A DNA stretch of 26,242 nucleotides, taken from positions 1 through 26,242 of IMG/VR virus record IMGVR_UViG_3300044580_000530. The stretch is one strand, 5' to 3'. Source of the DNA: a virus. Taxonomy: Duplodnaviria > Caudoviricetes. Of this stretch, positions 1-26,242 are shown piece after piece; the stretch's first letter is position 1, and each line of letters begins with the position of its first letter. Both the position numbers and the translations under genes were made by a program. Under the pieces are notes generated by a model that saw only the letters and a program-made list of their open reading frames with translations, did not search any database and was not told the DNA's origin.

Positions 1-942
1 ATGGAGCGTGGAAAGCGAGTAAGGTTCTGGATTCTTGTCGCGAGCAACAGCGGGGCGATGCTGTGCGAGGCCGGCTGGCGATACCGTCTGGGCGATTTGA
101 CGGGTGCGTTTGAACGGTATCTCGATGATACAGGCTTGCCCGCCGAATCGTACCCGCCGCTCTACCGTGGCGAACCCGACTATGCGCTTAGACCAAGCCC
201 AGACGGCAAGTACAGCGTCGATCCTTTGTCCGGCGCGCATGACACCGGGGATATGCCCAGAGGCTGCACGGACAAAGAAGAGGAGTTGTTCGCCCGCCGC
301 TTTGACCCCGAAGAAGTGTTAGGCAAACGGCTTGCGGTGGATCGCCTTTTGTGTGACGCGTGTGAGGCCCTCGGCGTTCTGCCCGGCGTTCAGACATGCG
401 GCGAGCGTTTCTACCGGCTGGGGATCCGGGCGAGAAAGAACGTCTTCCTCTATCTGGGTGGCGGTGCCGGATCAAGCGAGAGTCTTACCGCGCATTTGGC
501 GTCGGCCGACTCCAACATCGAGCTGTACGTCGCGCAAAGAACGGCGGAAGTCGAGGCCTGCGGGATGCTGGCGGATGTTGATGTCGTTGAAATTGGAGCG
601 CATCTGGACATTGGCAAGGACGGGGGTTTCATCAACATCGAACATGAGACCGAAAGGAACGCGGAACGCGAAGGCGTTCCGGGGTGCGCCGGAACCGGTA
701 TGAACATCGCCAAAGCCGGGTTCTTACTGGAATACGGCGGCAAGGCATACTCGTTTAAAGGCGAAAAGCGATGGGAAATGGTTATGAAGCTGATCGGCGC
801 AAAGGGCAAATATATCCGCCTTGGAAAGGGTATTAAGGCGCTGTTCGCCTCAAATGAACAGGCAAAGGCGTTTTTTGATGCTGCCGTGGAAGCGGAAGGA
901 CAAGGAATCAACGGCACAGGACGCTACAGATTGAAGATTTGA
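1..942 (+). CDS. Hypothetical protein (possibly regulatory; 5' end may be truncated by the window)
   Basis: 313 aa ORF with lower GC than the downstream operon, followed by an intrinsic terminator. No family recognised. Confidence 0.6.
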   Translation: MERGKRVRFWILVASNSGAMLCEAGWRYRLGDLTGAFERYLDDTGLPAESYPPLYRGEPDYALRPSPDGKYSVDPLSGAHDTGDMPRGCTDKEEELFARRFDPEEVLGKRLAVDRLLCDACEALGVLPGVQTCGERFYRLGIRARKNVFLYLGGGAGSSESLTAHLASADSNIELYVAQRTAEVEACGMLADVDVVEIGAHLDIGKDGGFINIEHETERNAEREGVPGCAGTGMNIAKAGFLLEYGGKAYSFKGEKRWEMVMKLIGAKGKYIRLGKGIKALFASNEQAKAFFDAAVEAEGQGINGTGRYRLKI

Positions 943-983
943 CACCCATCCGCGCCAGCAATCGATAACAATTCTTTCGCAAG

Positions 984-1015
984 AAACCCCCGTAAAAACG
1001 GGGGTTTTTTGTTTT
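984..1015 (+). terminator. Rho-independent terminator
   Basis: Perfect stem AAACCCCCGT-aaaa-ACGGGGGTTT followed by TTTGTTTT, about 40 nt after the stop at 942. Confidence 0.75.
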
Positions 1016-1022
1016 CCGCAAA

Positions 1023-1069
1023 CAATCAATAGCAATCAATTGCTCGTCTTTTCTGCCGTGTCGTATAAG
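1023..1069 (+). promoter_or_regulatory. Candidate promoter/operator for the replication operon
   Basis: TTGCTC (1040-1045), 18 nt spacer, TATAAG (1064-1069). Tandem CAATCAATAG/CAATCAATTG (1023-1042) overlaps the -35. Confidence 0.35.
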
Positions 1070-1196
1070 GGCCTTGCGAAAGCGAAATAGCGTCCAACAG
1101 GGATGCCGATTACCGGCTCACTGCGCTGGCGCTCCGAATCGCGAAGGGCATGCGGACGTGCGAACGTCCGTAAGACACCGAACAAGGAGAGACGAT

Positions 1197-2045
1197 ATGG
1201 AAACGAACATCTGTCTGAACATTCTCACGAGCGAACCGGCGGAAGAGTATCACGCGAAGGCTGGCCGGTATCTGAGCAGCCATCAACTTTTGGACTTCAT
1301 GAAGTGCCCGTGGCTGCACCGCAAGAAAGCGGTGGGCCTGATCAAGGACGCCGACTCGGCGAGCTACCTTGTGGGACGCGCCGCGCATGTGCGCATCCTC
1401 GAAGGCCGCGACGTTTACGAGGCGTCGTTCGCGCTGGGCGGGCCGATCAACGAGAAGACGGGCAAGCCGTTTGGCGCGGGCACGAAGGCCTTCGCCGAGT
1501 GGGCCGAAGCGCAAGGCAAGCCCGTGCTGTCGCAGGAGCAGGTCGATCTGGTCGAGCAGATGGCTGCGGGCGCGGGGATGAACGACGAGGCGGTGGCGCT
1601 GCTGCTCTACGGCCGCGCCGAAGGCGTGGCGCGGACCGAGTACTGCGGCACGCCCTGCCAGATCCGCATCGACTGGCTGCACCCGCACCGGGGCATCGTG
1701 GACCTCAAGACCTGCGACGACCTGACGTGGTTCGAGGCGGACGCGCGGCGCTATGGCTACCACCGGCAGATGGCGTTTTACCGGGCCGTGCTGGCGCAGG
1801 CCATGGGGAACACGGCTGCCGACTGCACCGAACGCGGCGGCGCGGCTTGCGAGCCGGTGCCGGTGCACCTGATCGCGGTGGAGAAGAAAGAGCCGTTCCG
1901 CTGCGGCGTCTGGCGCGTGAGCGAGGAGACGCTGGCGCTGGCGCAGCGCGAGAACGAGGCCGCGATCCGGCGTCTGCTCGCCTGCCGGGAGAACGGCGAA
2001 TGGCCCACCGGGTTCGAGGAGATACGGGTGCTGGATGTGGTTTGA
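1197..2045 (+). CDS. RecE/exonuclease VIII-like PD-(D/E)XK nuclease (DUF3799-like)
   Basis: AAGGAG RBS before ATG 1197. Motifs EEYHA..LSSHQL, GRAAHVRILE, RIDWL..IVDLKT and YHRQMAFY are typical of phage RecE-like nucleases. Confidence 0.85.
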   Translation: METNICLNILTSEPAEEYHAKAGRYLSSHQLLDFMKCPWLHRKKAVGLIKDADSASYLVGRAAHVRILEGRDVYEASFALGGPINEKTGKPFGAGTKAFAEWAEAQGKPVLSQEQVDLVEQMAAGAGMNDEAVALLLYGRAEGVARTEYCGTPCQIRIDWLHPHRGIVDLKTCDDLTWFEADARRYGYHRQMAFYRAVLAQAMGNTAADCTERGGAACEPVPVHLIAVEKKEPFRCGVWRVSEETLALAQRENEAAIRRLLACRENGEWPTGFEEIRVLDVV

Positions 2046-2082
2046 AGGCTGAACGCTGAAGTTAAAGAAAAGGAGAGATGAC

Positions 2083-2892
2083 ATGTCCACATTGAATCAG
2101 ATTCATCACGGGCGGAGGCACACGCCGCCGCGGCTCCTGGTCTACGGGACCGAGGGCATCGGCAAATCGACGCTGGCGGCAGCAGCGCCGAAACCGATCT
2201 TCATTCAGACCGAGGACGGGCTCGACCAGATCGCGTGCGCCAGCTTCCCGCTGGCGACGCGTATGACGGAGGTCGACGCGGCGCTGCGCGCGCTGATCCA
2301 GGAGAAGCACGAGTTCGAGACGGTGGTGATCGACTCGGCTGACTGGCTGGAGCGACTCGTCTGGGACGCGCTGTGCGAGCAGTACGGCGTGGGCAGCATC
2401 GAGAAAGTGGACGGCGGGTACGGCAAGGGCTACGTCCACGCGCTGACGTTTTGGCGGAGGCTGCTGGGCGACCTCAACACGCTGCGCAACCAGCGCGGCA
2501 TGTGCGTGATCCTGCTGGCGCACGCGCGGGTGGAGAAGTTTGAAGACCCGGAGGCGAGCGCCTACGACCGCTACTCGCCGCGCCTGCACAAGCACGTGAC
2601 CGCACTGCTGACCGAGTGGGCGGACGCGGTGCTCTTCGCCACGCGACGGATCATCACCAAGACCGAGGAGGGAGGGTTCGGGCGCGAGCGCACCATCGCC
2701 GCCGGTCTCGGCAAGGATGGCGGCGAGCGCATCCTGCGCACGGTCGGGAGCCCGGCCTGCGTGGCGAAGAACCGTTACGGCCTGCCCGCCGAGCTACCAC
2801 TTTCTTGGCCCGCGCTGATGCAGGCGCTGGCCGCCAATCTGCCCGCCGACGGTTCGGCGGGGAGAACCGAGTCCAAAACCAACACCAAATAG
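2083..2892 (+). CDS. AAA_24 / Sak4-like phage ATPase (recombinase)
   Basis: Walker A YGTEGIGKST, Walker B VVIDSAD, VILLAH, C-terminal AKNRYGLP. AAGGAG RBS. Confidence 0.85.
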   Translation: MSTLNQIHHGRRHTPPRLLVYGTEGIGKSTLAAAAPKPIFIQTEDGLDQIACASFPLATRMTEVDAALRALIQEKHEFETVVIDSADWLERLVWDALCEQYGVGSIEKVDGGYGKGYVHALTFWRRLLGDLNTLRNQRGMCVILLAHARVEKFEDPEASAYDRYSPRLHKHVTALLTEWADAVLFATRRIITKTEEGGFGRERTIAAGLGKDGGERILRTVGSPACVAKNRYGLPAELPLSWPALMQALAANLPADGSAGRTESKTNTK

Positions 2893-2902
2893 GAGAAAGA
2901 CC

Positions 2903-3358
2903 ATGGCGAACCTGAATGGATTCAACGCGAACGAAGTCGAGCCGACCGGCAACTTTGAGCCGATTCCGGCGGGCAAGTACCAGGCGGCGATCACGGAGAG
3001 CGAGATGAAGCCGACGAAGAACGGGAGCGGCAGCTACCTGCAGCTCACGTTCACGATCACCGACGGCCCGTACAAGAACCGCGTACTGTGGGCGCGGCTG
3101 AACCTCCAAAACCCGAACGCCACGGCGGTGAAGATCGCGCAGTCGGAGTTGTCGGCCGTCTGCCACGCCGTGGGCGTGATGCAGCCGCGCGACAGTGTGG
3201 AACTGCACAACATCCCGCTGGTGATCGTCGTGAAGCTGCGCAAGCGCGAAGACTCGGGCGAGCTGACGAACGAGATCAAGGGTTACGAACGGAAGGCGGC
3301 CGCCGGGCAGGCGCAGTCGGCCCCGGCGACTGACAACACGCCGCCGTGGAGAAGGTAG
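2903..3358 (+). CDS. DUF669 family SSB-like protein
   Basis: FEPIPAGKY..I, LQLTFTI..G.YKNR, NEIKGY and a PPW tail, in the usual position after Sak4. Confidence 0.8.
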   Translation: MANLNGFNANEVEPTGNFEPIPAGKYQAAITESEMKPTKNGSGSYLQLTFTITDGPYKNRVLWARLNLQNPNATAVKIAQSELSAVCHAVGVMQPRDSVELHNIPLVIVVKLRKREDSGELTNEIKGYERKAAAGQAQSAPATDNTPPWRR

Positions 3359-5047
3359 ATGGAACTGCGCCCCTACCAGAAAGAGGCGGTGGCCGCTGTC
3401 TACGATCATCTGCGCCGTCGGGATGACAACCCCTGCGTTGTCATTCCGACGGCGGGCGGCAAGACGCCTGTGATGGCGACGATCTGTCGCGACGCTGTCC
3501 AGCAGTGGAACGGGCGCGTGATGATCCTGGCGCACGTCAAGGAGTTGCTCGAACAGTCGGTCGAGAAGCTGCACGCGATGGCCCCGGATCTGTGGAACCG
3601 GATCGGGGTCTACTCGGCAGGGCTCAAGAGCCGCGACACGGATCACCCGATCATCGTGGCGGGCATCCAGAGCGTCTTCCGTCGCGCGGCGGAGTTGGAC
3701 CGGTTCGACCTGATCTTGATTGACGAGGCGCACATGCTGCCTCCCGACGGCGAGGGCATGTACCGCACGTTTCTGGCCGAAGCCCGCGCGGTGAACCCCA
3801 ACGTGCGGCTTGTCGGGCTGACGGCCACGCCCTACCGCATGAGCACGGGGTTGATCTGCGGGCCGGACAACCTGCTCAACCATGTGTGCTACGAGGTCGG
3901 GGTGCGCGAACTGATGGCGCAAGGCTACCTGTGTCCGCTCAAGACCAAGGCGGGGCGGCGCAAGGCCGACACGGCGGGGCTACATCTGCGGGGCGGCGAG
4001 TTCATCGCGGGCGAGGTCGAGAGCCTGATGGATGACGATGAACTTGTGCGGTCGGCCTGCGGCGAGATCGCCGAGCACGCTCGCGACCGGCACTCGGTGT
4101 TGATCTTCGCGGCCGGAGTGCAGCACGCGCTGCATGTGCGGCGCGTGCTGGGCGAGGCGGGGCTGACGTGCGGTTTCGTCTGCGGCGACACGTCGCCGGG
4201 CGAGCGCGCCGAAACGCTCAAGCGGTTCAAGGAGGGCGCGCTCCGGTGCCTCGTCAACGTCAACGTGCTGACCACGGGGTTTGACGCGCCGAACATCGAT
4301 TGCGTGGCGCTGCTGCGGCCGACTAACTCGCCGGGGCTCTACTACCAGATGGTGGGCCGGGGTTTCAGGCTGGATCCGTCCAAGGAGAACTGCCTGGTGC
4401 TGGACTTCGGCGGCAACATCCTGCGTCACGGGCCGGTGGACGCGCTTGAGATCAAGGAGCGTGCTTCGGGCGGCGGCGGTGAGGCTCCGGCCAAGGAGTG
4501 CCCACAGTGCCAGGCGGTGATCCACGCGGCCTACGGCGTGTGCCCGGAGTGCGGCTATGAATTCCCGCAGCCCCAGCGCGAACAGCATGAGCGCGAAGCG
4601 TCCACGGCGAGTGTGCTGTCCGGCGAGGTCACGGAGACCGAGCACGAGGTGACGGGCGTCTATTACGGCGTGCATGTCAAGCGCGATGCTCCCGAGGGGC
4701 ATCCGCCCACGATGCGGGTCGACTACCGGGTGGGGTTTCACGCTTACAAGAGCGAGTGGGTCTGCTTCGAGCACAGCGGCTATGCTCGCGGCAAGGCTGT
4801 GGCGTGGTGGCAGGCGCGTTCGCGCGAGCCTTTCCCCAAGAGTTGCGAAGAGGCCGTACGGATCTGCGAGGCGGGCGGCGTGGCCGAGCCGGTATCGATC
4901 ACCGTGCGGTCGGTGTCGGGCGAGAAGTACGACCGCATCACGAAGCACAAACTGGGCTTGATCCCGCCGCGCCTGGACGGAAGCGACGAAGTCGATGACG
5001 GCACGCTGCCGGAATACAAGGGAGCTGATGATGACCTGCCCTTCTGA
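3359..5047 (+). CDS. SF2 DEAH helicase with Zn ribbon (RadD-like)
   Basis: LRPYQ, PTAGGKT, IDEAH, GLTATP, LTTGFDAP, QMVGRGFR, CPQC..CPEC. Confidence 0.92.
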   Translation: MELRPYQKEAVAAVYDHLRRRDDNPCVVIPTAGGKTPVMATICRDAVQQWNGRVMILAHVKELLEQSVEKLHAMAPDLWNRIGVYSAGLKSRDTDHPIIVAGIQSVFRRAAELDRFDLILIDEAHMLPPDGEGMYRTFLAEARAVNPNVRLVGLTATPYRMSTGLICGPDNLLNHVCYEVGVRELMAQGYLCPLKTKAGRRKADTAGLHLRGGEFIAGEVESLMDDDELVRSACGEIAEHARDRHSVLIFAAGVQHALHVRRVLGEAGLTCGFVCGDTSPGERAETLKRFKEGALRCLVNVNVLTTGFDAPNIDCVALLRPTNSPGLYYQMVGRGFRLDPSKENCLVLDFGGNILRHGPVDALEIKERASGGGGEAPAKECPQCQAVIHAAYGVCPECGYEFPQPQREQHEREASTASVLSGEVTETEHEVTGVYYGVHVKRDAPEGHPPTMRVDYRVGFHAYKSEWVCFEHSGYARGKAVAWWQARSREPFPKSCEEAVRICEAGGVAEPVSITVRSVSGEKYDRITKHKLGLIPPRLDGSDEVDDGTLPEYKGADDDLPF

Positions 5048-7334
5048 CAAACATGCGGGCGCGGAGCTGCTTGACATGGCGGCCGGTTATCTGGCCGCCG
5101 GGTTGTGCGTGTTGCCCGCCAAGCGGGCCGAGAAGCGCCCGACGGTCGGACAGTGGAAACGCTATCGTGAGCGCCTGCCTACGGAGGCGGAGTTGTCGGC
5201 GTGGTTCGCCAACGGGCCCGACGCGGTGTGCATCGTGTGCGGGGCGGTGTCGGGTCATGCGGAGATGATCGACTTCGACGCGGGCGGTGAGTTGTTTGAG
5301 GCGTGGTCAGGGCGCATCGCGCCCGAGTTGATGGCGCGGCTGGCGGTCGAGACGACCCAGCGCGGCGGGCGGCACGTGTTCTACCGGTGCGAAGCGCCGG
5401 TGTGCGGCAACATGAAGCTGGCGCAGCGCCGCACGGGGGACAAGACCGTGACGCTGATCGAGACGCGCGGCGAAGGCGGGCTGTTCCTCTGCACGCCGAC
5501 GGCCGGGTATGAGGCGGTGCAGGGCGATTTAAAGTCCCCTCCCCTGCTGACCGAGGCGGAGCGGGACGCGCTGCTGGCAGCCGCGTGGGAGCTGAACGAG
5601 TACGTGCCGGAGCCGGTCGGCGAGACTCGGCGCACGGAAGGCAGACAGGCGGTTACGCCTGTGCCGCAGGGCATGGTGCAGGGCGAGCGGCCCGGCGATG
5701 ATTTCAATGCGCGCGGGGACGTGCGCGCGGTTCTCGAGCGGGCCGGATGGGCGCGGGTGCGCGAGGGCGAGAACGAGTATTGGCGGCGGCCCGGCAAGAT
5801 TTCGGGGTGGTCGGCCACGCTGAAGGCGCGCGTGTTCTACGTGTTCAGCGCCAACGCCGCGCCGTTCGAGGCGAACCGGGCTTATGCGCCGTTCACGGTG
5901 TACACGCTGCTGACGCACGGCGGAGACTTCGAGCGGGCGGCCTGCGAGTTGCGGCGCGAGGGCTTCGGCGACGCGGGGCCCAGCATGGGCGGCGCTGACA
6001 TTTCGGCGCTGGTGGCGGCATGCCGACCGCCTGCGGCGGCGCGCGCACCCGAGGTGCCGGATCCCGGCCCGATGCCCGACGGGCTGTTGCGCATGCCGGG
6101 GTTCGTGGGCGAGGTGATGGATTACTGTCTGGCCACGGCCCCCTATCCGAACCCCGTCATGGCCTTCGCGGGGGCGCTCGCGCTGCAGGCGTTTCTGGCC
6201 GGGCGCAAGGTGCGCGACTCCGGCGACAACCGCACGAACCTGTATCTGCTCGGGCTGGCGCACTCGGCGGCGGGCAAGGACTGGCCGCGCAAGGTCAACA
6301 CGCGGATCATGCACGAGGTCGGGCTTGCGGGCTGCCTCGGCGAACGCTTCGCCAGCGGCGAAGGCATTCAGGATGCGCTCTTGCAGACGCCCGGCATGCT
6401 GTTCCAGACGGACGAGATCGACGGCATGCTGCAGTCGATCAACAAGGCCAAGGACGCGCGTTACGAGGCGGTCATGTCCACACTGCTGACGATGTTCTCG
6501 TCGTCCAACAGCGTGTTCCCCGTGCGCCGCAAGGCCGGCAAAGAGGCACCCGGTGTGATCAACCAGCCCAATCTGGTGGTCTTCGGCACGGCAATCCCGA
6601 ACCACTATTACGAAGCGCTCTCCGAGCGGATGCTCACCAACGGCTTCTTCGCCCGCATGATCATTTTGGAGGCCGGGCCGCGCGGCACGGGACAGGAGCC
6701 GGTGATCCGGGATCTGCCGCCGGGCGTTCTGGCCTCAGCCAAGTGGTGGGCGGACTTTCGACCGGGCACCGGCAACCTGGAGAACTGGAACCCCGTGCCC
6801 GTGGTGATCGAGCACACGGACGAGGCCAGGCGGCTTCTCGTCGAGACCCGCGAGCGGGCCGAGGCCGAATACACCGCCGCCGAGGGCAAGGGCGATTCGG
6901 TCGGGACTACGGTCTGGGGGCGCGTGAGCGAGCAGGTGCGCAAGTTGGCGCTGCTGTACGCGGTCAGCGAGAACCACCTGACGCCGCGCATCGGCCTCGC
7001 CGCCGTCGAGTGGGCGTCGGCGTTCGTGATGCACCAGACGCGGCGGATGCTCTTTATGGCGGCGGGACACGTCGCCGAAAACCCGTTCCATGCGGAGTGC
7101 CTCAAGGCGGTGGAGAAACTGCGCAACGTGCCGGGGAACGAGCTGCCGCACAGCGTGCTGCTCAAGCGCATGAAGCTGGACTCGAAGAGTTTCGCCATGC
7201 TGGTGGAGACGCTGGAGCAACAGGGCGATATCGAGGTCATAACCACGGCTAGACCGGGCTGGCATGTGCGCTCATACCGTCTGGCGGGCGGGGTGAAGCA
7301 TGAGGGTGAAACATCGGCGGGAGGTGAAACATGA
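5028..7334 (+). CDS. Bifunctional primase/polymerase (PrimPol) fused to a DUF3987-like helicase domain
   Basis: N-terminal PrimPol motifs IDFD, TTQRGGRHVFY, IETRGEGG. C-terminal AHSAAGKD (Walker A-like), FQTDEID, NGFFAR. Start (5028/5031) overlaps the helicase end. Confidence 0.85.
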   Translation: MMTCPSDKHAGAELLDMAAGYLAAGLCVLPAKRAEKRPTVGQWKRYRERLPTEAELSAWFANGPDAVCIVCGAVSGHAEMIDFDAGGELFEAWSGRIAPELMARLAVETTQRGGRHVFYRCEAPVCGNMKLAQRRTGDKTVTLIETRGEGGLFLCTPTAGYEAVQGDLKSPPLLTEAERDALLAAAWELNEYVPEPVGETRRTEGRQAVTPVPQGMVQGERPGDDFNARGDVRAVLERAGWARVREGENEYWRRPGKISGWSATLKARVFYVFSANAAPFEANRAYAPFTVYTLLTHGGDFERAACELRREGFGDAGPSMGGADISALVAACRPPAAARAPEVPDPGPMPDGLLRMPGFVGEVMDYCLATAPYPNPVMAFAGALALQAFLAGRKVRDSGDNRTNLYLLGLAHSAAGKDWPRKVNTRIMHEVGLAGCLGERFASGEGIQDALLQTPGMLFQTDEIDGMLQSINKAKDARYEAVMSTLLTMFSSSNSVFPVRRKAGKEAPGVINQPNLVVFGTAIPNHYYEALSERMLTNGFFARMIILEAGPRGTGQEPVIRDLPPGVLASAKWWADFRPGTGNLENWNPVPVVIEHTDEARRLLVETRERAEAEYTAAEGKGDSVGTTVWGRVSEQVRKLALLYAVSENHLTPRIGLAAVEWASAFVMHQTRRMLFMAAGHVAENPFHAECLKAVEKLRNVPGNELPHSVLLKRMKLDSKSFAMLVETLEQQGDIEVITTARPGWHVRSYRLAGGVKHEGETSAGGET

Positions 7335-7546
7335 ACGACCGCACCCAGCTCATGATTCCCCAAGCTTCACCCAAGATTCACCCCCGCAGGGTGAAACTTG
7401 GAAAACGTGAAAAAGGCCTAAATATAAAGAAAAACAACAACTCTCTTCATGTTTCACCCTTTCACCCCCACCCCCCCCGCGCGATGCCTGTACGCGTGTT
7501 TTTGCGTGTGTACGTGAGGGGGTGGGTGAAAAGGTGAAACTTGGGA
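7291..7546. repeat. Putative replication origin: GGTGAA(AC) iterons in both orientations around an A-rich spacer
   Basis: GGTGAA at about 7292, 7305, 7324, 7390, 7525 and 7533. Inverted TTCACC at about 7366, 7377, 7453 and 7461. A-rich core at 7401-7440, directly after the primase gene. Confidence 0.65.
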
Positions 7547-7604
7547 AACATGCTTTCGTGTCCGCCGGGTGGCGGACGTTCAACCAAACCGAGAAGGAGA
7601 TGAC

Positions 7605-7931
7605 ATGAAGACGACGACACTGACGGCGATGAGGGCGATCTATGAGAGCGATCCGGCGCGGACGCGTGCGGACCGGGAGCTGTTGCTGAAGACGCTGGGG
7701 CTGACCGATTGCCAAGAGGCGGCGCGGCCTGCTGAAAAGCTGGTCGCGTTCGAGGAGGCGGCCAAGCGGCTGAACCGTACGACAAGGACGGTGCATCTGC
7801 TGGCGCGGCGCGGCGTGCTGCGCAAGGCGCGGATGCCGGGCTGCACGCGGTGCGCGGGCGTTCTGGCGTCGGACTTGGACGCGCTGCTGGCGAACATGGT
7901 GCAGGTGGTTGGCAGTGGCAGTGAGCTGTGA
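7605..7931 (+). CDS. Small HTH DNA-binding protein (excisionase/HTH_17-like)
   Basis: AAGGAG RBS. LVAFEEAAKRLNRTTRTVHLLARRGVL is a typical HTH. Confidence 0.7.
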   Translation: MKTTTLTAMRAIYESDPARTRADRELLLKTLGLTDCQEAARPAEKLVAFEEAAKRLNRTTRTVHLLARRGVLRKARMPGCTRCAGVLASDLDALLANMVQVVGSGSEL

Positions 7932-7970
7932 GTCTCACGCGGAGGCGCGAAGTGCGCGGAGGGCGGACCG

Positions 7971-8498
7971 ATGGGAATGATGTCACGAAGGAAGGGCGCG
8001 GCCGGCGAACGCGAGGCCGCAGAGAAGTTGAACGAGGTGCTGGGCACCAAGTTCCACCGGGGGAGGCAGTACCACGGCGGGCCGGAGTCGCCGGATCTGG
8101 CCGGCGACCTGCCGGGGCTTCACCTGGAGGTGAAGCGGGTCGAGGCGCTGCGGCTCTACCCGAGCATGGAACAGGCGCGGCGGGACGCGGGCACCGGCGA
8201 GGTGCCTGCGGTGATGCACCGCATGAACAAGAAGCCGTGGGTGGTGATCGTGTATGCCGATGACCTCATCCGGCTGCTGGATGTGGTCGACGCGTGCCGG
8301 GCGCGGGGGGATGCGGGCGGTGATGGCGGGAATATGGCGCCCGGCGCGACACACACCGTGTTTTTAAGCCCCCCTTCCCCCCGCCCCCGGCCCCCTTCCC
8401 CCAACCCCCTTCCCCCTGATGAAGCAGGCGGGGATCAGGATTTGACGGCCGGGCGCGGGAGCGTTCCGGCGGGTGATGATGACGGGAAACAAACTTAA
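7971..8498 (+). CDS. Holliday junction resolvase-like PD-(D/E)XK nuclease
   Basis: SRRKGAAGERE, ESPDL, LHLEVKR motifs. Low-complexity Pro-rich tail. Confidence 0.75.
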   Translation: MGMMSRRKGAAGEREAAEKLNEVLGTKFHRGRQYHGGPESPDLAGDLPGLHLEVKRVEALRLYPSMEQARRDAGTGEVPAVMHRMNKKPWVVIVYADDLIRLLDVVDACRARGDAGGDGGNMAPGATHTVFLSPPSPRPRPPSPNPLPPDEAGGDQDLTAGRGSVPAGDDDGKQT

Positions 8499-8503
8499 CG
8501 GAG

Positions 8504-8998
8504 GTGAAGAGAATGAACTGCAGCAACTGTGGATTCGCGGCGAAGATAAAGGAAGCCGAGCATGGCGGCATCCGGTTCGAAGACACGCCCTGCGCGTCTT
8601 GCAAGCTGACGGAAGACAGCTCGCATACGTTGGAGTTCGACGAAGCGCGGGACACGCCGGCGACCGGCGGTCAGAGGTCGGAGGACGGGGGTCTGCCGGA
8701 TGACGGGCCGACCGTGCTGCCGCTGTCCGTGCTGGCGGAAGCGGTGCGCGGTTTCCTGGACCTGCCGCCGCGCACGTTCCGGATCCTGCAGCGGCGGTAT
8801 CACGGCGACAGTTACCGGATGATCGGCGAGGAATTGCAGGTGACGGCGCAAGCCGCCGAACTTCAGTTGCGGCGGGCGCTGGAGGCGCACCCGCACCTGA
8901 AAAACCTGCTGCCGGAGAAGGCCCGGCGGCAGGCGGCGCGGAAGCGCAAGCGCCTCAGCATGGCGAGGCGCGGGAAGGCAGGATGCGGCGGGCAGTAG
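8504..8998 (+). CDS. Putative transcriptional regulator: Cys4 Zn finger plus sigma-70 region 4-like HTH
   Basis: CSNC...CASC. LPPRTFRILQRRYHGDSYRMIGEELQVT resembles sigma r4. Last gene of the early operon. Confidence 0.6.
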   Translation: MKRMNCSNCGFAAKIKEAEHGGIRFEDTPCASCKLTEDSSHTLEFDEARDTPATGGQRSEDGGLPDDGPTVLPLSVLAEAVRGFLDLPPRTFRILQRRYHGDSYRMIGEELQVTAQAAELQLRRALEAHPHLKNLLPEKARRQAARKRKRLSMARRGKAGCGGQ

Positions 8999-9116
8999 CA
9001 GTATTCAGTAAGATGATCCCCCGCCTTATTGAAAACGGGACCCGCGGCGGCTGGATAAGCTGACGCGGGGAATTTTAGGCCGCGACCGATTAGGGAGCGG
9101 CGGTTTTTTTCGGGAC

Positions 9117-9153
9117 GAAAAAGGCAGGGGCGGCCGGTCTAGGCCGCCCCTGC
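9117..9153 (-). terminator. Rho-independent terminator of the minus-strand operon
   Basis: 12 bp stem GCAGGGGCGGCC/GGCCGCCCCTGC followed on the minus strand by CTTTTT, 5 nt after the stop at 9159. Confidence 0.8.
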
Positions 9154-9158
9154 GGGGA

Positions 9159-9584
9159 TCAGGCGAGAAGCTCGCCGATGGGCTTGGGCGTCGTGAAGTA
9201 AAGATCCAGCTCGGCGCCGTTCTCGAGTAGCTCGGGGATTGAAATGTAACCGAGTTCGGCACCCATGCCGAGGTCGGCGATTCCGAAGGCCTGCACCTGG
9301 CCCGCGTGGTCGGGGTCGGCGTCTTTCTCAACGATCCACCAGTCGCAACCGCCGATGAAGTAGTGAAGCCGGGCGAGGGCGGTGCGGCCTTGGGCGTCGG
9401 TCTCGTAGGTCTTGGGCATGGCCTGCCATGTGGCGTGTATGCGGTCGATGACCTCAATGAAGTGGTCGCCTTCCTCGCCCATCATGCCGTCAATGATCGC
9501 CTCGTACTGTGCGGGCGGGGTTAGCATTTTGAGGATGTCGAGTTCGTGGGGCTTTTCGGGTGGCGTGTAGCGTTTGCGTTTCAT
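9159..9584 (-). CDS. DUF2958-like protein
   Basis: HYFIGGCDWWIVEKD..QAFGIADLG..ELGYISIPEL..ELDLYF. AAAGG RBS. Confidence 0.7.
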   Translation of the reverse strand: MKRKRYTPPEKPHELDILKMLTPPAQYEAIIDGMMGEEGDHFIEVIDRIHATWQAMPKTYETDAQGRTALARLHYFIGGCDWWIVEKDADPDHAGQVQAFGIADLGMGAELGYISIPELLENGAELDLYFTTPKPIGELLA

Positions 9585-9635
9585 GGGTGCCTTTCTGCCC
9601 GCATACGATGCCTGCGGGCGGGCGCTGGGGTTGCT

Positions 9636-9893
9636 TCAAGGGTTCAGGCTTGTCCGGAAAAGGTTGGTGTGGCCGTCGGACCACTCCTCCGGATCGTCTT
9701 TGACGGCTTTGTCGAGTTGGTCGCCGACTTTTCCAAGCAGGTGCTTGGCGATGCTGACCGCCTCGCGGGTCTCGGTGCGGTTGGGTCGGCGCTGGTGGGC
9801 GAGCGATAGCACGCGCTCAAGCTGCTGCATGAGGGCCTGCCACGTCTGATGAAACTCGGCACTCTGGCCGACGGGGTTTTGCGTTGCGTTCAT
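9636..9893 (-). CDS. Hypothetical small helical protein
   Basis: AAAGGA RBS, 85 aa, co-oriented between two credible genes. Confidence 0.65.
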   Translation of the reverse strand: MNATQNPVGQSAEFHQTWQALMQQLERVLSLAHQRRPNRTETREAVSIAKHLLGKVGDQLDKAVKDDPEEWSDGHTNLFRTSLNP

Positions 9894-9907
9894 GTTGCGG
9901 GTTCCTT

Positions 9908-10438
9908 TTATTCATGGGGGAAAGAGGCGTCGCCGAAAACAAGGCCGGTGCCGAAACCGAGTGCCTGAAAACAGGCGCGGATGGTGTTTCCGCCGACAAG
10001 GACGTTGTCCACGATGAAAGTCCGGCGGCAGGGAATGGGCTTGCCGGGCTTGCGGGCGATGTTGTGCTCGGCCACGCTGACGGCGGGGCCTTTGGTGCGG
10101 TGGCGGTCGCAGGTGCTCGGCGCGGGCGCGGTGCGGGTCAGGATGTCGTGGACCTCGGCCCCGCCTTTGACGTGGGCGGCGATGGCCTTCGCAAGGCGGC
10201 GGTTGGCGGCGGTGTCGCCGGTGTGGTCGGGCGCGGGGATGAGGTGGCAAGGCCCCCACACAAGCGCGGCCATTTCGGCGGCGGCTATCTGTAGCGCGGC
10301 CTCGGGGCAGTCGGGGTCTTTGAGCATGTAAGACAGGGCGCGGGTCTCGCGCTCGTAATCGCTCAAGGGACGGGTGCGGGGTGAGACATAGCGCCGGGCG
10401 GCGCGGGTGGTGCTGTACGGGTGGCATGTGGTGTTCAT
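9908..10438 (-). CDS. ComF-like phosphoribosyltransferase-fold protein with an atypical PRPP loop
   Basis: GAAAGGA RBS before ATG 10438. LIPAP and IVDNVLVGGNT (cf. VDDVxTTGxT). Confidence 0.65.
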   Translation of the reverse strand: MNTTCHPYSTTRAARRYVSPRTRPLSDYERETRALSYMLKDPDCPEAALQIAAAEMAALVWGPCHLIPAPDHTGDTAANRRLAKAIAAHVKGGAEVHDILTRTAPAPSTCDRHRTKGPAVSVAEHNIARKPGKPIPCRRTFIVDNVLVGGNTIRACFQALGFGTGLVFGDASFPHE

Positions 10439-10564
10439 GGTGTGTGTCCTTTCTGCGTGGCCTTGCCGGTGTCTCTCACACCCAACGAGGTGTGACAAAA
10501 CGTCTGCTCTGACTGAGCCGGAATCCTCACTAGCGGCACCCGCCGCCGTGGACGCCGAACTCAA

Positions 10565-10708
10565 ACCGGCCCTGCTCTGCAATCTGTAAAGTGACTGATT
10601 CATAACGCTGCCCTTCCTTTCGCCATCATCCTCGCCTGTGTCTTCGCGATGATGGCGAACAGGGAGGGCAAGGGCGTTATCAGCCACTGAGATTGCAGAC
10701 AGGACGGT
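10565..10708. other. ~145 nt imperfect hairpin
   Basis: Nested paired segments: ACCG/CGGT, CCTG/CAGG, TCTGCAATCT/AGATTGCAGA, ATAACGC/GCGTTAT, TGCCCTTCCT/AGGGAGGGCA, TTCGCCATCATC/GATGATGGCGAA. Confidence 0.85.
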
Positions 10709-11310
10709 GAGGGCGCGGACGGAACCTGGGGCACAGGGAAGCGGACGGGAAGGAGGCACGGATGACCGGACGCCTGCCACGTAGCCGCACCGTCGGCAAC
10801 GGGCATGACAAAGGCGGTAGCCCGCCGGCGCGAGTAACCGAAGCGTTGGCGTGACCGTGTGCAACGGCGCGGCGTCGGGTTCCGGAAGCGGCATGAGTGG
10901 CGGCAACGGCGGTGTATCGTGCCGGCCTTGGATTGGGTGGGATTGGGAAGGAACAGCCCAAGCCATGCCCCGCAGGGCTGCCGCGCAGCGGAACCCCGCG
11001 TGCAGGGAACGCGGGTGAGGTTGTACAGCCGCCAACATTAGCGGCGTGTGTCCTTTCACCGAGTGAGCGGCCTTCGCCCCCGTAAGCGACACTTGCGGGA
11101 GGGATGCGGACTAGCCCGCTCGTGGCGCGTCGGGGCGCGAATGCGCGAGGGAGGATCTCCGCGCTTAAATGGCGCGGCAGCTTACCTTGTCGTTGGCCGG
11201 GCGCGGAGTGGCGGCAGCCGGAAAGACGGCGGTCGTGCGGGCTGGGGTGTGTATCCACGCGCAAAGACCGCGCTCCGTCGTCCCGGCTGCCACCGCCCGC
11301 GCCCGGCGTC

Positions 11311-12614
11311 GTGGCAGGCGCTCTGACGCAGGCGGCGGCTGCCACACTGGGGATTGAAAAACGGCGGCGGGCGCGGCGGAATCCGAAACGGCTTGCCGCT
11401 CGGTCGCTTGCGACTTTCGGAGTGCCGACGCGCCTTCCGCCGTGATGCCGCTGCGGCAAACGCCGGCGGTGACCGTACGGCACGGCGACGGCTGTCGCTC
11501 GGGCGCTGGGTCTTATCTTCCCGAAACGCCCGTGCGGCAAGCCGTCGCCGTACCGTATGGCTGCGAAGCAGCGCCGCGCGTGATAGCCCGTGTCCATGCC
11601 CCGTGGCGGGCGCTCGACGCGAATCGGCGGCGGCTGCCACACTGGGTAGATGGGAAACGGCGGCGTGCGCACAGGCACGCAAGGAGCCTGCGACGCGGCG
11701 ACCGGTGCGCTGGCCGACGAAACGCCACTGCGGTAAGCGAGCGGCGGAGACCGTACCGGTCCGGATGCAACGCCGTGCTGACCCATGCGTGAAGCTTGCG
11801 GAGCGCTGGGTCAGTCGCGGCGGCGGCAAGGCCTGCCACACGGGCGCTCTTGAGTATCAGCCCGCAACGCCGTGTGGCAGGCCGGTGCCGGAGCCGGTAT
11901 GGCGTGCGCAGCACGCGCCGCGAGCGTGAGCGCGCAGCACTGTTCGTGGCAGCCGTTGCGGCTGCCGCACTGGGGACATGAAAAGCGGCGGCGGGCCTGC
12001 CACATCGACACCGCAACAAGCTTGCGCAGTGAGGATGGCGTGTGGCAGGCCTTCCGCCGTGATGCCGATGCGTAACGCCCGCCGGTGACCGTACCGAAGA
12101 GCAACGACGGTGATGCCTGGAGGTAACGCAGGCGGTCCTGTAGTCAGGCCGACTGCGTGGACGTAAGGCGTTCACCGGAAGGTGCGATGCAGGTATGGCT
12201 GCAAAGCAGCGGCGGAAGCGTGGAGCCCGTGGCCGTGTGTCTTGTGGCAGGCGCTCGCCGCGGAGCGGCGGCGGCTGCCACACTTGGGATATGAAGTGAG
12301 GCGGCGAGCGCGACCGGCACGCAAGGAGCCTGCGACGCGGCGGCCGGTGCGCTGGCCGACGAAACGCCACTGCGGTAAGCGAGCGGCGGAGACCGTACCG
12401 GTCAGGATGACGGGCGGCTGCCACAAAGCGTAGCGACTGGCACCGCCCGTCAAGGCCTGCCACACGTGCGCTAGGGATTATCATCCGCTCAACGCCGTGT
12501 GGCAGGCCGGTTCCTGAGCCGGTATGGCGTGCGAAGCACGCGCCGCGAGTGTGAGCCCGTGGACGTGTCGTGTGGCAGCCGTCGACGCGCAGCGGCGCGG
12601 CTGCCACAGGTGGG
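11311..12614 (+). repeat. Tandem array of four ~300-340 nt structured units (A-B-A-B); candidate ncRNA/ssDNA element
   Basis: Five boundary hairpins GTGGCRG..CTGCCRCA..TGGG at 11311, 11603, 11946, 12244 and 12572. GACCGTAC at 11471, 11749, 12087 and 12391. GTATGGC at 11555, 11897, 12193 and 12522. 11674-11767 matches 12316-12409 with 2 mismatches. Confidence 0.85.
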
Positions 12615-13190
12615 TAAGCCCGCGAAAACCGCGCAGGAGGCAGGAAGACGGGCGTGCGAGTCGCGCGAGCCGCCCGGATGACTGCCGGATGCGCGGTGCC
12701 CGGAACCTGGAGCCCGAACGCAGCCCGAAGGGTGCCGCCGGGCTTAGGCGGCACCCGCTCCCCCCAGAACAGCCGCCGTCTTCAGAATAGGCGGCTGTCG
12801 AGCCCCCGGAAAGCCAGCCTTATGAGGGGGGTTCGCGGGGGTTCGGGGGCGGCGGGGGGAGCGGGCTGTCGGACGGGCGATCAGGGCATCCGGGCGCGGG
12901 CGCGAGGGGTTCGGGGAAACCTCCCCGAGCCACTGCGTAGCGAGGAACGAGCGAAGCTGAGCATGGGAACGCACTGACCGTATCCGGGCATGTGCGGAAG
13001 AAAAGGCCCCGGTGCGCGAACGAGGGGACGGCGCCGGCACCCCCGGAAGCTCGGCGGTACTCCGCCGAGATCGCCGGGAGGTGCCAGAGCCGCCGAGGAG
13101 ACAGCGTATCCGCTGGCTCTGAGGTCGCCCCGAGGCTCGCGCTGGGGCCGCTGGAGTGAGGGCGTGCTGACGAGGCCGAAGCCGCAGGCA

Positions 13191-13790
13191 GCCCGCTATC
13201 CTGCGGGCTGCCCGCCGCTATCCGCGGCGAAGTGCGGCGAGGCAGAGGAAGCATGCCCGAACGTGTCAAGGGGGTTTGGGGGGATGTGCCCCCCTAGCCT
13301 ACCGTCTTGCGACGAGGGGGAAGCCAAGCTGCCCACCTCCGCCCGCTATCTGCGGGCGTGGGCAGCGCAGGCTAGCCGGGGGACCCGGCCATCTCCGCCG
13401 CTATCCTGCGGCGTGGCCCGCCGCTGGCAGCGCCGCGCCCTGCCGACCAGCGAAGCGGGAGGCAGGGCTGTCTCCGGCGGTGCAGGCGGGCCGGCTGGGG
13501 CGGCGGCCCCCGAGGAGCTCTTGCTGGCCAGCGGCGATGACGCGGGAACACAACGGTCGTGCGGGCAAAGAGGCCTGCTTGCCCCGCGCTATCCCGCGCG
13601 GGGTGCAGGCCGATGCAGGGGCGCAGTGTCCGCCGCTATCCTGCGGCGTGCGCCCCGGTCGGGACGGGTTCTTGCGCCGCAGGCCTTCGGGCGAAGCCCG
13701 ATTGAGGTGCCGTGTCCCCCGCCGCTATCCTGCGGCGGCGGCACCGGTGCGAGGGAGCCGCCCCCTTCTCCGGCCGCTATCCTGCGGCCG
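13191..13790. repeat. Eight mini-hairpins with conserved loop TATCCT (AGGATA on the minus strand)
   Basis: CGC-TATC(C)(T/C)-GCG cores at about 13193, 13215, 13343, 13398, 13585, 13633, 13722 and 13774, each within a perfect 6-8 bp GC stem. Confidence 0.85.
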
Positions 13791-13861
13791 TGGGGGCGGC
13801 GACCGAGGTTGGGGTGTGTTCGATTTGTTGAAATCTCGCCTTTTGTGAGGAGGTGTTTGTT

Positions 13862-14164
13862 ATGGCTTTGTTCGAAAAAGGTATTTCGGGTAATCCCGCC
13901 GGTCGGCCGAAGGGTCTGCTGACCGGTCGCGCTAAGGCTTTGTATGCGCTGGATCAGGTCGTCAGCAAGGAAGAGAACATCGAGTTGATCGAGTCCGCGC
14001 TGGAAAAGACGTTGAAGGAGAAACCCATGTGGTTCTTCATCAACGTCATCATGCCTCTGCTGCCCAAAGAGACCAAGGGTGTGTTGGAGACTGGCGACAG
14101 GGTGATCGAGTGGAAGAGCCTGGTGTCTGTCTCCAAGGAAGTCATCCGGGCCAGCGAGGGTTAG
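13862..14164 (+). CDS. terS: Terminase small subunit (DUF5681-like)
   Basis: AGGAGG RBS, FEKGISGNPAGRPKG motif, immediately upstream of terL. Confidence 0.75.
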   Translation: MALFEKGISGNPAGRPKGLLTGRAKALYALDQVVSKEENIELIESALEKTLKEKPMWFFINVIMPLLPKETKGVLETGDRVIEWKSLVSVSKEVIRASEG

Positions 14165-14167
14165 GCC

Positions 14168-15472
14168 GTGCTGTACAGACCGCATCTTGCGCAGGCGAAG
14201 ATCCATGACGCCCGCGACGCCCGGTTCCGGACTGTGTGCACCGGTCGGCGTTTCGGCAAGACCATGTGTATGGCCGCCGAGATATTGGACCGGGGCGGCA
14301 GAGAAGTCGGCGGCGACTACGGCTGGGTCGCGCCGACGTACGGGGTCGCCGAAAGAGGAGTCGAAGCTTTCAAATCGATCGCACCCGGTTTTGTGAGGGT
14401 TGTCGGAAGGATGCCGACGAGGGTTGAGTTCGAGGGGCTTGTCGGTCCCTGCCGCGTCTTCATGCTCTCTGCCGACAATCCTGACAGCATCCGCGGCTTC
14501 GGTTTTCGGGGCATCGTGGTGGATGAGGCGGCAGCCGTCCCAGTGGATGTGTGGAACTACGTGCTTCGCCCCACTCTCGCCCAGACGCTCGGCTGGGGGG
14601 TGTTCATCTCCACGCCCGCCGGACGCAACTGGTTCTACGACATGTTCACGCGCGGCGTCGAGCGGCAGGAAGGGTTCCGGTCGTTCACCTTCCCGTCGAA
14701 TGTGTCCCCATACTTCCCCGCGAAAGAGTGGGAAGAGGCCAAGGCCACCCTGCCCGAAGATGTGTTCCGCCAGGAGTACGAAGCTCAATTCCTTGAAGAT
14801 TCGGCGGGAGTGTTCCGGGGCGTTGATGGATGCCTCATTGAAGTAATAAGTAATAGGGAAGAGGTAATAGGTTCGGGGCCGGTGATTGTGGGGTGTGACA
14901 TCGCCAAGCACACCGACTGGACGGTGCTGATCGCGATGGACGCCAAGACCGGGCTGTGTCTGGAGATGGAGCGTTTCAATCAGCTCGACTGGCCGCTGCA
15001 GAAAGAGCGCATCGCTGGGTTTGTGAGGCGGTGGAACGCTCTTCTGGTGATGGACGCGACCGGCGTCGGCGATCCTGTCTATGACGATCTGCGCAGGGTG
15101 CTGCCACGCGTCGAGGGGTTCAAAATCACGGCGCAGGCCAAGCGCGAACTTGTGCAGGGCCTCATGGTGGCCGTCGAGCAGCGCCGTGTGATGTGGCAGG
15201 CGGGGAAATCGGCAATAGGCAATGGGCAATCAGCAATAGGCAGCGGACCTTGGGAGGTGCTGACGGCGGAGATGAAGCGGTATGAGTATGATATCGGCCC
15301 GACTGGGCAAATCTCTTACGCCGCGCCGTCCGGGTATCACGATGACTGCGTGATGGCGTTGTCGCTCGGCGTGTGGGGCTGCCACACGTTCGGAGTGGAG
15401 CCGGGAAGGATGTTGAGGCTGGTGGATAGTCAACGTTTGGCTGCTTCAAACAAGGTGTTGACTCTTGTCTAG
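14168..15472 (+). CDS. terL: Terminase large subunit
   Basis: Walker A GRRFGKT, Walker B IVVDEAA, ISTP, FRQEYEA, and nuclease motifs GCDIA, DATGVG, HDDCVMAL. Confidence 0.93.
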   Translation: MLYRPHLAQAKIHDARDARFRTVCTGRRFGKTMCMAAEILDRGGREVGGDYGWVAPTYGVAERGVEAFKSIAPGFVRVVGRMPTRVEFEGLVGPCRVFMLSADNPDSIRGFGFRGIVVDEAAAVPVDVWNYVLRPTLAQTLGWGVFISTPAGRNWFYDMFTRGVERQEGFRSFTFPSNVSPYFPAKEWEEAKATLPEDVFRQEYEAQFLEDSAGVFRGVDGCLIEVISNREEVIGSGPVIVGCDIAKHTDWTVLIAMDAKTGLCLEMERFNQLDWPLQKERIAGFVRRWNALLVMDATGVGDPVYDDLRRVLPRVEGFKITAQAKRELVQGLMVAVEQRRVMWQAGKSAIGNGQSAIGSGPWEVLTAEMKRYEYDIGPTGQISYAAPSGYHDDCVMALSLGVWGCHTFGVEPGRMLRLVDSQRLAASNKVLTLV

Positions 15473-15515
15473 CGTCAAAGTTGCGGCAAATCTCTTACCT
15501 CAATTACTGCAAATC

Positions 15516-16058
15516 TCAGTCATTTGATCGCTTTTCAATCCAGACCTTCTTTCCCTTCTTAAGATTGATCAGGTATTGCTCATTCGCAAAAATGAGGACG
15601 GGATAGGGCGGCAACCAGTACCCCGTATCATAGCGGTCATATTGTGGAATTGACCAGAGACTTCCATCATTTGTCTTCAATATTGCACCGTCACCCATCT
15701 TTTCGATTACATTCCCAAGAAATCCATTTTGAAGAAAAAATGTTCCGTCCACCCTTTTGACATTCACCGTATTCCCTGAGTAGATCAAAACGCCTACCGT
15801 CGGCAGTGCGTTTACATATTCGTCGATCTTTTCTTTGTTAAATATAGGCGCAGGCCCGTCGCAGATGAGGAAACCTTCGCTGAGAGGTAAAGCAACAATC
15901 TCTCGTTCCATTATCCAGGTAGAGCCTGTTAGGAACTTTATTACTTTCCCGTCGATCTCTGTGACCATGTCACTGGCGAACGAGACTTTCTTTAGCTGAG
16001 CGGCGCAAACTGAAATGCTCGTCAAGAATAGAAGTGAGATTGTTGTGAAATACTTCAT
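15516..16058 (-). CDS. Hypothetical secreted protein (moron, probable gene cassette)
   Basis: AAGGA RBS, signal peptide MKYFTTISLLFLTSISVCAA, low GC, opposite strand to the phage genes. Confidence 0.75.
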   Translation of the reverse strand: MKYFTTISLLFLTSISVCAAQLKKVSFASDMVTEIDGKVIKFLTGSTWIMEREIVALPLSEGFLICDGPAPIFNKEKIDEYVNALPTVGVLIYSGNTVNVKRVDGTFFLQNGFLGNVIEKMGDGAILKTNDGSLWSIPQYDRYDTGYWLPPYPVLIFANEQYLINLKKGKKVWIEKRSND

Positions 16059-16076
16059 TTGGTTGTTTCCTTGGTG

Positions 16077-16134
16077 GCGCATCGATAGGAGTCAGGCGCG
16101 CGGGTACCGCGTCGCCTGGACTCCCTGGTTGTGC
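16077..16134 (-). mobile_element. Integron attC-like recombination site (58 bp)
   Basis: Minus strand reads R'' GCACAAC, then GGAGTC(C)AGGCG..CGCCTGACTCC stem with one extrahelical C, then R' GATGCGC. It starts 3 nt after the lipoprotein stop. The matching GTTGTGC lies at the cassette 5' end (16468-16462). Confidence 0.75.
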
Positions 16135-16137
16135 AAA

Positions 16138-16449
16138 TCATAGTTTCGAGTCAACGTCACTGATTGCGCTTTCAATGTCATCGAGAGCCGATTCAAGGCT
16201 GGATGTTGCATCTTCGACATCAGGGACGTTATCTCGCCAGTTCTCATACCCAAAGTCGTCAACTTCGTTCTTGAGTGATTCCAGTGCGGACTGCGCGTCG
16301 TCGAACGCACTCTTCACATCATCGAACTCGCTTTCAATGGATTCGAGTTTGGATTCCAGTTCAGCTATTCGCTCTTCAGATCCCGAGTCCGCGCAACCAG
16401 AAACCAACAAGAGAAAGCAAAGCGCGATGGGCAATGCCGATATCTTCAT
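16138..16449 (-). CDS. Acidic coiled-coil lipoprotein (gene cassette)
   Basis: AGGAG RBS, lipobox LVSG-C, heptad-rich acidic body. Confidence 0.8.
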   Translation of the reverse strand: MKISALPIALCFLLLVSGCADSGSEERIAELESKLESIESEFDDVKSAFDDAQSALESLKNEVDDFGYENWRDNVPDVEDATSSLESALDDIESAISDVDSKL

Positions 16450-16537
16450 TTCAATTCTCCTGCACAACATTTGATGGGCGTCCAGACGTAATCAACCTGT
16501 CCAACGGGTGAAAAGGCGCAGATCGACTACGTTGATG

Positions 16538-16567
16538 AGCATACCCTAAATGACAGTACGCGGTCAA
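16538..16567 (-). promoter_or_regulatory. Sigma70-type promoter driving the cassette genes
   Basis: Minus strand TTGACC-18 nt-TATGCT, upstream of the cassette. Confidence 0.5.
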
Positions 16568-16791
16568 GTTCATGTGAAAACAGTTCATGTGTAAACAGTC
16601 ACAACTTACAGACAGGCAATTACTTGCCTTTTACGCCTTTCCGACAAACGGTGAAGCGCGACAGAATGGCGCGGTTCGCCGTTTTGACCTTATGTACGGC
16701 CAAGTAGTGCATAACTGTCAGTCGGTTTTTCGGACATAACACGTATAGCGGCTGCCGTGTTGATTCCGTGTCTTAAATAGGAGGCGCGGAT

Positions 16792-17847
16792 ATGGCATTG
16801 ACGGTATACACGAGCAAGGATAACGCGTGGCGGGAGTATGTGAACCCGCTACGGGGCATGACGCTGGAACGGATCGTCCAACTCATCGAGTTGGGCGAGC
16901 GTGGGTCTTTCGCGGATCTCCAGTGGTTCTATCAGGCCATGGAGCGCTCGGACGCGCTGATCGCCACCGTGCTGATGCGCAGACGGGCGGCGCTGCTCGC
17001 CTGCCAATGGGACGTGAAGCCCGAGGAGTCGCCGACCGACACGGTGCTCGCCTGCGAACAGGCGGCCTTCCTGCGCGACCAGTACGACCGCGTGGAGAAC
17101 CTGCGCGAGGCGGTCGCCTTCCTGGCCTCCGCCACCTTCCGGGGCTTCGCGCATGTGGAGAAGCACTACGCCGATGGAAGCAGGGGTGTCGTGCGCCTGG
17201 AGCCGGTGGAACAGTGGTTCTGGTGCCGCGAAGGGATGTTCGGCGAGTGGAGCTACAACCGCGACGCCCGCTCGGGTGTGGATGAGGGTGAGAAGATCGA
17301 GAGGAGCAACTTCGCGATTGTGGAGTCGCCCATCGCCCTCGACCGTATCCTGGCGGTGCAGTACTTCCGTCGCAATCTCGCCCTGCGCGACTGGAGTTCG
17401 TTCCTCGACGTGTACGGCATCCCGTCCATGTTCTTCATCGGGCCGCCCGGCGTGACCGAGGAAAAGGAGAAGCAGTATCTGGCTATCGCGCAGGATCTCG
17501 TCAAGGACGGACGCGGCTACCTGCCCAACGGCACCGACGTGAAGTACGTGAACGGCGGCGGCAGCGGTAAGCCCCCCTTCCGTGACCATCTGGATTACCT
17601 CGACCGGCAGATCACCCTGCTCGGCACCGGCGGGCTTCTCACAATGCTGACCGAGAGCGGCAGCGGCACGCTGGCCGGATCGGCACACCAAGAGGCGTTC
17701 AACCAGGTGGCCAAGGCTGACTCGGTCATGGTTTCCGAGGCCCTGCGGCGCGACTTCGACAAGCCGCTCCTGGCTGCCGCGTTCCCGGGCTGGCCGGTGG
17801 AGGCTGGTTTTGAGTTGAAGATGGAGGAGGGTAGCGGGATAAAATAA
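16792..17847 (+). CDS. Portal protein, Mu gp29/DUF935-like
   Basis: AGGAGG RBS. Motifs MERSD..IATVL..RR.A....W, RGFAHVE, WSSFLDVYGIP, GGLLT..SGT.A...H.E. Located after the terminase. Confidence 0.85.
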   Translation: MALTVYTSKDNAWREYVNPLRGMTLERIVQLIELGERGSFADLQWFYQAMERSDALIATVLMRRRAALLACQWDVKPEESPTDTVLACEQAAFLRDQYDRVENLREAVAFLASATFRGFAHVEKHYADGSRGVVRLEPVEQWFWCREGMFGEWSYNRDARSGVDEGEKIERSNFAIVESPIALDRILAVQYFRRNLALRDWSSFLDVYGIPSMFFIGPPGVTEEKEKQYLAIAQDLVKDGRGYLPNGTDVKYVNGGGSGKPPFRDHLDYLDRQITLLGTGGLLTMLTESGSGTLAGSAHQEAFNQVAKADSVMVSEALRRDFDKPLLAAAFPGWPVEAGFELKMEEGSGIK

Positions 17848-17983
17848 CCTAGGTTGTTGTCTACCGGACACACGGCAACAGTGCCTCGACATGTGGCGTA
17901 TCCGCGTCTGGCACGAAAGCGGCATTACATTGCGCAGTACTTGTGCAAGCCGGTTTATCTGTTTCCTGTGCTTCTAAACAATG

Positions 17984-18850
17984 TTACGGTGTCTTACTGG
18001 CTGCAATTGTGAACAGAGTTTTCTTGGAGATTTTTGCCTCCAATTGCTTAACAATCTCCATATACCCGACTTTTGCGTCAGCCTTCAGATTAAGACATTT
18101 GGCAATCCCGCTTGCATCCGTACTAAGCCGACTCCGCAAATCGAGTCTTTGTAGTTTTCCATCATTTGCGACAAGAGAATAAGCATGAATATGCATCGAG
18201 TCGCCAAGCCTTGCGGGCACAAAGTGCTTGAAATTAAACTCATTTTTCAGATAGTCAAGAAGTACGTCCTGAATCACAAGAACGAGATGTTTATTAATAG
18301 CATCGAAAGTCTCTATCTTGTGATGTAATTGCACGAGAATCGTTTTGGCTGACATCTTCCAGTTCATGCCAAGCGACTTGTCGCTTTTGCCGGCCACACA
18401 CGCGACTTTAACTGAATTCAGAAATTTTTGTCGCTCAGGCCAGACGGTGCCAGTTGTGTCCAGAGTTTGAAGCTCAACACCAACGAAATCCAGAACCTTT
18501 CCAGATCTCACTGATGCAATGAAATAATCAACGCTTCCGCCTGGGATTGAAACCTCCGGAATGACATGGAGTTCATTGCCAGGCTGGTGGTTTGTCAATA
18601 AATGAAGGCAGTCCATAAAAATTTGGCCTCGCTCGATGAGGCGATGTGGACAAATGATAATATGATTATTTTTCTTCCCATAGACAACAGTACATGTACC
18701 AATTGCAACGTCCGGCTCGCTTTTTCTGACCTTGACACACATCTTGTCAAGAAACGGACAGTGTTGAGCCTGAACGATCTTGTTCCAAACTGTTGATTTG
18801 TTGGCAGTGGGCGTCCCAAAGAGTTCAACTATACTACTCATCCGACCCAT
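17984..18850 (-). CDS. NotI-family type II restriction endonuclease
   Basis: Cys4 cluster CPF..C.K..GTC..ICPHR, SVDYF..GVELQT catalytic region, MNW..QLHHK. Low GC, downstream of an MTase. Confidence 0.8.
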   Translation of the reverse strand: MGRMSSIVELFGTPTANKSTVWNKIVQAQHCPFLDKMCVKVRKSEPDVAIGTCTVVYGKKNNHIIICPHRLIERGQIFMDCLHLLTNHQPGNELHVIPEVSIPGGSVDYFIASVRSGKVLDFVGVELQTLDTTGTVWPERQKFLNSVKVACVAGKSDKSLGMNWKMSAKTILVQLHHKIETFDAINKHLVLVIQDVLLDYLKNEFNFKHFVPARLGDSMHIHAYSLVANDGKLQRLDLRSRLSTDASGIAKCLNLKADAKVGYMEIVKQLEAKISKKTLFTIAASKTP

Positions 18851-18854
18851 CCTT

Positions 18855-20165
18855 TCATGATAAGGGTTTCTTACAATGCCGCCCCTTCCAAGAAACTACT
18901 AGCTGTGAGACTTTACGGTTCTCGTACCCGCTTTCTTTTGCCGCAACAATGTCATGACCTACCAATGATTCATCTCTCTTGATTATATCGGCAAACTGGC
19001 ATGGTGCAGGTAACTTGAACAAACTCCGAATGTGTTGTCCAATCGCTCTTGCTAAGAGAGGGGGGACAGCGTTTCCGACCATGCGATTGCCATGCCACTT
19101 GACAGGATGAAAAAAGAACCAGTCAGGAAAACTTTGAATTCGAGCACATTCTCGAGTTGTCAGAACACGATTCTGATAAGGATGCAATGGACGCGGAGCA
19201 GACCATGAACCGCGAGCTTTTGTTGTTCCGGCTCGGATTGTTGTCGAGATGTCTTCCGGGTCAAGCCTTCTAATCCCACATGTCCCGTCCGATTCACCAA
19301 ACCCAAGTTTGGCGAATCGTCTCGCAAGAGACTTGCCGTGTTGGGTGCGCCTCAAATTCGTACATATGTTCTCGTCCCATTCAACAATTGGGCCAAAGTC
19401 GTTTGGATCCTGTTTGCATCTTCGCATAAAACGCTGAAAATCGTTACGCGGTTGTTCCGTATAAATTACTCTATCGCCGCTAATCAACTCCGCAAAACTG
19501 TCAACATCTGGAATATCCGATATTGCATCCCAACTTGAGGGACACCTCTTTGTGAACAACGTAGGCATATCTGTTGGTCTGAAGTGTGTTGCCTCTGGCA
19601 GCGATGGGGAAATCTTAAGTGCTTTTTGAATCCCAAGAATGAAGACGCGTTGGCGCATTTGCGGAACGCCATACTCCCAAGCCCTTAGAGTCTGCGGTCC
19701 GACAAAATCATATTTTTTGCCTAAGAGCTTCAGTGCCGACCCAAGCATAGGTGAATCGCTTGTCTTCAACCCCGGAACGTTCTCCATTAGGAATACCAGT
19801 GGATTGAACTCTGTCACAACACGCGCAAATTCCAGAACCAACTCATTCAACGGGTCATCATTCCGCCTCTTACCAGCCAATGAGAATCCCTGACACGGAG
19901 GACCTCCAACGACCGCAAACACTTGTCCCGTGGAGAAACCAAGGTTTGTGAAAGACTCACGCGTCAGTTTCCGAACATCTCCCAACTTCTCGCCATATAA
20001 TACCTTCGAGTGAGGAAAATTGTATTGCGCATAACGTCCCGCAATTTCTTCAATCTCAACATTTACGGCAACATTGAAACCGGCTTGATCGAACCCCAGA
20101 CTTAACCCACCAACCCCAGAGTAGAGGTCAACCACCATTGGCCTATTTGAATCTACCCGTTCCAT
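18855..20165 (-). CDS. DNA (cytosine-5)-methyltransferase
   Basis: Motif I DLYSGVGG, IV GGPPCQGFS, VI ENV, VIII QMRQRVF, IX RECARIQSFPD, X GNAVPP. Start is uncertain (20165 or 20138). Confidence 0.93.
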   Translation of the reverse strand: MERVDSNRPMVVDLYSGVGGLSLGFDQAGFNVAVNVEIEEIAGRYAQYNFPHSKVLYGEKLGDVRKLTRESFTNLGFSTGQVFAVVGGPPCQGFSLAGKRRNDDPLNELVLEFARVVTEFNPLVFLMENVPGLKTSDSPMLGSALKLLGKKYDFVGPQTLRAWEYGVPQMRQRVFILGIQKALKISPSLPEATHFRPTDMPTLFTKRCPSSWDAISDIPDVDSFAELISGDRVIYTEQPRNDFQRFMRRCKQDPNDFGPIVEWDENICTNLRRTQHGKSLARRFAKLGFGESDGTCGIRRLDPEDISTTIRAGTTKARGSWSAPRPLHPYQNRVLTTRECARIQSFPDWFFFHPVKWHGNRMVGNAVPPLLARAIGQHIRSLFKLPAPCQFADIIKRDESLVGHDIVAAKESGYENRKVSQLVVSWKGRHCKKPLS

Positions 20166-20512
20166 TGTCGTCTTTTGCGTTCCTTTCAAATGACATGATA
20201 CCAGAATGGCGTTTTCTTTTGAAAGCAACAAAACACTTTCAGCAACGGGGGGTGGGGAAGACCTCACCTAATGCCACCCAACTTTTTAGAGATGGGTAAG
20301 GTATCCCCTGTCTCCCGTCTTGGGACGATTATTGACTCTTCCGAAAGTTGATTCAACGCCCTCTGTTGGAGGGTTCGAACGATGGGCGACGGACGCTCCG
20401 GCCTGCGGGTGTCGCGCACGAGCTTTTTTGCGGGCGGTGCCCGCCGCCGGAATACGTCTGAAAAATCAAAGTGCGCATGACCCGCAGGCGCTTCGCTTTT
20501 TGGAGGGGTGGG

Positions 20513-21469
20513 ATGAACAACAATGAATTTGTGTTGGCCGGGGACGGCTGGGTACAGGTGACGCCGTGCGGGGAGTTTCCGCACGCGGGTGCAGGCGTCG
20601 TGCAGGTCATCGACCGCGCGGCGTGCGACAGGATCGCGGCGGATTTCAACGCCCGCAAGTCTGACGCCAATTTCCCCGGCGTTCTGGTCGACTTCGACCA
20701 CTTCTCCCTGGACACGGGCCAATCGAGCGAGGCGGCCGGCTGGATCACCGAACTGGAGTCGCGCAACACGGGGCTGTGGGCGCGCGTGCGTTGGTCGGAT
20801 GCCGGTCTCGCGGCCGTGCAGGGCGGACGCTTCCGCCTGATGAGCCCGGTCTTTCCCCCGCCGTCGGCGTGCGAGGATCTCGGGGGCGGCAAGATCCGTC
20901 CGTGCTCTCTCGTGAGCGTTGCCCTGACGAATGAACCCAACATCAAGGGCGGTCGGCCGCTGGCCAATCGGAAGACGGAGGTCGGAGGACAGAGGACGGA
21001 AGACGGCGGGGATGTTTCCCGCAAAGGCGCGAAGGCGCAAAGTGAAGACCTTGTGAACCGGGGCGGCGGGACGAAGAAATACCGGTGGGTGTTGGGCAAG
21101 CCCCCCAGCGGGGAGCACTGCGACGAGTGCCTGGAGCGTGCGGGACAGGTTAAGACGGCGAAGGAGTGGGCCGCGAAGGGGCCGCCGCCCTGCAACTGTC
21201 ACTGTTCTCTGGAGCCCGTTGACGGGGAGACGAGGAACCGGTGGTCGGACACGGCGCGGGCGGCGAGTCTGGCCGTGCGGAAGGCGAAAGCGGAGGCGAG
21301 GAAACGGAGATCAGAGGACGGAGGCCAGAGGACAGAGGCCGGAAATGAAGATGTTTCACGCGGAGGCGCCCCTCGACAGGCTCGGGGCGGGTCGGAGACG
21401 CAGAGATTGGACGCCGCAAGAGCGGCGGTGATTCGGGAAATGGCGGAGAAACGCTCAACTCTCAAGTGA
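20513..21469 (+). CDS. Mu-like prohead protease (gpI) with a C-terminal Mu gpF-like Cys-rich domain
   Basis: VDFDH, AAGWI, GLWARVRWS..G, FRLMSPVF, VALTNEP. Later YRW..HCDEC..AGQ..PPPCNCHCSLEP. Confidence 0.8.
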   Translation: MNNNEFVLAGDGWVQVTPCGEFPHAGAGVVQVIDRAACDRIAADFNARKSDANFPGVLVDFDHFSLDTGQSSEAAGWITELESRNTGLWARVRWSDAGLAAVQGGRFRLMSPVFPPPSACEDLGGGKIRPCSLVSVALTNEPNIKGGRPLANRKTEVGGQRTEDGGDVSRKGAKAQSEDLVNRGGGTKKYRWVLGKPPSGEHCDECLERAGQVKTAKEWAAKGPPPCNCHCSLEPVDGETRNRWSDTARAASLAVRKAKAEARKRRSEDGGQRTEAGNEDVSRGGAPRQARGGSETQRLDAARAAVIREMAEKRSTLK

Positions 21470-21533
21470 TGGAATGTTGATTTCCGGCGTTAGGTGTAGG
21501 GCGTGTTGAATCACTTTTTCACAGGAGGTCGTT

Positions 21534-22049
21534 ATGGCGGATGAGGCAAAGGGAACTGAGGGTGTCGAAGAGCGCGTGAAGTCGCTTGAGGAAGCGCTGT
21601 CGCTGGAGAAGGCGAAGAACGAGGTGCTGATGGAGCAGGTTCTCAAGGCGGAGAACGGGCTCGCGGAGAAGGATGTCGAGGGCTTCGCGGATGTGATCCC
21701 GAACGAGGACCGCGAGTTCTGGCGCGGGCAGTTTCTCGAGAACCGCGAGAACGCGGCGGCCATTCTGAACCGGATGCGCGGACGCGTGGCGCCTGCCGCG
21801 AAGACCGAGGCCGCGCCGGCCGCGTCGGCCGTGCCGACTGCGGCGGTGGCGCCGGCTACTGTTCTGAAGCCGCTGCACAACCGCGAGGCGGCCCCGCGTC
21901 CGGCCTCAGCGGCGGGCGCGCCTGCGGCTTCTCCGGCTGATAAGGCGGCGAAGATCTGCAACCGGGCGCAGGAGATCGCCCGTTCGCGCGGGTGCTCGTT
22001 CACGGTGGCGTTCCGTTGTGCCGAACAGGAGTTCGGCGCAACGAGTTAG
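21534..22049 (+). CDS. Putative scaffolding protein
   Basis: AGGAGG RBS. Acidic coiled-coil N-terminus, Ala/Pro linker and short helical C-domain, located between protease and capsid genes. Confidence 0.6.
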   Translation: MADEAKGTEGVEERVKSLEEALSLEKAKNEVLMEQVLKAENGLAEKDVEGFADVIPNEDREFWRGQFLENRENAAAILNRMRGRVAPAAKTEAAPAASAVPTAAVAPATVLKPLHNREAAPRPASAAGAPAASPADKAAKICNRAQEIARSRGCSFTVAFRCAEQEFGATS

Positions 22050-22163
22050 GAATTAGGAGTCAGGAATTAAGAGTTTGGAGTCGGGTTCGGCGGGATCACC
22101 GCTGGGGAGAACGCTCAACGCTGAACGTTCAACATTCAACGCTCAAGTGATGGAGGGACAAAG

Positions 22164-22589
22164 ATGAGCCAGAGCGATACGAGAACCGGGGACATCCCGG
22201 TGTTGGCGGGCGAGGATCTGACGGGCAAGAACGGCCGGCTGGTGGTGCTGACGCACGACGGCGGCGTTCCCGAGGTGAAGCTGCCGACGGCGAACGCGGA
22301 CCTCGCGTTCTACCTGCTGGTGGATGACAACGCGGACGCGGAACTTGTGGCCGTGCGCCCGTTTGAGGCGGGCCGCAACGTGCGGGCCGTGCTCAAGGGC
22401 ACGTGCAATCCGGGCGACGTGATCGTGTTGGCCGACACGGGCACGGCGGCGGACAAGGGCAAGGTGCGTGCGCTGCCGGCTGCGGCGGGCACGTACCGCG
22501 GCCTCGGGATCGCGGAGGAGAAGGGCGTCGACGGTCAGCTCGTGCTGTTCCGTCCGGCGATGATCGGCAACGTGACGGTGGCGGGATAA
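22164..22589 (+). CDS. Capsid decoration/cement protein (DUF2190-like)
   Basis: AGEDL.GK..V, Gly-rich beta pattern, GIAEE....GQLV, upstream of the capsid gene. Confidence 0.65.
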   Translation: MSQSDTRTGDIPVLAGEDLTGKNGRLVVLTHDGGVPEVKLPTANADLAFYLLVDDNADAELVAVRPFEAGRNVRAVLKGTCNPGDVIVLADTGTAADKGKVRALPAAAGTYRGLGIAEEKGVDGQLVLFRPAMIGNVTVAG

Positions 22590-22605
22590 CGCCGGGGAGT
22601 AAGAG

Positions 22606-23490
22606 ATGCTGAATCTGAAACAGTCTGATTGCCGGTACGGCGCGGTGGCTTTCGCGGCGGGTGAGGACCTGTCGCTGAAGACCGGGTATCTGGCGAAGTT
22701 GAACGCGGGCGGCGATCTGGTGCTGCCGCAGGGCGCGGGCGAGATCACGCCGTACGTGCTGGTGCAGGGCGCGGACCAGGGTTACCTGTGCGGGGCGGTG
22801 CCGCTCACGAGCGCGGGGAATTGCCGGATCCGGCTGGCGGGGACGTGCGCGGCGGGCGACCTGCTTGTGGCGAAGGGCGACGGCCGAGTGGAAACCAGTA
22901 TGCCCGGCGGCGAGGCGCTGCCGGTGGGCATGGCAGAGGAGAAGGGCGTCGACGGTCAGCATGTGTTGCTGCGGCCTCTCGCCGTGGGCACCAAGGGCGC
23001 TGACGGAGCAGACGGGGCGGACGGTGCGCCGGGTGCGGACGGTGCGCCGGGTGCTGCGGGCGCGGATGCCGGGGTGATTTATATTGCTCAGAGCACCGTC
23101 GCTGGGTGCCCCGCAGACGCGGCTTCCGGCATCGGGAAAGTGATCGTGAAAGAGTCCGGTTTCCTGAACTGGGTCTATAGCGGGCATCCGTGCATGATGC
23201 CGGAGCGTTTGGCACTGGTCCTTGGTGCTGCGGACGGGGTGCTGACGTGCCTTGACCTTGGTTTGTACAGCGGAACCTACCGGCTTTTGCAGGGCGTGAA
23301 CGTCCCCGTTGAGCATATTGCCGGGTCCGTGGTCGTTGGCTGCAAGGTGTACTTGTTTTCGGACGCGTCGCAGGAATGCTTCCTGCAGGTAGCGGCGGAT
23401 GCTTCGGGCACGGTTTATTCTATGCCGTTCTTCGAGTGCGTGGGGGTGCGGGCCGGCATGGCGACGCTCGTGTCGCAGGAAATCGCCTGA
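22606..23490 (+). CDS. Second decoration paralog with collagen-like linker and extra C-terminal domain (head fibre-like)
   Basis: N-terminal domain is paralogous to 22164-22589 (AGEDL; AEEKGVDGQ.VL.RP), followed by GTKGADGADGADGAPGADGAPGAAGAD. Confidence 0.65.
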   Translation: MLNLKQSDCRYGAVAFAAGEDLSLKTGYLAKLNAGGDLVLPQGAGEITPYVLVQGADQGYLCGAVPLTSAGNCRIRLAGTCAAGDLLVAKGDGRVETSMPGGEALPVGMAEEKGVDGQHVLLRPLAVGTKGADGADGADGAPGADGAPGAAGADAGVIYIAQSTVAGCPADAASGIGKVIVKESGFLNWVYSGHPCMMPERLALVLGAADGVLTCLDLGLYSGTYRLLQGVNVPVEHIAGSVVVGCKVYLFSDASQECFLQVAADASGTVYSMPFFECVGVRAGMATLVSQEIA

Positions 23491-23554
23491 CGGGCATAAA
23501 GAGGTTTTCAAGTTCCGCGGGTACGCGGATTGGATGGACAAGGAGATAGACGAT

Positions 23555-24493
23555 ATGAGCCGTTTGAGTGACATCAGTGCAAGCCCTGTCCTGCGCGAGT
23601 TCGCGCAAGGCGCGGCGCAGTCCGCGATCATGCCGGTGGCGGACTTTCTGGCCCCGACCATCGAGGTTCCGACCTCGGTGGGCCGGTACAAGAAGTACAC
23701 CGAGAAGGACCGCTTCCGCATCCCCAATACTCTGCGGAGTATCGGCGGGCGCGCGACGGAGTTGCGCTTCGAGGTGAGTGACGAGACCTACAACTGCGAG
23801 CCCCACGCTCTCGACTATCCGGTCGACAACCTGGAGCGGCTGGAGAGCGAGGATCTCGAGAACGCGCTGCGCGAGGGCGCGGTCGCGGTGGCAGAGGTCG
23901 CCGCGCTGGCCCACGAGAAAAGCGTGATCGACGCGGCCGTGACGGCTGCGGGCGCGGGCACGGGCAAGGTGTGGAACGCCTCGGCCGACCCGGTGGCCGA
24001 CATCGACGCCGCGATCATGGACGTGATCAAGGCCGCCAAGTACGGCAGCCTCATGGGCGTGGGCGTGCTGTTCGGCGCGTCGGCGTGGTGCCTGTTCAAG
24101 AATCAGGACAAGGTGCGCGGCCGGTTCGTCGTGGGCAACGGGCCCAAGGGCGGCAACCTCGCGGTGCCGACCGAGGCCACGGCGGGAAGCCTGTTCGTCG
24201 GTTCCCCCGACGTGCGGACCTCCTACATGGTGTTCGACAACGCCGCACCCGGCATCGCCGAGGATGTGAAGTTCTTGCTCGACTCCACGGTGCTAGTGTT
24301 CGCGCGGCGGCCGAACCCGACGCGGCGCGACCCGAGCTTCATGAAGACGTTCCGTCTCATGGGCAAGTACATGGTGCCGTCGAGCTACATGCGCGACGAC
24401 GGCCGTGTCGAGGTGGCGAAGTTCGACTGGTCCGAGGACGTGCGCGTCACGAACTCGGCTGCGGTGAAGCGTCTCAACGTCAGCGCGACGTAA
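23555..24493 (+). CDS. Major capsid protein
   Basis: AAGGAG RBS, 312 aa. L..FAQG...VADFLAP.IEV....G.YK, W....DP.ADI resemble HK97-fold gpE-type capsids of Mu-like heads. Synteny agrees. Confidence 0.8.
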   Translation: MSRLSDISASPVLREFAQGAAQSAIMPVADFLAPTIEVPTSVGRYKKYTEKDRFRIPNTLRSIGGRATELRFEVSDETYNCEPHALDYPVDNLERLESEDLENALREGAVAVAEVAALAHEKSVIDAAVTAAGAGTGKVWNASADPVADIDAAIMDVIKAAKYGSLMGVGVLFGASAWCLFKNQDKVRGRFVVGNGPKGGNLAVPTEATAGSLFVGSPDVRTSYMVFDNAAPGIAEDVKFLLDSTVLVFARRPNPTRRDPSFMKTFRLMGKYMVPSSYMRDDGRVEVAKFDWSEDVRVTNSAAVKRLNVSAT

Positions 24494-24508
24494 GGGCGGG
24501 GTGCGGAA

Positions 24509-24985
24509 ATGGCCGACTGGGTCGTTTACGATACGGGGGCGGCGGCGGTGACGCTGCCGCCCCCTCTTGCCACGGCGTACGCGGCGTGGCTGACGGCCGA
24601 GGTCCGGGCGCAGCGGCTGGGCCTGATCGTGTCAGGCGTGGTCGCGGACTTCCGCAAGGCGGTGGTAGCCGACGCCGACCCCGTGGGCAAAGAGAACGCG
24701 GACAGCGTCCCCGTGAGCTGTCTGCGGCAGGTCTCGGCGGTCGTGTGGTACACGCTGGCCCTGGAGATGGGCGAGGACGCCACGGTCTACCGGTCCGCGT
24801 GGTTGGACTCGGAGATTTACCTGCGGCGGCTGTATCAGGAGCTGGCGGACGGCGGCGCGGACGGCGCGACGGCCACGCCTCGCTACACGCCCGGTACACT
24901 GCCGTCGTCCGGCGGCAGCTCAGCGGGCGCGCTGCTGCGCGTGCCCGCCTACTCGCCGATCAACTACGCGCCGCCGCCCGGATGA
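24509..24985 (+). CDS. Putative head-completion/connector protein
   Basis: Directly after the capsid gene. Helical pattern VP..L......VWY.L....Y......L. Confidence 0.5.
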   Translation: MADWVVYDTGAAAVTLPPPLATAYAAWLTAEVRAQRLGLIVSGVVADFRKAVVADADPVGKENADSVPVSCLRQVSAVVWYTLALEMGEDATVYRSAWLDSEIYLRRLYQELADGGADGATATPRYTPGTLPSSGGSSAGALLRVPAYSPINYAPPPG

Positions 24986-24993
24986 GGTGTAGC

Positions 24994-25245
24994 ATGAGCG
25001 ACTACGTGACCAAAGACCACTGTGCGGCGCAGAGCGCGGCCGTGCTTGAAAAACTCGAGAGCATCGAGCGGCGGCTGTTCGTCGACAACGGAACGCCGTC
25101 GATCCAGACGCGGCTGGCCCGCCACGAGATGGTGATCCACGCGCTGTTGTGGGTCGTCTCCGTCGCGGCGGGCACGGCCATCGCGGGAATCGTTTCCGCC
25201 GGTTTCATGCTGGCCAAGTTGCTGGCGAAGACGGGCGGCTCGTAA
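24994..25245 (+). CDS. Small coiled-coil plus C-terminal TM protein (holin-like or hypothetical)
   Basis: GAGGT RBS, hydrophobic segment ALLWVVSVAAGTAIAGIVSAGFML. Confidence 0.55.
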   Translation: MSDYVTKDHCAAQSAAVLEKLESIERRLFVDNGTPSIQTRLARHEMVIHALLWVVSVAAGTAIAGIVSAGFMLAKLLAKTGGS

Positions 25246-25261
25246 GGAGAGGGGAAAGACC

Positions 25262-25630
25262 ATGAACATGCTGACAAGCGTGATGATCAAACTGGGGCTG
25301 GCCGTCTTCTCGGCCCTGCCCATCGAGCGCATCGTCGCCATGCTGCTGAACAAGTGGCTGGACAAGATCGACTCGACAAACATGGGCAAGGCGCTGAAGA
25401 CCAGCAACCACCTCAACGAGCTGGTTGCGCTCTTCGCGGACATCCTGGCCGACAAACAGCTCACGGCAAGCGAGGTCTCCGGGGCGCGCGATGCCGTGAT
25501 CCGCTCGCGGGCGCTGCTGCTTGAGCTTTGGGCCAAGGGCGACGCCTCCAAGGCCGTGCAGACCGATTTGAGCAAGGCCAGCGTCGCGACCGCGTACGCC
25601 GAGCCCCTCTTGAACCCGACTCAGAACTAG
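25262..25630 (+). CDS. Hypothetical protein with hydrophobic N-terminus
   Basis: RBS present, phage-like codon usage, co-oriented with neighbours. Confidence 0.65.
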   Translation: MNMLTSVMIKLGLAVFSALPIERIVAMLLNKWLDKIDSTNMGKALKTSNHLNELVALFADILADKQLTASEVSGARDAVIRSRALLLELWAKGDASKAVQTDLSKASVATAYAEPLLNPTQN

Positions 25631-25645
25631 GAAGGAGATACGACC

Positions 25646-26242
25646 ATGAACAAGGCCAAGACGAAGAACGACATCCGGACCGAAGTCCGGCAGAAACGCG
25701 CCGCTGTCCGCAAGGACGCCGACGCGAAGCGCCGTGCCATACGCGTGAAAGTGCGGCAGGCGGTGACTTGCCTCCTCGCGCTCCTCACGCTGGGGATCGC
25801 GGCCGGCTGCAACACGGCCACGCCCGCGAGCAAGAGCGCGTCGTCCAAGGCGTGCGATAACGTCACGACGGTCAACAACTACATCGGGCTGCTCCCCTAT
25901 CCCGCCACCAACGGCGCGGCGTACGCCAGCGGCGCGCTCGCCCTGGGGCCGGGCGGTCTGACGATCAGCGTCTCCGACCTCAACGGCACGATCGCGCAGA
26001 GCGCAGACACCGAGGGCGGCGACCGCACCGACCTGACGGCCAACCCGTCGTTGGCGGCGGGAATCACGGGCGACGCGCCGATCAAGGCCATTGCCGAAGC
26101 GGTATCCGCATTCGCCTCGCCGCAGGATGCGCTGGGCGCGACGTTGTCCGCCATGGTGCAAAAATACGGATGGGCCGCTGCGACAAACACGCTGGTGTCG
26201 GCGGCGTCCAGTTGCGCCGACGGCTCCTGTAGCGTGAAATAA
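25646..26242 (+). CDS. Putative lipoprotein
   Basis: AAGGAG RBS, long basic N-region, hydrophobic stretch and lipobox IAAG-C. Confidence 0.6.
   Translation: MNKAKTKNDIRTEVRQKRAAVRKDADAKRRAIRVKVRQAVTCLLALLTLGIAAGCNTATPASKSASSKACDNVTTVNNYIGLLPYPATNGAAYASGALALGPGGLTISVSDLNGTIAQSADTEGGDRTDLTANPSLAAGITGDAPIKAIAEAVSAFASPQDALGATLSAMVQKYGWAAATNTLVSAASSCADGSCSVK

Follow-up and report, generated by a model that had tools for sequence, protein, structure and literature searches.

Single-strand origins (sso), which consist of hairpins, bring the RNA polymerase or primase of the host to a displaced strand (excerpts of PMC8860593). Mini-hairpins with GNA or GNNA loops occur in the priming sites of G4 and St-1, in ssiA of RSF1010 and in the N4 promoters, and they bind SSB poorly and resist nucleases (excerpts of PMC13037366). 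The Frpo and ssi sequences of the F and ColIb-P9 leading regions are made of repeated GC-rich units and follow a strand logic of their own (excerpts of PMC11541004 and PMC9849209). On the non-template strand, the ops and opsX elements of RfaH and UpxY carry GCG-N-AGC mini-hairpins; a long hairpin precedes these, and a long operon lies downstream. Integron attC sites are strand-biased folded DNA hairpins that lie between shuffled units. The core of attC has the consensus RYYYAAC...GTTRRRY.

The stretch of DNA analysed here (26,242 nucleotides, called the window) contains, beside the terminase genes of a tailed temperate phage, a tandem array of non-coding units of 260-310 nt each, which is a real, selected and undescribed structure outside each of the named families that were tested, and which is probably DNA. 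The first-pass annotation had recognised no family in it, and this is borne out by the Rfam covariance models, which gave only chance hairpin matches far below the gathering score for the window and three sub-regions. No description of such an array was found in the literature that was searched, which lies mostly outside the subscription journals.

The strand-specific hairpins with DNA mini-hairpins by which sso and ssi signals are recognised are found in the array, and its likeness to sso, G4, St-1 and RSF1010 ssiA extends to non-coding DNA of 200-300 nt that is dense in hairpins and has GNA/GNNA mini-hairpins, for which the would-be target is an RNA polymerase or a primase encoded by the host or the element. 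It differs from them in its tandem branched units with three-way junctions, present in up to six copies, and in its position in a tailed temperate phage beside the terminase; no RS_B-like site was identified, and no HUH Rep or relaxase was seen among the 29 window ORFs scanned, in a record that is about 52% complete. The known signals of the ssi and Frpo type consist of one to three mostly unbranched hairpins, in contrast to up to six branched units in the arrays. Those of the sso type are built like the other two (excerpts of PMC8860593).

With the Frpo and ssi sequences the array shares repeated GC-rich units and, in the first of two prophage families only, the arrangement of strands, the folded strand being the template of leftward accessory genes (DUF2958, RadC-like). 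Unlike Frpo, it has neither an AT-rich UP loop nor outward-facing -35/-10 hexamers: the sole hexamer pair, CTGCCR-16 nt-TATC in 44 of 67 units, points into the loop and thus faces the wrong way for a working Frpo promoter. The Frpo regions of F and ColIb-P9 are not GNA-rich, profile matches to their repeats reached only E 0.8 or worse with local scores within those of shuffles, and the best match in a search of plasmids had an E value of 0.4. Compared with attC, the boundary hairpins lack the RYYYAAC/GTTRRRY core, the units carry no genes and shuffling also takes place inside them. Two further candidates were rejected: REP/REPIN elements with a RAYT, as there are no scattered chromosomal copies and none flanking a Y1 transposase, and a retron or RT-associated array, as RVT_1 was found in none of 3 proviruses and in neither of 2 host genomes, each of these being incomplete.

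The array and its surroundings

The window is an entire provirus record with a completeness of about 52%. According to Pfam, the genes to the left of the array serve recombination and replication (DUF3799 exonuclease, AAA_24, DUF669, helicase and primase-polymerase), and those to the right are the small and large terminase genes (13853-15472, plus strand; DUF5681 and Terminase_6N/6C), followed by a Mu-like portal and protease. Relatives of the terminase are mostly labelled Kiritimatiellia, Lentisphaerae or Verrucomicrobia, which makes these the likely host group. A leftward accessory operon (9159-10438, minus strand) encodes DUF2958, an 85-aa ORF and a phosphoribosyltransferase-like ORF, and in relatives it also contains a RadC/JAB gene; Pfam supports no gene in the 3.4 kb between this operon and the small terminase at 13853. 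The G-richness of the plus strand extends beneath the leftward genes as well (skew +0.16). A low-GC cassette with a NotI-family endonuclease and a C5 methyltransferase (17984-20267) lies between the portal and protease genes, and a search of the window for tRNA and tmRNA genes found none.

The array is one portion of a 2.9 kb non-coding structured block (10960-13830) directly upstream of the terminase genes. The block begins with a segment that travels with the array (10960-11196, plus strand), with two c(GCA)g hairpins at 10972 and 10985, and continues with a long hairpin (11197-11306, plus strand) that has a CTGCCAC:GTGGCAG-type duplex and TATC at its apex and that sits between units in some homologues. 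On the 3' side of the array follow a hairpin-dense, G-rich conserved segment (12612-13180, plus strand) and eight TATC-loop hairpins (13180-13830, plus strand; at 13197, 13219, 13347, 13402, 13590, 13637, 13726 and 13778), the stems of which covary among homologues. Within the block TATC occurs at hairpin apices 16 times on the plus strand and twice on the minus strand, and the CTGCCAC:GTGGCAG duplex motif reaches 22 copies in 1.4 kb against 41 in 23 kb elsewhere. A conserved leader with a long hairpin (10430-10950, hairpin at about 10570-10715) is a separate module that travels with the leftward operon and not with the array. The left arm of this hairpin is invariant and the right arm varies with compensating changes; the module also holds two TGACAA sites, which we take to resemble the c4-type antisense control of P4/P1, and an Rfam scan of it gave no match.

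Five boundary hairpins enclosing four units had been reported from a first look at the letters, and they are present: the 5' arms (GTGGCRG) start at 11311, 11603, 11946, 12244 and 12572 and the 3' arms (CTGCCRCA) at 11339, 11634, 11962, 12275 and 12601, with start-to-start spacings of 295, 328, 313 and 326. The hairpins span 11311-11345 (GTGGCAG...CTGCCAC), 11603-11640, 11946-11968 (a short form), 12244-12281 (cap c(GGA)g) and 12572-12607 (cap c(GCA)g), all on the plus strand, as are the units. Unit 1 (11339-11598, type a1) comprises a purine linker, P2, a small P3 and a three-way junction P4-GTGA-P5-P6, with the GTGA at 11469, TATC at the P5 apex (11514) and the P6 loop c(GAA)g. Unit 2 (11634-11942, type b) has the junction GAGA at 11747, a branched P5 with TATC at 11855 and the P6 loop c(GCA)g; unit 3 (11962-12237, type a2) has a P4 with a swapped C-G pair, the junction GTGA at 12085, a different P5 and the P6 loop c(AAA)g; and unit 4 (12275-12567, again type b) has GAGA at 12389, TATC at 12479 and the P6 loop c(GAA)g. 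The common scaffold order ascribed to the units can be followed in each of them, and so can the four mini-hairpins (11560, 11902, 12198 and 12527) and the compensatory change from TCCGG/CCGGA to TCAGG/CCTGA. The A-B-A-B alternation proposed at the same time holds for units 2 and 4, which are 82% identical, and fails for units 1 and 3, which are only 66% identical, with cross pairs at 61-64%; the order in the window is a1-b-a2-b. As a general order strict alternation is incidental, for homologues show many other orders and single-type tandem runs.

Fold, strand and loop classes

In the general unit a purine linker is followed by P2, a stem that is long and variable, and by P3, a hairpin of three pairs; P4, an unpaired GNGA, P5 and the hairpin P6 then form a three-way junction. 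P5 begins as CCGTAC:GTATGG with an invariant G-T pair and continues in a variable arm of 76-140 nt. Unit 1 folds better than all 200 of its shuffles (z -5.6, 0/200). The plus strand, which had been proposed as the folded one, is the more stable of the two in 66 of the 67 distinct units with RNA energies and in 63 with DNA energies, and the stem cells hold 106 G-T against 13 A-C pairs. In an alignment of 36 of the 67 units, chosen by hand, 93.2% of cells pair against 86.9% in shuffles (0/500), and 10 of 38 pairs show changes on both sides, a number reached by 23 of 500 shuffles; one P6 column is inflated by a misaligned short form, and slid-alignment controls pair at 28-47%. As the structure was drawn from these same, related sequences, such statistics are support and not a p-value. 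RNAalifold, unaided, recovers P2, P4 and P5, and together with the pairing counts it supports the covariation among units and homologues that had been suggested as a check. The closing stem P1 is doubtful, because it shows no two-sided change and overlaps with the boundary hairpin, and one of its pairs is broken in 8 of 36 rows.

A non-coding reading requires that no coding signature be present, and none was seen. The lengths of the units fall in all three phases (16/29/22), no frame stays open across the 67 units, stops occurring in 27-60 of them per frame, and the long ORFs that overlap the array have no Pfam match; on the same three grounds a protein-coding repeat was rejected. The lack of a coding signature and the covariation uphold the earlier view of a selected, multi-copy, non-coding structure on the plus strand.

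Watson-Crick hairpins are strand-symmetric, so that comparing the loops on the two strands is a fair test. In the region 10590-13850, c(GNA)g hairpins with three or more Watson-Crick pairs number 12 on the plus strand and 0 on the minus strand (shuffle mean 2.4; 0/300 shuffles reach 12), and the coding flanks have 5/6 and 2/4. On stems of at least three pairs the RNA-type loops stay at chance level, with 3 GNRA against 3.2 and 1 UNCG against 0.5 expected from shuffles; two-pair stems give a weak RNA-type signal (UNCG 5 against 1.9, and GNRA in the array 8 against 4.3, each 15/300). The plus/minus counts of c(GNA)g are 12/0, 6/0, 9/0, 14/1 and 13/2 in five close relatives, and 9/0, 15/2, 7/0 and 8/0 in the second prophage family, with 2/1 in a 632-nt fragment. 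The P6 loops of the 67 distinct units, whose letters were left free by the search pattern, comprise 25 cGNAg, 30 cGNABg, 1 cGNYAg, 2 GNRA, 2 AAA and 7 others, which places 56 of 67 in DNA-stable, non-GNRA classes; as the units are related these counts are not independent, and there are 16 distinct P6 loops, of which 10 belong to DNA-only classes and 1 to GNRA. Furthermore, GC-GNA-GC caps 29 of 67 boundary hairpins with all four N in use (GAA, GTA, GCA and GGA), the g(CNNG)c motif is present in 65 of 67 P2 domains, and the side branch of P5 exchanges GNA, GNNA and g(CNNG)c caps.

The GNA-type and related loops observed here are stable loop classes of DNA (excerpts of PMC3201870), and GNA mini-hairpins melt at 70-76 C as DNA and at 39 C in the RNA analogue r(GCGAAAGC) (excerpts of PMC13037366). 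Loop usage that is rich in GNA and enriched in neither GNRA nor UNCG favours DNA over RNA, and we consider it likely that the folded molecule is single-stranded DNA. Between the two options that the first-pass annotation had offered, an array of single-stranded DNA signals thus gains from the loops and a processed non-coding RNA loses.

Nine runs recorded as RNA contain 20-47% of the sampled words. In four of them the summed contig depth over 9170-13943 is higher than in most flanking bins (28-136 against 0.4-14 in run X8), in runs that were picked for containing the array and with a rise that spans the leftward genes as well, and within the non-coding block each of the four has its lowest depth in the bin 11340-11773. 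Contigs of RNA libraries alone carry neither strand nor ends nor level, and they therefore indicate at most that the region may be transcribed. The lack of RNA cover at 15680-16113 and 17850-20000 means only that the cargo genes of this strain are absent from those runs.

Homologous arrays in two prophage families

Searches with three profile HMMs of conserved segments found homologous arrays of 1-6 units in 46 loci besides the window, many of them cut by contig ends; the count was taken after dropping 20 loci that repeat the same contigs, and some of the remainder may be one strain in different samples. The parse gave 67 distinct full units. A first pattern scan had given 15 loci, 12 of these by chance. 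Of the 54 loci from a metagenome scan with the junction hairpin, 33 contain segments of the array and 21 are chance or bare junction matches; nine short-stem viral matches have no junction. Three viral contigs with a terminase identity of 81-82% have arrays in other orders, and some elements contain degenerate copies. P2, the orientation of P4 and P5 each exist in two to five types that occur in many combinations, which means that shuffling occurs inside the units and would fit homologous recombination at the conserved core.

Among 40 terminase loci with upstream DNA, the unit core is present in 6 of the 7 at 80% identity or above, the window included, and in none of the 33 at 48-72%, so that the array is accessory. 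BLAST of the array against 401 genomes of the host class gave matches in two, which speaks either for a narrow range or for its being missing from assemblies. In many arrays a spacer module of 200-360 nt (a G-run hairpin, then a T-rich tract) follows a2 units, for instance at L001 7733-8061 and in 20 further inter-unit gaps; the window has none. Bare or diverged three-way-junction cores, which represent the minimal conserved unit, occur in L035, L039, L056 and L151, and the P5 stems of the first three are short (20-32 nt).

The arrays are carried by two prophage families. Family 1, like the window, has a Mu-like head and a primase-polymerase. In family 2 the portal is of the SU10 type, the capsid and the large packaging ORF are different ones, and DnaB and an integrase are encoded. 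Carriers of family 2, in the host genome G003 and in metagenome contigs, have the same block preceding their packaging genes. In them the 10430-10950 leader goes with the leftward operon and 10960-13830 with the packaging genes, the two being separated by 6-7 kb, from which it follows that the array belongs to the packaging end; the folded strand is the template of the adjacent leftward genes in family 1, and those genes are 6-7 kb away in family 2. The orientation of the array is identical in every locus that shows a packaging gene or TATC hairpins. As the two families share neither terminase nor replication genes, we infer that a host factor is a likelier protein partner than the terminase or primase of a phage. 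The array is on seven contigs of G003 (C1, C25, C29, C45, C46, C62 and C78), which span both prophage families and apparently decayed elements. The first-pass annotation, correct as to the array, missed the larger block at 10960-13830, its TATC hairpins and the linkage to packaging genes in two families.

Possible roles of the folded strand

The element would most likely act like a single-strand initiation signal, every step after folding being our inference. Tentatively, we regard the array as a candidate multi-copy platform that might recruit a host priming factor to a displaced strand. The top strand would be exposed as the lagging template of a rightward or rolling-circle fork or, alternatively, by resection of a genome end near the packaging start. 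The GNA-capped hairpins would fold faster than SSB can coat the strand; host RNA polymerase, DnaG or PriA would then bind to the conserved junction, to the CTGCCAC duplex with its repeats and to the loops with TATC, and priming on the array would restore duplex DNA for concatemer production. The G-richness of the plus strand across leftward genes is what is expected of an exposed lagging template, though G skew can have other causes. Against such a platform, family 1 encodes its own primase-polymerase.

The same DNA-type loops would also serve a folded decoy for a host DNA-sensing or repair protein, or an end protector that stalls nucleases near the packaging start. This is fairly unlikely, even though titration would fit a copy number that is high and varies (1-6), the duplex motif is dense, the place beside the packaging genes is fixed, mini-hairpins are nuclease-resistant (excerpts of PMC13037366) and some defence systems respond to DNA hairpins (excerpts of bioRxiv 2022.11.18.517080). 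The four virus records that were checked are proviruses, whose genome ends are uninformative, and Chi-like enrichment of the motif across genomes is absent, with counts against control of 22/20, 18/15, 16/19 and 32/16, and 48/13 in the genome with seven arrays. A selfish or neutral repeat of the REPIN or MITE kind, amplified in a tolerant spacer, is highly improbable. It would account for the variable copy number, the shuffling and the degenerate copies, the boundary hairpins begin with GTGG and the hosts encode Y1 HUH transposase-like genes; against this, all units seen lie in elements derived from prophages and share one position and one orientation there, seven Y1_Tnp loci are flanked by neither the motif nor any match to the block, and compensatory changes have been kept.

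Two readings place the fold in RNA, in whole or in part. A tandem series of structured non-coding RNAs, released from a rightward transcript by cleavage at the boundary hairpins, is an unlikely explanation. Multi-way junctions in which unpaired residues are conserved are a typical trait of RNA, the stems contain G-U type wobbles, and RNA runs contain part of the sampled words, four of these runs with greater depth over 9170-13943 than over most flanks. The order of domains and the length echo the raiA motif RNA (RF03072), with its closing stem, optional P2, small P3 with AU/AAA-like flanks, P4 and three-way junction, a likeness drawn from the published description (excerpts of PMC12968392). 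Yet the loops are of the DNA type, and there is neither an Rfam nor a raiA match: the RF03072 model gave none at E 10, and a separate search for raiA copies to serve as a positive control found them in 0/41 genomes. P6 follows P5 directly in all 67 units, without the P5-P6 linker of raiA, in a parse that allowed no more than 3 nt ahead of the P6 TRC; pseudoknots of the PK1/PK2 type are unsupported, as the P3 loop varies freely and has no consistent partner; the closing stem is poorly supported, never changing on both sides; and raiA is a single host gene, as opposed to a tandem array in a phage. The bin 11340-11773, furthermore, is the one with the lowest RNA depth in the block.

RNA-type stems and DNA-type loops would both be covered by a co-transcriptional pause or antitermination array for the late operon, similar to ops/opsX and loading NusG paralogues, with the long stems in nascent RNA and the GNA mini-hairpins in non-template DNA. 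For the terminase operon the plus strand is the non-template strand and at the same time corresponds to the nascent RNA, and GCG-AGC hairpins are found on it upstream of that operon: GCG-N1,2-AGC occurs 19 times on the plus and 5 times on the minus strand of the block, against 31 and 35 in the other 22.8 kb. In the opsX sites of Bacteroides, hairpins of the GCG-AGC type form in the non-template strand behind one of RNA (excerpts of PMC11685472); the opsE sequence given there, CTGCGAAGCA, agrees with P6 of unit 1. A NusG paralogue is present in 3 of the 4 host genomes searched; the host genomes L221, L222 and L223 encode a second, RfaH/UpxY-like one. We nevertheless hold this quite unlikely, for the majority of P6 loops read GCAT or GCAC, with GC closing them, and not GCG-AGC, the leaders of two host paralogue genes have no GCG-AGC site within 200 nt of the start, and a NusG gene is absent from the one provirus searched, leaving the phage without a cognate paralogue. 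Moreover, ops sites are single elements of 12-40 nt, in contrast to dozens of hairpins over 2.9 kb, most of them not of ops sequence, and the junction, the g(CNNG)c caps and the TATC hairpins would stay unexplained.

Other non-coding blocks were seen in related and unrelated elements. Relatives with a terminase identity of 62-66% have different, unrelated blocks in the corresponding place (L098 1200-4150, L103 1-1550, L104 1-1000 and L112 1-500), which are GNA-rich on the terminase coding strand (7/0, 9/1, 6/1 and 4/1, respectively). A 1.9 kb non-coding block precedes the small terminase in L123 (7850-9750; from the cultured Pontiella sulfatireligans) and in L137 (8000-9750), with GNA hairpins mostly on the minus strand at its left and on the plus strand at its right. 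The unrelated viral contig L204 has, around 2700-5200, four TATC hairpins of the CCGCTATCCTGCGG type in a long non-coding block that is full of GAGCG-N-AGCGAG repeats; neither an array nor a known terminase was found there.

Such blocks may be a general feature of these phages, with the array as one case. It is conceivable, though somewhat doubtful, that temperate phages of the PVC group encode kilobase-long modular devices of folded DNA, that is, natural multi-junction single-stranded DNA with exchangeable domains that binds host proteins. Once the strand next to the packaging site is exposed, such devices would bind a polymerase, a primosome or a defence sensor. They would be to DNA what the large ornate RNAs are to RNA, and more distant relatives, the Pontiella prophage among them, would have unrelated versions. 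Natural single-stranded DNA structure beyond the hairpin is held to be rare and hard to separate from RNA computationally (excerpts of PMC5737381); here is a covarying multi-junction unit with a clear DNA loop signature that is exchanged between unrelated prophage families. The 67 natural variants are available for structural work, and the strand-resolved loop test is simple and could re-sort orphan "RNA" motifs. For the tailed phages themselves, the array points to an unrecognised single-stranded stage or host target.
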